In this document: positions 1 through 64,000 of the stretch, piece after piece
Layout of the letters: each line of letters begins with the position of its first letter
How positions within the stretch are numbered: position 1 is the first letter of the stretch
NCBI GenBank assembly: GCA_034434835.1
Contig: DAOTXX010000152.1
Span: 5,594-69,593, forward strand
DNA: 64,000 bases
Direction of reading: 5' to 3'
Source: Thermoflexales bacterium
Lineage (GTDB): Bacteria > Chloroflexota > Anaerolineae > Fen-1058
Made by a program: the position numbers and the translations under genes
Notes under the pieces: generated by a model
Told to the model about the DNA's origin: nothing
Databases searched by the model: none
What the model saw: the letters and a program-made list of their open reading frames with translations, nothing else

Positions 1-526
1 GATCGTAGGCCAGATAACGCACGCTCGCTTCCAGCGCCGCTTTGGCGACGCCCATCACGTTATAGTTGGGCATCACCTTCTGGCTGCCATAATACGTCAT
101 CGTCAGGATGCTGCCGCCATCGTTCATGATCGGCTCGGCCTCTTTGACCAGCGCGGTGAGCGAATAGACGCTGATGTCGAGCGCCAGGTGAAAGCCCTCG
201 CGCGTCGTCTTGAGGTACGGCCCGTCCAGCTCCTCGCGGTTGGCAAAGCCAATGCTGTGAACCAGGATGTCGAGTGTGCGGAAATGCTGCCGCGCTTTTT
301 CAAACAGCGACTTGATCTCGTAATCATGTCCCACATCGCACGGCTCGACAAAGTCAGCCTCGAGGCTTTCTGCCAACCCTCGCACGCGCCGCTCGAGCGA
401 CGGGCCAGCATAGCTCAAGCCCAGCTCCGCGCCTTCGGCATGCAGGGCCTGAGCAATTCCCCAAGCGATAGAATGATCGTTGGCGACCCCGAAAATCAAT
501 CCCTTCTTGCCGTCCAGTAAACCCAT
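1..526 (-). CDS. fabI: Enoyl-ACP reductase FabI (runs off the window edge)
   Basis: Not in the ORF track; my translation gives [26 protein letters not shown]... and ...[34 protein letters not shown]. Purine-rich RBS upstream. Confidence 0.95.
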
Positions 527-588
527 GTCCTCCTCCTGGCTATTGCGTGTTGCGTATTTCGTTCAGGTCAATCGTCTGCGGTCGGCGA

Positions 589-1185
589 TCACTTGGAAAC
601 AAACAGGCTGCCGCGCACATAGAATCGCCATGGCATAGACTTCCACGGCTCGGGCACCGAGTTCAAGCCGATGCGCTCGCTGGCTACAACGTCCTCGTCG
701 GCCACGGGCGGCGCCTCTTCGAGCCAGAGTTCCGCACCGCGCCGGGCGCACAGGTCCGCACCGTTGAGTGCGCGTGTGATGCATAGCGCCTGCGCCAGCC
801 TGGCCGGGCCGCTGCATAAATCAAACCCCGTGCGCCCCTTTCGGTTACGCTTCATGATCGAGATGCCTTCCAGCGGTTCCAGCGCGCGAATGAGCACAGC
901 GGCCGGAAAGCCTTCGACCTCCGTGACGATGTTGAACATCCAGTGCATCCCGTAGGTAAAGTAAACGTAGGCGTGGCCGGGCGGGCCAAACATCACCTCA
1001 TTGCGCGCTGTTCGCCCGACCGAAGCGTGGGAGCCTCTGTCTTCTTCGCCCATGTAAGCTTCGACTTCGACGATGCGACCGGCCAGCCGCTGGCCGTTCA
1101 GGCGACGCACCAATCGCTTGCCGAGCAGCAAACGCGCAACGGTCAATGTGTCCTGGGCAAAGAAATCGCGAGCAAGACGTGTCAC
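589..1185 (-). CDS. DNA-3-methyladenine glycosylase (MPG/AAG family)
   Basis: Motifs GRIVEVEAY, YVYFTYGMHW, AVLIRALEP, SGPARL, RIG, PWRF. GTG start chosen from the GGAAGGA RBS; the ORF track starts at 1257. Confidence 0.93.
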   Translation of the reverse strand: MTRLARDFFAQDTLTVARLLLGKRLVRRLNGQRLAGRIVEVEAYMGEEDRGSHASVGRTARNEVMFGPPGHAYVYFTYGMHWMFNIVTEVEGFPAAVLIRALEPLEGISIMKRNRKGRTGFDLCSGPARLAQALCITRALNGADLCARRGAELWLEEAPPVADEDVVASERIGLNSVPEPWKSMPWRFYVRGSLFVSK

Positions 1186-1321
1186 CGGGACTGTTCCTTC
1201 CTGCCTTGGGATGAAAAGTTGGGGAAAAGAGCCGTTTGACGGCGCGGGCAGAATCACCTAGAATTAGCCCTGACCGGCGAGGCCGAATGTAACACCGATT
1301 CGGCGGTTCGTCAACCGGCGC

Positions 1322-3772
1322 ATGGAGGGCACAATGATTTGGCTCAAGATGTGGTGGAGAATACTTTTACTCGGAGCAGCACTTGCGACGTGCGGCGCCA
1401 CTGGCCTCTCTGCGCCTCTCGCCGATGGCCCCGGGATCGGCGGGATCGTATTTGTGATCATCCTCGCCGTCGTCATCGTGATCGCCTGGCTGGGGCTTCG
1501 CTCGATCCGGGCGCGCCGAGGCAAACCAGGCGCGCCGCCGCCCCCATCGGCAGAGACACCTTCGCCGCCCGCTGTGGCCGAAACACCTCTCGCAGAGGCC
1601 CCCGTCGAAACGCAACCGGTGATGGCCTCCATCGAGACTCTAGCAGGAGAAACGGCTGTCGCTGAGCCGCAAGTGCTGGCGCCGCCTCAGGTCGAAGTAG
1701 CGCCCGAATCTGTAGAAACACCGCCCATGATCGAAACCCTGCGGGAGGTGGAGGCCCCTCCACTGCCCGAAGTGCCTCCTGTCGCCGCGGCGGTCGCGCC
1801 GACCCTGCGCCCGGTTTCGATGCCGACCGTTCCCCAATTCCTGGAAGTGACCACCATCGAGGGCAAGCTGCGCCGTTTCCCGCTGGATCGTGCCCGGCTG
1901 ACGATCGGGCGCGCGCTCGACAACGACATTGTGATCGGTGACGAATTTCCGGGCGCGACTTCGGTCGCCAATCACCACGCGCGCGTCGAAATTCGAGAGG
2001 CCTGGGTCATTGTCGAACCGGCCGGGCCCAACGCCCCGATCTTTGTCAATGGACAGCAGACCGGGCGCAACATTCTGCGGAATGGTTGGCGGTTGACGCT
2101 GGGTGACTGCGATCTCATCTTTCGCACCGCGGGCATCGGCACTGCGCCGCTGGCCGATTTCGAAGGCGAGGCAGCGACTTGGCCCGCGCCTCGTCCCTCG
2201 GTCTCGGAGGGCTTTGGGCTTCTGCCAGATGGCGCCGTGCTGACCAACAATTACATCGTCCTCGAGTCTCACAGCGAATCGCCCACACACAACACCTACG
2301 TGGCCGAGAGCCTGACGCCCGTGTTGGCCTGCGGCCAATGTGGGTTCGACGCGAATGACGCGCGGCAAAAGACCTGTCGCAATTGTGGCGCGTCGCTAGC
2401 CGACAGCGTGCCTTTCTATCCGCACTATCGCATCAAAGAGAGCGCAGAAGAAGGTGCACTCGACGCGGAACGGCAGCTCGTGGGGCTTAGCCATCCGAAC
2501 GCACTGCTCCCACGCCAGGCCTTTACGGAAGCGCCTGTTGGCGGCACACCACGTTACTATATCGTCGAACCGGAAGCGCCGCAACTGGCCGCCTCGCTGC
2601 GCGGCCCGCAAGAGATGCCGACGGTGTTGGAGTGGACCCATCATCTCGCGCAAGGCATGGCGTACCTGCACAGCCATGGTGTCTCGCTGGGGCCGATTGA
2701 CCTGTGGCGCATCGCCATCGAAGGCACACAGGCACACTGGGTGGATTTTTCCGCGTGCGAATTTGTGGACGAAGCACAACAGCCGACGCGCTTTGCCGCC
2801 GAAGTCCGCGCGCTGGCCGAGATCGCCTATCATCTGATCACCGGCAAGCGCCGCTACGACGAGTCGGTGGAGATTTCGCCGCCGGGGGTCGGAATGTTAT
2901 TCGACCGCATCCTGGGCGGGCTGAGCGTGCCAAGCGCCGCTGAGTTTGCCGAGGCGCTTCAAGCCGGGTTGGTCGAAGTCCGCCGCCCCACATCGCTGGA
3001 TGTGCGCGTGGGACGCCTGACCGACGTGGGCCAACTGCGTCAGCTCAACGAGGACAGCCTCCTCACGATCGAGATTGGCCGCGTGCGCCGCTCGATCAGC
3101 GAGCCGCTCGGGTTGTACGCGGTGTGCGATGGCATGGGAGGACACGCGGCAGGCGACGTGGCCTCGGGGCTGGCCGTGCAGACGCTCGCGCGCAAGGCGC
3201 TGGCCGAAGTGATGAGCGATGGCATCGCCGACGGCGCACCGCCCAACTGGGAAAGCTGGCTGAAAGGCGCGTTGCAAGAGGTGAATCAGGCGGTGTTTGG
3301 GCGCCGCCGCACTTCCGGCAATGACATGGGCACGACCTGTGTGGCCGCGATCGTTCACGGCGACACGGCCACCATCGCGCACGCGGGCGACAGTCGGGCT
3401 TATCTGGTCAACGAGCAAAGCATTCAGCTATTGACCCAGGATCACTCGCTGGTGCAGCGGCTGATCCAGTTGGGTCAGCTCACGCCTGAGGAGGCCCGCG
3501 TCCACCCTCGCCGCAACGTGATCTACAAGAACCTGGGCGACAAGGCTACGGTGGAGCCGGATATCCAAACGATCAAAGTTGCGCCGGGCGACCGGCTCTT
3601 GCTATGCTCCGATGGGCTGAACACCATGATGAGCGACGAGCGCATCCGGCAGCTCGTCATGTCGGCCTGCTCGCCTCAGGAAGCGTGCCAGCGTCTCGTC
3701 GAGGCGGCCAATCACGCTGGCGGCGAGGACAACATCAGCGTCATCCTCGTGCAAGTCGAGGCGTTGGATTGA
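1322..3772 (+). CDS. Membrane-anchored FHA / zinc-ribbon / kinase-like / PP2C phosphatase multidomain protein
   Basis: N-terminal hydrophobic segments, Pro/Glu linker, FHA (IGRALDNDIV...NHHARV...FVNG), CGQCG/CRNCG, LAYLH..DFS kinase-like lobe, and PP2C motifs DGMGGH, GDSR, CSDGL, GGEDNISV. Confidence 0.9.
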   Translation: MEGTMIWLKMWWRILLLGAALATCGATGLSAPLADGPGIGGIVFVIILAVVIVIAWLGLRSIRARRGKPGAPPPPSAETPSPPAVAETPLAEAPVETQPVMASIETLAGETAVAEPQVLAPPQVEVAPESVETPPMIETLREVEAPPLPEVPPVAAAVAPTLRPVSMPTVPQFLEVTTIEGKLRRFPLDRARLTIGRALDNDIVIGDEFPGATSVANHHARVEIREAWVIVEPAGPNAPIFVNGQQTGRNILRNGWRLTLGDCDLIFRTAGIGTAPLADFEGEAATWPAPRPSVSEGFGLLPDGAVLTNNYIVLESHSESPTHNTYVAESLTPVLACGQCGFDANDARQKTCRNCGASLADSVPFYPHYRIKESAEEGALDAERQLVGLSHPNALLPRQAFTEAPVGGTPRYYIVEPEAPQLAASLRGPQEMPTVLEWTHHLAQGMAYLHSHGVSLGPIDLWRIAIEGTQAHWVDFSACEFVDEAQQPTRFAAEVRALAEIAYHLITGKRRYDESVEISPPGVGMLFDRILGGLSVPSAAEFAEALQAGLVEVRRPTSLDVRVGRLTDVGQLRQLNEDSLLTIEIGRVRRSISEPLGLYAVCDGMGGHAAGDVASGLAVQTLARKALAEVMSDGIADGAPPNWESWLKGALQEVNQAVFGRRRTSGNDMGTTCVAAIVHGDTATIAHAGDSRAYLVNEQSIQLLTQDHSLVQRLIQLGQLTPEEARVHPRRNVIYKNLGDKATVEPDIQTIKVAPGDRLLLCSDGLNTMMSDERIRQLVMSACSPQEACQRLVEAANHAGGEDNISVILVQVEALD

Positions 3773-4209
3773 TGAATCTGCGCGTGCGTCGGATCGGGTT
3801 GGGTTCGGCGGCCCGGTTGGGGTTCGTCACCGGGGCGGTGACCGCTACGCCCGTCGGCGTCCTCCTCGCCTGGATCGTCCGCGTCGTCGTCAGCAACATG
3901 CGCCATCTCCTCGAAAGCTGGCAGCGCGTCACGATTGATCTGGGGATGCTGGGCAAATTTCAGATTGACCTGATCCCTTTGCTCAAGTTGAGTGATACTC
4001 TGGCCACGCTGCGCAAATTGGACGAACTGCCGGTGCTTGTCGTCGCCGCGATCTTTATCTTGATCGTGCTGGCCGCCGGGTTGTTCAACGCCCTCACCAG
4101 CGGCTGGCAGGCGTATGCCTATAACAGCATGGCCGCACTCTCGGGCGGATTGGAAGTGCAGGTAGAGCCAGCCGGCGAGGACAAGATCATCGTGCTGCGG
4201 AAAGGCTAG
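3772..4209 (+). CDS. Small membrane protein (DUF3566-like), coupled to the upstream gene
   Basis: ATG shares a base with the upstream TGA; MNLRVRRIGLGSAARLG...; two hydrophobic segments; ends AYNSMAALSGGLEVQV. Confidence 0.75.
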   Translation: MNLRVRRIGLGSAARLGFVTGAVTATPVGVLLAWIVRVVVSNMRHLLESWQRVTIDLGMLGKFQIDLIPLLKLSDTLATLRKLDELPVLVVAAIFILIVLAAGLFNALTSGWQAYAYNSMAALSGGLEVQVEPAGEDKIIVLRKG

Positions 4210-4949
4210 ACCTTTTCAACCACCAGAAAGTGCGAGAGGCCCAAGGCCCGCAGCGGCGTTCCTTCTGCGGCATACGTGATCGCGCGGACCATTCGCCCCA
4301 GGGTCGGCCGCCACCTGACAAGGTTATCGTAGCCGGGGTAGATTTGCGTGTGGACGATCACGCACACGGGCAATCCCTCGAACAGCGCGCGCAGTTGCTT
4401 CCCCGTGTACGCGCGGACGTGCGGAGCCAGCTTATTCCTCAACGCATCCGGCAGCCAGTTGACGAGCGCAAAGTTCCCAAAGTGATACACGCCTCGCCAA
4501 TAGATCCCATGCGTCTCAAAGAACCACCAACGATTGGGGACAAAGACGATCAACCGCCCGCCGGGTCGCAGGACGCGCACGGCCTCGCGCGCCGCTGCAC
4601 GGTCGTCATTCACGTGTTCTAAAACCTCGTGGCTGAGCACCACGTCGAAAAAGTTGTCCTCAAAGGGCAGCGCTTCGGCCGGAGCCACTTGAAGGTTGGG
4701 GAGTTCACGGCTGGCTTGAGCGATCCGCTCTGGATCAATGTCAACCCCATACACCTCGTCGGAGAACCGCCGCAACGCGCGCACATACAGCCCCAACCCA
4801 CAGCCGGCATCCAGGATGCGTTGGCCATCGAGTGGGACATACCGCTCAATCATCGCCAGGCGACGTTCCTGCCCAAAGCGCCAGACATAGCTGGGATGTC
4901 CCAGCGTGATGGACTTGTCAGCCAAGCTCGAAATCCTCTTTGTAGCCAA
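4206..4949 (-). CDS. Class I SAM-dependent methyltransferase
   Basis: ILDAGCGLG motif I, EALPFEDNFFDVV, EVLEHV, RVLRPGG. Confidence 0.92.
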   Translation of the reverse strand: MATKRISSLADKSITLGHPSYVWRFGQERRLAMIERYVPLDGQRILDAGCGLGLYVRALRRFSDEVYGVDIDPERIAQASRELPNLQVAPAEALPFEDNFFDVVLSHEVLEHVNDDRAAAREAVRVLRPGGRLIVFVPNRWWFFETHGIYWRGVYHFGNFALVNWLPDALRNKLAPHVRAYTGKQLRALFEGLPVCVIVHTQIYPGYDNLVRWRPTLGRMVRAITYAAEGTPLRALGLSHFLVVEKV

Positions 4950-5385
4950 AGCTCACGCTGTTGTCAATCCAGCGAATCCACTTGGGTGCGATGCGGTACA
5001 TCTTGAGGTTGGCGATGACATCCGTGAACGTCTCATAAAAGGGGAATTTGTCGCACATCAGCCGCCAGGCCCGATGGTGCTCGTCGGGATCGTCCACCGT
5101 TGCGGCCGTGCCATCCATCTGGAGCCCCCGAATCTTGTGCCAGTCCATAGACTCGATCCGGACCGCCACCGAAACCCGGGGATCGCGTTGGATGTTGCGG
5201 CTGTGACGCGCAGCGGGATCGGAATAGAAATACAGGTTCAGGTCCTCATCGGAGACAAAGTACACATCCGCCACGCGCGGCGCCCCGGTGGGGCTGGTCG
5301 TTGCGACCGACATGGAAATGCGTTGAGCTAAAAAGCTCTGGAATTTCTTGTGCCACTCGGGAGTCAATAGTGCCATCGGCGCCAC
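4918..5385 (-). CDS. Pyridoxamine 5'-phosphate oxidase-like (split-barrel FMN-binding) protein
   Basis: MSVATTSPTGAP, RHSRNIQRDPRVSV, RGLQMDG, WIRWIDNS. Confidence 0.85.
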   Translation of the reverse strand: MAPMALLTPEWHKKFQSFLAQRISMSVATTSPTGAPRVADVYFVSDEDLNLYFYSDPAARHSRNIQRDPRVSVAVRIESMDWHKIRGLQMDGTAATVDDPDEHHRAWRLMCDKFPFYETFTDVIANLKMYRIAPKWIRWIDNSVSFGYKEDFELG

Positions 5386-5395
5386 TCCATCCTAG

Positions 5396-5515
5396 GAGAG
5401 TGCTGAAAAACCCCTTCTTTCACCGCTGAGCGCGCAGAGAGCGCAGAGAAAACCTGACAAAACTCGGCGTCCTCAGCGGCCTCGGCGGTAGAAAGATGAC
5501 TTGTTCAGCGGTCTC
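5396..5515. mobile_element. MITE-like element with imperfect TIRs (GAGAGTGCTGAAAA / TGTTCAGCGGTCTC) enclosing a nonamer-repeat palindrome
   Basis: Inverted ends flanked by CTAG and CTGG; interior CACCGCTGAGCGCGCAGAGAGCGCAGAG...CTCGGCGTCCTCAGCGGCCTCGGCGGT. Confidence 0.55.
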
Positions 5516-5590
5516 CTGGTGCCACTCTGAGCCAGGAGGCCTTGGCTTGCAAGTCTTGGCCGCCGAGTGGCCCAGAACGAGAGAATCGTA

Positions 5591-6526
5591 TCATGCTCTT
5601 GACGACCTGAACTGTGGATCGCGCTCGAGCGTCAAGCCGAGTCCGGTGTCCAGGTCCACCTTGGGTGTAAAGTTGAGCAATTGCTGCGCTTTGGAGATGT
5701 CAGCACACAGCCGTGAAACGCCGCCGGTCTGGGCGCCGCTGTGCAGCACGTTCACCTTGCGACCGGTAACCCGGCTGATTTTCTCGACTAGCGCATTGAT
5801 GCTGATGTCGGTGCCCGACCCAATGTTGATGATCTGCCGATCTACGTTCCTGGCCGTCGCCGCGGCGACCAAGCCGTCCACCACATCGTCCACATACACG
5901 AAATCGCGGCTCTGTCGCCCATCGCCAAAAACCACCAGGCTTCCCCCGCCGAGCGACTGCTTGAGGAACTGCGGGATGACTGGCGCATGCGCCGGCGGCA
6001 CAGCTTGCCCTGGCCCATACGCATTGAATACGCGCAAGATCACCGTCTCGATGCCCCACAACTTGCCGATCGTACGGACATAGTGCTCGGAAGATACTTT
6101 GCTGGCGGCATAGGGCGAGCCGGGGTCGGGGCTGAAATCTTCACGCACGGGCTGCCGATCCTGCTCGCCGTACACAGCGCCGGACGACGTGAACACGACA
6201 CGCTTGACGCCCGCGTCACGCATCGCTTCCATCACGGCGACCGTCCCACCGACGTTGACCGCGTTATAGTCGCGCGGATAGAGAATGGATTCGGGCACGG
6301 ACACCCGCGCGGCGAGATGATACACACAGTCCACTCCCTGCAGCAACGTCCACAGCTTGGGCACGTCTGTGACATCGCCGCGTGTGAACATGACTTGCGA
6401 ATCGAGCCGCGCCGGATCGCCTGCGGACAGATCGTCGAGCACGCGAACGGTGTGACCGGCACGCGCCAGGCGGTTCGCCAGCGCCGCGCCCAAAAAGCCC
6501 GCGCCGCCTGTGACGAGAAATCTCAT
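5591..6526 (-). CDS. NAD-dependent epimerase/dehydratase (extended SDR, UDP-glucose 4-epimerase-like)
   Basis: TGGAGFLG, HLAA, SSGAVYG, YAASK, RDFVYVDD. Confidence 0.93.
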   Translation of the reverse strand: MRFLVTGGAGFLGAALANRLARAGHTVRVLDDLSAGDPARLDSQVMFTRGDVTDVPKLWTLLQGVDCVYHLAARVSVPESILYPRDYNAVNVGGTVAVMEAMRDAGVKRVVFTSSGAVYGEQDRQPVREDFSPDPGSPYAASKVSSEHYVRTIGKLWGIETVILRVFNAYGPGQAVPPAHAPVIPQFLKQSLGGGSLVVFGDGRQSRDFVYVDDVVDGLVAAATARNVDRQIINIGSGTDISINALVEKISRVTGRKVNVLHSGAQTGGVSRLCADISKAQQLLNFTPKVDLDTGLGLTLERDPQFRSSRA

Positions 6527-6660
6527 GGGATGTCCTGTACTAAATGTCGAGTCTCAAAAGACCATGGATTGATGAGGTGCGGAATGAGATTATAGCACAG
6601 GCACAGTCTCTGTGGAATATGCAATATACCCAACGCGGGCACAAATTGCGCTTTTCTCAC

Positions 6661-6746
6661 GTCAACGAATATTGAACGAATAAACGAATAGGCCCGCTGG
6701 CCGCGCTCATTCGTTGATTCGTTGCGCCGAAGGCGATTCGTTGACA
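6661..6746. repeat. Palindromic element built from ACGAAT repeats
   Basis: GTCAACGAAT...ATTCGTTGAC inverted ends; a related copy lies at about 10888-10962. Confidence 0.6.
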
Positions 6747-6816
6747 GGGATGAGAACGAACACAAAAGCGCAAAACATGACCGTGCTCAGTATAGCAATA
6801 TACCTGCCTTGACATC

Positions 6817-6845
6817 TTGACGCCTCACAGCGAGTGTGATAAAAT
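6817..6845 (+). promoter_or_regulatory. Sigma70-type promoter P1
   Basis: TTGACG-17 bp-TAAAAT with TG in the extended -10 position. Confidence 0.75.
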
Positions 6846-6905
6846 CTGGTCAACTTTGAGGATTATGCCTCAAGATACTTGACCAAGCGAGATGGAGAGC
6901 CGGGC

Positions 6906-7061
6906 ATGAAAGCCAGGCTGCATGTCTATCAATCTATAACCGGATGTTCAGGCTGCCCGATGCAGCAGCCCGATGCGTCGTTTGCCACGCGCTGGGCAGG
7001 CGTCATCGTGCTCAGCCTGGGCAATGCGGACCTTGGCGCCAAAGGAGGTGGGCAGGGCTAA
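6906..7061 (+). CDS. Putative 51-aa leader peptide (MKARLHVYQSITGCSGCP...GGGQG)
   Basis: GGAGAG RBS upstream of the ATG; stop codon lies inside an antiterminator-like hairpin. Could instead be a non-coding structured RNA. Confidence 0.4.
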   Translation: MKARLHVYQSITGCSGCPMQQPDASFATRWAGVIVLSLGNADLGAKGGGQG

Positions 7062-7087
7062 ATCTACCTGCTGCCCATGTTCCTTTT

Positions 7088-7124
7088 GGCGCAAGGCCCC
7101 CTCGGGTCTTGCGCCTTTTTATTT
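7088..7124 (+). terminator. Intrinsic terminator with a competing antiterminator
   Basis: GGCGCAAG-GCCCCCTCGGGT-CTTGCGCC followed by TTTTTATTT; 7031-7046 can pair with 7081-7096. Confidence 0.8.
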
Positions 7125-7151
7125 GTACGTTACAAACCAGCCGTATATGTT
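7123..7151 (+). promoter_or_regulatory. Possible second promoter P2
   Basis: TTGTAC-17 bp-TATGTT. Confidence 0.4.
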
Positions 7152-7295
7152 TTGTTCTATGTTTGAGGTGTTGGCTCAAGACGGCCCCCTCCCTCGCCTT
7201 TCCACCTGCTGGGAGCGGGGGGATGGAGAGGGAGGAGGCGATTGAGCCGGGGCGGGCGGCGAACAGGCCACCAGGCACACCGTCGCCCGCCATGT

Positions 7296-7339
7296 GGAGA
7301 TGCTGGCGCGCGTGAGAGGTTCGATTCCTCTCATCTCCA
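7296..7339 (+). ncRNA. tRNA-like minihelix (acceptor stem plus T arm, no D or anticodon arm)
   Basis: GGAGATG/CATCTCC 7-bp acceptor stem, 12-nt linker, AGAGG-TTCGATT-CCTCT T arm, discriminator A, no encoded CCA. Confidence 0.65.
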
Positions 7340-7342
7340 TCT

Positions 7343-7525
7343 GGGACACGGGTGACCTTCGAGGGTCATCGCCCGAATCGTCGCTTGCGCCCGGCGCTGA
7401 ACCGGGATACACTTGCGGCGAGGGAACTCTGAGTGTTCAGTGGTGACGGGGGCCGGCCCCGCTCGATGTCCCACGATCGTTCTGTATGTTGCGTGCCGCA
7501 GGTCAGCCTGGCCTGCGGCACGCGA
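7343..7525 (+). ncRNA. Multi-branched structured RNA or leader upstream of the HNH gene
   Basis: GGGACA/TGTCCC closes 3-4 hairpins (7343-7472); a ~17-bp hairpin (7488-7526) ends just before the RBS. Confidence 0.45.
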
Positions 7526-7547
7526 CGGAGTAAGAGGTACTGCCAAC

Positions 7548-8036
7548 ATGCATCGAGTGCTTGTCCTCAACGCGACCTATGAGCCGCTCAACACAGTGAG
7601 TATGCCGCGCGCAGTAGCCTTGCTCCTGGCCGACAAAGCCGAGATCGTCGAGGCGGCCGAGGCTCAACTGCGCAGTCAGTATCTCACCCTGCCGATGCCG
7701 CTGGTCATCCGGCTGGTCACCTACGTGCGCATCCCGCGTATGTTGCCGCTGGCCGTCACGCGACGCGGCGTGCTCAAGCGTGACAACTATACCTGCCAGT
7801 ACTGCGGACGGACGCAGGCCTCGGCCGAGCTCACACTCGACCATGTCGTACCGCGCAGTCGGGGCGGCAAGAACGTCTGGGAAAACGTCGTGGCTGCGTG
7901 CAAGCCCTGCAACCATCGCAAGGGCAACCGCACGCCCGGCGAGGCGCATATGCGCCTGCTCCGCCAGCCGTTCCGCCCGCGCTACCTTGCGTTGGTCGTC
8001 GTAGATATGCCGCCTGTGTGGCACAAGTATCTGTAA
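7548..8036 (+). CDS. Stand-alone HNH endonuclease (zinc-finger HNH, McrA-like fold)
   Basis: VLVLNATYEPL N-terminus, RDNYTCQYCG, TLDHVVPRSRGG, WENVVAACKPCNHRKG. Confidence 0.95.
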   Translation: MHRVLVLNATYEPLNTVSMPRAVALLLADKAEIVEAAEAQLRSQYLTLPMPLVIRLVTYVRIPRMLPLAVTRRGVLKRDNYTCQYCGRTQASAELTLDHVVPRSRGGKNVWENVVAACKPCNHRKGNRTPGEAHMRLLRQPFRPRYLALVVVDMPPVWHKYL

Positions 8037-8076
8037 ACTCTCCCTCCCCTGTCCGTTGGGACAGGGGAGGGTTGGA

Positions 8077-9405
8077 ATGAGGGTCATGCGGACATTCTTG
8101 AAGCGTCTATGGATGTTTGCCAAGCTCGCCGTTATGCTGCTCAGCGTGAGCGCGCTGATCGTGCGGGAATACCCGTTGCCGGGCGAGTTTGTCCCGGCGG
8201 TCCATCGCCTGATCGGCAGCGAGATTTTTGACTTTGTCGGTTGGGAAGTTCAAACGCTCACGGCCAAGGGCGCGCAGATGCTCGTGCCGGCATCCAACTA
8301 TCTCGACGAGGCGCGCCGCAAGTCCCTCGTCCTTGATTACATGGACCTAGTGCAGCGCATTGAATTCCTCCAGAATGAGATTGACGGCATCTACGCTGAT
8401 CCCCAGATCACCGATCCGGCGGCCGCCTCCGCCCATCCACGCCAAGAGCTGGCGCGACTGCGCGCGCAGCAAGTCGCTCAACAGACCACCGTCGAAACAA
8501 TCATCGAAGAAAAAGTTTCAATCATCCTCAGCGAGCAAGGCTTTGCCGTCGGCGGGCAGGTGATCCCGCCGCTCAAGTTTCGGCTCACGCCGCTGCCGCA
8601 AATGCTCATCGTCTCGCCGCGCGACCAGATTTATCAGAAGGAAGCCTTTCCGCTCGAAGCAAGCCTCACGACCGACCGCGCCGAAGAGCTCGAGGCTGAG
8701 ATAGATCGGCGTTTTGATGTTTCGTCGCTCGTCGTGTTCATCGGTGGATTGGGATTCTATCCGACGATGCTATTGGAAAGCACGTCATTACCCTGGACGC
8801 TTGAGGTGGCCGCGCACGAGTGGACGCATAACTGGCTGGAATTTCGCCCGCTGGGCATGAACTATTCCAAATCGCCCCAGACGCGCACGATGAACGAGAC
8901 GACGGCCAACATTGTGGGCCAAGAGATCGGCGAAATGACCCTGCACAAGTTTTTCCCTGAGCTGGCGCCACCGCCGCCCCCCACCCCACCCCCCGGCCCC
9001 ACTCCAACCCCGGCCCCGACGCCCACGCGCGATCCGAACCGCTTTGACTTTCGGGCCGAGATGCGCACCACACGCGTGGAGGTAGATCGTCTGCTGGCCG
9101 AAGCGCGCCAGGCCAAAGAAGCGGGAGACCCAACCACGGCGGCTGCGCGGATCAACGAAGCCGAAGAGTACATGCGTCAGCGGCGCAGGTTCTTTGCCGA
9201 GCATGGCTATTCGATCCGCAAGCTGAATCAGGCGTACTTTGCCTTTCACGGCGCTTATGCGGATCAAGTCGGCGCGGCCGGCGAAGACCCGGTCGGCCCG
9301 GCGGTCAAGCGCCTACGCGATCGCAGCCCGTCGCTCAAGGCATTCCTAGATACGATTGCTTCCATGACCACGTTTGAGGAACTCGAGCGGGCGTTGGGAG
9401 AATAG
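8077..9405 (+). CDS. Membrane-anchored hypothetical protein with an HExxH motif (putative zinc peptidase)
   Basis: N-terminal TM helix; AAHEWTH followed by MNETTA; PT-rich linker. Confidence 0.8.
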   Translation: MRVMRTFLKRLWMFAKLAVMLLSVSALIVREYPLPGEFVPAVHRLIGSEIFDFVGWEVQTLTAKGAQMLVPASNYLDEARRKSLVLDYMDLVQRIEFLQNEIDGIYADPQITDPAAASAHPRQELARLRAQQVAQQTTVETIIEEKVSIILSEQGFAVGGQVIPPLKFRLTPLPQMLIVSPRDQIYQKEAFPLEASLTTDRAEELEAEIDRRFDVSSLVVFIGGLGFYPTMLLESTSLPWTLEVAAHEWTHNWLEFRPLGMNYSKSPQTRTMNETTANIVGQEIGEMTLHKFFPELAPPPPPTPPPGPTPTPAPTPTRDPNRFDFRAEMRTTRVEVDRLLAEARQAKEAGDPTTAAARINEAEEYMRQRRRFFAEHGYSIRKLNQAYFAFHGAYADQVGAAGEDPVGPAVKRLRDRSPSLKAFLDTIASMTTFEELERALGE

Positions 9406-9479
9406 GGATCAGTGAGCAGTGACCAGTGATCAGTAAACAGGGATCGGTGAATAGTGATCGAGGATCAGCGGAGAGCAGC

Positions 9480-9683
9480 ATGTCGTCAGAGAATCCACAA
9501 CAAAACTCACCTGAAAAGCACCGGCTGACGTTGGTCATCGGAGGCATGGTGCTGGGGATGCTCGTCGCTTATCTGTTCGGCGCGCTCGGACGCGGGCCGG
9601 TCAAGCCACTCGATCTGATCTTTTGGGCCGTCGGCGGCGCGCTGCTCGGCCTGCTAGCTAGCCTGCCCCAGCCGCGCAGATAA
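9480..9683 (+). CDS. Small two-TM membrane protein
   Basis: GGAGAG RBS; two hydrophobic helices. Confidence 0.65.
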   Translation: MSSENPQQNSPEKHRLTLVIGGMVLGMLVAYLFGALGRGPVKPLDLIFWAVGGALLGLLASLPQPRR

Positions 9684-9721
9684 GAACGTGAAACGTCAAA
9701 CGTCATATTGCATTTGACGCC

Positions 9722-10828
9722 TCAGACCAGAAACTCGCCATTCTTGTAAAATGGCACACCATCCACGATGATCGCGCCGCCGTCGCGCATGTCGCAGATC
9801 ATGTCCCAGTGGATGGCGGACTTGTTCTGGCCGCCCGTATCGGGATAGGCCGCGCCCACCGCGCAGTGGATCGTCCCGCCCAATTTTTCGTCGAACAAAA
9901 GATTGCGCGTGAATTTCCGAATGCCATTGTTCGTGCCAATGGCAAACTCGCCCAGCCTCCGCGCGCCCTCGTCGGTGTCGAGCATCTGGAGCAGGAAATC
10001 CTCGCCCTTCTTGGCCGAGGCCTGGATCACGCGGCCTTGTTCAAACGTTAACCGGATGCCTTCAACCTCTCGGCCCTGGAAGATGGCCGGGTAGGTGAAT
10101 TCGATCCAGCCCTCCGTCACGTTTTCTTGCGGCCCGGTAAAGATTTCGCCATCGGGGAAATTCTTGGTGCCGTCGGCGTTGATGAACACGCGCCCTTCGA
10201 TGCCTACCGTCAGATCGCAATGCGGCCCGGTGACGCGCGCCGTCCTCTTGCCTCTCAGCCAGTCCACGAGTTTTTGCTGTCGAGCAGCGATCTCGCGCCA
10301 GCGCGCCACCGGATCGGGATCGTCCAGCAAACACGCGCCATAGACAAAGTCTTCGTACTCGCGCAGGCTCATTTCGGCATCCTGAGCGTAGGCTTCGGTG
10401 GGAAACAGCGTAATAGACCACCGCAGCTCGCCCGCGGCCTGACGACGCATAAAAATCTCTCGAAGCTCGGAGTGCGCCTGGGCAAAACGCGCCATCCGCG
10501 CGCCTTCGACGTTGGACATGGCTTTGGTGTTCGTGTCGCTCAAGATGCGGTACGAGACATCGAACGTCTCCATCACCATCTTTTGGACCGGCGAGACAAA
10601 GTCGAGCTGCGCTTCGTTGGCGAACGCGAAAAAGAGCTCTTCCGCGCCGGGCAGGCTGAGCAGCAAGAGCGGATGACCACCGTGCTGCAACACCTCACGA
10701 TAAATCGCCAGCAGCAAAGGTTGGGCCACCGGCGCTCCTTGAATGACCACCTGATCGCCTTCGCGCGTGGGGGCAGAATACTCGACCATCACGCGGGCCA
10801 GCTTTTCAATGCGAGGGTCCACCTTCAT
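9722..10828 (-). CDS. Aminopeptidase, M29 (AmpS/aminopeptidase T-like) family
   Basis: NFPDGEIFTGP, RRLGEFAIGTN, LLFDEKLGGTIHCAVG, SAIHWDMI. Confidence 0.93.
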   Translation of the reverse strand: MKVDPRIEKLARVMVEYSAPTREGDQVVIQGAPVAQPLLLAIYREVLQHGGHPLLLLSLPGAEELFFAFANEAQLDFVSPVQKMVMETFDVSYRILSDTNTKAMSNVEGARMARFAQAHSELREIFMRRQAAGELRWSITLFPTEAYAQDAEMSLREYEDFVYGACLLDDPDPVARWREIAARQQKLVDWLRGKRTARVTGPHCDLTVGIEGRVFINADGTKNFPDGEIFTGPQENVTEGWIEFTYPAIFQGREVEGIRLTFEQGRVIQASAKKGEDFLLQMLDTDEGARRLGEFAIGTNNGIRKFTRNLLFDEKLGGTIHCAVGAAYPDTGGQNKSAIHWDMICDMRDGGAIIVDGVPFYKNGEFLV

Positions 10829-10866
10829 TCTCCTTTGACGTATCACTTACGCATTATACCACACGG

Positions 10867-11006
10867 GTAACTGTTCAGCGGGAATCCGTCAACCTGTCTG
10901 CCGCCAGGCAGGCGAATCGCTGACAGAAAGGCGTGACCATCATTCGTTTGACATTCGTTGACAGGGACCCGCAAGCCTTTAGAAAAGGCATTGGCTGAAT
11001 AGTTAC
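10867..11006. mobile_element. MITE with TIR GTAACTGTTCAGC / GCTGAATAGTTAC and a near-perfect 8-bp target duplication
   Basis: Flanks CCACACGG / CCACGCGG; same TIR family as 51653-51795. Confidence 0.75.
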
Positions 11007-12211
11007 CCACGCGGTTCGTTCCCCGCTTGGCGAGTCTTGACTATCTTGAGAAACTCGCGCACGTCAGGCGCATCGGGGTTTAGCTCAAGCGCGGCGCGGA
11101 GCTGCTCCGTCGCGCGATCGTAGCGCCCCAGCGTGTAATATGCGTTGCCCAGCGCCACCCGGTAATCGTACCGCCTCGGATCAAGCTCAACTGCGCGTTG
11201 CAGATGTAAAATCGCTTTGGCCGTCTGGCCGATGCGGCGATAGTAGCGCCCCTGTGTATAATAATCCATAGACGACCTGGCAAAAGTATCCAACTCCAGT
11301 CGCTGACGAATGGTTATCCATTCAAAATCGCTGTGAGATTCCAACAGCCAAAAACCGATGAACAACGCAACGATCGCCCGTGCTGCTGCGACGATCAACG
11401 AAGACAGCCCCAACACCAGACCACTACCAGCCAGCGCAAGGTGAAATGCCGCGACAAACAAGGCGACGAGCAGCGTCGCTGGACGGCGCAGGAGCAAGAT
11501 CGCCGCGGCCACCAGCGACCAGGCCAGGGCGATCGCATCGGCTGTGATGAAGAAACGCACTGCCCGCAGCAATTCCGGCGTCGGCCAGCCAGATTGGAAC
11601 GCGGCGCCTGCAAGCACAGCGTTAATGCTCCCTATCACGACAGTCCCGCCGACCATCATCTGCAGGGCCGCGATCATCAGCAGCCCGTGGATCAAGTCAG
11701 CCGTGGCCTGAACGAGCCACGTCGTTGCGAGTAGCCCTACCCGCGCCGGGTCGGTCACCTTCGGAACATGAATCGTCAAAGGTTGCGCGCAAAGTGGACA
11801 ACGCGCGTCAGATTCTTTCACCGGTTGACCGCAGCGAGGGCAGCCGTCAGGTCCTGGCGCAAACTCATCACGCGCGGACGGCTCGGTCACGTGCTGGAAA
11901 GATGTGTAGGGATGCTCAGGCGGGACGCTGGACGATTCCGGTGTGCCCGCTGACGGGCCAGAGGCTTGTCTGTCCAACCATTCCAGGCCCGCCTTGGCTG
12001 CCGGGTTGTCCGGCTCAAGGGTCAGGACGTTTTCCAGCGCGACCCGCTTGTCGTCGAGGCTGCTCACGACACCGGCCAGCCACAGCCAGGCCTGCACGTT
12101 GCGCTCGTCGCGCTCGACCACGCGCAAGAGCAAATTGCGCGCTTCATGGTTCTGACCAGCTCTGGCTCTGGCGATCCCTTCCGCAAGCCATTGGCGAGTT
12201 TCGTCGTCCAT
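11003..12211 (-). CDS. TPR / zinc-ribbon / multi-TM / TPR membrane protein
   Basis: N-terminal QAWLWLAGV...ALENVLTLEPDN, CPRCG...CPLC, several hydrophobic helices, C-terminal TPRs (ALGNAYYTLGRY). Start uncertain between 12211 and 12244. Confidence 0.85.
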   Translation of the reverse strand: MDDETRQWLAEGIARARAGQNHEARNLLLRVVERDERNVQAWLWLAGVVSSLDDKRVALENVLTLEPDNPAAKAGLEWLDRQASGPSAGTPESSSVPPEHPYTSFQHVTEPSARDEFAPGPDGCPRCGQPVKESDARCPLCAQPLTIHVPKVTDPARVGLLATTWLVQATADLIHGLLMIAALQMMVGGTVVIGSINAVLAGAAFQSGWPTPELLRAVRFFITADAIALAWSLVAAAILLLRRPATLLVALFVAAFHLALAGSGLVLGLSSLIVAAARAIVALFIGFWLLESHSDFEWITIRQRLELDTFARSSMDYYTQGRYYRRIGQTAKAILHLQRAVELDPRRYDYRVALGNAYYTLGRYDRATEQLRAALELNPDAPDVREFLKIVKTRQAGNEPRG

Positions 12212-12316
12212 GCTTTCCCCGGCAGACATTGTAATCCAGAACACGTAAAACGTGAAACGTCAAACGTCGGGGGATGTCCGGGGGCCGCCTAGTTTTTGAC
12301 GTTTGACTCTTGACGT

Positions 12317-12345
12317 TTGACGGAATCCGTCTCCCATGCTATCAT
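12317..12345 (+). promoter_or_regulatory. Sigma70-type promoter upstream of rnj
   Basis: TTGACG-17 bp-TATCAT with extended TG; the -35 hexamer is part of a TTGACGT heptamer run. Confidence 0.7.
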
Positions 12346-12353
12346 CTCGCTGC

Positions 12354-12440
12354 ATGGCAGAATCATCCTATGTAGCGCTTTATCCAGAGATCGATCACCG
12401 CCAGGCGCGTGTTTGGCTATGGCGGTTTTTTGTTGGTTGA
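12354..12440 (+). CDS. Putative 28-aa leader peptide MAESSYVALYPEIDHRQARVWLWRFFVG
   Basis: ATG 8 nt after the -10 box (near-leaderless); the ORF overlaps a terminator. Confidence 0.45.
   Translation: MAESSYVALYPEIDHRQARVWLWRFFVG
12397..12434 (+). terminator. Intrinsic terminator / attenuator in the rnj leader
   Basis: ACCGCCA...TGGCGGT followed by TTTTTGTT. Confidence 0.65.
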
Positions 12441-12469
12441 CAGACCAGCTTCAGGAGTATTGAAGACAC

Positions 12470-12694
12470 GGGTATTTCCCACATAGTGTGGTAGACCCCA
12501 CAATCTGTCACACCTGCCCTGGCGGGCGGTGCCAGGGTTGCGAGCCGCCGAACCCCCTGGTGGGGGCAGGTGCGGCGAAGCCATCTCATTTTCCCTACCC
12601 GGAGATTGCTTCGGAAGCCCGCCACGCTTTGCTCGTGGCTTAAGCTGCGCGCCCTCGCAATGACAGCGCGACTCACGTCAAGTGGGAAATGCTC
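12470..12694. mobile_element. MITE (TIR GGGTATTTCCC / GGGAAATGCTC) carrying an interrupted GTCATTGCGAG-type palindrome
   Basis: Flanks GAAGACAC / GAAAACAC (7/8 match); interior ends GAGATTGCTTCG...CTCGCAATGAC. Confidence 0.65.
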
Positions 12695-12720
12695 GAAAAC
12701 ACGCTCTCAACGAGGCACAC

Positions 12721-14370
12721 ATGGCAGAACGCTTACGCATCATCCCGCTCGGCGGCAATGGCGAAGTCGGCAAGAACATGCTGGCAGTCGAGTATGGCCC
12801 AGACATTCTCATCATTGACGCCGGCATCATGTTCCCTGAAAACGACATGCTGGGGATTGACTTTATCATCCCCGACTGGCAGTATCTCCGCGACGCGCAG
12901 CGGGCGGCGCACGTGCGCGGGATCATCATCACGCACGGCCACGAGGACCACACCGGCGCGCTGCCCTATCTGTTGCGCGAGATCAACGCGCCGGTCTATA
13001 CGACCCGTCTGACGCGCGGCCTGATCGAACTCAAGCTCAAAACCCACAAACTGCTCGATCAGACCACGCTCCACACGATCAAAGCGGGCGACACGGTTCA
13101 GATCGGCCCGTTCCAGTTGGAATTCTTTCGCGTCTGCCACAGTATCCCCGATGCCGTCGGCCTGGGCATCACCACACCAGCCGGGCTGATCGTCCACACG
13201 GGCGATTTCAAGTTCGACCACACCCCGGTAGACGGGAAGCCAACCGACTTTGCCAAGCTGGCCGAGTTGGGCGGTCGAGGCGTACTGGCGCTGCTGTCCG
13301 ATAGCACCAACGCCGAGCAGCCCGGCACGACGCCTTCAGAGCGCGTCGTCGAAGCTGCGTTCGATCAGGTTTTCCGCGACGCCAAGGGGCGCATCATCGT
13401 CGCGACGTTTGCTTCGCTCATCAGCCGCATCCAGCAGGTGGCCCACGTCGCCCAACGCTATCATCGCAAGCTGGTCATCACCGGTCACAGCATGAGCGAA
13501 AATGTTCGCATCGCGCAAAAGCTCGGCTACATTGACCTGCCTAATGATCTGCTGGTCAAGGTCGAGGAGGCCGGGCGATTGATGCCGAACGAGACGGTGC
13601 TGATGGTGACGGGCGCGCAGGGGGAGCCGAGCTCGGTGCTGGCGCGCATGTCTACCGGGCAGCACCGCCAGGTCGGCGTGCAGAAAGGCGATACCGTCAT
13701 CGTCTCGGCGCACGCCATCCCCGGTAACGAAGAGATGGTCCACCGCACGATCAACCGGCTGCTCAAGCGCGGCGCCGAGGTGCTTTACGATCCCATCGCG
13801 CCGGTGCACGTCTCCGGCCATGCCAGCCAGGAAGAGCACAAGCTGATGCTCAATCTGGTGCGCCCACAGTATTTCATCCCGATCCACGGCGAGCTGCGCC
13901 AGCTCAAGGCGCACGCCAGACTGGCCCAGCAGTTGGGCATTCCGCCGCAAAACACCTTTGTCGTCGAAAACGGCTATGTGATCGAGTTCGACGAAGGCGA
14001 GGGGCGTATCAGCGAGCGTGTGCCGGGCGGCTATGTCTATGTGGACGGCTCGACGGTGGGCGACATTTCACCGGATGTCTTGCGCGAGCGCGAAGTCCTC
14101 AGCCGCGATGGCTTTGTCGTTGCTATCGTCCAGCGGGATAGCGAGACGGGCCAGGTGCAGGGGCGCCCCGAGATCATCACGCGCGGATTCGTCGTCGAGC
14201 ACGAGGCCGAAGATCTGATCATCGGCGCGGAAGAAGCCGTGCTGGCGACGGTGCTCAGCAATGGGGTCAACGCGCAGGACCTGCGCGACAAAGTCAAAAG
14301 CGTGCTGACGGATTATCTCTATCGCGAGACCAAGCGCAGGCCGATGGTGATCCCGGTCGTTTTGGAGTGA
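12721..14370 (+). CDS. rnj: Ribonuclease J
   Basis: IIPLGGNGEVGKNM, THGHEDHTG, CHSIPD, HTGDFKFD, GAQGEP, HVSGHASQEE, IPIHGE, KRRPMVIPVV. Confidence 0.97.
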   Translation: MAERLRIIPLGGNGEVGKNMLAVEYGPDILIIDAGIMFPENDMLGIDFIIPDWQYLRDAQRAAHVRGIIITHGHEDHTGALPYLLREINAPVYTTRLTRGLIELKLKTHKLLDQTTLHTIKAGDTVQIGPFQLEFFRVCHSIPDAVGLGITTPAGLIVHTGDFKFDHTPVDGKPTDFAKLAELGGRGVLALLSDSTNAEQPGTTPSERVVEAAFDQVFRDAKGRIIVATFASLISRIQQVAHVAQRYHRKLVITGHSMSENVRIAQKLGYIDLPNDLLVKVEEAGRLMPNETVLMVTGAQGEPSSVLARMSTGQHRQVGVQKGDTVIVSAHAIPGNEEMVHRTINRLLKRGAEVLYDPIAPVHVSGHASQEEHKLMLNLVRPQYFIPIHGELRQLKAHARLAQQLGIPPQNTFVVENGYVIEFDEGEGRISERVPGGYVYVDGSTVGDISPDVLREREVLSRDGFVVAIVQRDSETGQVQGRPEIITRGFVVEHEAEDLIIGAEEAVLATVLSNGVNAQDLRDKVKSVLTDYLYRETKRRPMVIPVVLE

Positions 14371-14392
14371 TTGGGCCTCCGAGCACGGTCCA

Positions 14393-14935
14393 TCACGCGG
14401 CCGGGACGTATCCCAGCTCTTCCAGCCTGGCCAGCACCTTGGCCGCACTTTGCTGCGGCGTCTCACGTCCGTCGGTATGGCAGACGACCTCGGGGTTTGG
14501 CGGCGGCTCGTAGGGGTCCGAGACGCCCGTGAAATTTTTGATCTCGCCGTTGAGCGCCTTTTGGTATAGCCCCTTGACGTCGCGCTCGGCCAGCTTTTCA
14601 ATCGAACATTCGACGTATACTTCCACAAACCGCCCGATCTTGTTCCGAATCTCGTCGCGGATTTCGCGATAAGGCGAGATCGCCGCGCCGATAGCGACCA
14701 CACCGTTGCGGCTGAGCACTTCGCACACCCAGCCGATGCGGCGGATGTTGGTGTCGCGATCCTCTTTCGAAAAACCCAAGCCCTTGCTCAGGTGCGTCCG
14801 CACCACATCGCCGTCGAGCACTTCGACGCGCAGACCTCGTCGGCGCAATTCGTCAGCCACCAGTTGGCTGATGGTGGATTTCCCCGCGCCCGAAAGTCCG
14901 GTAAACCAAATCGTGAATCCGGTTTGGCAGCACAT
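14393..14935 (-). CDS. cysC: Adenylyl-sulfate kinase
   Basis: [13 protein letters not shown]-loop, [44 protein letters not shown]. Confidence 0.96.
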
Positions 14936-15026
14936 GGTTTGTTTGTGTTCTCTCCGAGTGTTTGAATGACACGTAAAACGTGATACGTGAAGCGTCAAGG
15001 TTCACTTGTCACGTTTCACGGAAGAA

Positions 15027-17654
15027 TCAGCTTACCCTGATGACATTCCCGTTCATGTCACGCGGCACGGGCAGACCCATCACATCCAACACCGTCGGCG
15101 CCATGTCCATGATGTGCGCCGCGAGCCGCTTGCCGCCGGCTGCATGAGCCGGGTCGTACAGGATGTACATGCCCTGCTGCGCGTGATTGGCGTCGTCCGG
15201 GCCGGTGTCGTTTTCGAACGTGTACACATCGCCCAGGCCCAGGCTGCCCACCGCGCGCCAATCGAGATTACCAAAGTACACCACCAGATCGGGCGGGATG
15301 CCTTTGACCTCCCGGTAAATCTCTTCTGGCTTGAACGCCACCGTGCCGATGCTCCGCCCGTTCGGCGCGGGGATGGATTCGAGCGCGCGGGCCAGTTCAT
15401 CGCGCACCCGCCCGTAATCGGCCTGTGGGATGATGCCTTGCGGCTCGCGGCCCTGCACGTTGAGGAACACGCGGCCATAATAGCCGCCGCTGCCCCACGC
15501 GCGCGTCCGGCTCCAATCCACTTCGACCTTCTCGAACGGCGTAAGCGTCTTGGGCGACTCGCTCTTGAGCACGAGCCAGCCGTTGCGGATGAGCCACTCG
15601 TTGACCGCGATGCCGCCGTGCATGGTCTTGGCCCCATGATCAGAAACGACCAGCACCACTGTCTCCTGGGGGACCAGCGACAGTACCTCGCCGATGTAGC
15701 GATCGAGCTGCTTGTAATAATCGCGGATCGAATCTTGCCACTTGTTGCCTGGCTCATATTTGGGGTGGGCCGGGTCGGTATACTTCCACATGCCGTGATG
15801 GATGCGGTCCACGCCCATCTCGACGAACATGAAAAAGTCCCACGGCTTTTCCTGCAGCAGCTTTTTGACGACGACGAAATGCTGGTCGGTCATGTCGTAA
15901 ATCTGCTTGAGCAGGAAATCCTTGTCCTCGGTGCGGAATTGCGGCACGTCCACTTGATACTCGCCTACCCACGCGGCGATCTGATCCTTCAGCTCAGGCG
16001 GGTAGGTGTACTGTGTCTTGGTTGTGTTGGGCGTGAGAAAGCAGCCGACCATCGCACCATTGACGGGCCTGGGCGGATACGTGCCCGGCACGCCGACGAC
16101 GACCACCTGTTTGCCTGCGCGCGAGAGAATGTCCCACACGCGATCGGCCTTGACCGCCGAGCCGGTAGCGATTGTCATCTTGTCGTACGAATAATCGGCG
16201 CGGTTGCGAAAGCCATAGATGCCCAACTGGCCCGGGTCGCGGCTCGACATCATCACGCTCCACGCCGGGACGGTGATCGCCGGGATGCAGGATTCGAGAT
16301 CCCCATACACGCCGCCGGACATCAAGCGGTTGAGGTTCGGCAGTTCCCCACGCCAGCGATCAAACACGAGCGACGGCTCCGCGCAGTCCAATCCAATGAC
16401 CAATACCTTGCGTCCGCCCCACACAGGCTTGGCCGCCCTGTCCGCTTGCGCGTGTCTACTCTCCACTGGTCTACTCGTTTCCTCTGTCCGCCTGGCCCTC
16501 ATTCCTTCGACCAACACGCGATACACTTCCGGTCGAGTGAATTCGGGCGGGATGGATTCGCCAGTCTCTAGTCGGCGGCGCACTTCGGTGCCGGAGAAAA
16601 TCACGTGGTCTTGCTCGCCGTGCGGGCAGGTCTTGGCCGAGACGATGCCGCCGCACTTTTTGCAGTAGAACGTGTTCTCGAACAGCAGTGGTGTGATGCC
16701 GATCTCGTCCGGCTCGAACTCGTCAAAGATTTTTTGCGCGTCGTACGTGCCGTAATACTTGCCGACGCCGGCATGATCGCGTCCGACGATAAAATGTGTA
16801 CAGCCATAGTTCTTACGGCACAGCGCGTGAAAGATCGCTTCGCGCGGCCCGGCGTAACGCATCGCCGCCGGAAACACGCCAAGCAGCACGCGGTCGGGCG
16901 GGTAATAGTCGCGCAGAATCGCCTGATACGAAGCCATGCGCACATCGGCGGGGATGTCGCTGGGCTGCGTCTCGCCCACGAGCGGATGAAGCAACAGGCC
17001 ATCCACGATCTCGAGCGCAGTCTTTTGGATGTACTCGTGCGAGCGATGGATCGGGTTGCGCGTCTGGAAGGCGACGATGGTCTTCCACCCACGCCGGTCA
17101 AACATGCGGCGCGTCTCGAGCGGCGTGTGGCGAAACTCGATAAACTCGCGATGGGCGGGCATGTCCACCAACCACACCGGGCCGCCGAGCAATACGTCGC
17201 CCTGTCGGTAAAGCCGCGCCACGCCGGGATGTTTGTCATCTTCCGTGCGATAGACCTCGCGGGCTTCGCGCCGCTTGTCGTAGGTGAACTTGTCCTGCAC
17301 CGTCATCAGGGCCAGGACGTGACCCTCGCCCTCGACCAGCGCGACCTCCTGACCCTCGCGGAGGCGGGCCGCCAACTCGGTCGAAACCGGCAGCGTGACC
17401 GGAATGCTCCATACCGTCCCGCTGGCCAGTCGCATCTCGGAGACGACGCCCTCGTAATCGGCGCGGGTCATAAAGCCGGTCAGCGGCGACATGGCGCCGA
17501 CGGCGATCATTTCCAGATCGGCCAGCGACATGGGGCCAAGCGTAATTTGCGGGAGGTGCTGCGCTTTCCTCCTAGCCTCCTCCCGCTGTTCCTCTGGCAA
17601 TCGCCGGTCAACCAGCTCCCCCCCATGGGGCGCGATACTTCCAAGTTGTTCCAC
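15027..17654 (-). CDS. sat: Sulfate adenylyltransferase fused to an alkaline-phosphatase-superfamily (phosphodiesterase/nucleotide pyrophosphatase-like) domain
   Basis: Sat motifs AFQTRNPIHRSHEY, MRYAGPREA, IVGRDHAGVG. C-terminal domain VIGLDCA, IPAITVPAW, DRIHH, VSDHG, HAQQG. GTG start inferred from the RBS; the ORF track starts at 17672. Confidence 0.92.
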   Translation of the reverse strand: MEQLGSIAPHGGELVDRRLPEEQREEARRKAQHLPQITLGPMSLADLEMIAVGAMSPLTGFMTRADYEGVVSEMRLASGTVWSIPVTLPVSTELAARLREGQEVALVEGEGHVLALMTVQDKFTYDKRREAREVYRTEDDKHPGVARLYRQGDVLLGGPVWLVDMPAHREFIEFRHTPLETRRMFDRRGWKTIVAFQTRNPIHRSHEYIQKTALEIVDGLLLHPLVGETQPSDIPADVRMASYQAILRDYYPPDRVLLGVFPAAMRYAGPREAIFHALCRKNYGCTHFIVGRDHAGVGKYYGTYDAQKIFDEFEPDEIGITPLLFENTFYCKKCGGIVSAKTCPHGEQDHVIFSGTEVRRRLETGESIPPEFTRPEVYRVLVEGMRARRTEETSRPVESRHAQADRAAKPVWGGRKVLVIGLDCAEPSLVFDRWRGELPNLNRLMSGGVYGDLESCIPAITVPAWSVMMSSRDPGQLGIYGFRNRADYSYDKMTIATGSAVKADRVWDILSRAGKQVVVVGVPGTYPPRPVNGAMVGCFLTPNTTKTQYTYPPELKDQIAAWVGEYQVDVPQFRTEDKDFLLKQIYDMTDQHFVVVKKLLQEKPWDFFMFVEMGVDRIHHGMWKYTDPAHPKYEPGNKWQDSIRDYYKQLDRYIGEVLSLVPQETVVLVVSDHGAKTMHGGIAVNEWLIRNGWLVLKSESPKTLTPFEKVEVDWSRTRAWGSGGYYGRVFLNVQGREPQGIIPQADYGRVRDELARALESIPAPNGRSIGTVAFKPEEIYREVKGIPPDLVVYFGNLDWRAVGSLGLGDVYTFENDTGPDDANHAQQGMYILYDPAHAAGGKRLAAHIMDMAPTVLDVMGLPVPRDMNGNVIRVS

Positions 17655-17686
17655 TGGATACTCCCAGATCAAGAATGATGATGCGG

Positions 17687-17715
17687 ATTGTAACAGAATG
17701 AAAAAAACTCGTCAA
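17687..17715 (-). promoter_or_regulatory. Sigma70-type promoter of sat-cysC
   Basis: TTGACG-17 bp-TACAAT on the minus strand. Confidence 0.7.
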
Positions 17716-17828
17716 GCAATCCTGTCTCCGAGTGGCGAAATCAACCCAACCTGCGAGAGGCCAAGAGCCTATCCAAATAACAGGCAGAGCGGGCTCCCAT
17801 GCCCGGCTTCTCCCCCTGCGAAGCGGGG

Positions 17829-18040
17829 CTGATCTTTACCCACAATTCACCAGTAGCCCGAAATCGTGCTGGGCAAGCGATTGAAATCGCCCTGAGCGCG
17901 GGGCTAAAGCCGCCGCGCTCAAAGCCCCAAGCCCTTTGGGCTGAACCACCCGCCCCCGCAGGGGGCTTGGCCCTTTCAGCCCGGTGCTTCAGCACCGGGG
18001 GAGAAGGGCGGGAGGCCCTCGAGATGTGGGTAATGATTAG
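17829..18040. mobile_element. MITE 1 (TIR CTGATCTTTACCCACA / TGTGGGTAATGATTAG) with an 11-bp duplication GCGAAGCGGGG
   Basis: 14/16 inverted ends; duplication at 17818-17828 and 18226-18236; REP-like hairpins inside. Confidence 0.75.
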
Positions 18041-18042
18041 GC

Positions 18043-18219
18043 GTACTTGTTTACCGCCTTTGGCAGTCATTGCCCAACCTGCCCCTGGCCGGATGATGAA
18101 TCATCCGGCTGATACGAGAAACCGGCTGAAGCCGGTTGGCGATGGCCCCAGTCTGCTTCAGCAGACTTGACGTGACAGCCGCGAAATTCATTTCGCGGCT
18201 ACAGACGGTAAACAAGTAC
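18043..18219. mobile_element. MITE 2 (TIR GTACTTGTTTACCG) with an 8-bp duplication GATTAGGC, inserted at the end of MITE 1
   Basis: Perfect 14-bp inverted ends; duplication at 18035-18042 and 18220-18227; four internal hairpins including a GTAG-type REP. Confidence 0.85.
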
Positions 18220-18293
18220 GATTAGGCGAAGCGGGGGGAGTTGGAGGGGGGAGCGGCGTGGGAGCCGCCCTCCGCTGGGTTGCGCACCGGAAA

Positions 18294-18371
18294 CTAGGCT
18301 AGCACAACATCGTCCAGCGAGTCGAAATAGGCTTGCAAGGCTGTTTTGTGCTTATCCAGGTTGAATGTCAT
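18294..18371 (-). pseudogene. Truncated N-terminus of a probable minimal nucleotidyltransferase (MNT)-like gene
   Basis: GAGGTG RBS and MTFNLDKHKTALQAYFDSLDDVVLA*, breaking where YLFGS would be expected; TATAAT upstream. Confidence 0.35.
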
Positions 18372-18437
18372 CGCGCACCTCGTTAGACATTATAATACCA
18401 GCGCGGCTCGTCAACCAAACGAGCCGCGCATGGATTT

Positions 18438-18489
18438 GCCGTGACGACTTGAGTCGTCACACTCCCGAACGGCTGAAGCCGTTGCTACG
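18438..18489. repeat. REP doublet (GTAG type on the minus strand)
   Basis: GTGACGACTTGAGTCGTCAC and AACGGCTGAAGCCGTTGCTAC. Confidence 0.65.
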
Positions 18490-18494
18490 GACAC

Positions 18495-19901
<1,407 letters not shown>

Positions 19902-19933
19902 GTATCCTCCGAGAAATCTACAGATCGCACTTG

Positions 19934-20072
19934 GCGTTTGATGTGAAATGTTTTTCACCTTGTCATTGCGAGCCGCCGCAAGCGACGAAGCCATCCCCTT
20001 GCCGCAAAAGGAGATTGCTTCGCGCCCTCGCCTTCGGCGGGGTGCTCGCAATGACAATTCCACATCAAACGC
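19934..20072. mobile_element. MITE-like shell (GCGTTTGATGTGAAAT / ATTCCACATCAAACGC) around a GTCATTGCGAG palindrome
   Basis: 15/16 inverted ends; palindrome at 19962-20055; no clean target duplication. Confidence 0.65.
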
Positions 20073-20082
20073 ACTTTGTGAT

Positions 20083-21588
20083 TCACTTGTTGAGCGTTCG
20101 GTAGAGCTTACGCAGCGAACGATAGACCTGGCGATACGCTGCGTATAACTCGTCGTAGGTGGCGCGCGGTTCGGGATTGGGCATGACCACGCGACCGGGG
20201 GGCACGAGCGACTTGAGCGATTCGACCGATGGATAGAGGCCCAGGCCGACGGCGGCGATGAGCGCCGCGCCGATGGCCGAAGCGGTCTGCGGATTGGGCG
20301 CGGTTTCGAGTGTGCGGCCGGTCACGTCGGCCACGATCTGCAGCCAGGGCAACCCCTTGGCGCCTCCACCGACGACGCGCAGCAGGTCGGCACGGAAACC
20401 GTATAGCCCGGCGATGGATTCCACGATCCAGCGCACATTGTAGGCCACGCCTTCATAGATCGCGCGGGCCATCTGCGCGCGTGTGTGATTCGCGCCCAGG
20501 TTGATGAACCCCGCGCGTACACTTTCGTCGGCGATGGGGCAGCGCTCGCCGTACATCCACGGCGTAAAGATCAGGCTGCCCGCGCCAGGCGCGGTGCTGG
20601 CGACCTCGTCGTCCATGCGCTTGAAGGTTTCGGCGTCCGCGTCGGCACCATACAACTCTTTGGCCGCCCATTTGAGACACGCGCCAGCCGTTTCTGTTTC
20701 GGCGATAAGCAAGAGTTTGCCCGAGTCCGCAGATTGGATCGTGGCGATGCCGCGTTTGCCCGTGATGCGCTTGCCGGTGACGATGCCGACAAAGCCCGAA
20801 GTACCCAGGCAGAGATGCGCTTCTCCCTCTCCGACCGCCCCTGAGCCAACCGCTGCCGTCATCGCATCGCCCGCGCCGCCGAACACGGGCGTCCCTTCCA
20901 GCAAGCCGAGCGTCGAGGCCGCTTCACGCGTCAGGCCACCGACACGCTCGTGCGATTGAACCAGGACTGGAAATTTGGCCGGGTCAAGACCGAAAAAGCG
21001 CATCAGGGTTGTGTCCCAAATTTTGGTCTTGAGGTTGAACAGGCCGGTCACGCTGGCGACGCTCCACTCGTACACCAGCTTGCCGGTCGCCTGATAGAGG
21101 AGATAGCTGCTCGTGTCTACAATGGCAGCGGCGCGGGCATAGACCTCCGGCGTTTTGCGCTTGAGCCAGAGGTACTTGGGCAAAAGGTCTTTGCCCGTCA
21201 TCGCCACGCCGACGATCAGGGCAAAAATGGCCGGGCCACCCACCTTGCGCATGACAATCTGCGCCTCTTCGCCAGCGCGTCCATCCAGCCAACTGATGCA
21301 GGGCATGAGCGGCTGGCACTGCACGTCCACCGGGAGCGCGTTGACCATTTGCGTGGAAAAGGCCAGGCCGAGGATCTGGTTCGGTTTCGCGCCGCCGGAT
21401 TCGAGCACGCGCCGCGTGGTGATCGCCACCGCGCGCCACCAGTCGTGCGGGTCTTGCTCGGCCCACAACGGGCGCGGGTAGCAGGTGGGGTACGGCTCAA
21501 AGGCCGTCGTCACGATGCATCCATCTACGGTACAGAGCGCCGCCTTGGTTCCACTGGTGCCGACGTCGTGGGCAAGCAAGTAGTCCAT
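20083..21588 (-). CDS. FGGY-family carbohydrate kinase (xylulokinase-like)
   Basis: [55 protein letters not shown]. Confidence 0.92.
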
Positions 21589-21744
21589 ACGTTTCTCCTC
21601 TTTCGCAAGATCACGCGCCGGAAGGAGGGGATTGGGTATCAGGTATTGGAGATCAGCCGGGTGAGATTATAGCATCAGCGCGGCTCGTCAACCAAATGAC
21701 CAGCCGCGCGGCATTGGATATTGGGTATTGGAGATTGAGCAGGT

Positions 21745-23355
21745 TCAGCGCACGAGCATCAATGCAGCCTGCCCAATCAACATCAGCACGCCCAGCACGA
21801 TGAGCGCGTACACCAAGAACTGGGCCAGCGGATAGACCCACGAAACGGCCTTTCGACCGTCGTCGAGCACCAGCTCGCGCAGTTCAAAGACTGGCTGCGG
21901 GACGCGGCGGAACCAGCCGCGCGCTGTGCCGCTTTGCCCGATGAATTTTTCCGCGCGCAGCAAGCCGAACAGAAACTCGAACAGGCTCCATGGCTGACGA
22001 TAGTCCAGCACGACAAAGCCGGTCGAGTCTTGCAGCACCAGGTCTTCGCTGTAGAACAGGCCCGGCACGCCTCGCCCAATGATGCGCCCGCGCAGCGTGC
22101 CCGGCACCGCGCGCACCTTGCTCACCTTGACCTGGCCGACCAGCTCGCGGACATTTCGCCCGGCGGCGAGATCAGGCGGATAAGCAAAGCGCCGCTGCAG
22201 CCACCAGGCCACGCCCCAGGCCAGCAGCCCGACGCCGATACCCGCCAGTGGTAGCTCGAACAGAAGGCTCAGAGCCGCTACCCCCAGTCCAAACAAAAAG
22301 CCGAGCGTCGCAAGCTGGCTGATCACCAGATCCACCAGGAACTCGTCCCAATAGCTTTCCGGCTGCTCGGCGCGGAAGGAAAACGCAGGCGTGCGTCCCA
22401 TCGCTTCGCTCTGCTTTTCCAGCGCCTTGATGCGCTTGGCCGGCAGCGGATGACTCGACGACAGCTCGTACCACCCGGCCCACGGGTTCCACAAGTCCCA
22501 CTTCATTGCATCTTCCATCGCTGAGGTGGTGAGGCTGCCAGTCCCGGCTCCGACGAGCGCGAGCGCCCTGGCGACCTTGGGGTCGAACACGCCGAACGCA
22601 CGCGCGGCTTGCATCCGCACGTCATTCTTGGCCTGGCCGGATTGCGGCGCGCGAGCCAGTCCATAGGCGATCTTGACCAGGCCGGTCGCCAGGGCATCGG
22701 GATTGCCGGTGAGTTCGCCGGAGAAGCGGTCGGCATAATACTCGCGCACGCGGCTGAGGAGCAAGACGATGTACTGGCTCACCACGTAAGCGATGTAGGA
22801 GATGAGGCCAATCAGCGCGATGTACCCGCCGCCTTTGCTGCGCGAGCGGCCGCGACCGCGCGTAGCGATGTAGAGCGTGTAGAGCACGAGCGGCACGACG
22901 GCGGCGACCGTCATCACGACAAAATCCCAGTGCGCGATGTGGCCCAGCTCGTGACCGACGACGGCCTGCGCCTCTTGCGGATTGAGCATTTGCAGCAGCC
23001 CGCGCGTGACGACGAGTCTCGCGTTGCCCGGATAGTGCCCGAAGGTAAAGGCGTTCGGGTTGCCGTCGTCAATCACGCCAAAGCGCGGGATGGGGATGTC
23101 CCGCTGCTGGCACGCGCGCGCGATGAACGCGGCCAGTTCCGGGCTGAACTGCGCCGGGTCCACCCACTGAATCTTGTAGATCCACTGCAAGATGAACGGC
23201 CCCAACAGGTATTGCAGGGCCACGACGATCACGGCGAACGGCACAGCCAGCCACGCCGGCAGCCCCGTCGCCAGCAGAGCCATGATGCCGACCGCAAACA
23301 CCAGCCCGAACAACAGGGCCAGCACAATGATGGAACGCATAGCCAGGTTTACCAT
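21745..23355 (-). CDS. M48 (HtpX-like) membrane zinc metalloprotease with C-terminal extension
   Basis: PNAFTFG, VVGHELGH, SRVREYYAD, SSHP. Confidence 0.9.
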   Translation of the reverse strand: MVNLAMRSIIVLALLFGLVFAVGIMALLATGLPAWLAVPFAVIVVALQYLLGPFILQWIYKIQWVDPAQFSPELAAFIARACQQRDIPIPRFGVIDDGNPNAFTFGHYPGNARLVVTRGLLQMLNPQEAQAVVGHELGHIAHWDFVVMTVAAVVPLVLYTLYIATRGRGRSRSKGGGYIALIGLISYIAYVVSQYIVLLLSRVREYYADRFSGELTGNPDALATGLVKIAYGLARAPQSGQAKNDVRMQAARAFGVFDPKVARALALVGAGTGSLTTSAMEDAMKWDLWNPWAGWYELSSSHPLPAKRIKALEKQSEAMGRTPAFSFRAEQPESYWDEFLVDLVISQLATLGFLFGLGVAALSLLFELPLAGIGVGLLAWGVAWWLQRRFAYPPDLAAGRNVRELVGQVKVSKVRAVPGTLRGRIIGRGVPGLFYSEDLVLQDSTGFVVLDYRQPWSLFEFLFGLLRAEKFIGQSGTARGWFRRVPQPVFELRELVLDDGRKAVSWVYPLAQFLVYALIVLGVLMLIGQAALMLVR

Positions 23356-23394
23356 GTTGACCTCCTACAAGTCGCAGGGCGCAAGTCGCACGTC

Positions 23395-23486
23395 CATGCG
23401 TGTCAACTTAAGGTTGGAGTGCAGGCTTCAGCCTGCATAAAACGCGGCCTGAAGGCCGCACTCCGGGGCTAAAGTTTACACCAATG
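23395..23486. mobile_element. 92-bp MITE (CAT...ATG ends) containing a REP doublet; identical inverted copy at 43974-44065
   Basis: TIR CATGCGTGTCAACTT / AAGTTTACACCAATG; interior GGAGTGCAGGCTTCAGCCTGCA and GCGGCCTGAAGGCCGCACTCC. Confidence 0.85.
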
Positions 23487-23508
23487 GTCGCATGTCCGAT
23501 TCGGGAGT

Positions 23509-23552
23509 GGCAGGGCGGTGGGCGACTGCCGCCCTGACCATGACTTGGGCAC
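23509..23552 (-). repeat. Partial attC-like repeat (left half only)
   Basis: Minus strand GTGCCCAAGTCATGGTCAGGGCGG... resembles the left ends of the repeats at 23773, 24626 and 25511. Confidence 0.4.
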
Positions 23553-23569
23553 CGCCTGCCCCTCCAACT

Positions 23570-23746
23570 CTAAGCATCATCCAGGCCCCAGTCCTGGCGC
23601 ACCAGTATTGCACTACTCTCTGGGATAGGCAAATAGGTGGCAAGTACTGCAGTGACCCACCAACAGAAGACGAACAGCAACAGAGGACACAGAATTCCTA
23701 CAGCAAGGCTGACCGCGATTGATTCCGTCCTAGTCACGTTTTTCAG
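23570..23746 (-). pseudogene. Probable truncated membrane-protein gene (cassette remnant)
   Basis: AAGGAG RBS; (L)KNVTRTESIAVSLAVGILCPLLLFVFCWWVTAVLATYLPIPES then an abrupt end. Confidence 0.4.
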
Positions 23747-23772
23747 ACACTCCTTCGCGGGATACGGAAGGT

Positions 23773-23874
23773 GCCAAACTCGAGATTGGGACACATCGAG
23801 CCACATGGCGGACTCTGCAAATTCACTCGTGGCAGCAGGGCGGGCGCCCACCCCGCCGAGCGGAACTTGGGCAC
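23773..23874 (-). repeat. Degenerate attC-like repeat
   Basis: Aligns closely with 24626-24730; ends CCCAAT-CTCGA-GTTTGGC on the minus strand. Confidence 0.55.
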
Positions 23875-23882
23875 TTTCTGGC

Positions 23883-24578
23883 CTATTCTGCACAGTCTTT
23901 CAACTGCCTTCTGGTGTATACTTCAAGCACTACGTTGGTAATCACTGTCCCAATGGCCGCACTTACAATGAAGGCAATTGCCGCTTTCCGCAGAGCCATC
24001 CAAGCCATTACCATTCCTTCACCCCAGCTTCCAAGTCCCGCCTCGTATTCCATTCTTTCTGCACACCATATTTCGCCGTTAGTATAAGCGATGTAGCTCA
24101 CCAAATTGTTGTATGATGACTCATTAGATGGAATGGAGAAAGAAATGTTCAGGGTCACCTGAAGGACAGGTTGTGCAGGTGGTATTAGGTAGAATCGCGA
24201 ATTCTCAATTACTGTAACACCAGCAACCGGTTTCCCTTGAATAACAGTCATGCCATCTGGCACACAAATCGGCACGATGTCCGTGATTTTAGTTGTTCTC
24301 TTGTCTGTTTCTGCAAATAGGCCAGAGCCCATCTGATATTCTAGCCCAACGGGCGGCGCATTTAACGATGCTACGTAACGCCAGGTTCCATTCCAACCCC
24401 ATACAGCTATATACGACATCACAATTGAACTGAGAAGACTAAGAAATGATACTGTTGCTGCCGCAACTAGCACGGGACGACGGTGATATCTTAACGTCCA
24501 TAATGCCCCGAGTATCACTCCAAGAAGTAGGGGTGGAGTTAGACAAACCAATATGCATGTCGAATACTCTGAGAGCAT
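23883..24578 (-). CDS. Hypothetical membrane protein, lower GC (cassette-like)
   Basis: Hydrophobic segments at both ends, AT-richer codons, bounded by attC-like repeats. Confidence 0.75.
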   Translation of the reverse strand: MLSEYSTCILVCLTPPLLLGVILGALWTLRYHRRPVLVAAATVSFLSLLSSIVMSYIAVWGWNGTWRYVASLNAPPVGLEYQMGSGLFAETDKRTTKITDIVPICVPDGMTVIQGKPVAGVTVIENSRFYLIPPAQPVLQVTLNISFSIPSNESSYNNLVSYIAYTNGEIWCAERMEYEAGLGSWGEGMVMAWMALRKAAIAFIVSAAIGTVITNVVLEVYTRRQLKDCAE

Positions 24579-24625
24579 CTGCCATTTCTCGTGTGCTGGC
24601 TTGTAATTGTCGCGACTGCGGTTGC

Positions 24626-24730
24626 GCCTAACTCGGAATTGAGCCGCGCAAAGCCACATGGCGAACTCTGCAAATCCACTCGCAGCAGCGGAGCGGGCGA
24701 CCGCTTCGCGCCGCCGACCGGAACTGGCAC
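24626..24730 (-). repeat. attC-like repeat with a canonical right end
   Basis: Minus strand ...GCGCG-GCTCAAT-TCCGA-GTTAGGC (L'-spacer-GTTRRRY); left arm degenerate. Confidence 0.65.
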
Positions 24731-24731
24731 A

Positions 24732-24968
24732 TTACAATTCGTCGTATTCCTCTGGCTCTACATTGGCTACCTTTGCCATTGCTTTTCGGAATTTCTGCTT
24801 ATCTCCGCGCTTAGCTCGCTTTCCAATGTATTCTTCGGTCATCAATGCCGATACTTTTTCTGCCAGCGCAAGAGTAATCAACTGGTTGATCGAGATGCTT
24901 TCTTTCGCGGCTAACTGCCGTGCGCTATCGTGCAGGGAATGGGGCAAACGAAGGCTAATCGTACTCAT
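24732..24968 (-). CDS. Ribbon-helix-helix antitoxin-like protein
   Basis: MSTISLRLPHSLHDSARQLAAKESISINQLITLALAEK; ATGA overlap with the PIN gene. Confidence 0.9.
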   Translation of the reverse strand: MSTISLRLPHSLHDSARQLAAKESISINQLITLALAEKVSALMTEEYIGKRAKRGDKQKFRKAMAKVANVEPEEYDEL

Positions 24969-25393
24969 GGCAACTCTCCAATCTTTTGCAGAAACTCTCT
25001 CGGAGTTATTATGCTGATACCGAACTGTTCGACTCCTTCAAAATCACGTTGGTTGTGCGTGACGATAAAATCGCATCTTGCACTGACTGCCAATTCCAAG
25101 ACCATATCATCTTTGGGGTCTTTGAGGAACGGACGCCATAGATAAAAGACCGCATGGTGACTGGCAACCACACAGATATAATCGAGAATATGGTCAATAT
25201 CACGAGCAGTTAGGGCTATTTGGCCTATAAGCCTTTTGGCTGCCTCTTCATATTCGAGAACAAGCGGCACGGAGACGTTCGCCACAAACTTGCCGCTATC
25301 AATCAGTGCGAGCAGCTTGTAGGAAGCGCCGCGGCGTGAACGGAGGGCGGCTACCAAGACACTGGTATCAATGACAATCTGAGGCGTGTTCAT
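24965..25393 (-). CDS. PIN-domain toxin-like protein
   Basis: IVIDTSVLVAAL, LVLEYEE, DPKDDMVLELA, IVTHNQRDF. Confidence 0.93.
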   Translation of the reverse strand: MNTPQIVIDTSVLVAALRSRRGASYKLLALIDSGKFVANVSVPLVLEYEEAAKRLIGQIALTARDIDHILDYICVVASHHAVFYLWRPFLKDPKDDMVLELAVSARCDFIVTHNQRDFEGVEQFGISIITPREFLQKIGELP

Positions 25394-25396
25394 ATC

Positions 25397-25428
25397 GGTA
25401 TCATATACGATACCAAGGCATTTGTCAA
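25397..25428 (-). promoter_or_regulatory. TA promoter with overlapping palindromic operator (leaderless mRNA)
   Basis: TTGACA-17 bp-TATGAT; GGTATC-N6-GATACC spans the -10 box; ATG lies 6 nt after the -10. Confidence 0.8.
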
Positions 25429-25510
25429 TGAGGTGTGACCAAATCCGGTTGATGCGTAGTGGCGACCCTTGTGGTCGCCCGCGTCAAGGCTGGCTTTGGG
25501 GTCGTGCGTC

Positions 25511-25611
25511 TTCCAACCGGTAACGGCTGAGCCGCGCAAAGCCACATGGCAACTCTGCGACCCCGCTTGTGGGAGATGGGCAGGCGACCGCCCCACTGAC
25601 CATAACTAGGC
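25511..25611 (-). repeat. Degenerate attC-like repeat
   Basis: Shares GCAGAGTT(C)GCCATGTGGCTTTGCGCGGCTCA with 24626-24730. Confidence 0.55.
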
Positions 25612-25647
25612 CGATCCGAAACATGTGCAGATGCATCCGAATCCGGC

Positions 25648-26022
25648 TCAAAACGGAGCAATCACCCAGCGCCCATAGGCGACGAAGGCGGCCAAAGCGA
25701 AAAGAACAAGGCCGACCAAGCTGTTAGGGCTTTCGCGGCAGGCGATGTGGAACCCAACCGCCACCAGCATCATCAGGGCCAGCAGCGCCGCTGACCAGGG
25801 CGTCAGCCAGGTCAAAATCCCGGTCACGGCAGGCAGGATCAGAGTGACCCCACCGAGAAACGCACAGAAGGCGATCAAAGTTAACAGGGGCCGTGTTGCC
25901 GCGCCGAGCCGCTGTATTCCTTTTTGCATTTTCGTCTCATCCGGGCGCAAACCGTGCGTGTAAGCAACTGAGACGAATTTAATGGCGAGCACTATTTGCA
26001 AAGCCCACAAGACAACATTCAT
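25648..26022 (-). CDS. DoxX-family membrane protein
   Basis: MNVVLWALQIVLA..., LILPAVTGILTWLTPWSAALLALMM, AFVAYGRW. Confidence 0.85.
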   Translation of the reverse strand: MNVVLWALQIVLAIKFVSVAYTHGLRPDETKMQKGIQRLGAATRPLLTLIAFCAFLGGVTLILPAVTGILTWLTPWSAALLALMMLVAVGFHIACRESPNSLVGLVLFALAAFVAYGRWVIAPF

Positions 26023-26099
26023 TTTGGTTCCTTGTGTTTGCCCCAGCAAGATCGCGGCTCTTGAATCAGTGTCTAGATTTCACGCGATTGCGATAGGTG

Positions 26100-26145
26100 G
26101 CTCAACTCGAGATAGAGCTGCGCAGGGCTGCCTGGCGAACTTGGC
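26100..26145 (-). repeat. Short attC-like repeat
   Basis: Minus strand GCCAAGTTCG...GCAGCTCTAT-CTCGA-GTTGAGC. Confidence 0.45.
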
Positions 26146-26149
26146 TTCA

Positions 26150-27286
26150 CTACTGGCTCACCTGTGCAAACGCGCCCTCCTTGACTTGGAAGATAAAGAC
26201 GCGCTGCTCTTTCACGTCGCCGTTGGCGTCGTATGCGATCTTACCCATCGGCGTGGTGAGGTCCAGCGTTCGGATCGCCTCGGCCACGCGCGGGCCGTCG
26301 AGCGTCCCGGCCTTTTTCGTGCCTTCGAGCAGCACCTTCATCGCGCTGTAGCCGTTGATGCTGTAGGTATCGGGGTTGCGGAACTCGACGTCCTGGTACG
26401 CCTTGATCCACTGCGCCTGCACAACGGCCTTCGGCTCTGGAGCAAAGTTGCTCAGGTAGATGCCCTCGGCGCTCCCGTCAGATTCGTCAATTGTCGCCGA
26501 CAGGAACGCGCCGTCGGAGGCCATGAACGGGACCTTGACGCCGGCATCCACCAACTGCTTGCGCAGATAGGGCGTCTCGACTTCATAGCCCGCGTAAAAC
26601 ACGGCATCCGGCGCGGCGGACTTGACCCGTTGCACTTCGGTGACGTACTTGCTCTGCTCCACTTGCACCTGGAGGCTGAGCACCGCCTGCGCGCCGAGCC
26701 GGCCAAGCTGCTCGCCCATCGCTTTGCCCAGGCCGATGCCATACGGGTCGTCGTTGTGGATGATGGCGATCTTTTTCGCGCCGAGCTTGCTGACCAGGAA
26801 CTCGGCGTCCACGCGCGCCTGCGTCGCGTCGTTCGCGTTGACGCGGAAAAAGTTTTTGTAGCCCTTTTGCGTCAGCGTCGCTTCGCTGGCCGTGGGCGTG
26901 ATGATGACGATGGGCAGGTCTTTGTAGACCTCCATCGCCGCGAGCGTCTGCCCGCTGTTATAGTGGCCGATGACGCCGAGCACGCGCTTACCTGCCTTGA
27001 GATCAGCCACAATGTCCTGAGCGACAGCGACCGCCACATCGTCATCGCTTTCGTCATCTTTGGCAACGACGACGACCTGGTAGCCCAACAGCCCACCGGA
27101 CTTGTTCACCTCGTCGGCGGCCAGGCGCGCGCCGCCCAGCACCGTCTGCCCGCCGTTGGCCTGAAAGCCCGAAAGTGGCGCGGCCACGTAGACGATCACT
27201 TCGCCTTTGGTCGGGCCAGGTCCGCCGCAGGCGGAGAGCATTAGCACCGCAATCATCAAAAGCATCAACAGCTTGTTCATTTGCAT
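26150..27286 (-). CDS. Branched-chain amino acid ABC transporter substrate-binding lipoprotein (LivJ/K-like)
   Basis: Lipobox LSAC, APLSG, DDESD, VIGHYNSG, FFRVNAND, YGIGL. Confidence 0.92.
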   Translation of the reverse strand: MQMNKLLMLLMIAVLMLSACGGPGPTKGEVIVYVAAPLSGFQANGGQTVLGGARLAADEVNKSGGLLGYQVVVVAKDDESDDDVAVAVAQDIVADLKAGKRVLGVIGHYNSGQTLAAMEVYKDLPIVIITPTASEATLTQKGYKNFFRVNANDATQARVDAEFLVSKLGAKKIAIIHNDDPYGIGLGKAMGEQLGRLGAQAVLSLQVQVEQSKYVTEVQRVKSAAPDAVFYAGYEVETPYLRKQLVDAGVKVPFMASDGAFLSATIDESDGSAEGIYLSNFAPEPKAVVQAQWIKAYQDVEFRNPDTYSINGYSAMKVLLEGTKKAGTLDGPRVAEAIRTLDLTTPMGKIAYDANGDVKEQRVFIFQVKEGAFAQVSQ

Positions 27287-27382
27287 TTCACTTCCTTTAT
27301 GGTGGAGTGTCGAGAGTCAAGAGGGAAGAGCAAAGCCTTGAGCCTCTGTCGCTCTGCGCTCAACTCTCCACGCTCGACGATT

Positions 27383-27607
27383 CTAAAAGAACCCGCGTAT
27401 CACGAGCAAAAAGCCAAAGATGATCAGCGGGATGCCGACCACGGCGCCGATAATCGTCGCGGTGAGAATCACCCCCACGATCATCAGCACCAGGCCCAGG
27501 AGGGCGGCAACCAACCGGCCAGTCACCTCGATGATCCCGGCGACCAACTTCCAGAGCGCCACAAACGGCCAGAGTATCCACGACGTACCGTGTTCTTCTT
27601 TCGACAT
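27383..27607 (-). CDS. Small membrane protein
   Basis: MSKEEHGTSWILWPFVALW...GAVVGIPLIIFG; GGAAGG RBS. Confidence 0.75.
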   Translation of the reverse strand: MSKEEHGTSWILWPFVALWKLVAGIIEVTGRLVAALLGLVLMIVGVILTATIIGAVVGIPLIIFGFLLVIRGFF

Positions 27608-27624
27608 ATCTGCCTTCCTGCTCG

Positions 27625-27746
27625 ATAGAGATTTGAGATAGAGATTTGAGATAGAGATTTGAGATAGAGATAGGGAAGGTTGCTTATCAATCTCTATCTC
27701 TATCTCCATCTCTATCTCTATCTCCATCTCCATCTCTATCTCTATC
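27625..27746. repeat. Hexamer microsatellite in inverted arrangement: (GAGATA/GAGATTT)n then (TATCTC/CATCTC)n
   Basis: Directly visible tandem repeats. Confidence 0.9.
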
Positions 27747-28194
27747 TGCGCTTTTCCATCAACAGCCCGGCTTCGCCGTCGCCGTAGTAATGGGTCTGGC
27801 GTCGGACTTGCTCATAGCCCAGCTTGCGATACAGCGCAATGGCCGGAGTGTTGCTTTCGCGTACCATCAGCCGCACGATGGGCCGCCGCAAGCGCGCCTC
27901 ACATTCTGCCAACAACCTGGCGCCGATGCCGCGTCGCCGATGCTGCGGCGCGACTCCCAAGGTGACGATCCACGCAGCCTGCTCGCCCCACGGCTCATCG
28001 CCCGCGACAAAGCCGATCAGCTCATGCCCCGTCGTCGCCTTGAGCGTCACGTTGCCTGGCCAGACGACGAGCAGGAGCAGCGTCAACGGGTCATACGCCT
28101 CCCTGGGGAAGCAGGCTCGCTCCAACCGCCACAGCGCCATGACATCACGCCACGAGGCGCGCGCGACGGTGACCTTTTGTATGGACAAAGACAT
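27742..28194 (-). CDS. GNAT N-acetyltransferase (RimI-like)
   Basis: LGVAPQHRRRGIGARLL, VRESNTPAIALYRKLGY, YYGDGEAGLLM. Confidence 0.9.
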   Translation of the reverse strand: MSLSIQKVTVARASWRDVMALWRLERACFPREAYDPLTLLLLVVWPGNVTLKATTGHELIGFVAGDEPWGEQAAWIVTLGVAPQHRRRGIGARLLAECEARLRRPIVRLMVRESNTPAIALYRKLGYEQVRRQTHYYGDGEAGLLMEKRR

Positions 28195-28248
28195 CCAGGC
28201 CCGTGAAACGTGATGACGTTTGACGTTTCACGCTTCACGCATCACGTT

Positions 28249-29160
28249 TCACTTGACCGACTCTTCCGCCTGACCGACGAACGGCTTGATCAGATTCGTA
28301 AACTCCATCGGGAAGATGAACTTGGTCGAAGCGCCCGCCCCCAACGCCTTGAGCGCCTCAAAGTATTGCAGCGTCATCGTCTTGGCGTCAATGTGCTCGG
28401 CCACGTCAAAGATCGTCTTGAGCGCGACGGCAAAGCCTTCCGCACGTAGCGCCTGGGCCGCGCGCTGGCCTTCGGCTTCCAGTATGGCGGCTTGTTTGGC
28501 GCCTTCCGCGCGCAAGATGGCTGCGTCCTTGTCGCCCGTCGCCACGGTCACCGTCGCCTGGCGCTTGCCTTCCGCTTCGGTCACCACGGCGCGGCGCGTG
28601 CGCTCCGCCGACATCTGGCGCGTCATCGCGTCCTGGATGTCCTTGGGCGGGATGATCTCGCGGATTTCGACCGCCGTCACCTTGACGCCCCAGCGCTCGG
28701 TCACCTCGTCGAGCTTTTGGCGCAGCATGTTGTTGATGTGCTCGCGCTCGGCCAGCACATTGTCCAACGGGATGTCGCCAATGACTGCGCGCAGCGTGGT
28801 GGTGGCGATCCCTTGCGAGGCCATGCGGAAATTGCTCACCTGGATCACGCTTTGCGCCGGCTCGACGATCTTCCAATAGATGAGAAAGTCAATGCTGATG
28901 CTGGCGTTGTCTTTGGTGATCGAGGTCTGGTGTGGAATTTCCTGCACCGTCTCGCGCAGGTCAACCTCGATGGGCGTGTCAATGATCGGGATGATGAGCA
29001 CCAGGCCCGGCCCGCGCGTGCCAATGTACTTGCCCAGCCTCAGAACGACCAGGCGCTTGAATTCCGGCACGATGCGGATCGCCGAGGCCAGGATCACGAT
29101 CCCCAGGACGACAAACAGCGCGAAAATGCAAAAGCTGGCGGAAATAGTTCCAAAGTCCAT
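28249..29160 (-). CDS. SPFH/band-7 protein (stomatin-like)
   Basis: RLVVLRLGK, ITKDNASISID, TTLRAVIG, WGVKVTAVEIREI, AERTRRA. Confidence 0.93.
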   Translation of the reverse strand: MDFGTISASFCIFALFVVLGIVILASAIRIVPEFKRLVVLRLGKYIGTRGPGLVLIIPIIDTPIEVDLRETVQEIPHQTSITKDNASISIDFLIYWKIVEPAQSVIQVSNFRMASQGIATTTLRAVIGDIPLDNVLAEREHINNMLRQKLDEVTERWGVKVTAVEIREIIPPKDIQDAMTRQMSAERTRRAVVTEAEGKRQATVTVATGDKDAAILRAEGAKQAAILEAEGQRAAQALRAEGFAVALKTIFDVAEHIDAKTMTLQYFEALKALGAGASTKFIFPMEFTNLIKPFVGQAEESVK

Positions 29161-29199
29161 TCTTGCCTCCTTATGTGTGTTCTTCTTGCTTACGCAAGA

Positions 29200-29817
29200 T
29201 TACTTGAGCCGCGCCACGCGCAGCCTCAGCCCTTCGATCTTGGTGACGACGACATGCTCGCCGGCGGCCAGCGGCTCATCGGACACCGCCGTCCACAGCT
29301 CGCTCTTGACCTGCACCGTGCCGACAGGCGACAGCGGCTGCTTGACGACGCCGTGCGCGCCGATCAAGCGCGTCTGCAGATTCGAGACCGCCGGGAGCTT
29401 GTGCGCGCGCACCGCTGCCGAAACAGCGATGCCGAAAAAGCCCACCGTCGCCAGCGTCGTCAAACCGATCACAATCAGACTGATGCCCGGCTGAGTCTCA
29501 GTCGGCCGGACGAGAAAGATCGAGCCGAACGCGAACGCCAGGACGCCGCCGACCGTCAGCGCGCCGTGACTGGCGATCTTGAGCTCGAGGATGAACAGGA
29601 CAAACGCCAGCACGATCAGCACCACGCCGATGGCATTGACCGGCAGTTGAGCCAGGCCCATCACGCCCAACGCCACGCTGATCACCGCGATCGCTTCTGG
29701 CAAGCCCGTGCCGGGCATGATGAACGCGGTGATCGCCGACCAAATCCCGATGATGAGCAGCAGATACGCCACATTCGGATCGATCAACAGTTCCCGAAGC
29801 GTCGTTGCAATGTCCAT
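29200..29817 (-). CDS. NfeD-family membrane protein
   Basis: DPNVAYLLL, PGTGLPE, ELKIASHG, C-terminal OB fold (PLSPVGTVQVKSELWTA). Confidence 0.9.
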   Translation of the reverse strand: MDIATTLRELLIDPNVAYLLLIIGIWSAITAFIMPGTGLPEAIAVISVALGVMGLAQLPVNAIGVVLIVLAFVLFILELKIASHGALTVGGVLAFAFGSIFLVRPTETQPGISLIVIGLTTLATVGFFGIAVSAAVRAHKLPAVSNLQTRLIGAHGVVKQPLSPVGTVQVKSELWTAVSDEPLAAGEHVVVTKIEGLRLRVARLK

Positions 29818-29886
29818 ACCACACCTTCTTTCCCCCACCCCCGGCCCTCCTCCGCTTCGCAGGGGGAGAGCATGCGGGGGAGGGGG

Positions 29887-31404
29887 TCACTTGTCCACAT
29901 CCACCACCTGCTCCGCAGCCGGCTGAGCCTGCGTCACGCCGCTCATGCCTGGCACGCGCTTGACCAGCTCGTCAAACTTTAAGCCGGTGAGCGCTTCCAG
30001 CACTGGCGGCACCTGGGCAATGATCTGCGTCATGTCGCCCGTGAGCTTGGTCAGCCCGGTGCCATCGCCACCGCCCGTGTTGACCAACACAATGCGCTCC
30101 ACTTTGGACAGCGGCGCAGTGAGGGCAGCAACGATCTCGGGCAGCTTGTCAATAAACATCTGCGCGATGGCCGCCTCGTTGTATTGCTTCCACGCTTCCG
30201 CGCGCGCCCGCATACCTTCTGCTTCGGCCATCGCCTGCGCTTTGATGACCTCCGCCTGGGCCAGACCTTGCGCTTTGAGGACTTCGGCCTGCGCCAGACC
30301 TTTGGCGCGCGCGGCATCCGCTTCGCCCACGCCGACCTCGCGGACGGCTTCGGCCTGACCCTGCGCCACCGTCTTGAGCTTGACACTTTCGCCATCGGCC
30401 AGCACGGCCTGTCGGTTGCGTTCGGCTTCCGCCGGGCGGGTGACGGTGGCAACAAGCTCCTTTTCCTTGCGCAGCGCCTCTTGCTCCGCCACCAAGATCT
30501 CGCGCTGCTTGCGGACGACTTCGACCTGCACCTCTTCCGCCGTCACGGACTGCTGCGTCTTGAACCTTTGCAGATCATAAGACAGGTCGGACTCGGCTTT
30601 CTTTTGCTGGACGGAGGCATTGTATTCCGCCAACTTCATCTTATAGTCGCGGTCAGCTTCGGCCACGACCGTATCGGCGGCCAGCTTGGCGATCTGCCCC
30701 TGGCGATTGGCCTCGGCGCTCTTGATCGTCGCATCACGGTTCGCCTCAGCCTCGCCGATCGTCGCGTTCTTGCGCACCTGCGCGATCTGTGGCTTGCCCA
30801 GCGCCTCCAGGTAGCCGTGCTGATCGGTAATGTTGCGGATGGTAAAGCTGACGACCGTCAGGCCCATGTTCGCCAGATCGTGCGCCGAGACCTCTTGCAC
30901 GCGCTGCGCAAACGCCTCGTGCTCCGCCATCACTTCTTCGACTGTCATGGTGCCCAGGATCGCGCGCAGGTGACCGGACACGGTCTGGTAGGCGATAGAT
31001 TTGATCTCTTCGAGCGTCTTGGTGAGGAACTGTTCGGCGGCTGTGGCGATGGACACGTCGTCAGACTTGACCTTGATCTGCGCCACGCCTTCGACCATGA
31101 TCGGCACGCCGAGCCGGGTGTAGAACTCGGGCGTCACAATGTCGAGCGTGATGTTTTCCAGCGACATCCGGTTGACTTTTTCAAAGATCGGCACGACGAT
31201 CGTCCCGCCGCCCGCGACGATCTTGAAGCCGCGCGAGGAGCGTTTGCCCGTCGCGTCCACGAAGCTGTGCCGGCGGCCGGAGACGATCAACACTTCGTTG
31301 GGGCCGGCTTTTTGGTACAGGCTGCCCAGGACAGCCAACATCAGAAAGAAAAAGATCACCAGCCCCAAGATACCGAGAATGATCGCAGGGAAATTAAAAG
31401 ACAT
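29887..31404 (-). CDS. Flotillin-family protein
   Basis: YQKAGPNEVLIVSG, AAEQFL, GHLRAILGTMTVEE, DLANMGL, AEA repeats. Confidence 0.95.
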   Translation of the reverse strand: MSFNFPAIILGILGLVIFFFLMLAVLGSLYQKAGPNEVLIVSGRRHSFVDATGKRSSRGFKIVAGGGTIVVPIFEKVNRMSLENITLDIVTPEFYTRLGVPIMVEGVAQIKVKSDDVSIATAAEQFLTKTLEEIKSIAYQTVSGHLRAILGTMTVEEVMAEHEAFAQRVQEVSAHDLANMGLTVVSFTIRNITDQHGYLEALGKPQIAQVRKNATIGEAEANRDATIKSAEANRQGQIAKLAADTVVAEADRDYKMKLAEYNASVQQKKAESDLSYDLQRFKTQQSVTAEEVQVEVVRKQREILVAEQEALRKEKELVATVTRPAEAERNRQAVLADGESVKLKTVAQGQAEAVREVGVGEADAARAKGLAQAEVLKAQGLAQAEVIKAQAMAEAEGMRARAEAWKQYNEAAIAQMFIDKLPEIVAALTAPLSKVERIVLVNTGGGDGTGLTKLTGDMTQIIAQVPPVLEALTGLKFDELVKRVPGMSGVTQAQPAAEQVVDVDK

Positions 31405-31447
31405 TTTGCCTCCTTGTTAGTTTTTGGGTCGAATAGTCCAATTGTGG

Positions 31448-31601
31448 TGTATCCTAACATCTTGAACACTGGTGTCATTGCGAGGAGCCGCGCAGCGGCG
31501 ACGAAGCAATCCCCTGGTATTGAGATTGCTTCGCGCCCTTCGGGCGCTCGCAATGACATAAAGAGCGGGATTCTGCAAACTGTTCAAGATGTTAGGGTAC
31601 A
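31448..31601. mobile_element. MITE-like shell (TGTATCCTAACATCTTGAACA / TGTTCAAGATGTTAGGGTACA) around a GTCATTGCGAG palindrome
   Basis: 20/21 inverted ends with TG...CA termini; palindrome at 31474-31557. Confidence 0.75.
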
Positions 31602-31640
31602 GGACACCAATCGTCGAATAGTCGTCTGCCGACTGCTCGA

Positions 31641-32480
31641 CTATGGACTATTGGACTCGCTTTGCCCTTGCCAGACTTGAGCGACCCCGCCTTCCACGCG
31701 CAAGATAAAGACTGGTGCGCCCTTTGCAAACGATTGGCCCTCCGCGCCGATCGCAGGCATCGAATAGCGGCGGCCGACATCGGTGTAGGTGATCGCGCCA
31801 ACGCGACCTGGCGCAATCGCCACACTCACTTCGGCCGGGGTGCCTGCCAGCTCGGCCACACGGGATTCGGAGCTGGATTGGGCCAACACAAAGTACCTGA
31901 CGAACAACCGAAAGCCAGCATAGGCCAGCCCGGTCGCTGTGGCAAACGAGACCGGCACATTGACCACGGCGGGCAGGCCCAGCCCCATGCTCGTCACGAC
32001 GCCGGCCGCGCCAAAGCCAGTCAGGAACGTGGACACGGTGATCGGCGAAAGGATCGAAACAGGCTCAAACTCGTCAGCGTGCGTGTGCGCATGGCCGTCG
32101 CCCGGCCCGTGACCGGCCGCGTGCCCGGTGTCTCCCACGTGACCCGCGTGGCTCACGTCGCCCACGTGTGCGGCATGGCCGACATCGCCGACATGTCCCA
32201 CGTGTCCCACATCGCCCACATGACCTATGTCGCCAACATGTCCCACATCGCCAATATGACCCAGAGCACCCACATGGCCTATATCGGTCACATGACCCAT
32301 GTCGCCTACGTGACCGATGTCGCCCACGTGGCCTATATCGCCCAGGTCAAGATGGCCCGCACCCCCATCGCCGCCGAGATGCACCTGCGGCAGGTGAAGG
32401 TGGCCTAACAGAAACGCTACGAGCGCGTAAAACACGCCGATGCCCAAGCAGGTGAGGTAGACGATGTCTACGGTTTGCAT
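31641..32480 (-). CDS. NfeD-like protein with a His-rich GD(I/V)GHV repeat region
   Basis: TM1, about 11 hexapeptide repeats, ILSPITVSTFLTGFG TM pair, OB-fold tail (AEVSVAI...GAITY). Confidence 0.85.
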   Translation of the reverse strand: MQTVDIVYLTCLGIGVFYALVAFLLGHLHLPQVHLGGDGGAGHLDLGDIGHVGDIGHVGDMGHVTDIGHVGALGHIGDVGHVGDIGHVGDVGHVGHVGDVGHAAHVGDVSHAGHVGDTGHAAGHGPGDGHAHTHADEFEPVSILSPITVSTFLTGFGAAGVVTSMGLGLPAVVNVPVSFATATGLAYAGFRLFVRYFVLAQSSSESRVAELAGTPAEVSVAIAPGRVGAITYTDVGRRYSMPAIGAEGQSFAKGAPVFILRVEGGVAQVWQGQSESNSP

Positions 32481-32554
32481 GTCACACCTCCAATACCTAA
32501 TACCCAATCCCCACTCCCCAATGTCGTCAGGTATTGGATATTAGGTATTGGGTA

Positions 32555-33367
32555 TCACGCCCTTGCGCGATATACCTCGTCCATTGAGGACACGACGTCG
32601 TGCAGTTGCTTGACCTGCTCCGAGATGTCCTCGCGCAATCGCTGCGCGCGTCCGCTGTCAATGTCTTTGACGCCGACGATCAACAGTTGCGAATAGATCG
32701 TCCCCATGGCCGTGAGCGTGCTATCCATCTGAAGCTCGGCCCGCTGCATCATATTTTCGAGCTGCTGCAAATTCGCCAGTTGCGCCTTCTTGGACTCAAT
32801 GGTGTGCATCATCTGCTTGCGCACTGCCGGATCGTCTTCGATCTTGAGCTTGGCCGCCAGGTTTTGGATCGCCTGCGGCACCGAGCGCATATCCTGATGG
32901 ATCACCTCATCGGTTTCAAACGAGTCAAGTCGCTGCGCCAACTGATACAGGTTGTTGAGCCATTCGTCAATTTGAGTCGCCGTGTCGCGCAAGTGATCGC
33001 GCAGCACGCCCTCCCGCGTCCGCGCAACCGTTTCGGCGATGCGCTGGCGATATTCCAGCGCCTTTTCGATCCGGTCGCGCACCGCTTCGCCCCGCAGTTG
33101 CTGCGGATTGAACTCGTGGCGCAGCAACTCGGCGACTGCCTTGGCGTTGGCCGCCGGGTCGGTCAGGATGCTGACGAACAGCGCCAGCCACAGCACAATC
33201 CCGCCTGCCAGGTAAAACCACCGCCATCCCTCGTTAATGGGCGAAAAGGCCGTGAACAAAATCGTCAATGCGATGACCACCCCGCTCTTCCAATCAAAAA
33301 TCGCGTTCTCGATGATCGCGCGCGTCGCGCGCTTGCGCAAAATCTCTTGAGGGCGCTCGTAGGTCAT
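32555..33367 (-). CDS. Membrane-anchored coiled-coil hypothetical protein
   Basis: Two N-terminal TM helices then a long helical region; within the PspA/vWA cluster. Confidence 0.85.
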   Translation of the reverse strand: MTYERPQEILRKRATRAIIENAIFDWKSGVVIALTILFTAFSPINEGWRWFYLAGGIVLWLALFVSILTDPAANAKAVAELLRHEFNPQQLRGEAVRDRIEKALEYRQRIAETVARTREGVLRDHLRDTATQIDEWLNNLYQLAQRLDSFETDEVIHQDMRSVPQAIQNLAAKLKIEDDPAVRKQMMHTIESKKAQLANLQQLENMMQRAELQMDSTLTAMGTIYSQLLIVGVKDIDSGRAQRLREDISEQVKQLHDVVSSMDEVYRARA

Positions 33368-33379
33368 GGGATGCTCCGT

Positions 33380-34705
33380 TCAGGCTGTGATGGCGGATGC
33401 TTTCTTGGCAGCAATCAATTCGAATAACTCTCGCACTTTCGGATTGTCCGGCTCAAGCCTTTGCGCTTCGCGCAGCGCCGACTCGGCTCGATCGTAACGC
33501 TTGAGGCCTACATAGGCTGATGCCAAGGCCAGGTGATACGTCAGGATGGTGGGCGCGCCCGCCGTGGCGCGGCGAAAGTGAACCGCCGCCAGCGCCCACA
33601 TCTTTTTCCGTGCGTACGCGCGCCCGCGCTGGTAAAACGCAGAATGGGTGTGGATGCCTTTGTCCGGCGCGCACCAGTATCGCTCGTGATCCACCATAAA
33701 GTCTTCCTCGATGCGCAGCAAAAGGAAAACTGGCGCCGCGGAAAGAACCAAAAGGACAACCGCTTCCCAACCAGGGCGCACCGCCAGCAGCGCCAGAGGC
33801 ACCACCGCGGCCAGAACCGCCAATCCCACCATAAACCAGTAAATGGGCCGCCAGCGCAAATAGATCAGCACGGCTTGAACGAGTTGGATCGTCATCCCGA
33901 TCACAAACGCCCAAAAGGCGGCCGGGGGCAGCTTGCTAAGGATAATGGACGTGACATCAGACGGAAGTGTGTTGAGTCCCAGATACACGCCCAAGAACTG
34001 CTCCGCCGTCTGGATTCGCCCTTCCATCACCAGTCGCCCGAACTGCAGCGTCAGGAACACAACAAACAAGTAATTCCCGGTCGTGATGTTCGTGATCATG
34101 TTGCCCATCAAGATCCAGAACCAGTACGAGCCTTCCGGCCGCCGCCGCTTGTGGGTCCAAAGTGCGCCTTTGCAGGCCTTGCACCGTTTGTCCTTGGGCT
34201 GAGTCGGCGCCGCGCAGTACGGGCACAGGGTCTCGTCGCTTAGCTCGTCAATCGCTTCCAGCACGGCCGGTGATTGTGGCGTTCCCCATTCGTCACCGAG
34301 CTGGGTGACCGATTCGACGGGCGGCTCGGGCTGGAGTGGCTCAGGCTCCGGCTCCTTCGGCGGGCCATACAACATGGCCGCCGCCGGAGTCAGCGGAGTC
34401 GCCGTGCGGCGCGACTGGCTTTCCGAGATCAGCGGCGGGACGTAGACCGATTGCTCCCTCTGCTCTCGAATCCAATCCAGGCCCCGGCGCGCCGCCTGAT
34501 TGTCCGGGTCAAGCGTCAGGACATTTTCCAGGCAGAGTTGCCTATCGTCCAAACTGTCCATCACACCCGAAAGCCACAGCCAGGCTGCGACGTTCCGCTC
34601 ATCTCGATCGAGCGCCCGCATCAGCAAAAGGCGCGCGGTTTCCTTCTGGCCGGACCTGGCCGCGGCGATGCCCTGTTGAAGCAGTTCTGCCGAATCGCTC
34701 GTCAC
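33380..34705 (-). CDS. TPR / zinc-ribbon / multi-TM / TPR protein (paralog of 11003-12211)
   Basis: AAWLWLSGV...CLENVLTLDPDN, CPYC...CKAC, TM block, C-terminal TPRs. Confidence 0.88.
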   Translation of the reverse strand: MTSDSAELLQQGIAAARSGQKETARLLLMRALDRDERNVAAWLWLSGVMDSLDDRQLCLENVLTLDPDNQAARRGLDWIREQREQSVYVPPLISESQSRRTATPLTPAAAMLYGPPKEPEPEPLQPEPPVESVTQLGDEWGTPQSPAVLEAIDELSDETLCPYCAAPTQPKDKRCKACKGALWTHKRRRPEGSYWFWILMGNMITNITTGNYLFVVFLTLQFGRLVMEGRIQTAEQFLGVYLGLNTLPSDVTSIILSKLPPAAFWAFVIGMTIQLVQAVLIYLRWRPIYWFMVGLAVLAAVVPLALLAVRPGWEAVVLLVLSAAPVFLLLRIEEDFMVDHERYWCAPDKGIHTHSAFYQRGRAYARKKMWALAAVHFRRATAGAPTILTYHLALASAYVGLKRYDRAESALREAQRLEPDNPKVRELFELIAAKKASAITA

Positions 34706-34734
34706 AGTCTCCCTCGCGCGTCAGGTCTCGCGCA

Positions 34735-36450
34735 TCAAAAGTATGTCGAAAGAATCTTGTAAAGCTGCTTGATCGTCTCGACCGTGCCCTCACGCGCCTG
34801 GCCGCCGGTCGCTTCGGAAATCGCCCGGAGCGTCATCCAGTCCGCATCTTTGCCATAGCCGATGCTGAACACGACGACCGGCACACCGGACTGGTTCGTG
34901 TCACGCAGGTACTTGGTCAGGCGGTCGAGCCGAATGCTCGAATTGTTCTCCAACCCGTCCGTCATCACGACGATGGCGTTGATGCGGCCCTTGTCATTCA
35001 GCTTTTGCAATTCATCGTAGGCTGCCTTGACCCCGTCGAGCAGCGCCGTATTGCCGCCGGCCTTGATCGAATCAATCGTCGAGTTGAGCACGGCGCGGTT
35101 CGTCCGTAGCTCCTTGGCCGGGATCGTCTGATAGACGCTGCTGGAAAACAGCACCATCCCCACGCGCTCCTGATCGCTCTGGAACTGCTCGACGAAAATC
35201 TTGAGCGCCTGCTTGACGTTGGCGATCTTGTCGCCTTGCATGCTGCCGGACGTGTCCACGACAAGCATCACGTTCGCGCGCCGCTTGGCCTGCCACCACG
35301 CCTGCTGGATCGTCTGCAAGACCGCCGGCGCGGGAACCTGCAGCGAGGTCTTGGGCTGCGAAGGATCCACTCCGTTGTTGGGGTTGATGGGTGAGCCGGG
35401 CGAATTGATCGGGACATTTAGGTCGGCAGGACGATAGCCCAACGCCAGCACCTTCTTTTGCGCTTCCGACGAGCGGACAAAATCGGAAAAGCGCGCAAAG
35501 GTCAATCGCTGCGCATCGGCCAGGCCTGGCTGCTCGAGCAACGCGAGCGGATGGTCCTGCCACAGCGCGCCTTCCGCCGGATAGATGGCAACCAAGTCAG
35601 CGCCCTTGCTGCGCGCCCAGAGGACGATCTGCTCGGAGCAGACAAACGCATCGAGGTAACTGCGCCCCTGTTGGACAACGCGCTGCGCGATAGGCCATTC
35701 GCCTTCGCCATAGTAACGCACCGTCTTTTCGATCGCGTTCACGTAATCGAGCGTGCGCTGCGCCTGCACATCTTCGACCGTCAGGCCGCGAGTCTTGCCA
35801 GAACCCGCGTAAAATTCGGCCAGCGTCGCCAACAGCCCCGAAGCCGACGCCGTCGAAGGGTGACTCCATTTAAAGTTTGGATCGGCCTGCGCCTTGGCGA
35901 GCAGATCGCTCCACCCCAATTCTTTGCCGGGATAACCCATAGACTGCGCCACGTTGCGCCACATCGCGATCACGACCGGCGAGACGGCATAGCGCGTCGT
36001 CTGGCCCACGAGCGTCCCTTCGCCACCGTGCGCGTCGGCCCAGGCCCGGTCCACCTGGCCGAGCCAAATGGACGAGTCGGGCGACATGGCCTGAAAGCTC
36101 CCGGCGATGGCGCCTGCGATCATGGCGTCCGGCTCCAGCTCGACCGTTTTGACGATCAGCCGGGTGCCTTCGGGTGATTTGAGGCCCTGCGCATTAAAGC
36201 TATCCACGAGCGACTTGAACAGTTCGGCTTTCTCCGGCGAATAGGCGATCGTCAGCTCGGCGGACTGGGGCGGCGCGACCTGTTGGCTGGTGGGCTGGGT
36301 CGCTGAAGGAAGCAAAGCGGCCAGGATGACCCAGGTACCGCAGCACAGCCCCAGCAACACCAGCGCACCTGCTGCCAGCCACGCGACCGTTTGCGTCGTC
36401 GCCGGAGATTTTTTGCGAGTGGATTTTCTTGAATAGGTCATTCCCATCAT
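34735..36450 (-). CDS. Extracellular solute-binding domain plus von Willebrand factor A domain protein
   Basis: TM anchor, YSPEK...SPDSS...SPVVIAMW, MIDAS motif DTSGSMQG, GGNTALLD, VMTDGLEN. Confidence 0.92.
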   Translation of the reverse strand: MMGMTYSRKSTRKKSPATTQTVAWLAAGALVLLGLCCGTWVILAALLPSATQPTSQQVAPPQSAELTIAYSPEKAELFKSLVDSFNAQGLKSPEGTRLIVKTVELEPDAMIAGAIAGSFQAMSPDSSIWLGQVDRAWADAHGGEGTLVGQTTRYAVSPVVIAMWRNVAQSMGYPGKELGWSDLLAKAQADPNFKWSHPSTASASGLLATLAEFYAGSGKTRGLTVEDVQAQRTLDYVNAIEKTVRYYGEGEWPIAQRVVQQGRSYLDAFVCSEQIVLWARSKGADLVAIYPAEGALWQDHPLALLEQPGLADAQRLTFARFSDFVRSSEAQKKVLALGYRPADLNVPINSPGSPINPNNGVDPSQPKTSLQVPAPAVLQTIQQAWWQAKRRANVMLVVDTSGSMQGDKIANVKQALKIFVEQFQSDQERVGMVLFSSSVYQTIPAKELRTNRAVLNSTIDSIKAGGNTALLDGVKAAYDELQKLNDKGRINAIVVMTDGLENNSSIRLDRLTKYLRDTNQSGVPVVVFSIGYGKDADWMTLRAISEATGGQAREGTVETIKQLYKILSTYF

Positions 36451-36676
36451 CCTATGGCAGTGGACGTTGGCGCACGTAGCTGCGTTCCACGACCGTAAAC
36501 TTGCCTTCCGATGGTATCTTGCTCACGGTCAGCAACTCAATCTTGAATGACGGCAGTGATGTCGTGACCTGTGCTCTGTAAGCGCCGTTTCATTCGTACA
36601 GGCGGCATCCCTATGCCGCTTACCGACGCATGGGGATGCGTCGGTTACGGACTTGTTCTCAGTGTGACAAATCGAG

Positions 36677-36832
36677 TCACTGAGCCTTGCCTTCCGCCAA
36701 TGCCTTTTGATAGGCCTTCCAGCCCGGACACCAGGTGGTGTGCCAGCGCCAGAGCCTGGCAAGGAGCGAGTTCGGTTTTTGCTCGGCGCGCTTTCGGATC
36801 GGGCAGCTTTCACAGGCGAATTTCTTGTCCAT
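36677..36832 (-). CDS. 51-aa Cys/Trp-rich small protein (not in the ORF track)
   Basis: MDKKFACESCPIRKRAEQKPNSLLARLWRWHTTWCPGWKAYQKALAEGKAQ; AGGAG RBS. Confidence 0.7.
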   Translation of the reverse strand: MDKKFACESCPIRKRAEQKPNSLLARLWRWHTTWCPGWKAYQKALAEGKAQ

Positions 36833-36866
36833 TGTGCTTTGCTCCTATCAACATGTCATCACCTCC

Positions 36867-38057
36867 CTAACGCTTGGCGACGTTGAGATCGAACCAGCGC
36901 AAGAGCGCCTGCAGCACATCGCGGCCCGGCGAGCGCATCCTCGAGGTGCCCGGCACAATGGCTACCACGCCTTGCGATTGCCATTTGGCGAACGGGCTGT
37001 TGGGATCGGCCATCACGTTCACGTCGGCGTGAACCGGGCGCAGGCCATACGCCACCGCCTTGCTCTGCACGTCCTTGCTCAGCAAGTACTTTTCAAATTC
37101 GAGCGCGGCGTTCTTGTCCAGCGCGGTCGTCTCCGGCCCCATCCATACGCTGAACGGGAAATCGAACCACGTGACGTACTTGGGGTATCTCACGGCCAGC
37201 GGGTCGCCCCAGCGCGTCTTGATGCCACCCATGTTCGCCAGCAGGTCGCTTTCCAGCAGTTGGCCCCCATCGCCGACCGAATAACCCAGCAGCGCAAAAT
37301 CTTCGGCGGTGTAGGCGCTGGCTCCACTGATGTCCGTCACCGAACTCATCAGCTCTTTGAGCCAGGCCTGGAACTTGGGGTCGGTCACGTCGGCCACGCT
37401 GATGTCGGGCCTGTCATAGTATTCACCCGCAGCGGCGATCATCGCCGCGAGTCCCCCGACGTTCTTGCGCGGGTTCGGCACCACGAGCTTGAAATAGCCC
37501 CACGAGCGGTCACCGCCCAGATCGGGCCAGCCGCCCTTGGCCGTCGCCGCGTCGTGCAGCGTCTTCCAGTTGATCTCGCCGAATTTTTGTACCAGCACCG
37601 TGGCGCGGCTTTGGTAGATACCCCAGGCAAACAGCGAAAGCGCGATGGGCCTGGCGCGGTATTCGCCATCGGTGAGGAACACGTCGCGGCCTTGCTTTTC
37701 TTTTTGCACCGCGTTTGCCAGCTCGACCAGGTAACGGCTATCGGGGATCCACGCCGTCGGCAGTTGATCGAACGAGGCGCTATCGTAGCGGGCCAGCGCC
37801 GAAAGGCCGTCCATCGGAATGATCGTCACGTGGATCGGACGGCCTTCCAGTTTGTGGTCCTCGGCATTGAACTTTTTGGCCGCTTCGCTCACCCACGGCT
37901 CGACCGCCAGCGCCGTGACGATGCGCACCTCGATCGGCTTGTTCGTCACGGCGACCGGGGTGCCCGATCTGGGCATGAACTGGATGACCAGCCCTATGCC
38001 GACAATGACCAGGGCGAGGGCGATCACGAGGAAAAAGATCAAGCGTGTTCGGTTCAT
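36867..38057 (-). CDS. Membrane-anchored extracellular solute-binding protein (paralog of the SBP part of 34735-36450)
   Basis: PTAWIPDS, IALSLFAWG, WKTLHD, YPKYVTWFDFP, YGLRP. Confidence 0.88.
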   Translation of the reverse strand: MNRTRLIFFLVIALALVIVGIGLVIQFMPRSGTPVAVTNKPIEVRIVTALAVEPWVSEAAKKFNAEDHKLEGRPIHVTIIPMDGLSALARYDSASFDQLPTAWIPDSRYLVELANAVQKEKQGRDVFLTDGEYRARPIALSLFAWGIYQSRATVLVQKFGEINWKTLHDAATAKGGWPDLGGDRSWGYFKLVVPNPRKNVGGLAAMIAAAGEYYDRPDISVADVTDPKFQAWLKELMSSVTDISGASAYTAEDFALLGYSVGDGGQLLESDLLANMGGIKTRWGDPLAVRYPKYVTWFDFPFSVWMGPETTALDKNAALEFEKYLLSKDVQSKAVAYGLRPVHADVNVMADPNSPFAKWQSQGVVAIVPGTSRMRSPGRDVLQALLRWFDLNVAKR

Positions 38058-38172
38058 AAAGACCTCGCGGGGCGCGTCAAAGCGCCCCTCACTAGTGAGG
38101 AGTACGATTAAGGGCCCTCATCTCCCATCCCCTTCTCCGATACAGGAAAAGGGGGAGTGGGAGTTGAGGAAA

Positions 38173-38853
38173 TCAACCGCTGAGACCCAGTCGCTTCTTG
38201 CGCTCGGCCAACTGGCTGTCGAGTTCGGCCTTGCCCAGCGCCGCATCCACCTGATCTTCCAGGCGAGCGGCTTCCATCTCGGCGCGCGCTTCGGCCTGAT
38301 CGAGCCGGGCGCGGATGCCCTCGGTGATGCGCGCAATGTCCGCGTCGCCCACGCCTTCCAGGTCCTTGAGCGAACGGATCGCGCCGACGGTGCGCTCCTT
38401 CGACTTGGCGAGGTCCAGCAGGGCTTGCATCTCCTCGCGCTCTTGCTTGATGGTCGTCAGCTTGGCTTCCAGCTTGAGCTTGGCGTCCATCAGCTTTTGA
38501 TATTCGACCTGGGTTTTTTGGTGGCTCTCTTGATACTCGGTGAGCAGCTTGCTGGTGGTATTGAGCTTGGCCTGTACGGCAGCGGCCAGGTCGTCCTTGC
38601 CTTGGCGGAGCAGCTCGTCAATGTTGGTATCATACTTGGCGGCCTCGGCCTGATATTGCTCCACCTTGCGCGCCAGGGTTTTGACGTTGCCGCCGACCGT
38701 CGCGGCGGCGTCTTCGAGCGCGTCCAGGTTGTTTTCGGCCTGGCGGATGTATTCATCGAACACAGCCAGGGAATTTGCCTTGAGCGCTGCATCCACCATC
38801 GCGTGCAAGTTGGCCGAGATCAGGGTACTGACTTTCTCAAGTAGCGATGCCAT
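38173..38853 (-). CDS. PspA/IM30-family protein
   Basis: MASLLEKVSTLISANLHAMVD amphipathic start, long coiled coil, LDSQLAERKKRLG end. Confidence 0.88.
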   Translation of the reverse strand: MASLLEKVSTLISANLHAMVDAALKANSLAVFDEYIRQAENNLDALEDAAATVGGNVKTLARKVEQYQAEAAKYDTNIDELLRQGKDDLAAAVQAKLNTTSKLLTEYQESHQKTQVEYQKLMDAKLKLEAKLTTIKQEREEMQALLDLAKSKERTVGAIRSLKDLEGVGDADIARITEGIRARLDQAEARAEMEAARLEDQVDAALGKAELDSQLAERKKRLGLSG

Positions 38854-39009
38854 GAGACTTTCTCCTTTGTAGAATTTTCGGTGGTCATCGTATCATACAA
38901 GCGGCTGAGCCGCTTGACGGGCGACTGACGAGGTGCTGACCGGCCTGGCTCCCGGCTCAAGTCCGGCAACTATTATACTGCAAAAAGGAGCACATCCAAC
39001 AACACAAAC

Positions 39010-39044
39010 AAAAAAAGCCCCAGGTCTCCGAGAAGCCGGGGGCT
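39010..39044 (-). terminator. Intrinsic terminator after the response regulators
   Basis: Minus strand AGCCCC...GGGGCT followed by TTTTTT. Confidence 0.65.
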
Positions 39045-39068
39045 AGATTCATCTGGGCAAGTCGCACA

Positions 39069-39470
39069 TCAGGTCAGCTGCTGCGCCGAAGCACGGGCCA
39101 TGACCCGTTCGACACTTTGCAGCAACTCTTGAAGCGAGAAAGGCTTTTTGATGTAATCATCCACCCCGGCAATGTGCTTGGCCAGGACCTCGTCAATGCC
39201 TTCTGCTTTGGCCGTGACGACGATGACGGGGATGTTTTTCATCACATCGTCGGCCTTCATCCGCCGGTAAATCTCCCAGCCGTCCATCCCGGGCAACATC
39301 AAATCGAGCAGAACCAAAACGGGACGATGTCGGCGGATGGCGTCCAAACCATCGGCACCATTTTCGGCGCCGACAATCTCCAAATCTGTCCGCTCGAGGA
39401 TCAGCCGGATCAACTCGATCACGCCCGGCTCATCTTCGATGCACACCACAGTGTTGGTTGATCGGGTCAT
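39069..39470 (-). CDS. Single-domain response regulator
   Basis: CIEDE, LLDLMLPGMDG, VTAK, DDYIKKPF. Confidence 0.93.
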   Translation of the reverse strand: MTRSTNTVVCIEDEPGVIELIRLILERTDLEIVGAENGADGLDAIRRHRPVLVLLDLMLPGMDGWEIYRRMKADDVMKNIPVIVVTAKAEGIDEVLAKHIAGVDDYIKKPFSLQELLQSVERVMARASAQQLT

Positions 39471-39503
39471 ACTACCTCACACTCGCAGGATAGCCCGTGA
39501 GGC

Positions 39504-39890
39504 TCAGTCCATTTTCCCCAGGACTTTTTCAATGCTCTGGATGAGTTCCTGCGGGCCAAAGGGTTTGGTGATATAGTCGTCCACCTTGGCAATGTGCAGG
39601 CCCAGGACTTTGTCAATGCTCTGAGCCTTGGCGGTGACAATGATGACGGGGATGTGCTTGAGATCCTCGTCAGCCTTCATCTGCTGATAGACTTCCCAGC
39701 CATCCATGCCCGGCATCATCAGGTCAAGCAACACCAGGTCGGGCTTGATACGCCGGACGGCCTCCAGTCCTTCCGCTCCTCCCGTCGCACCGGTCAGCTC
39801 GAATCCCCTGCGGCCCAGAATGAGCCGGATCAGGTCAATCATCTCGGATTCGTCCTCGATGCAGACGACAGTTCTCTTCGCTGCAGACAT
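39504..39890 (-). CDS. Single-domain response regulator (tandem paralog)
   Basis: CIEDE, LLDLMMPGMDG, VTAK, DDYITKPF. Confidence 0.93.
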   Translation of the reverse strand: MSAAKRTVVCIEDESEMIDLIRLILGRRGFELTGATGGAEGLEAVRRIKPDLVLLDLMMPGMDGWEVYQQMKADEDLKHIPVIIVTAKAQSIDKVLGLHIAKVDDYITKPFGPQELIQSIEKVLGKMD

Positions 39891-40076
39891 GGTGTTCTCC
39901 TATGCCCTTTTGAATCCTGGCGCACGTTGGCTTGATCGTCCCAGCCGCCTCGCTTCGCCAGCCTTGGCAAGCACAGAGCTCTGGGGTTTAGTTTAGCACA
40001 AGAACCCTTGCCTGTCCAGAGGCCTGGATCGGTCGCGCCATTTGGCACACACTGCTGCAATTCCTGAGACTGGCGA

Positions 40077-40955
40077 TCAAGCTCCACCCATACGCGGGTC
40101 GAACGCATCGCGCACCCCATCACCCAAAAAGTTGAATCCCAAGACGACGCTCAGGACGGCCAGGCCCGGAAAGGTTGTCAGCCACCACTGGTAGAATCGA
40201 AAGCGGCCCGTCGAGATCATCGCCCCCCATTCCGGGGTGGGCGGCACCGCGCCCAGACCAATAAAGCTCAAAGCGGCGATCGTCAGGATGACGCTGCCAG
40301 CGTCGAGCGACGCCTTGATGATGAGCGGCGCGATCGTGTTGGGGACAATGTGCCGCAGCAAGATGCGCCCATCCGGCGCGCCCAGGACACGCGCTGCCAC
40401 CACGTACTCGTTGTGCCGCACGCTGAGCACTTGACCGCGCATCAGCCGCGCGTACTCGGGCCACCAGACCAAAATCATGGCGATGACGGCGTTCTTGAGG
40501 CTTGGCCCCAGCACCGAAGCGATCGCCAGAGCCAGCACGATGGACGGAAAAGCCAGCGTAATGTCCGCCAGCCGCATGATGAGCAGGTCGAACACACCGC
40601 CGATGTAGCCCGCCAGCGCGCCGACCAGTCCGCCCAGCAAACCGGCGAACAAGATGACCAGCAAGCCCACCGGCAATGAAATCTGCGCGCCGTAGACGAC
40701 GCGGCTGAACACATCGCGTCCCAGCTCATCTGTGCCAAACAGATGCTGAATCGAAGGCGGGCTGAGGCGGGCCTCGATGGTTTGCGCCTGCGCGTCGTAT
40801 GGCGCGATGAGAGGCGCGGCGATAGCGACCACGCCCCAGATCAAAATGATCGCCGCACCAGCCATTGCCATGCGATTGCTGGTCAGGATGCGCAGGCTGC
40901 GCCGCCACGGTGATTCGGATGATATTGCTTTCGCGTTGAGTGCTACCTGATTCAT
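40077..40955 (-). CDS. Peptide/nickel ABC transporter permease (DppC/OppC-like)
   Basis: HLFGTDELGRDVFSR, EYVVAARVLGA, RHIVPN, LSFIGLG, PEWG. Confidence 0.95.
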   Translation of the reverse strand: MNQVALNAKAISSESPWRRSLRILTSNRMAMAGAAIILIWGVVAIAAPLIAPYDAQAQTIEARLSPPSIQHLFGTDELGRDVFSRVVYGAQISLPVGLLVILFAGLLGGLVGALAGYIGGVFDLLIMRLADITLAFPSIVLALAIASVLGPSLKNAVIAMILVWWPEYARLMRGQVLSVRHNEYVVAARVLGAPDGRILLRHIVPNTIAPLIIKASLDAGSVILTIAALSFIGLGAVPPTPEWGAMISTGRFRFYQWWLTTFPGLAVLSVVLGFNFLGDGVRDAFDPRMGGA

Positions 40956-40964
40956 CGTTTTTGG

Positions 40965-41056
40965 GGAGGGCGACCACTAGCCCATGCGGGCCACAAGCTG
41001 CCCCCGCACGGGGGTTGCGGTCGCCCATCGGGGACACCTGCAAGAGATGTCCCTAC
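40965..41056. repeat. REP-like hairpin cluster
   Basis: GGGACACCTGCAAGAGATGTCCCTAC (GTAG type, minus strand) and GGGCGACC...GGTCGCCC. Confidence 0.55.
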
Positions 41057-42069
41057 TCCCGGATGCGCGGATCGAGCACGCCATACAGAACGTCCACAAC
41101 CAGGTTGACCAGAATGTAGATCGCCGCGATAAGGAGTGTCGTGCCAAGCACCGCGGGATAGTCCAGGTTCGCCGCCGATTCGACCGCGTAGCGACCGATG
41201 CCCGGCCAGGCGAAAATCGTCTCGGTCATGATCGCGCCGGTCATCAACCCGGCAAAGGCCAGCCCCAGCACCGTGAGCGTCGGGATAAAGGCGTTACGCA
41301 GCGCGTGGATCAAGATCACGGTCCGCTCGCGCAAACCTTTGGCGCGCGCCGTGCGGATGTAATCCATGCGCAGCACCTCGAGCAGTGACGCGCGCGTGAT
41401 ACGGCAGATCAGCGCCAGCGTGAACCAGCCGAGCACCACGGAGGGCAAGATCAAGTGCTGCAGCGAGTTGCCGAGCGCCTGCCAGTCGCCCGCCAGTAAG
41501 GCGTCCGTCAGGTACATGCCGGTGACGGTGGGTGGGGCGACCAGGCGAGCGTCAATTCGTCCAGGGCCGGGCAGGATTTGCAGCTTGTAGTAGAACAGAA
41601 ACATCACCATCAAGCCTGACCAGAAGGGCGGCATCGAAGCTCCCAGCAACGAGACCAGTCGCGACAGATGGTCGAGCCAGCTTCCGGATTTGAGCGCGGC
41701 GACGATCCCCAGCGGCAGCCCAAAGATGAGCGCAAACAGCATCGAGGCGATGGACAGCTCGACAGTCGCCGGCAGAAAATCGGCCAGGTCTTGAGCGACC
41801 GGGCGCTTGGTCTTGAACGAGAGGCCCAGATCGCCACGCGCCAGATTCGAGAGATAGATCAGGTATTGTTCAGGGAGCGATTTGTTCAAGCCCCATTTTT
41901 CGATGGCGGCGTTGACGATGTCGGGCTTGTCCAGCGATTTTTCGCCGACGATGACGACCAGTGGATTGGCCGGGACCAGGTGAGAGACGACGAATGTGAG
42001 CAGGGTGACCCCGATGAGCATGGGGAAGACGAGCAGCAGGCGACGGATGATGTGGACGGACAGGCCCAT
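41053..42069 (-). CDS. Peptide/nickel ABC transporter permease (DppB/OppB-like)
   Basis: GDLGLSF, PATVEL, MDYIRTARAKGL, HALRNA, ETIFAWPGIG. Confidence 0.95.
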   Translation of the reverse strand: MGLSVHIIRRLLLVFPMLIGVTLLTFVVSHLVPANPLVVIVGEKSLDKPDIVNAAIEKWGLNKSLPEQYLIYLSNLARGDLGLSFKTKRPVAQDLADFLPATVELSIASMLFALIFGLPLGIVAALKSGSWLDHLSRLVSLLGASMPPFWSGLMVMFLFYYKLQILPGPGRIDARLVAPPTVTGMYLTDALLAGDWQALGNSLQHLILPSVVLGWFTLALICRITRASLLEVLRMDYIRTARAKGLRERTVILIHALRNAFIPTLTVLGLAFAGLMTGAIMTETIFAWPGIGRYAVESAANLDYPAVLGTTLLIAAIYILVNLVVDVLYGVLDPRIRE

Positions 42070-42090
42070 CGCGATCTCCGACGTGAGAAT

Positions 42091-42126
42091 AGACCTGACA
42101 GGTCTTGCAAAGCAGACCTGTCAGGT
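42091..42126. repeat. Short palindromic repeat (GACCTGACAGGTCT...AGACCTGTCAGGTC)
   Basis: Related palindromes at about 44775-44803 and 54280-54310. Confidence 0.7.
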
Positions 42127-42137
42127 CCAACAGCGGC

Positions 42138-43808
42138 TTACTTGCTCAGGTCAAAGAAGCTGACGAAATGCACCGGATGATAGGCAAAGCCCTTGACGGC
42201 CTTGCTCATCCCGGCAATGGACTGGTTCTGGTAGAGCATCGTAAAGGGCATGTCGTCCATCAGCACCTTTTGCAAGTCCTTGATGGCTTGCTCGCGCTTG
42301 GCTGGGTCAAGCTCGGTGCCGACGATCTTGGCATACTTTTCTGCTTCGGGATTCTTGTAGAGCATCCGTTTGGCGATGCCCCGATCGCTGTACGAGAAAT
42401 AATCCGTCCACATCGTCGGATCGAGATAGTCGGGCGTCCACCCGCCGAAGGCAAAGGCCAGCTTTTGCGCGCGCATGTCGCTCAGGTACACACTCTGCTC
42501 CATCGGCTTGAGGTTGACTGTGATGCCGACTTCTTTGAGGTCATTCTTGATCTTGGCCGCAATCGTCTCGCGGGTGGGGTTCGCGCCATAGGCCAGCTCG
42601 ATCGTAAAGCCTTGCTCGTACCCGGCCTCTTTGAGCAGCGCCTTGGCCTTGTTCAGGTCACGTCCTTGCGTCATCTTGGGGTCAACACCCAAAATGCCCA
42701 GTGGGATAATACTCGGGGCGCGACTGCCGTAACCGCGCAGGATCGCCTTGATCAGCCCGTCATAGTCAACGCTGAGCGCAATCGCCTGCCGCACGCGCTT
42801 GTCGGAAAGCGGTTTGGACAGCGCCGCGCTGGAGGTCATCGCCAGATAGTTTTGATCGAGCGTCTGGCCGATGACGACGTTGAGCTTGGGATCGGCCTTG
42901 GCCTGCTCGACCAGGTCTGGGTCAATGCTGGAAGCCAGGTCCGCGTCGCCGCGCTGGAGCATTTGCAGCACCGTCGTCGGGTCGGCCACGTGCTTGATGA
43001 TGACCTTGCCAAGCTTGGGCTTGCCACGCCAGTAATTTGGGTTGGCTTCCAGCACGATCTCGGATTTGGGCTTCCAACTCGTCTGGATGAACGGGCCGCT
43101 GCCTGCCGAGTTTTGATCGAGCCAGTCTTTGGCCTTGTCTGTCTTGTCGGCATCGGCGGCGTCCGTGCCGTTCTTGCTCTTGACCACTTTGCTATCTACG
43201 ATGCTCATTGCGGGCGCGGCGACGATGCTCAGGAACGCGGGCGAAGGATCGGTCAGCGTGACCTTGACGGTCGTGTCGTTCAAGACCTGCACGTTCGTGA
43301 TCACGTCGGCATAGAACGACGGATTGCCCTTGAGGTTCTTGAGGCGCGTCCACGAAAAGCGCACGTCCTCGGCCGTCACAGGATTGCCCGAGGTGAACTT
43401 GACGCCCGGATGCAGGTAAAACGTATAATTCAATCCATCGGGCGACACTTCCCACTTGTCGGCCAGGCGCGGAGAGACCTTGGTCAGATCGCTGGCCTTG
43501 AACTCGACGAGCGTGTCATAGGTCGAGTTGTGGATCATCAGGTTAGTCGTCTCGTAGGCCTGATGCGGATCGAGCGTGACCACATCGTCGAGGTTCATCA
43601 CCATGACAAGCGCGGATGGCGGAGCGGTCGTCGCCGTCGGCGGCACAGGCGTAGGCTTGGGTTGTGTGGCGGTCGGTTGTGCCGGGGCTGCTGTAGGCGC
43701 CGGAGGCTGTGTCGGCGGCGCAGGCGTCGCCGGGGCGCCGCACCCGACCAGGCTCAGGCCAAGCACGACGACGACGAGCAGGGAAAACAACAGGCGGGTC
43801 GCTTTCAT
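42138..43808 (-). CDS. Peptide ABC transporter substrate-binding lipoprotein (family 5)
   Basis: Lipobox LVGC, P/A/T linker, TLDPH, YDTLV, LADKWE, YTFYLHPGVKF, GSGPF, VRQAI. Confidence 0.95.
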   Translation of the reverse strand: MKATRLLFSLLVVVVLGLSLVGCGAPATPAPPTQPPAPTAAPAQPTATQPKPTPVPPTATTAPPSALVMVMNLDDVVTLDPHQAYETTNLMIHNSTYDTLVEFKASDLTKVSPRLADKWEVSPDGLNYTFYLHPGVKFTSGNPVTAEDVRFSWTRLKNLKGNPSFYADVITNVQVLNDTTVKVTLTDPSPAFLSIVAAPAMSIVDSKVVKSKNGTDAADADKTDKAKDWLDQNSAGSGPFIQTSWKPKSEIVLEANPNYWRGKPKLGKVIIKHVADPTTVLQMLQRGDADLASSIDPDLVEQAKADPKLNVVIGQTLDQNYLAMTSSAALSKPLSDKRVRQAIALSVDYDGLIKAILRGYGSRAPSIIPLGILGVDPKMTQGRDLNKAKALLKEAGYEQGFTIELAYGANPTRETIAAKIKNDLKEVGITVNLKPMEQSVYLSDMRAQKLAFAFGGWTPDYLDPTMWTDYFSYSDRGIAKRMLYKNPEAEKYAKIVGTELDPAKREQAIKDLQKVLMDDMPFTMLYQNQSIAGMSKAVKGFAYHPVHFVSFFDLSK

Positions 43809-43973
43809 CTCTTCCTCCTTGTGGAAATCGTGGGCGTGGGAGTGCCAGCCCACCGGCCCACGGTAGGCTCTCTTTTCCTGAGGGCTGGCTCAGGTTGAAC
43901 CGCCATGTGCTGCGATCACCTCCACACGACGGTCCAGTCCCAAGTCTACCGCGCTTTGTCTGCCTCGTCAATC

Positions 43974-44065
43974 CATTGGTGTAAACTTTAGCCCCGGAGT
44001 GCGGCCTTCAGGCCGCGTTTTATGCAGGCTGAAGCCTGCACTCCAACCTTAAGTTGACACGCATG
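43974..44065. mobile_element. 92-bp MITE, reverse complement of 23395-23486
   Basis: Identical on manual alignment. Confidence 0.85.
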
Positions 44066-44179
44066 CTCGTCAATCCGATCAGCCTGGACCGCACCGCCAC
44101 TGAATTTGACAAGCCCGATCAAGCGTCGTATACTTTTTGCATTGGTCAAGGCAAGCATTCATACCCAATAGGAGGACGG

Positions 44180-44767
44180 ATGGCCACTAGTGGATGGCAA
44201 CTTTTGATGGAACAAGGCCCACGCCCTGGGCTGACGTTTGAACTGAACAAGCCCATCATCACACTGGGGCGCGAGGCCAACAACGACATTGTCATTGAGG
44301 ATCCCCAAGTCAGCCGGCATCACGCCCGATTGACGCAGCAGGGCGCCGGTTACGCCGTCGAAGACCTGGGCAGTACGAACGGCACGTTCATCAACGGTCA
44401 CCGCGTCATGGGCACCAGGCCGCTCAACAGCGGGGATACCCTCGGCCTGGGCGATACAGTCGTGCTCAAGGTGATGGGAGTGGCCGGTGCTGGCGAGACT
44501 GTAGTCGCGCATCCGCAACCTCAGCCCGCGATGCCGTCTTATGTGCCGCCCCCTCCACCGCCCACGGCAGGCTTTGGCGCGCCGCCGCCTCCACCGCCTC
44601 TGCCAGCTCAGAAGAAAGGCTCGCGTGCGTGGCTGTGGGCCTGCGGCTGTCTGGTGTTGCTCTGTATCGTGGTCACGTTAGCCGCGGCCATCTATTTTTG
44701 GAGTAATCCCGAGCCGCTCAATGCCCTCTTTCAACTGCTCGGGGTCAGTTTGAGATTCACGCGATAA
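44180..44767 (+). CDS. FHA-domain protein with Pro-rich linker and C-terminal TM helix
   Basis: TLGREANNDIVIEDPQVSRHHA, DLGSTNGTFING; GGAGG RBS. Confidence 0.92.
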   Translation: MATSGWQLLMEQGPRPGLTFELNKPIITLGREANNDIVIEDPQVSRHHARLTQQGAGYAVEDLGSTNGTFINGHRVMGTRPLNSGDTLGLGDTVVLKVMGVAGAGETVVAHPQPQPAMPSYVPPPPPPTAGFGAPPPPPPLPAQKKGSRAWLWACGCLVLLCIVVTLAAAIYFWSNPEPLNALFQLLGVSLRFTR

Positions 44768-44810
44768 AACAATCCTCCCGCAGGCTTTGGAGCCTGCGGG
44801 AGGATTTGTG

Positions 44811-45917
44811 TCAATACCTCAATAACGCCCCTAGACCTGCCTGCGTCAATGCCTTGTGGCCGGCGACCATCTCGACGTGCCCGCCCTGCTCGAGCACTTG
44901 CTGAATGATCGTTTCGACGGCATCCGGGATGCGCGCCATCGTTCCCCCACAGAACGGACACTGGTCGAGGCGCTGACTGGTGATATACGCGCACTGCTGG
45001 CATTGAAAGCCTTCCGCCTTGTATCCTTCGGAGACCAGCAAGGTCTGGATGCGGCCCTCGTGCGCGGCGCTGAGCGTATCGTCCAGCCGAACGACTCCTC
45101 CCTTACCCTTTGCGGCCGCGGTGATCACGGCGTCGGCCAATGCGATTTCGTGCTCGTGCTCGACCTCGCTCAAAATCTTGAGCGCCTTGTCACGCACCTC
45201 GTTCTCGTTAATCGTCATATCTGCCGCGAACGTGCCGATGACGCGATCCGCCCACACGCGTGGCAGCCTGGACTTCCATTGCTTGAGCGTCTCGGTCTTG
45301 CCGCCTACCAGCAAATTGCGCGGCTGATGCGCTTCACAAAAGGCCACCGTCAGCTCGGCGGCTTCTTTCAAGTTGCGTGAGGCAACCTCGTCCTCGTGCT
45401 TGTGCGCTGTGGTATCCGTCCCGCCGCGCCGACCGCCGGTTGACCCGCCGCCCTTGAGGCGACGCACCGGCTCGCCCATCATCCCTTCCGTGCGAACCAA
45501 CTCGCCGACCTGAAACAGCAACAACCTCACGCCTTGCTTGTCCACAATTGCCACGACAAAGCGGCCAAACGTATCCCACAGGCGGACGAGCGGCGTCACG
45601 TAGGGCCTGGGGCCGACAAAGACCTGATCGGCAACTGGCACAGCCAGAGAAAATGTGCGCCAAAAATTCTGGGCGTTGCAGGAAAACACAGCCACCCCTC
45701 GCCCGCTCCAGTCATATTCCAGATCAAAAAAACGCTCAATGGCGGCAACGTCTTGATCCGCAGCCTGTCCGCCGGCATCGCGGAGCAACTGGCGTAAGGC
45801 CAGTTTGTACTCGTCCGTCGTGTGTTGAGAAGGATCAACGTTCAGATACAAACTGAGCACAGGCGCGCCTGTGCCCTTGTACTCGGCCAACTCTTGCAGG
45901 TCCTTACGACTAAACAT
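44811..45917 (-). CDS. Bacterial archaeo-eukaryotic release-factor-like protein (baeRF/Vms1-related) with C-terminal zinc ribbon
   Basis: VLSLYLNVDP, GRGVAVF, RPYVTPL, VAIVDK, LLVGG, GRIQTLLV, CQQC...CPFC, GLGALLRY. Confidence 0.85.
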   Translation of the reverse strand: MFSRKDLQELAEYKGTGAPVLSLYLNVDPSQHTTDEYKLALRQLLRDAGGQAADQDVAAIERFFDLEYDWSGRGVAVFSCNAQNFWRTFSLAVPVADQVFVGPRPYVTPLVRLWDTFGRFVVAIVDKQGVRLLLFQVGELVRTEGMMGEPVRRLKGGGSTGGRRGGTDTTAHKHEDEVASRNLKEAAELTVAFCEAHQPRNLLVGGKTETLKQWKSRLPRVWADRVIGTFAADMTINENEVRDKALKILSEVEHEHEIALADAVITAAAKGKGGVVRLDDTLSAAHEGRIQTLLVSEGYKAEGFQCQQCAYITSQRLDQCPFCGGTMARIPDAVETIIQQVLEQGGHVEMVAGHKALTQAGLGALLRY

Positions 45918-45984
45918 TGAGCCTCCTTTGAAAGGTTTAGGATGTTCCCAGGCTTGCTTCGCCCGACGCGCCAGGCGCGTCCTG

Positions 45985-47175
45985 CTACTTGGGCCGTTCG
46001 CCGAGCTTGACTTGAATCTGCATCTCCTTTCCGTCGCGCAAGATAGTCAACGTGACCACTTGCCCGACCTGGGTTTTGTTTGCCAGATAGGTGATCATCG
46101 CGTCGAAATCATTCACCAGGTTGCCATCAATCGCCAAAATAATATCGCCGCCTGCCTGAACGGCGATGCCGCGCACGCGCACCTGCTTATTGCCGCCACG
46201 AATCCCAGCCTGATCCGCCGGGCCATCCGGCGCGACCGAAGCGACCAGCACGCCGTGATCCACCGGCAGCTTGAGCGGAGCGGCCAGCTCCGGCATTGAA
46301 AAAGTCCGATCCACCGACACCCCCAGGTAAGCATAGGACACGCTACCTTTTTCGACCAGTTGTGGCACGACGCGCTTGACCGTGTTGACCGGGATGGCAA
46401 AGCCCACACCAGAATTGGCGAGGATGCCATTGCTGGTGCGGATCGCCGAGTTTACGCCGATCACCTGCCCGCGCAGGTTCAGCAGCGGGCCGCCGCTGTT
46501 ACCAGGATTGATCGCCGCATCGGTCTGGATGATCTGCGGATTCTGAAAGATGCCGGGGCTATCCAGGGTGGGCTGCCGATCCGCCGGGAGGCTGCGGCCC
46601 AGCGCACTGACGATGCCAAACGACATACTGCCTTGCAAGCCGAACGGATTGCCAATGGCGACGACGCGCTGGCCCACGCGGACCGCGTCGCTGTCGCCTA
46701 GCTCAACCGGCATCAAAAGGCTTGCCGGTACATCCACCTTGATCACGGCCAGGTCGCTATAAGCATCGGTCCCCACGATCTTGGCGGTCGCCACGCGGCC
46801 ATCGGAAAAGGTCACCTCCACCTCCGTCGCATCCGCCACGACGTGATGGTTGGTGACGATGTGCCCTTTCTGGTCAATCACAAAACCCGAGCCGGTGCCG
46901 GCCTCGATCGGCTGAGCCTCGCTTCCGCTGACGATGGTGATATTGACGACCGCCGGGTTCACGCGCAGATAGAGGTTTTCCAGCAGCGTCTCTTCGGCGG
47001 TCAACGGGCCGCCTGCCGAGGGCGGCAAGGGGGTTGGCACAACCCAAGTCGTCGGGGTCGGATTCGGCCGGGAGGGAGTGGAGGCAGGCGTGGCAGGCAC
47101 AAGGAACGACTCGGTACTGCAGGCCAACGTCAAGACAACAAACACCAATACCACCAGTAACGTGATGCGCTTCAT
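45985..47175 (-). CDS. HtrA/DegP-like serine protease with PDZ domain (lipoprotein)
   Basis: Lipobox LACS, GSGFVI, TNHHV, DLAVIK, TDAAINPGNSGGPL, PDZ. Confidence 0.95.
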   Translation of the reverse strand: MKRITLLVVLVFVVLTLACSTESFLVPATPASTPSRPNPTPTTWVVPTPLPPSAGGPLTAEETLLENLYLRVNPAVVNITIVSGSEAQPIEAGTGSGFVIDQKGHIVTNHHVVADATEVEVTFSDGRVATAKIVGTDAYSDLAVIKVDVPASLLMPVELGDSDAVRVGQRVVAIGNPFGLQGSMSFGIVSALGRSLPADRQPTLDSPGIFQNPQIIQTDAAINPGNSGGPLLNLRGQVIGVNSAIRTSNGILANSGVGFAIPVNTVKRVVPQLVEKGSVSYAYLGVSVDRTFSMPELAAPLKLPVDHGVLVASVAPDGPADQAGIRGGNKQVRVRGIAVQAGGDIILAIDGNLVNDFDAMITYLANKTQVGQVVTLTILRDGKEMQIQVKLGERPK

Positions 47176-47220
47176 TACAATCACTCCCAAAGGATGACAA
47201 GGCGATCTGGGATCTCCCTG

Positions 47221-64000: not shown

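Follow-up and report, generated by a model that had tools for sequence, protein, structure and literature searches.

HNH endonuclease genes beside tRNA arrays have long been noted in cyanobacteria, mycobacteria and phages and, to our knowledge, no mechanism has been offered for the association beyond the query "homing endonuclease?". The locus described here lies within the 64-kb stretch of DNA that was analysed (the window), and it raises the question of what a structured RNA is doing directly in front of a stand-alone HNH gene. An earlier note on this DNA had described about 700 nt of structured leader, with four elements. The hairpins, the minihelix, the multi-branch fold and the 162-aa HNH gene that it named were all found in the sequence where it had placed them. 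The leader itself proved shorter: the unit is 380 nt long (7168-7547), and 6906-7125 is instead a conserved 51-aa ORF followed by a terminator. The features of the locus are as follows.

6817-6845, + strand: predicted sigma-70-like promoter, TTGACG-17-TAAAAT with TG
6906-7061, + strand: 51-aa ORF, a candidate leader peptide, ending in AKGGGQG
7035-7125, + strand: candidate anti-terminator versus terminator, with helices that compete via a common GGCGCAA
7168-7547, + strand: leader RNA of 380 nt, directly 5' of the stand-alone HNH gene
7168-7248, + strand: 5' module, with the 18-mer GTGTTGGCTCAAGACGGC at 7168-7185, P1, an internal loop and P1b
7173-7179 with 7242-7248, + strand: P1, GGCTCAA with TTGAGCC, with internal loop GACG/GA, enclosing the variable hairpin P1b
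7250-7291, + strand: hairpin 2, GGGCGGGCGGCG / CGTCGCCCGCC, found in most loci of classes A and B but not in L150
7296-7339, + strand: tRNA-like domain (minihelix), with a 7-bp acceptor, a CUGG D-loop mimic, a T arm and discriminator A7339
7343-7472, + strand: 3' module of seven helices, found only upstream of HNH
7488-7527, + strand: RBS-proximal hairpin of 18 bp, absent in most relatives
7532-7537, + strand: Shine-Dalgarno (SD) sequence AAGAGG of the HNH gene
7548-8036, + strand: HNH endonuclease ORF, ATG at 7548, 162 aa, matching Pfam HNH_5/HNH
8042-8071, + strand: hairpin between the HNH stop codon and the next ORF (ATG 8077), whose SD, GGGAGGG, lies in the 3' arm

The HNH locus has as neighbours an epimerase gene, the 51-aa ORF, an ORF of about 442 aa and an M29 peptidase gene, and its synteny is stable across related loci. 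No terminator or promoter was predicted between 7125 and 8036. The predicted promoter at 6817-6845 stands in for most of the HTH_17 gene of relatives, in the window and in loci L001 and L117. Despite indels, the 51-aa ORF keeps its frame open in each of 20 related loci. Downstream of it, an intrinsic terminator with its stem at 7088-7115 and a U-run reaching 7125 is faced by a candidate anti-terminator helix that pairs 7035-7046 with 7081-7092. The terminator is 94% paired; the competing helix is 88.8% paired, with five compensatory pairs versus 2.0 in shuffles, a modest covariation signal, as 10 of 500 shuffles match the observed count. We had also considered region 6860-7125 as a second noncoding RNA or riboswitch ("RNA-1"), and it proved to be the conserved ORF plus terminator. 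The putative arrangement resembles ribosome-mediated attenuators in that the 3' end of the leader ORF overlaps a helix strand that competes with an intrinsic terminator. It differs from classic attenuators in the length of the leader (51 aa), the lack of an obvious stalling motif and the modest covariation.

The region 7140-7550 folds better than its shuffled versions on both strands (z = -5.55 on the + strand and -5.59 on the - strand), and because these values are similar, folding energy alone picks no strand; the pattern of G-U-compatible substitutions supports the + strand. The RNA has two conserved, covariation-supported parts, a 5' hairpin module and the seven-helix 3' module at 7343-7472, with compensatory changes in both. 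A covariation-supported fold lying directly 5' of an ORF is the feature expected of a riboswitch or other cis-regulatory element. Across the leader region, nucleotide identity is 73-84% to loci whose HNH proteins are 70-84% identical. The RNA proposed earlier is real and conserved. Retrieval of loci by HNH similarity gave six that carry it, and in all six it is linked to the HNH gene, as it is in some 20 loci from metagenomes. As to its identity, Rfam 15 at gathering thresholds gave no match in the whole 64-kb window; at E<=10 over 6500-8200 there were only spurious miRNA-type hairpins, tmRNA_permuted at 16 bits and tRNA-Sec at 16.9 bits (E=4.4). No HEARO/omega-RNA match was obtained at E<=10 over 6500-8200 or in the related loci, and Rfam searches of related loci and arrays returned tRNAs, one group I intron and nothing else. 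By these sequence comparisons, the structured RNA before HNH is conserved, modular and previously uncatalogued.

The earlier note had named two observations that would speak against its proposal, namely that the structures are dispersed repeats found genome-wide, or that orthologs have short unstructured leaders and the protein binds none of the RNAs. A dispersed repeat was rejected: within the 64 kb, the 18-mer (allowing up to 3 mismatches), the 3' module and 6850-7547 each occur only once. Some orthologs, at 70-76% identity, are leaderless and begin 24-70 nt after a glycosyltransferase gene. Phage origin was likewise rejected, since the 18-mer and a degenerate 3'-module pattern had no matches in IMG/VR. 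Self-BLAST found no internal repeats in 6850-7547, and TRF reported nothing but two 8-nt repeats, which lie outside the RNA at 6675-6724.

The 5' module is built on the 18-mer GTGTTGGCTCAAGACGGC, which is identical in all six RNA-carrying loci fetched by HNH similarity; its invariance across L081-L145 is by construction, as those loci came from an exact-match seed scan, so the independent support is from the six loci only. The partner strand of P1 has changed only in G-U-compatible ways, with four changes of UA to UG and two of GC to GU. Within P1, hairpin P1b has compensatory changes in seven of its nine pairs. The 5' strand of the 18-mer is absolutely invariant, which is more than pairing requires. 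The module is not restricted to HNH loci: copies are found within tRNA arrays, and elsewhere it stands without HNH as a small RNA with a terminator. In L098, L105 and L135 it lies 2-3 nt past a tRNA, as a non-tRNA spacer in the arrays, and L105 is a 24-tRNA array ending in HNH with an array-embedded copy of the module. Fourteen syntenic class B loci keep the 5' module without HNH or 3' module, in the order epimerase, HTH_17, 5' module with its own terminator, and a homolog of ORF 8077-9405. A conserved -10-like GGTATNAT follows the terminator in class B, and the RNA is therefore a separate unit there. In L088, L095, L097, L101 and L003, the 18-mer begins about 10 nt past an upstream terminator, a gap that leaves no room for a promoter of its own in those five loci. 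The idea that the 18-mer derives from a tRNA-Leu(CAA) anticodon arm was rejected for want of similarity to the array tRNAs. An HDV-like, hatchet or other self-cleaving ribozyme, or a K-turn, at the 18-mer was set aside by reasoning only, the topology being a misfit and Rfam giving no match. A literature search for the 18-mer sequence found no paper. The 18-mer module (7168-7248), the most conserved element, falls outside the range that the earlier note had delimited (7250-8036).

Between the two modules lies sequence that varies among lineages. Hairpin 2 has a 10-bp stem with one G-U pair, GCGGGCGGCG/CGTCGCCCGC (7252-7261/7281-7290). It is followed by the minihelix, with acceptor strands GGAGATG (7296-7302) and CATCTCC (7332-7338) and T arm AGAGG-TTCGATT-CCTCT (7315-7331; UUCGAUU loop). 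In the window only 12 nt separate the acceptor strand and the T arm, and there is no anticodon arm. The acceptor stem, canonical T loop and D-loop GG expected of a tRNA-like domain are all present. In 17 class A sequences the tRNA-like features are conserved: the acceptor strand is followed by YNGG, and the trailer, CCUG, fits the NCC-UG pattern of genuine array tRNAs. The domain is an optional insert, missing in L002, L003, L150 and class C. The RBS-proximal hairpin is also lineage-variable; L001 and L117 have one at the same position, with different sequence. Thus, of the four elements proposed earlier, the multi-branch 3' module is conserved, and the hairpin at 7251-7290, the minihelix and the RBS-proximal hairpin are each missing in some relatives. 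ARAGORN found no full cloverleaf or tRNA gene in the 64-kb window. A permuted tmRNA was rejected on two counts: the 5' acceptor strand immediately precedes the T arm, and a tag ORF is lacking.

tRNA-like domains within non-tRNA transcripts are known from tmRNA, from the bacterial Y-RNA-like YrlA and from the mascRNA of MALAT1. The present domain is like these in having an acceptor and T arm, a UUCGAUU loop, a GG D-loop mimic and no anticodon arm, and in its place inside a longer predicted transcript, where RNase P and RNase Z cuts would part the flanking RNAs. It is unlike them in lacking a significant Rfam match (the 16 and 16.9 bits are far below gathering thresholds), a tag ORF and an rsr neighbour.

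The 3' module is closed by GGGACA (7343-7348) pairing with TGTCCC (7467-7472); its other helices are a hairpin GTGACC/GGTCAT, a long-range AUCGCC/GGUGAC and three more hairpins. Its 38 pairs are 96.5% paired, and 24 of them show compensatory changes, versus 9.3+-2.0 in shuffles (none of 500 reached the observed count) and at most 9 in slid controls. A covariance model of the module (R1) gave 27 matches in about 0.9 Mb searched, all upstream of HNH, including the compact L150; in tRNA-type, class B and plasmid-array loci it found no 3' module. Junction nucleotides are highly conserved (CGCCCGAA, GGGAAC and GUGGYGACGG). From the module to the HNH start codon the distance is about 25 to about 200 nt, with unrelated sequence between, and past 7472 there is no conserved SD-sequestering helix or terminator. 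Because of these two properties, a simple switch is not evident.

The link of such HNH genes to tRNA arrays, on which the earlier note drew, holds up both in our sequence comparisons and in the literature. tRNA-array HNH genes are known from the Anabaena all8564 type (PMC8421152) and from mycobacterial tRNA array units (PMC5966550); in both papers they are treated as homing endonucleases that spread arrays, and experiments in Anabaena showed induction of the cyanobacterial homolog by inhibitors of translation (PMC8421152). With the window's protein as query, tblastn gave homologs of 40-55% identity over 87-100% of the query in Nostoc, Calothrix, Tolypothrix, Mycobacterium and Acaryochloris plasmids. 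In L152 the homolog lies within an array (10 tRNAs, HNH, 18 tRNAs), and L153 has HNH followed by 21 tRNAs. Among 43 Chloroflexota loci, 16 have the HNH ortholog directly after same-strand tRNA genes (within 150 nt), the tRNA identities differing. The HNH therefore belongs to a family embedded in tRNA gene arrays, and it is found in many other contexts besides. The present locus is like the Anabaena and mycobacterial systems in that the proteins are homologous over their full length and Chloroflexota orthologs follow tRNA genes. It is unlike them in that the window has no tRNA in 64 kb, and has instead the tRNA-like domain and two non-tRNA modules, the latter absent from Rfam and not described in PMC8421152 or PMC5966550. 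Unlike the plasmid tRNA arrays, the locus is chromosomal and syntenic. The position of the leader RNA is taken by tRNA genes in related Chloroflexota, and the RNA thus offers a concrete handle on the unexplained link between the nuclease and tRNA arrays.

The C-terminal part of the HNH protein is a Cas9/IscB-type HNH domain with two CxxC pairs and invariant H99, N113 and N122. NCBIfam gave partial IscB (4.9e-18) and Cas9d matches, to the HNH domain only, and the best PDB sequence matches were the HNH domains of TbaIscB and small Cas9, in agreement with Foldseek. Residues 1-56 are predicted to form a beta-beta-alpha-beta-beta N-terminal domain (AF2, pLDDT 91.5); this result is from a deeper alignment, the domain being of low confidence with a shallow one. 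The same topology is described for PLMP/IF3-N, and the PLMP domain of IsrB contacts SD-bearing terminal omega-RNA hairpins (PMC9581776). IshB is described as PLMP plus HNH, about 180 aa (PMC10734217), and the present protein is likewise a small, stand-alone IscB/Cas9-type HNH (162 aa) with no RuvC. As with IshB, IscB and IsrB, there are a short N-domain predicted to have that topology and about 300 nt of structured RNA immediately upstream, reaching the SD. Unlike IshB and the OMEGA systems, the locus is single-copy and has no significant PLMP homology, no HEARO match and no IS200/IS605 TnpA or ends, and its RNA is dispensable in close orthologs; unlike omega-RNA, the RNA has no variable 5' guide and begins with the invariant 18-mer. 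In hhalign, the N-domain and PLMP aligned EPLNTVSMPRAVALLL against RPLMPTTPRKARLLI with E=0.055 and a probability of 1%, which is not significant, and a search of PDB with the N-domain profile returned no IscB, IsrB or IF3 chain. Around the HNH gene, neither TnpA nor transposon ends were found, and the region is single-copy in the window. PADLOC gave generic HNH domain matches only, and a defence system was rejected.

The explanation that we tentatively prefer, at something short of an even chance, is that the RNA descends from a tRNA-array cassette and is a leader, transcribed together with HNH and having a part in processing or regulation; it would be a selected remnant of a tRNA-array/HNH cassette. 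Transcription would enter from the promoter at 6817-6845 and pass through the terminator. A ribosome at the stop codon of the 51-aa ORF would favour the terminator and slowed translation would relieve it, so that leader-ORF control would couple HNH expression to translation stress; this arrangement, taken with the behaviour of the cyanobacterial homolog, suggests stress induction of HNH. In this model the tRNA-like domain, which shares its trailer with array tRNAs, is a probable substrate of RNase P and RNase Z. Cleavage would set the 5' module free as a small RNA, and the HNH mRNA would then begin with the 3' module, capped by a helix. There the 3' module would act in cis, stabilising or regulating the message, and the HNH N-terminal domain may bind it. 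Such processing would not be essential in L002, L003, L150 and class C, as these lack the tRNA-like domain. The leader model leaves the absolute invariance of the 18-mer 5' strand unexplained, and the leaderless orthologs at 70-76% identity count against it.

The RNA, or a processed part of it, might instead be the functional partner of HNH, activating, targeting or restraining the nuclease, which we regard as unlikely but worth serious attention; the same holds for the more detailed proposal that the N-domain recognises an RNA hairpin in the way that terminal omega-RNA hairpins are bound by the PLMP domain of IsrB/IscB. The kinship of the HNH domain to those of IscB/Cas9, the IshB-like size and architecture and the predicted PLMP/IF3-N topology would fit a ribonucleoprotein, as would the strict co-occurrence of the 3' module with HNH, the counting of the family as always beside structured RNA (tRNAs or the present RNA) and the invariance of the 18-mer, which suggests sequence-specific recognition. 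That same invariance leaves no variable guide, and the failure of HEARO/omega-RNA to match even at E<=10, the non-significant PLMP homology of an N-domain that has no PDB sequence match, the absence of IS200/IS605 context, the close orthologs with no adjacent RNA and the persistence of the 5' module without HNH all speak against partnership. It is decidedly unlikely, in our estimate, that array-linked IscB-type HNH proteins are RNA-dependent nucleases whose IF3-N/PLMP-like domain docks on the tRNA elbow or on tRNA-like or structured RNA, the docked RNA activating, guiding or restraining cleavage. The 5' module and HNH might also be independent neighbours, the module being its own small RNA gene beside which HNH and its 3' leader inserted, as beside tRNAs; this we doubt, and it is similarly doubtful that only insertion-site preference or read-through links the two. 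The fourteen class B loci, with the same synteny, no HNH or 3' module and a separate RNA unit marked by the -10-like sequence, are what such independence would give, and the many other contexts of HNH and the view of these genes as homing endonucleases agree with it. Against it, the 18-mer module accompanies HNH proteins only 43-51% identical to the window's in the tRNA-type architecture of L098, L105 and L135, and this sharing makes a recent insertion beside a bystander unlikely; alleles with and without HNH have the same 18-mer, which would not be expected of a homing site; and HNH is single-copy and well conserved, with about 7,900 proteins at E<1e-10.

That the 3' module is a ligand-binding riboswitch aptamer controlling HNH is a slim prospect: its compact multi-helix fold, strong covariation, conserved junctions and position directly 5' of one gene are as expected, but there is no conserved expression platform, the SD lies 25-200 nt away, the partner is a single nuclease gene rather than a metabolic or transport gene, and Rfam has no match. 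We give a slender chance to the 18-bp sequence being a DNA-level signal, a site of protein binding, recombination or homing that the HTH_17 protein or HNH itself would use. One strand is conserved absolutely, beyond the needs of pairing, and loci of classes A and B have an HTH_17 gene, of the excisionase type, a short way upstream; but the G-U-restricted changes in the partner strand and the covariation of P1b argue for an RNA rather than a DNA signal, the site occurs 2-3 nt past tRNA 3' ends in arrays with no nearby HTH gene, and the window keeps the site though the HTH gene is missing. A type III toxin-antitoxin pair of HNH toxin and RNA antitoxin is barely credible; it was a suggestion of the earlier note only, in keeping with a structured RNA preceding a nuclease gene, and it is opposed by the lack of tandem repeat units in 6850-7547, by the merely generic PADLOC matches and by the orthologs that have no RNA.

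Under the preferred reading as a leader, the RNA would be a new class of cis-regulatory RNA, with a plausible translation-stress circuit for this nuclease family. A partner role for the RNA would have implications for how RNA-guided IscB/Cas9 arose, and if the array-linked proteins were RNA-dependent nucleases, the locus would be a present-day case of the HNH-plus-RNA state that has been proposed as the forerunner of IscB and Cas9. The same HNH family is kept here beside an uncatalogued RNA with a tRNA-like domain and an 18-nt element of genuine tRNA arrays, and the 5' module, the tRNA-like domain and the 3' module are defined pieces for tests of binding, processing and regulation. The ORF that follows HNH (8077-9405) has no Pfam match; it encodes about 442 aa, or 449 aa if translated from TTG 8056, and contains a HEWTH motif.

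The locus is a real, conserved pairing of an RNA with an HNH gene, in which the protein family is already known and the RNA lies outside Rfam. The earlier note had described a hairpin, a minihelix, a multi-branch fold and an RBS-proximal hairpin, and all four were found in the window sequence, among these features:

6817-6845, predicted sigma-70-like promoter
6906-7061, 51-aa ORF between promoter and terminator (MKARLHVYQ...LGAKGGGQG)
7088-7115 plus a U-run (to 7125), predicted strong intrinsic terminator
7168-7248, 5' module, the 18-mer hairpin
7252-7261/7281-7290, + strand, hairpin 2
7296-7302/7332-7338, minihelix with a perfect 7-bp acceptor (GGAGATG/CATCTCC), T arm AGAGG-TTCGATT-CCTCT at 7315-7331 and discriminator A7339
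7343-7348/7467-7472, + strand, closing helix GGGACA/TGTCCC of the 3' module fold
7488-7527, 18-bp hairpin directly before AAGAGG (7532-7537) and ATG (7548)
8042-8071, hairpin after the HNH stop, with the next ORF's SD (GGGAGGG) inside it
8077-9405, ORF of ~442 aa, HEWTH motif present, unmatched in Pfam

The structured RNA proper occupies 7168-7547, not the ~700 nt once proposed for the leader; 6850-7125 is a small coding unit. The segment 7140-7550 folds far better than shuffles (z -5.55 and -5.59), both strands alike, so energy alone says little. ARAGORN detected neither a tRNA nor a tmRNA anywhere in the window, Rfam 15 gave no match at gathering thresholds and only noise at E<=10, no tandem repeats were found within the RNA, and a literature search for the 18-mer sequence found no paper containing it. 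Nor are the structures dispersed repeats in the window, which was to have told against them: the 18-mer (<=3 mismatches), the 3' module and 6850-7547 are each present in single copy. The RNA is real and conserved, and is neither a HEARO/omega-RNA, a tRNA, a tmRNA nor an Rfam family.

Eighty genome loci were fetched via the HNH protein, and a further Thermoflexales locus, L150, separately via the homolog P0046. The upstream RNA is common to four of the 80 (L001, L032, L002 and L003) and to L150; with the window these relatives share 73-84% nucleotide identity in the RNA and 70-84% identity in the HNH protein. The 18-mer GTGTTGGCTCAAGACGGC (7168-7185) is identical in 6/6 loci, window included. 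Scanning metagenome contigs with it gave 65 loci (L081-L145), of which ~41 are family members, while the remainder hit a secretin gene or AT-rich marine DNA by chance; among these loci the 18-mer is bound to be invariant, since only exact matches were accepted. Apart from that, the extreme conservation of the 18-mer 5' strand has no explanation in the model proposed below.

The 3' module (7343-7472), in an alignment of 18 distinct sequences (A3), shows 38 pairs, which the tool counts as 8 helix segments (seven named helices), 96.5% paired, with highly conserved junction nucleotides. Compensatory changes were seen at 24 pairs, versus 9.3+-2.0 in column shuffles (0/500) and <=9 in slid controls. 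It comprises the closing helix, hairpin GUGACC/GGUCAU, long-range helix AUCGCC/GGYGAC and three further hairpins. The 5' module, aligned over 26 sequences (A6), is a long irregular hairpin in which P1 (GGCUCAA/UUGAGCC) leads into an internal loop (GACG/GA) and then a variable hairpin, P1b, with covariation at 7/9 pairs; changes in the P1 partner strand are of G-U-compatible kinds only, which assigns the RNA to the + strand. In L150 the 18-mer hairpin is followed directly by the 3' module, without hairpin 2, minihelix or RBS hairpin. The minihelix is also missing from L002, L003 and the class C loci (L109, L110 and L145); of the latter, L110 has the HNH gene on its contig, encoding a protein 51% identical to the window's. 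Because of these absences, three of the four elements first described are lineage-variable inserts, and the conserved core lies partly beyond the stretch then marked. The tRNA-like domain is well kept in 17 sequences, with 5-7 bp in the acceptor stem, YNGG as D-loop mimic and a nearly invariant T arm; a variable hairpin of the relatives is deleted in the window. After its discriminator, A or G, comes CCUG, a trailer that genuine tRNAs of related arrays also have.

As the earlier note had it, ORF 7548-8036 encodes a 162-aa HNH protein (Pfam HNH_5 9e-19, HNH 7e-16). NCBIfam, PDB sequences and Foldseek place its HNH domain nearest those of IscB and small Cas9, and two CxxC pairs, H99, N113 and N122 are invariant in 78 relatives. 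An AF2 model built on a deep alignment (pLDDT 91.5) gives the N-terminal domain (residues 1-56) a beta-beta-alpha-beta-beta fold. The same topology has been described for PLMP in IsrB/IscB, where that domain contacts SD-bearing terminal hairpins of omega-RNA (PMC9581776), and IshB has been described as PLMP + HNH of ~180 aa (PMC10734217, PMC11610941). The architecture fits IshB and membership is plausible but unproven, PLMP homology of the N-domain by sequence being not significant. That the protein is a genuine RNA-dependent nuclease is a minority possibility. Unlike the RNAs of omega-RNA systems, this one has an invariant 5' end and so lacks a variable segment that could serve as a guide; Rfam gave no HEARO match at E<=10, and the window locus has no IS200/IS605 context.

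Full-length homologs (40-55% identity) were found by tblastn against plasmids in Nostoc, Calothrix, Tolypothrix, Mycobacterium and Acaryochloris. One lies between 10 and 18 tRNA genes (L152), and another before 21 (L153). HNH genes beside tRNA arrays were noted earlier (PMC8421152, PMC5966550), and the plasmid homologs are those genes; Anabaena all8564 is co-induced with its tRNA array by translation inhibitors (PMC8421152). In 16/43 Chloroflexota loci the HNH ortholog is <=150 nt downstream of same-strand tRNA genes, which are 15-18-tRNA arrays (L004, L005, L010), Gln-Met pairs, Gln-His pairs, Leu(taa) or His. The tie of this family to tRNA arrays is borne out by both sets. Moreover, in L098, L105 and L135 the 18-mer module starts 2-3 nt past a tRNA 3' end with another tRNA next, and L105 is a 24-tRNA array ending in an HNH gene 44% identical to the window's. 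The window RNA therefore occupies the place of tRNA genes and has one module in common with true arrays. Judged by homology, the window protein belongs to the HNH family associated with tRNA arrays, and here a tRNA-like domain stands in for the tRNA adjacency of relatives.

The closest plasmid homolog, L154 (Acaryochloris marina pREB6, 55.6% identity), has no adjacent tRNA; it adjoins metG (methionyl-tRNA synthetase), with a YlxR-family gene near. The last array gene before HNH in L004 (1919-1992), L005 (2419-2492) and L010 (2799-2872) is a 74-nt 'tRNA-Leu(CAA)' of class I length, with no long variable arm and an A1-U72 pair, not a normal tRNA-Leu. In L004-L007 and L010, ~130 nt separates the last tRNA from HNH and holds two hairpins, one conserved (TGCCGGC..GCCGGCA) and one terminator-like (GGAGCCCGGGCC..GGGCTCTCTTCGTTT); the L010 array also contains a group I intron (1602-1863; Rfam 71.8 bits). 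Directly after tRNA-His, 24-32 nt before HNH, L022 (2969-2976) and L023 (2977-2983) carry GTTGGCTC / GTTGGCC, which resembles the 18-mer core and may be a degenerate copy.

Where the modules occur sets limits to an obligate partnership of RNA and protein, the 3' module alone being strictly linked to HNH. R1, a covariance model of the 3' module, matches class A and C loci (RNA plus HNH) only, always upstream of HNH where the contig is long enough, and gave no match in tRNA-type loci, plasmid arrays or class B loci. Fourteen class B loci (L086, L090, L091, L111-L113, L118-L120, L122-L124, L129 and L138) have the 5' module without HNH or 3' module. Synteny is kept, in the order epimerase, HTH_17, 5' module with second hairpin and own terminator, and homolog of ORF 8077-9405, which follows the RNA in HNH+ and HNH- loci alike. 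The class B RNA is a stand-alone unit of ~130 nt directly after the HTH_17 stop (18-mer hairpin, second hairpin, intrinsic terminator), followed by GGTATNAT, a conserved -10-like box serving the next gene. The orthologs P0039 and P0043 (70-76% identity) stand 24-70 nt after a glycosyltransferase gene without a leader.

Upstream of the RNA, the 51-aa ORF is open in 20/20 related loci despite many indels and has a conserved ..CA(K/R)GGGQ C-terminus; neither Pfam nor NCBIfam matches it, and its role may be that of a leader peptide or of an independent small protein. In most relatives an ATGA overlap joins its start to the stop codon of HTH_17, an excisionase-type gene almost wholly deleted in the window (last ~13 codons left, 6869-6908) and replaced there, as in L001 and L117, by promoter-bearing sequence. 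The terminator (7088-7115) has a competitor in a helix formed by 7035-7046 and 7081-7092, the two having GGCGCAA in common. The last ORF codons cover the 7035-7046 strand, and its stop (7059-7061) is inside the competing helix region. Across related loci the terminator is 94% paired and the competing helix 88.8%, with 5 compensatory pairs vs 2.0 in shuffles. On sequence grounds, the arrangement (7035-7125) looks like a ribosome-sensing attenuator.

No promoter or terminator was predicted in 7125-8036, and in several relatives the 18-mer starts ~10 nt after the upstream terminator, so RNA and HNH are probably transcribed by read-through from 6817-6845. A ribosome at the 51-aa ORF stop codon would favour termination, and slowed translation would favour read-through, in keeping with the reported induction of the cyanobacterial homolog under stress. 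The tRNA-like domain would be a target of RNase P and RNase Z, whose cuts would release the 5' module and leave the closing helix of the 3' module at the 5' end of the HNH mRNA. There the 3' module would stabilise or regulate the mRNA, possibly via the nuclease's own N-domain; its distance from the SD varies from 25 to 200 nt, which argues against a simple SD switch. The likeliest reading is that this RNA is a regulatory leader, matured by processing, whose ancestor was a tRNA-array cassette. The gap that separates the divergent epimerase gene from the 6817-6845 promoter is AT-richer (GC 0.47) and contains an operator-like palindrome at 6640-6745, in which GGCCCGCTGGCC is flanked by AACGAATA in three direct copies and ATTCGTTG in three inverted ones.

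Follow-up and report, generated by a model that had tools for sequence, protein, structure and literature searches.

The window is the whole 64,000-nucleotide stretch of DNA that we analyzed. A 1-kb gap in it, between an epimerase gene and a gene for an HNH endonuclease, contains an element with the shape of the acceptor and T arms of a tRNA. We call this element the minihelix. The features in and around the gap are the following (related lineages carry L numbers below):

5591-6526, minus strand: epimerase gene
6817-6845: sigma-70-like promoter, upstream of the small open reading frame
6906-7061, plus strand: small conserved open reading frame (52-aa homologue)
7088-7115, plus strand: conserved strong terminator, after the small open reading frame and just before the RNA
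~7166-7472, plus strand: conserved structured RNA (the host RNA)
7296-7339, plus strand: minihelix, inside the host RNA
7489-7525, plus strand: GC-rich hairpin
7527-7537, plus strand: Shine-Dalgarno sequences of the HNH gene
7548-8036, plus strand: HNH endonuclease gene, 162 aa, with Pfam HNH_5 and HNH at residues 83-137
8056-9405, plus strand: gene for a 449-aa protein, downstream of the HNH gene

The product of the small open reading frame ends in AKGGGQ and is ~55% identical to its counterparts in L001 and L003. Relatives carry an HTH_17 (excisionase-like) gene in this region and the window does not. The 449-aa protein, 52-75% identical in L093, L094, and L096, matches no Pfam or NCBIfam family; its sequence includes an HExxH motif (AAHEWTHNW) and a proline-rich linker. 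Further along the window, the GC content dips to 0.515 at 24001-26000, versus ~0.60 over the rest.

Shape and conservation of the minihelix

Read directly from the sequence, 7296-7339 (plus strand) is GGAGATG-CTGGCGCGCGTG-AGAGG-TTCGATT-CCTCT-CATCTCC-A. It divides into these parts, all on the plus strand:

7296-7302 with 7332-7338: 5' and 3' strands of a perfect 7-bp acceptor-like stem
7303-7314: linker of 12 nt
7315-7319 with 7327-7331: T stem of 5 bp
7320-7326: T loop of 7 nt, with T54, T55, C56, G57, and A58
7339: discriminator A

An earlier, sequence-only reading of this DNA had described the acceptor stem, the T arm, the discriminator A, the 12-nt linker, and an A-U rather than G-U pair at 3:70, and each of them is there. 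In a canonical tRNA, too, the acceptor stem has 7 bp, the T stem 5 bp, and the T loop 7 nt (T54-T55-C56-R57-A58), and there is a discriminator. A cloverleaf with D and anticodon arms is absent, as only 12 nt separate the 5' acceptor strand from the T stem. The last linker nucleotide, G7314, can also pair with C7332, which gives an alternative T stem of 6 bp.

We scanned both strands of the window for a Watson-Crick stem of 7 bp that is joined, through a linker of 3-45 nt, to a Watson-Crick T stem of 5 bp with a TTCRANN loop. The minihelix was the single site, and only one of 300 dinucleotide shuffles contained at least one match (mean 0.003). The isolated 44-mer folds unexceptionally (-17 kcal/mol, z = -1.6), and the minimum-energy fold of 7165-7480 recovers the minihelix together with all the helices described below (z = -3.95). 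The minihelix is a genuine tRNA-shaped element, more than a chance match.

Could the element be charged, as a mini-tRNA or as a tmRNA-like acceptor piece? Like the tRNA-like domain of tmRNA, it combines an acceptor and a T arm without an anticodon arm, and its 3' strand reads ...TCTCCA as in many tmRNA and tRNA-Ala ends. ARAGORN, however, found no tRNA or tmRNA gene in the 64-kb window, and no Rfam 15 family reached its gathering score anywhere in it. Rfam searches in E-value mode, run on the window and on the minimal version of the RNA from L099, gave microRNA-like hairpin matches at chance level and tmRNA models at 10.7-16 bits. The alignment to the tmRNA model RF00023 (10.7 bits; 16 for the permuted model) uses an upstream GGGGATG strand and stays far under the gathering score of 47 bits. 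This route to a tmRNA was rejected: the GGGGATG strand falls in the variable, non-conserved P1b hairpin of the host RNA. Moreover, the element lacks a CCA, a tag reading frame, and pseudoknots. The third pair is A3-U70 in all lineages but one, and the discriminator, A or G, is always a purine. The one exception, L096 (4564-4771, minus strand, an Anaerolineae MAG), carries the alanine identity pair G3.U70 in place of A3-U70 and is a point in favor of charging. We consider a chargeable or tmRNA-like function extremely unlikely.

Constraint is concentrated in the stems and the loop. Among 12 sequences of the window clade, 25 of the 29 columns in the minihelix stems and loop are invariant, versus 1 of the 41 linker columns. 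That column is part of a conserved GG in a single-stranded stretch of the linker. Across the clade the linker is 11-40 nt long and frequently houses a lineage-specific hairpin; judged from the alignment, it is a hypervariable insertion site. Position 48 is a G where position 7 is not, and vice versa. This alternation keeps C66 paired and leaves 12 of the 14 distinct sequences with a 12-bp stack; L013, with an A at position 66, and L092, with an A6/C67 mismatch, fall short. The predicted stack of acceptor and T stem is thus continuous and carries a T loop, as would be required of a minihelix substrate of RNase P and RNase Z. Other variation is limited to U6-A67 or U6.G67 in the acceptor stem, one G.U in the T stem, and a change of U55 to C in the T loop of four lineages (L005, L018, L019, and L096). 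The covariance-model search that the sequence-only reading had proposed did recover homologues; the covariation expected of the stems was missing, since they are near-invariant apart from these wobbles and the switch between positions 7 and 48 opposite C66. This invariance exceeds what RNase P and RNase Z demand and hints at recognition of a specific sequence.

The missing D and anticodon arms might also mark a non-functional relic, either a tRNA pseudogene in decay or the scar that an integrated element leaves from a tRNA 3' end, and the excisionase-like gene upstream in relatives would suit such an origin. A relic, though, would hardly keep 25 of 29 columns invariant while its linker and the adjacent helices diverge, nor a matching 5' strand in all lineages. 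Related lineages, at least 15 of them and known from metagenomes or MAGs, carry the minihelix-bearing element at the same syntenic position, and synteny is kept from Thermoflexales to the window clade. The window lacks a tRNA or tmRNA from which a scar could derive, the seven flanking ORFs checked include no integrase, and the flanking genes are of housekeeping type. A relic is therefore very unlikely, and the earlier argument that the element is not an att-site scar stands.

The host RNA and its variable slot

The minihelix is one module within a conserved structured RNA of ~305 nt (window ~7166-7472, plus strand) that occurs in Anaerolineae-type bacteria. The sequence-only reading had recognized the right shape but had missed that it is a part of this larger RNA. 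In an alignment of the upstream regions, the conserved block runs from GTGTTGGCTCAAGACGG (7168) to CGATGTCC(C) (7472) in all close relatives, and the flanks diverge. The RNA stops 75 nt short of the HNH gene, which is encoded on the same strand. Members of the family are built from an invariant motif at the 5' end (GTGTTGGCTCAAGACGG together with helix P1), a slot of variable content, and a 3' domain of 130 nt with several helices. The architecture, derived from RNAalifold and pair counting, comprises (plus strand):

7166-7169 (5' strand AGGT) with 7339-7342 (ATCT): helix P0, predicted; it would close a four-way junction of the 5' domain
7168-7184: invariant 5' motif GTGTTGGCTCAAGACGG, the sharp 5' edge of conservation
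7173-7179 (GGCTCAA) with 7242-7248 (TTGAGCC): helix P1, with one-sided changes only
7184-7239: P1b, a variable hairpin within P1, ~20 to 56 nt long, with compensatory changes at 4 pairs
7251-7291: hairpin P2, in the window clade only, with compensatory GC to AU and CG to UA changes in 3 sequences each
7343-7472: 3' domain, with a closing helix GGGACACG/CGATGTCCC around inner helices

The closing helix of the 3' domain surrounds four helical elements: hairpin H1 (7351-7370), a nested arm with three helices, and another two hairpins. The motif GTGTTGGCTCAAGACGG is invariant at 16 of its 17 columns (12 sequences) and is also present in L029, L093, L097, and L099, where homologues of the 3' domain were detected as well. 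P0 is weakly supported: its four pairs are kept by one-sided changes (RNAalifold, 12 sequences), and one of them has changed from G:C to A:T in L093.

Compensatory changes support the fold. We fitted a 17-sequence alignment of the minihelix/slot and the 3' domain to a covariance model, R1. Compensatory changes occur at 29 of the 51 pairs, and 97.6% of the cells are paired, versus 39-55% when the partners are slid; pair counts based on MAFFT agree in direction. Model R1 finds the RNA in all close relatives and, more weakly, in L029, L093, L097/L098, and L099. On these comparative grounds, the host RNA defines a structured family with good support that is missing from Rfam 15; it might act as a stable non-coding RNA or serve as a leader.

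Several other readings of this region were rejected. An open reading frame at 7294-7446 is not coding, because the linker lengths of 11, 23, 26, 31, 35, 36, and 40 nt disrupt its frame. The conserved internal loop of P1 (GACG / GA) does not match the K-turn consensus on inspection. A viral origin was also discarded: the IMG/VR matches to the 5' 16-mer are unrelated, and model R1 detects nothing in them. In L018 (~90-185) and L096, ~3 tandem copies of ACGTTTCACGTATT lie in the spacer that separates the upstream terminator from the 5' end of the RNA.

The content of the slot, located between P1 and the 3' domain, changes from lineage to lineage:

L099 (Thermoflexales MAG): empty
L093 (Thermoflexales MAG): hairpin of 6 bp
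L097: hairpin of 15 bp
Window clade: P2 and the T-loop minihelix
L029 (metagenomic relative): several hairpins, then a complete tRNA-Ala(UGC)

The tRNA-Ala(UGC) of L029 (606-680) is canonical in its G3:U70 pair, D arm, anticodon arm, and T arm. Its flanks are homologous to the host RNA, with the 5' motif from ~384 and the 3' domain at ~688-823. Thus, the slot of L029 holds a tRNA that needs RNase P and 3' excision, and the minihelix occupies that same place. The plain hairpin or empty slot of L093, L097, and L099 shows that the core RNA is independent of the minihelix. Further HNH homologues at 69-82% identity added no slot variants. L029 also contains a second T-arm-like sequence, GAGGTTCGAATCCTC (255-269), ~130 nt upstream of its 5' motif, at which ARAGORN calls no tRNA.

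These slot variants bear on a purely structural explanation, in which the minihelix is a peripheral helix, P3, that is never cleaved and whose T-loop cap engages in a tertiary contact, for example with the GG in its bulge or with another site in the RNA. T loops are common tertiary modules of large RNAs. The conservation of the bulge GG fits such a contact, a plain helix takes the same slot in L093 and L097, and P0 would turn the acceptor stem into an arm of a four-way junction without a free end. A structural helix alone does not explain the exact tRNA geometry of 7+5 (or 6+6) bp followed by a purine, the genuine tRNA at this slot in L029, or the repeated occurrence of HNH genes downstream of tRNAs (see below). 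We regard it as possible but unlikely.

The HNH gene and its link to the RNA

The placement of the element in the leader of the HNH gene, as put forward in the sequence-only reading, holds: the RNA lies directly upstream of this gene. It is 5' of an HNH gene, on the same strand, in all of the 20+ loci found. A genome-wide pattern search that made no use of the HNH gene returned four true matches, in Anaerolineae or Thermoflexales MAGs, and in all four the RNA is directly 5' of HNH. The RNA is present in one copy in the window and gave one pattern match per recovered genome stretch. In the window, the stretch from the RNA to the HNH start codon gave neither a sigma-70-like promoter nor a terminator in a scan. 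Likewise, no promoter for the host RNA itself passed the scan of the window; the spacer from the upstream terminator to the RNA varies from 9 to ~95 nt among lineages. In L018, L019, and L096, the HNH gene begins ~20 nt past the RNA. In L029, a tRNA-Lys, a tRNA-His, a terminator, and a promoter lie between the two. HNH homologues are abundant in Chloroflexota metagenomes, and the closest ones (83-90% identity) keep synteny.

The 7489-7525 hairpin, between the RNA and the HNH ribosome-binding site, is near-perfect, with 17 bp, a G.U at both ends, and a minimal loop. It is lineage-specific: relatives have unrelated hairpins or none there. The purine strands of the minihelix (GGAGAT and AGAGG) resemble the bipartite Shine-Dalgarno region GGAGTAAGAGG (7527-7537), so that the pyrimidine strand CCTCTCATCTCC is able to pair with either. 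Pairing of CCTCTCATCTCC with GGAGTAAGAGG is possible in the window, but we treat it as a coincidence because the Shine-Dalgarno regions differ in relatives.

By its best PDB matches, the HNH domain is nearest to those of IscB and Cas9d, and residues 71-132 match the NCBIfam model guided_IscB (E = 4.9e-18). The N-terminal domain has no match in Pfam, NCBIfam, or a PDB profile search, and residues 1-64 have a pLDDT <50 in an AlphaFold model of the protein. An hhalign comparison with the PLMP domain of DtIsrB (sequence from PMC9581776) aligned the PLMP motif in register at a non-significant E of 0.28. In IsrB, the PLMP domain contacts 3' hairpins of the omega-RNA (PMC9581776).

These resemblances raise another explanation: the minihelix could be a tRNA mimic that is bound sequence-specifically by the N-terminal domain of the HNH protein or by a tRNA-binding enzyme, and the RNA a partner or regulator of the nuclease, as omega-RNA is. 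This would account for stems that are invariant while other helices of the same sequences covary, for the constant position of the RNA directly 5' of HNH, including in the four matches found independently of HNH, and for the in-register PLMP alignment next to an HNH domain of the IscB/Cas9d kind. The locus also resembles HEARO/omega-RNA loci (IscB, IsrB) in having a ~300-nt structured RNA directly 5' of an IscB-type HNH gene on the same strand. The differences are substantial, however. The PLMP alignment is not significant. HEARO (RF02033) has no match up to E 10 on 6500-8100 or on the minimal L099 version of the RNA. There is no RuvC domain and no evident guide segment. Many HNH orthologues, at 53-76% identity, have no RNA next to them, those at 69-76% being in other gene contexts, and L093, L097, and L099 have the RNA without a minihelix. 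The locus, with one copy in the window and one match per recovered genome stretch, is in conserved chromosomal synteny, unlike an insertion sequence such as the IS200/IS605 elements that carry omega-RNA, usually in several copies, and the flanking ORFs checked include no TnpA. We therefore judge recognition of a mimic by a protein distinctly unlikely.

Distant HNH orthologues lie behind true tRNA genes. In at least 25 loci, with HNH proteins 59-68% identical to that of the window, tRNA genes precede the HNH gene on its own strand by 21-230 nt. At least six tRNA contexts are represented: Gln-Met (the commonest), His, Leu(UAA), Val, Pro-Thr, and Lys-His. Some tRNA-HNH gaps are just 21-26 nt, which leaves no space for a promoter. 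Expression of HNH genes from tRNA-type transcripts thus looks like a recurring design. The frequency of tRNAs before HNH in L021-L074 is far above chance.

The same arrangement, with the HNH gene behind true tRNAs in many Chloroflexota and behind the minihelix here, would also follow if the protein recognized the tRNA elbow. The ~305-nt RNA could then be the dedicated partner of an IshB-like nuclease, with an HNH domain and an IF3-N/PLMP-like N-terminus. IshB is a PLMP plus HNH protein, and of these two parts the IscB-type HNH domain is present here and the PLMP alignment has an E of 0.28. We see this as a long shot. If true, the IscB/Cas9 ribonucleoproteins would have here a minimal relative that is associated with tRNAs and owes its maturation to the tRNA-processing enzymes of the host.

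The minihelix as a candidate processing module

The reading that we prefer, and to which we give about half of our confidence, is that the minihelix is a tRNA-derived processing module for RNase P and RNase Z. Its embedding in the host RNA and its slot homology are seen in the comparison of lineages; descent from a tRNA and cleavage are what we infer from them. Because the minihelix lies at the exact site of the L029 tRNA-Ala, it is most likely a stripped-down tRNA that was retained as a cutting signal. What remains of the tRNA would be its acceptor stem and T arm, a single strand with a GG, and a discriminator that is a purine; the D and anticodon arms would have been lost. The module would have been retained because the tRNA-processing enzymes of the host recognize the 12-bp acceptor/T-arm stack and the T-loop elbow. 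The conservation pattern of the minihelix fits what RNase P, RNase Z, and the CCA-adding enzyme use as determinants. RNase P would cut 5' of G7296, and RNase Z, or an equivalent 3' pathway, after A7339. Such cleavage would detach the 5' domain (7168-7295) and leave a 3' domain starting at 7340, either as the structured 5' terminus of the HNH transcript or as a small RNA of its own. The sequence-only reading had suggested a processing signal. That suggestion has gained comparative support, from the tRNA-Ala in the slot of L029 and from the tRNA-HNH loci, and the cleavage itself is putative.

Some observations argue against processing. CCA is not encoded, and the trailer of the minihelix is TCT or CCT. 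In the predicted P0, both the discriminator and the trailer would be paired to the 5' end of the RNA, a possible obstacle to processing. The module is missing from three members of the family (L093, L097, and L099), so that cutting must be dispensable for the core RNA. The near-invariance of the stem sequences, beyond what RNase P or RNase Z demands, counts against this reading as well. The A6/C67 mismatch of L092 and the C at position 55 in four lineages are also unfavorable. As for descent, the case comes from the single locus L029, and independent capture of a tRNA by L029 is possible.

How does such a module compare with known systems? Acceptor/T-arm minihelices are in vitro model substrates of RNase P, RNase Z, and the CCA-adding enzyme. 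The minihelix shares with them a coaxial 12-bp stack of 7 + 5 bp, a 7-nt T loop, and a purine discriminator. It differs in being natural, in lying inside a 305-nt RNA, in having a bulge of 11-40 nt between the stems, and in its 3' trailer, which is perhaps paired with the 5' end of the RNA.

tRNA-like processing signals include mascRNA at the 3' end of MALAT1, the t-elements of plant mitochondria, and RNase P sites in bacterial polycistronic mRNAs. The tRNA-like element of GUT15 is another such signal in a longer transcript (PMC6152437). As in these examples, a tRNA-shaped element that does not decode lies in a larger RNA, whose ends tRNA-processing enzymes could set. The examples, however, are mostly eukaryotic or organellar and have a cloverleaf, whereas the minihelix is bacterial, has no D or anticodon arm, and sits between two conserved structured domains.

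Large non-coding RNAs, GOLLD among them, can host or adjoin tRNA genes. GOLLD has been reported with tRNA clusters (PMC6582537). Like GOLLD, the host RNA is conserved and non-coding, and one of its regions varies and can accommodate a tRNA gene, as in L029. It is much smaller, though, with another sequence and structure and no Rfam match, and it is chromosomal and syntenic rather than prophage-borne. Bacterial Y RNAs of the YrlA type carry a tRNA-like domain. They resemble the host RNA in being non-coding RNAs with a mimic of the T arm and acceptor; the host RNA has another architecture and no Rfam match, and no Ro (Rsr) gene is present in the seven annotated flanking ORFs.

Taken together, these comparisons separate what is known from what is new. 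tRNA-like processing elements within longer RNAs are already known. New are the host RNA itself, which has no entry in Rfam 15, and a bacterial version with two arms, placed in a conserved RNA at a slot whose content varies: in relatives the slot holds a full tRNA, holds a plain hairpin, or is empty. If the processing reading is true, a bacterial chromosomal tRNA has been cut down to its minimal enzyme-recognition core and kept in another conserved RNA. Within the family the whole series is preserved, from the full tRNA through the minihelix and the plain hairpin to the empty slot. The host RNA is also tightly linked to a nuclease whose HNH domain is nearest to those of IscB and Cas9d, and the placement of tRNAs before HNH genes could bear on the expression or the targets of small HNH proteins related to the ancestor of Cas9.

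Follow-up and report, generated by a model that had tools for sequence, protein, structure and literature searches.

A CALIN-like array of four gene cassettes bounded by integron-like repeats in an uncultured Anaerolineae genome

The island and its gene cassettes

We analyzed a 64-kb stretch of DNA, called here the window, from the genome of an uncultured member of the Anaerolineae (Chloroflexota). It contains an island of about 2.7 kb (~23480-26149) with four small gene cassettes, located between the gene of a periplasmic binding protein (BP), which sits upstream of the array's first cassette, and the gene of a metalloprotease (M48). The GC content of the island is 45-55%, compared to 60-65% in its flanks. 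All four units read in one direction, on the minus strand, and are parted by five related repeats, R1 to R5, at the place where the original prediction had put them (Table 1).

Table 1. Genes, regulatory elements and repeats of the island and its flanks, in the reading direction of the array (positions in the window)
Feature	Position	Strand	Description
Peripla_BP_6 periplasmic binding protein (BP), 378 aa	26150..27286	-	Left chromosomal flank; stop codon at 26150-26152
R5, short form	26100..26149	-	Heads the array, directly after the BP stop; single direct GTT box GCCAAGTTCGCC
R5 boxes	26112-26118 (L'); 26100-26106 (R')	-	L' GCTCTAT, spacer CTCGA, R' GTTGAGC
Cassette 1: DoxX_2 membrane protein, 124 aa	25648..26022	-	Pfam PF13564, E 2.3e-13; gene call in L001
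R4, full site	25511..25612	-	Left-end motif GGCCTAGTTATGGTC (25598-25612), hairpin, middle GTT box
R4 deviant right end	25511-25532	-	GCTCAGC-C-GTTACCG-GTTGGAA
63-nt insertion in the TA leader relative to L059	25433..25495	-	Own hairpin GGGCGACC-ACAA-GGGTCGCC
TA promoter	25428-25400	-	TTGACA-17-TATGAT; 11/12 promoter matches
Palindrome overlapping the TA promoter	25397-25414	-	GGTATCGTATATGATACC; candidate operator; promoter and palindrome span 25397..25428
Cassette 2a: PIN_3 toxin, 142 aa	24965..25393	-	Pfam PF13470, E 1.6e-21
Cassette 2b: RHH/HicB-like (HicB/CopG-like) antitoxin, 78 aa	24732..24968	-	Pfam PF05534, E 4.4e-07
R3, full site	24626..24731	-	Begins 1 nt past the antitoxin stop
R3 right boxes	24626-24632 (R'); 24638-24644 (L')	-	R' GTTAGGC, spacer TCCGA, L' GCTCAAT
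R3 remainder	24720-24730 (left end)	-	Middle box GCAGAGTTCGCC, hairpin, left end GTGCCAGTTCCGG
Cassette 3: predicted membrane protein, 231 aa, ~46% GC	23883..24578	-	ORFan; gene call in L001 and L065
R2, full site	23773..23874	-	R' GTTTGGC (23773-23779), spacer CTCGA, L' TCCCAAT, left end GTGCCCAAGTTCCGC (23860-23874)
Cassette 4: ORF of 56 aa, one TM helix	23570..23740	-	GTG start; GAAGGAG (RBS) upstream
R1, left module only	23507..23552	-	GTGCCCAAGTCATGGTCAGG and an 8-bp hairpin (z = -1.8)
M48/HtpX-type metalloprotease, 536 aa	21745..23355	-	Right chromosomal flank

The 3' end of the DoxX cassette has 91% nucleotide identity to positions 1-136 of L059, a related locus from a different metagenome and another sequencing run. 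The second cassette carries a type II toxin-antitoxin (TA) pair, recognized by its domains (PF13470 with PF05534/PF12441), by two genes that overlap by 4 nt and by its own promoter with an overlapping palindrome, GGTATCGTATATGATACC, which is likely the operator of the pair's predicted autoregulation. The two genes stay together in at least six contexts, every TA context retains the promoter and the palindrome, and homologs of the PIN_3 toxin occur at 90-94% identity in several arrays. The 63-nt insertion in the TA leader was considered as a solo left module of the repeats and rejected; its similarity is too weak and the family's nhmmer search does not match it.

Pfam bears out the gene labels given earlier, DoxX and a PIN TA pair, by assigning DoxX_2, PIN_3 and a HicB/CopG-like antitoxin, and the low-GC membrane protein is likewise present; that 231-aa ORFan has no Pfam match and, among 5.8 billion clusters, finds only itself. 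The remaining label needs correcting. What had been called a truncated gene makes more sense as a small transmembrane ORF with a ribosome binding site and no sign of being a fragment; it too has no Pfam match. Together, ORFans, small membrane proteins and a self-promoted TA pair are typical cassette content. Because only the TA pair has its own promoter, the other cassettes would rely on read-through.

Using IntI1 and a second tyrosine recombinase as queries (tblastn and phmmer), we found only noise in the 64-kb window, as predicted, and no contig related to the window's array carries an integrase. The island is not a complete integron; the BP gene lies upstream of cassette 1 and the window holds no tyrosine recombinase. 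By definition, a CALIN combines two or more attC sites within 4 kb with the lack of a nearby intI. There is no intI-like ORF in the 64 kb and the repeats are integron-like, yet our home-made attC model matches none of them. Since strict membership needs at least two attC sites recognized by an attC model, 'CALIN-like', and not CALIN, is the right strength of claim.

Repeat architecture and its likeness to attC and attI sites

By sequence, the repeats are a lineage-specific family, ~105 nt long, that ends in what reads as a canonical integron simple site. The full copies R2, R3 and R4 are ~105 nt each, with an identity of 56-85% depending on the segment, and R3 and R4 share an identical stretch of 23 nt. 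Two copies are partial: R5 is the right ~46-50 nt, and R1 is the left ~46 nt followed by a degenerate tail, its right module missing or degenerate down to ~23480. In the family layout, the left-end box GCCYAAGTTCYGGTC is followed by a GC-rich hairpin of 18 bp and by another direct GTT box; these 5' two-thirds are not the inverted complement with which an attC folds. The simple site itself stands at the 3' end, where 5 nt of spacer part the 7-nt L' box from GTTRRRY. There are three direct AGTT boxes and no inverted ones. The hairpin is supported by three compensatory pairs, lies 1-38 nt past each stop codon, and is the only structure found by RNAalifold, as a local hairpin in the left module.

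The family is confined to a small region. An nhmmer profile found no further copy in the 64 kb, where the core patterns have 0-0.24 matches expected by chance, and the left-end motif is restricted, within the window, to the island. Scans with one exact core pattern, run on GTDB representative genomes, JGI metagenomes and IMG/VR, returned chance matches that never extend past the pattern; the known family amounts to ten copies from two populations. A search of a plasmid collection gave one irrelevant coding match, and Rfam has no match on the window. The same window also contains an unrelated dispersed palindromic repeat in at least four copies.

At their right ends the repeats resemble attC sites. 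An R' box of the form GTTRRRY stands at the 3' end of R3 (GTTAGGC), R5 (GTTGAGC) and, with one deviation, R2 (GTTTGGC), while the core-site candidates of R4 are GTTACCG and GTTGGAA. Where attC sites have an L' box and a spacer of ~5-7 nt, a 7-nt box and a 5-nt spacer occur in R2, R3, R5 and three of the four L059 copies (L059a, b and d). The boxes quoted in the original prediction are exact for R3 (GCTCAAT-TCCGA-GTTAGGC), R2 (CCCAAT-CTCGA-GTTTGGC) and R5 (GCTCTAT-CTCGA-GTTGAGC), and its weaker fourth box is the deviant GCTCAGC-C-GTTACCG-GTTGGAA of R4. The right end of R3 (GCGCGGCTCAAT-TCCGA-GTTAGGC) is close to class 1 attC right ends, for example that of aac(6')-IIa (GCGCGGCTTAAT-TCAGGT-GTTAGGC).

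The left half of an attC site is absent. No inverse core site R'' (RYYYAAC) is found in the repeats; the sense strands of R2 and R3 lack any AAC, the sole AAC of R4 falls inside its deviant right end, and the left end reads RYYYAAG, directly followed by TTC. The left ends do share GCC(Y)A(A)GTT and, as had been noted, do not pair with the right arm. When whole repeats were folded as single-stranded DNA on both strands, a check that had been proposed, they formed no canonical hairpin and did no better than shuffles (z from -0.1 to +0.9), compared to z = -3.9, -2.4 and -1.8 for control sites. Extrahelical bases, by which attC sites determine strand choice, have no definition in the repeats without that hairpin. 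A rule-based attC finder located zero sites in the island, though it recovered the control sites. Our home-made attC covariance model, built on eight sites and scoring held-out sites at 34.6, 26.4 and 15.2 bits, matched neither R1-R5 nor L059 nor the L060 family, even when filters were disabled at E<=10. The earlier suspicion that the sites are not canonical attC is upheld by both the structural and the model tests. Testing the duplex energy between the right end and upstream sequence was dropped because it failed to discriminate even for control sites, and co-variation of left-end and right-end boxes as direct repeats, judged by eye, was inconsistent across copies. The repeats also differ from Xer/pdif sites, which are 28 bp long (11-6-11) and alternate in orientation, in being 7-5-7 and all direct.

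We now compare the repeats to attI sites. The attI1 site, which IntI1 binds in double-stranded form, combines an L/R simple site with the two direct repeats DR1 and DR2 (PMC12901181); cassettes bounded by attI-type sites ('delta-attI-type', in mobile integrons) are excised and inserted by IntI1 (PMC12901181). The window's repeats share the L/R simple site with its GTTRRRY crossover and, ahead of it, two GTT-containing direct boxes at an attI1-like spacing, the middle one variable, an arrangement that needs no folding. The left box of R4 (CTAGTTATGG) is comparable to DR1 of attI1 (GATGTTATGG) and the R' box of R3 (CGAGTTAGGC) to its attI1 counterpart (AAAGTTAGGC; attI1 sequence verified), while the middle box lies 34 nt from R', compared to 32 nt from DR2 to R in attI1. 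In contrast to attI, the repeats do not stand beside intI, recur after every cassette and have an additional 18-bp hairpin. The likeness is one of sequence, and in two L059 copies the middle box is GATT, without GTT, which weakens its reading as an accessory IntI box.

Taken as sequences, the repeats are a new site variant, apparently of integron type but not canonical attC, that retains only the right-hand half of an attC site. Because of this, standard integron detection would miss the array.

Exchange of cassettes between related arrays

In a relative (L054; M48 identity 82%) the site is empty: 59 nt, free of repeats, separate the BP and M48 genes. L059 has an alternative array with four members of the same repeat family, in the order DoxX, site, 165-aa gene, site, 492-aa gene, site, TA pair, site and another gene. 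Relative to the window, two more units stand between DoxX and the TA pair, and the unit that follows the pair is a different one. The window's arrangement is not a precise excision product of that in L059, and a 35-nt short-site remnant precedes R4.

The two TA units (92.9% nucleotide identity) allow the breakpoints to be mapped. R4 and its counterpart L059c are 70% identical in the left part, 51% in the right core and 94% in the tail, whereas R3 and L059d are 78%, 85% and 50% identical in the same three segments. Therefore, the tail after the L' box follows the downstream cassette and the remainder of the site follows the upstream one; the tail of R4 moves with the TA cassette. Each of the two breakpoints flanking this unit falls between the L' and R' boxes, within a few nucleotides of R', and this is the interval where integron integrases cut. 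L058 and L074 contain this TA cassette as well, in arrays with canonical hairpin-forming attC sites; the attC sites beside it there fold with z = -3.9 and -1.8 and are found by the rule-based finder and the covariance model. The shared TA leader starts within ~2 nt of the R' GTT both after the canonical attC site of L074 and after R4 and L059c.

As in integron cassettes, each unit runs from an R' box (G|TT...) through its gene or genes to the L' box of the next site, as the comparison of the arrays shows. We consider it rather probable that ~23480-26149 is a horizontally acquired and reshuffled four-cassette array of integron type, recombined via the R' box. The repeats would descend from attC sites, and recombination, present or past, would occur at the R' box, catalyzed by a tyrosine recombinase of integron type whose gene would lie elsewhere. 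Since the R/L-box hairpin is not available to the repeats, their likeliest mode of action would be that of double-stranded, attI-like sites, in which an L/R simple site is joined by two accessory direct repeats. The empty site, the alternative array of the same repeat family in L059 (the cassette-order comparison that had been proposed), the simple-site breakpoints and the TA cassette in canonical attC arrays favor the degenerate or non-canonical, integron-like array of the original prediction. The outer sites are unlike the result of simple cassette-by-cassette insertion: the right module is complete in R5, the head site, and absent from R1, the tail site.

Four other readings compete with an integron-type array. 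Unlikely, in our judgment, is a fossil array, in which decayed attC sites have lost recombination and the differences between arrays are older than the decay. The missing R'' box, site-spanning hairpin and integrase fit such a history, as do the partial R1 and R5 and the R' triplets of L059, which are GTG or GTC in two of four copies. However, decay should be idiosyncratic, while ten copies from two populations share the left end, the compensated hairpin and the middle box. L060 has the same left-end motif too, L058 has it immediately ahead of group II intron pieces, and the breakpoints still fall cleanly in the simple site.

Alternatively, a site-specific recombination system of an unknown, non-integron kind may read the left-end box and hairpin (GCCYAAGTYMYGGTC and stem), the right end being inherited baggage; we regard this as distinctly unlikely. 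Of all the pieces, the left-end box is shared most widely (R family, L060 1277-1325 and the 5' exons of the L058 introns), R5 resembles a hybrid of left and middle boxes (GCCAAG|TTCGCC), as if from recombination between direct boxes, and left and right modules occur apart (R1; R5 and L059a). Yet the L'/R' simple site, and not the left box, is where the two breakpoints mapped for the TA unit lie, no candidate recombinase gene adjoins any array, and canonical attC sites coexist in L058. A tandem-attP model with mid-repeat crossover, suggested by the right half in R5 and the left half in R1, is rejected as far as the internal junctions are concerned, since their identity changes at the L'/R' boundary and not mid-repeat; that modules are found apart elsewhere too (L059a) also counts against it. 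A separate R1-like copy was located by the left-module HMM at L060 1279-1322; the same HMM gives no support to the L060-family repeats as left-module homologs.

It is improbable that the repeats are self-spreading, REP/MITE-like intergenic elements whose copies reshuffle genes by homologous recombination. An element of ~100 nt, GC-rich, with a hairpin and placed just past stop codons would suit this description, and the 23 nt common to R3 and R4 could support homologous exchange. Dispersal, which had been named as evidence against an array, is not seen, with five copies in 2.7 kb and zero elsewhere in the 64 kb, in contrast to the truly dispersed palindromic repeat of the same window. The copies are also all co-oriented and always bound a variable gene, and the identity switch is sharp at the simple site, not graded. 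An RNA-level element that takes no part in DNA recombination, copied along an operon as a 3'-UTR stabilizer, terminator or processing site, is a reading to which we give hardly any credence. It would account for a conserved hairpin so soon after each stop codon, but that hairpin lacks a T-tract, the terminator scan is blank at the repeats, no Rfam family fits and whole repeats fold no better than shuffles do. It also leaves the empty site and the module shuffling unexplained. A terminator or promoter function of the repeats is likewise unsupported by the scan.

A probable integron-type array beyond canonical attC

The array has many features of integrons and CALINs, and integrons have been reported in Chloroflexi (PMC4889954). 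In common with such arrays (PMC4889954), it has co-oriented, short, mostly promoterless ORFan cassettes and a self-promoted TA pair, with one ~105-nt repeat per cassette (the attC range is 57-141) whose right end reads L'-5 nt-GTTRRRY. Exchange at the simple site, the lack of a nearby integrase, a composition that varies between relatives and a TA cassette also present in canonical attC arrays are further likenesses. In contrast to attC sites, the repeats have no R'' box (RYYYAAC), their halves are not complementary and form no R/L-box hairpin with an unpaired spacer and extrahelical bases, and they are unseen by the covariance model and the rule-based finder that recover the controls.

Integron surveys detect cassettes by modeling the attC hairpin, and such models would miss this comparatively validated array. 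If its sites are active, a part of the Chloroflexota cassette pool has been overlooked, perhaps in other little-studied phyla too, and integron-type recombination can use non-canonically folding sites in natural chromosomal arrays. The attI-type cassettes of clinical integrons are a recent precedent for recombination without a canonical fold (PMC12901181). If the sites are inactive, the locus records an attC family that was remodeled jointly rather than decaying copy by copy.

A broader proposal, which we hold to be doubtful but conceivable, is that Anaerolineae have a class of integron-type cassette sites that may work as double-stranded attI-like sites rather than as folded single-stranded attC hairpins, each comprising accessory direct repeats, a hairpin module set apart and an L/R simple site, in arrays invisible to attC-model tools. 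If true, it is on such sites that whole arrays would be assembled and rearranged and that group II introns would target them, and cassettes would swap site types, as the TA cassette adjoins canonical attC sites, the window's family and a third family (L060 type).

Sedentary chromosomal integrons, such as those with the Vibrio cholerae repeats, have species-specific families of canonical hairpin-forming attC sites downstream of intI and attI. The window's array is similar in its homogeneous family of ~100-nt sites per lineage, its self-promoted TA cassette and its many ORFans, and differs in being a small four-cassette array in an ordinary intergenic spot.

Group IIC-attC introns target attC sites, the classical ones on the bottom strand, opposite to the cassette genes (PMC3001079). 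On the related loci, Rfam matches only group II intron pieces (RF02012), in L058, where, similarly, they lie within a cassette site, directly after the family's left-end motif and between the cassette gene and the rest of the site. The window carries none, and the L058 copies differ from the classical introns in having no ORF and a sense orientation; the left-end motif forms the 5' exon of three of them.

The cassette island and its repeats

Between a periplasmic binding-protein gene (BP) and an M48/HtpX protease gene, an island at ~23480-26149 holds four cassettes bounded by five related repeats, R1-R5. Every gene from 21745 to 27286 lies on the minus strand, and GC content, 60-65% in the flanks, is lower within the island (45-55%). 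The original prediction described these repeats and co-oriented units as an integron-like array without an integrase, including a toxin-antitoxin (TA) pair. That observation is confirmed by the repeats, the TA promoter and the lack of an integrase, for which tblastn and phmmer searches of the 64 kb with IntI1 and another tyrosine recombinase returned nothing. Its 'truncated gene', in turn, is better described as a small transmembrane (TM) ORF. The TA pair carries the island's only strong promoter (TTGACA-17-TATGAT, with an overlapping 18-bp palindrome); self-promoted TA cassettes are a typical component of integrons and of CALINs, cassette arrays without a nearby integrase. A terminator scan found no terminator-like sites within the repeats, and a search of 5.8 billion clusters found no homologs of the 231-aa membrane protein.

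Places of genes, repeats and motifs (window coordinates unless a compared contig is named)
Feature	Place	Strand	Remark
BP gene	26150-27286	minus	first in reading order, then R5
R5	26100-26149		right ~46-50 nt only
DoxX_2	25648-26022	minus	Pfam; between R5 and R4
R4	25511-25612		full, ~105 nt
PIN_3 toxin	24965-25393	minus	Pfam; after R4
RHH/HicB-like antitoxin	24732-24968	minus	Pfam; after toxin, before R3
R3	24626-24731		full, ~105 nt
231-aa membrane ORFan	23883-24578	minus	between R3 and R2
R2	23773-23874		full, ~105 nt
56-aa TM ORF	23570-23740	minus	between R2 and R1
R1	23507-23552		left ~46 nt + degenerate tail
M48/HtpX protease gene	21745-23355	minus	after R1, last in reading order
A(C/G)AAGCC(A/G) motif	24600-24560, 25490-25500; L059 3465-3480; L060 3520-3535
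Third repeat family	L060 1359-1433, 2961-3036, 3430-3460; L066 1380-1460, 2000-2080; L073 1105-1190
Dispersed palindromic repeat	19963-20054, 31475-31556, 51668-51764, 59697-59775; solo end 12653-12663

Dispersal of the repeats, which on a genome-wide scale would count against the original prediction, was not seen in the window: neither a family profile nor core patterns (~0 chance matches expected in 64 kb) found a copy outside the island. An alignment of six full copies gave their layout, which begins with a left box, GCC(Y)AAGTTCYGGTC, and a GC-rich 18-bp hairpin with three compensatory pairs, followed in order by GAGTGAATTT, a middle box GCAGAGTTCGCC, ATGTGGCTTTGCGCGGCTCAAT, a 5-nt spacer and GTTRRRY. 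Three boxes with GTT are in direct orientation and one (L') is inverted. The short forms, R5 and the first copy in contig L059 (L059a), are without the hairpin module, and R1 has the hairpin module only. R5 resembles a hybrid of left and middle boxes (GCCAAG/TTCGCC). No piece is shared more widely than the left box, which is also found in contig L060 (1277-1325).

In R3 and R2 (24578-24659, 23740-23893), a conserved ATG within the repeats (CCATGTGGCT) shares its frame with the ORF that follows downstream, so mechanical ORF calls stretch into the repeat (258 aa versus 231, 107 aa versus 56); a gene caller produced the 107-aa version on contig L065. Several unrelated cassettes have in their leaders the short motif A(C/G)AAGCC(A/G), 20-45 nt downstream of the R' box.

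Canonical right ends, no canonical fold

The L'-spacer-GTT boxes of the original prediction hold up: on the sense strand, the right ends of R3 (GCTCAAT-TCCGA-GTTAGGC), R2 (TCCCAAT-CTCGA-GTTTGGC) and R5 (GCTCTAT-CTCGA-GTTGAGC) are textbook simple sites, consisting of L' box, spacer and R' box. The R3 end is nearly identical to those of class 1 attC sites, fetched as controls, such as aac(6')-IIa GCGCGGCTTAAT-TCAGGT-GTTAGGC.

R1-R5 are not attC sites. AAC is absent from the sense strand of R2 and of R3, which consequently have no R'' box (RYYYAAC). Left ends have no complementarity to right ends, as had been predicted, and whole-site ssDNA folds of either strand (z -0.1 to +0.9) are no better than shuffles. 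As a control, sites in contig L058 fold as hairpins of R box, unpaired spacer and L box (z = -3.9, -2.4, -1.8). A rule-based finder (RYYYAAC ... GTTRRRY, at least 6/7 complementary, R box present in the MFE) picked up class 1 sites and those of contigs L058 and L074, with no match in the island. A covariance model trained on eight canonical sites scored held-out sites at 34.6 bits (L058 3525-3650), 26.4 bits (dfrA12) and 15.2 bits (blaIMP-1); even with filters off and E<=10, it matched nothing in R1-R5, in L059 or in the third repeat family, that of L060 (below).

Insertion and exchange of modules

By its M48 homologs the window is assigned to Chloroflexota, class Anaerolineae, and contigs from two sister runs are the only ones that contain the window itself. 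In a relative (L054, M48 identity 82%), BP and M48 genes are 59 nt apart without a repeat; therefore, the island is an insertion. A second relative (L055, 80%) has a single, different low-GC membrane gene there and lacks the repeat family. The BP-M48 spot seems to be a hot spot for the acquisition of small genes. The L055 gene (692-1248) encodes a 118-aa membrane protein with no Pfam match. Within the window's R1-M48 gap, 23414-23465 forms a double hairpin, two alike stem-loops inside one outer stem (GGAGTGC-[GCAGGCTTCAGCCTGC]-ATAAAAC-[GCGGCCTGAAGGCCGC]-ACTCC), which could be either a bidirectional terminator or a further small repeat.

We compared contigs carrying PIN toxin homologs (90-94% identity). 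L059, from an unrelated run, has four members of the repeat family, in the order DoxX (3' end), short site, 165-aa gene, full site, 492-aa gene, full site, TA, full site, another gene. Its DoxX and TA are 91% and 92.9% identical to the window's in nucleotides, yet two additional units lie between them and a different unit follows TA. Upstream of TA, R4 and L059c are 70% identical in the left module, 51% in the right core and 94% in the tail after L'; downstream, R3 and L059d are 78%, 85% and 50% identical. By these identities, the tail (spacer and R') travels with the downstream cassette and the sequence as far as L' with the upstream one, an exchange at the simple site and the same unit structure as that of integron cassettes.

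L058 and L074 likewise carry this TA cassette together with its promoter and operator, beside canonical attC sites. In L074, the shared leader upstream of the toxin gene begins at most ~2 nt from the R' GTT of a canonical attC, at a position homologous to that in R4 and L059c. In L060-L064, L066 and L073, a third, unrelated repeat family follows the TA pair; the rule-based finder and covariance model did not match it as canonical attC. The third family, ATTCTGGCCCGACGCC..GCCGCCAGTG..GACACGA..CAGGCGG.TACAGGTCG, separates small co-oriented genes around TA.

L058 also holds three copies or fragments of an ORF-less group II intron (4359-4843, 7504-7656, 9370-9660; Rfam RF02012 at 4433-4607, 88 bits, and 9397-9540, 44 bits). 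Each follows directly on a GCCTAGTCATGGTC-type motif (left box) behind a cassette gene, as if the intron homed to the left box. The pieces lie in cassette sense, whereas the strand used by classical IIC-attC introns is the other one.

Likeness to attI and rival readings

attI1 comprises DR1, DR2 and an L/R simple site; IntI1 binds it at four places, and it functions as double-stranded DNA (PMC12901181). The repeats' three direct GTT boxes and inverted L' match this layout, and their middle box lies 34 nt from R', versus 32 nt from DR2 to R in attI1 (sequence checked against >5000 plasmids). IntI1 excises and inserts cassettes bounded by attI-type sites, and attI-type cassettes are known from clinical integrons (PMC12901181). 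This resemblance is no more than a lead; two L059 copies have GATT as their middle box. Integrons and CALINs have been described before, Chloroflexi included (PMC4889954). In the literature searched, we met no account of a site family like this one from chromosomal Anaerolineae arrays; one paper there names both attC and Anaerolineae, and its subject is sul4.

Most likely, the island is a cassette array of integron type that resembles a CALIN in having no nearby integrase, and its repeats are a remodelled, lineage-specific attC derivative. The recombinase would be an IntI-type enzyme encoded elsewhere, with the repeats acting as double-strand, attI-like partners, and the array may still be active. 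Demonstrated recombination at these non-folding sites would make the finding considerably more interesting. Five features fit this reading poorly: R5, at the head, carries its right module in full, where simple insertion would leave six bases only; R1, at the tail, has none; a short site has left a 35-nt remnant ahead of R4; the site behind the TA cassette is of three different types in different arrays; and the window's TA leader contains a 63-nt insert. This insert (25433-25495, relative to L059) has its own hairpin, GGGCGACC-ACAA-GGGTCGCC, and it resembles the repeat's left module too weakly for a relationship to be called.

The rivals are a fossil array, a recombinase of another kind acting on left box and hairpin, and an RNA element. 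A further rival, REP-like repeats plus homologous recombination, is weakened by the contrast with a palindromic repeat that is truly dispersed in this window, in at least four copies. That ~80-100-nt repeat, with inverted termini TCATTGCGAG(G/C) and inner stem GAAGCAATC...GATTGCTTC, is MITE/REP-like and unrelated to the cassette array; some copies occupy low-GC intergenic spots, and ~146-nt stretches containing it fold very strongly, at about -45 to -50 kcal/mol. Short tandem repeats at 27624-27760 (GATAGAGATTTGA x3 plus 12/18-nt TCTATCTC units) overlap a minus-strand ORF (27383-27733) whose start is MEMEIEIEMEIEIEID.
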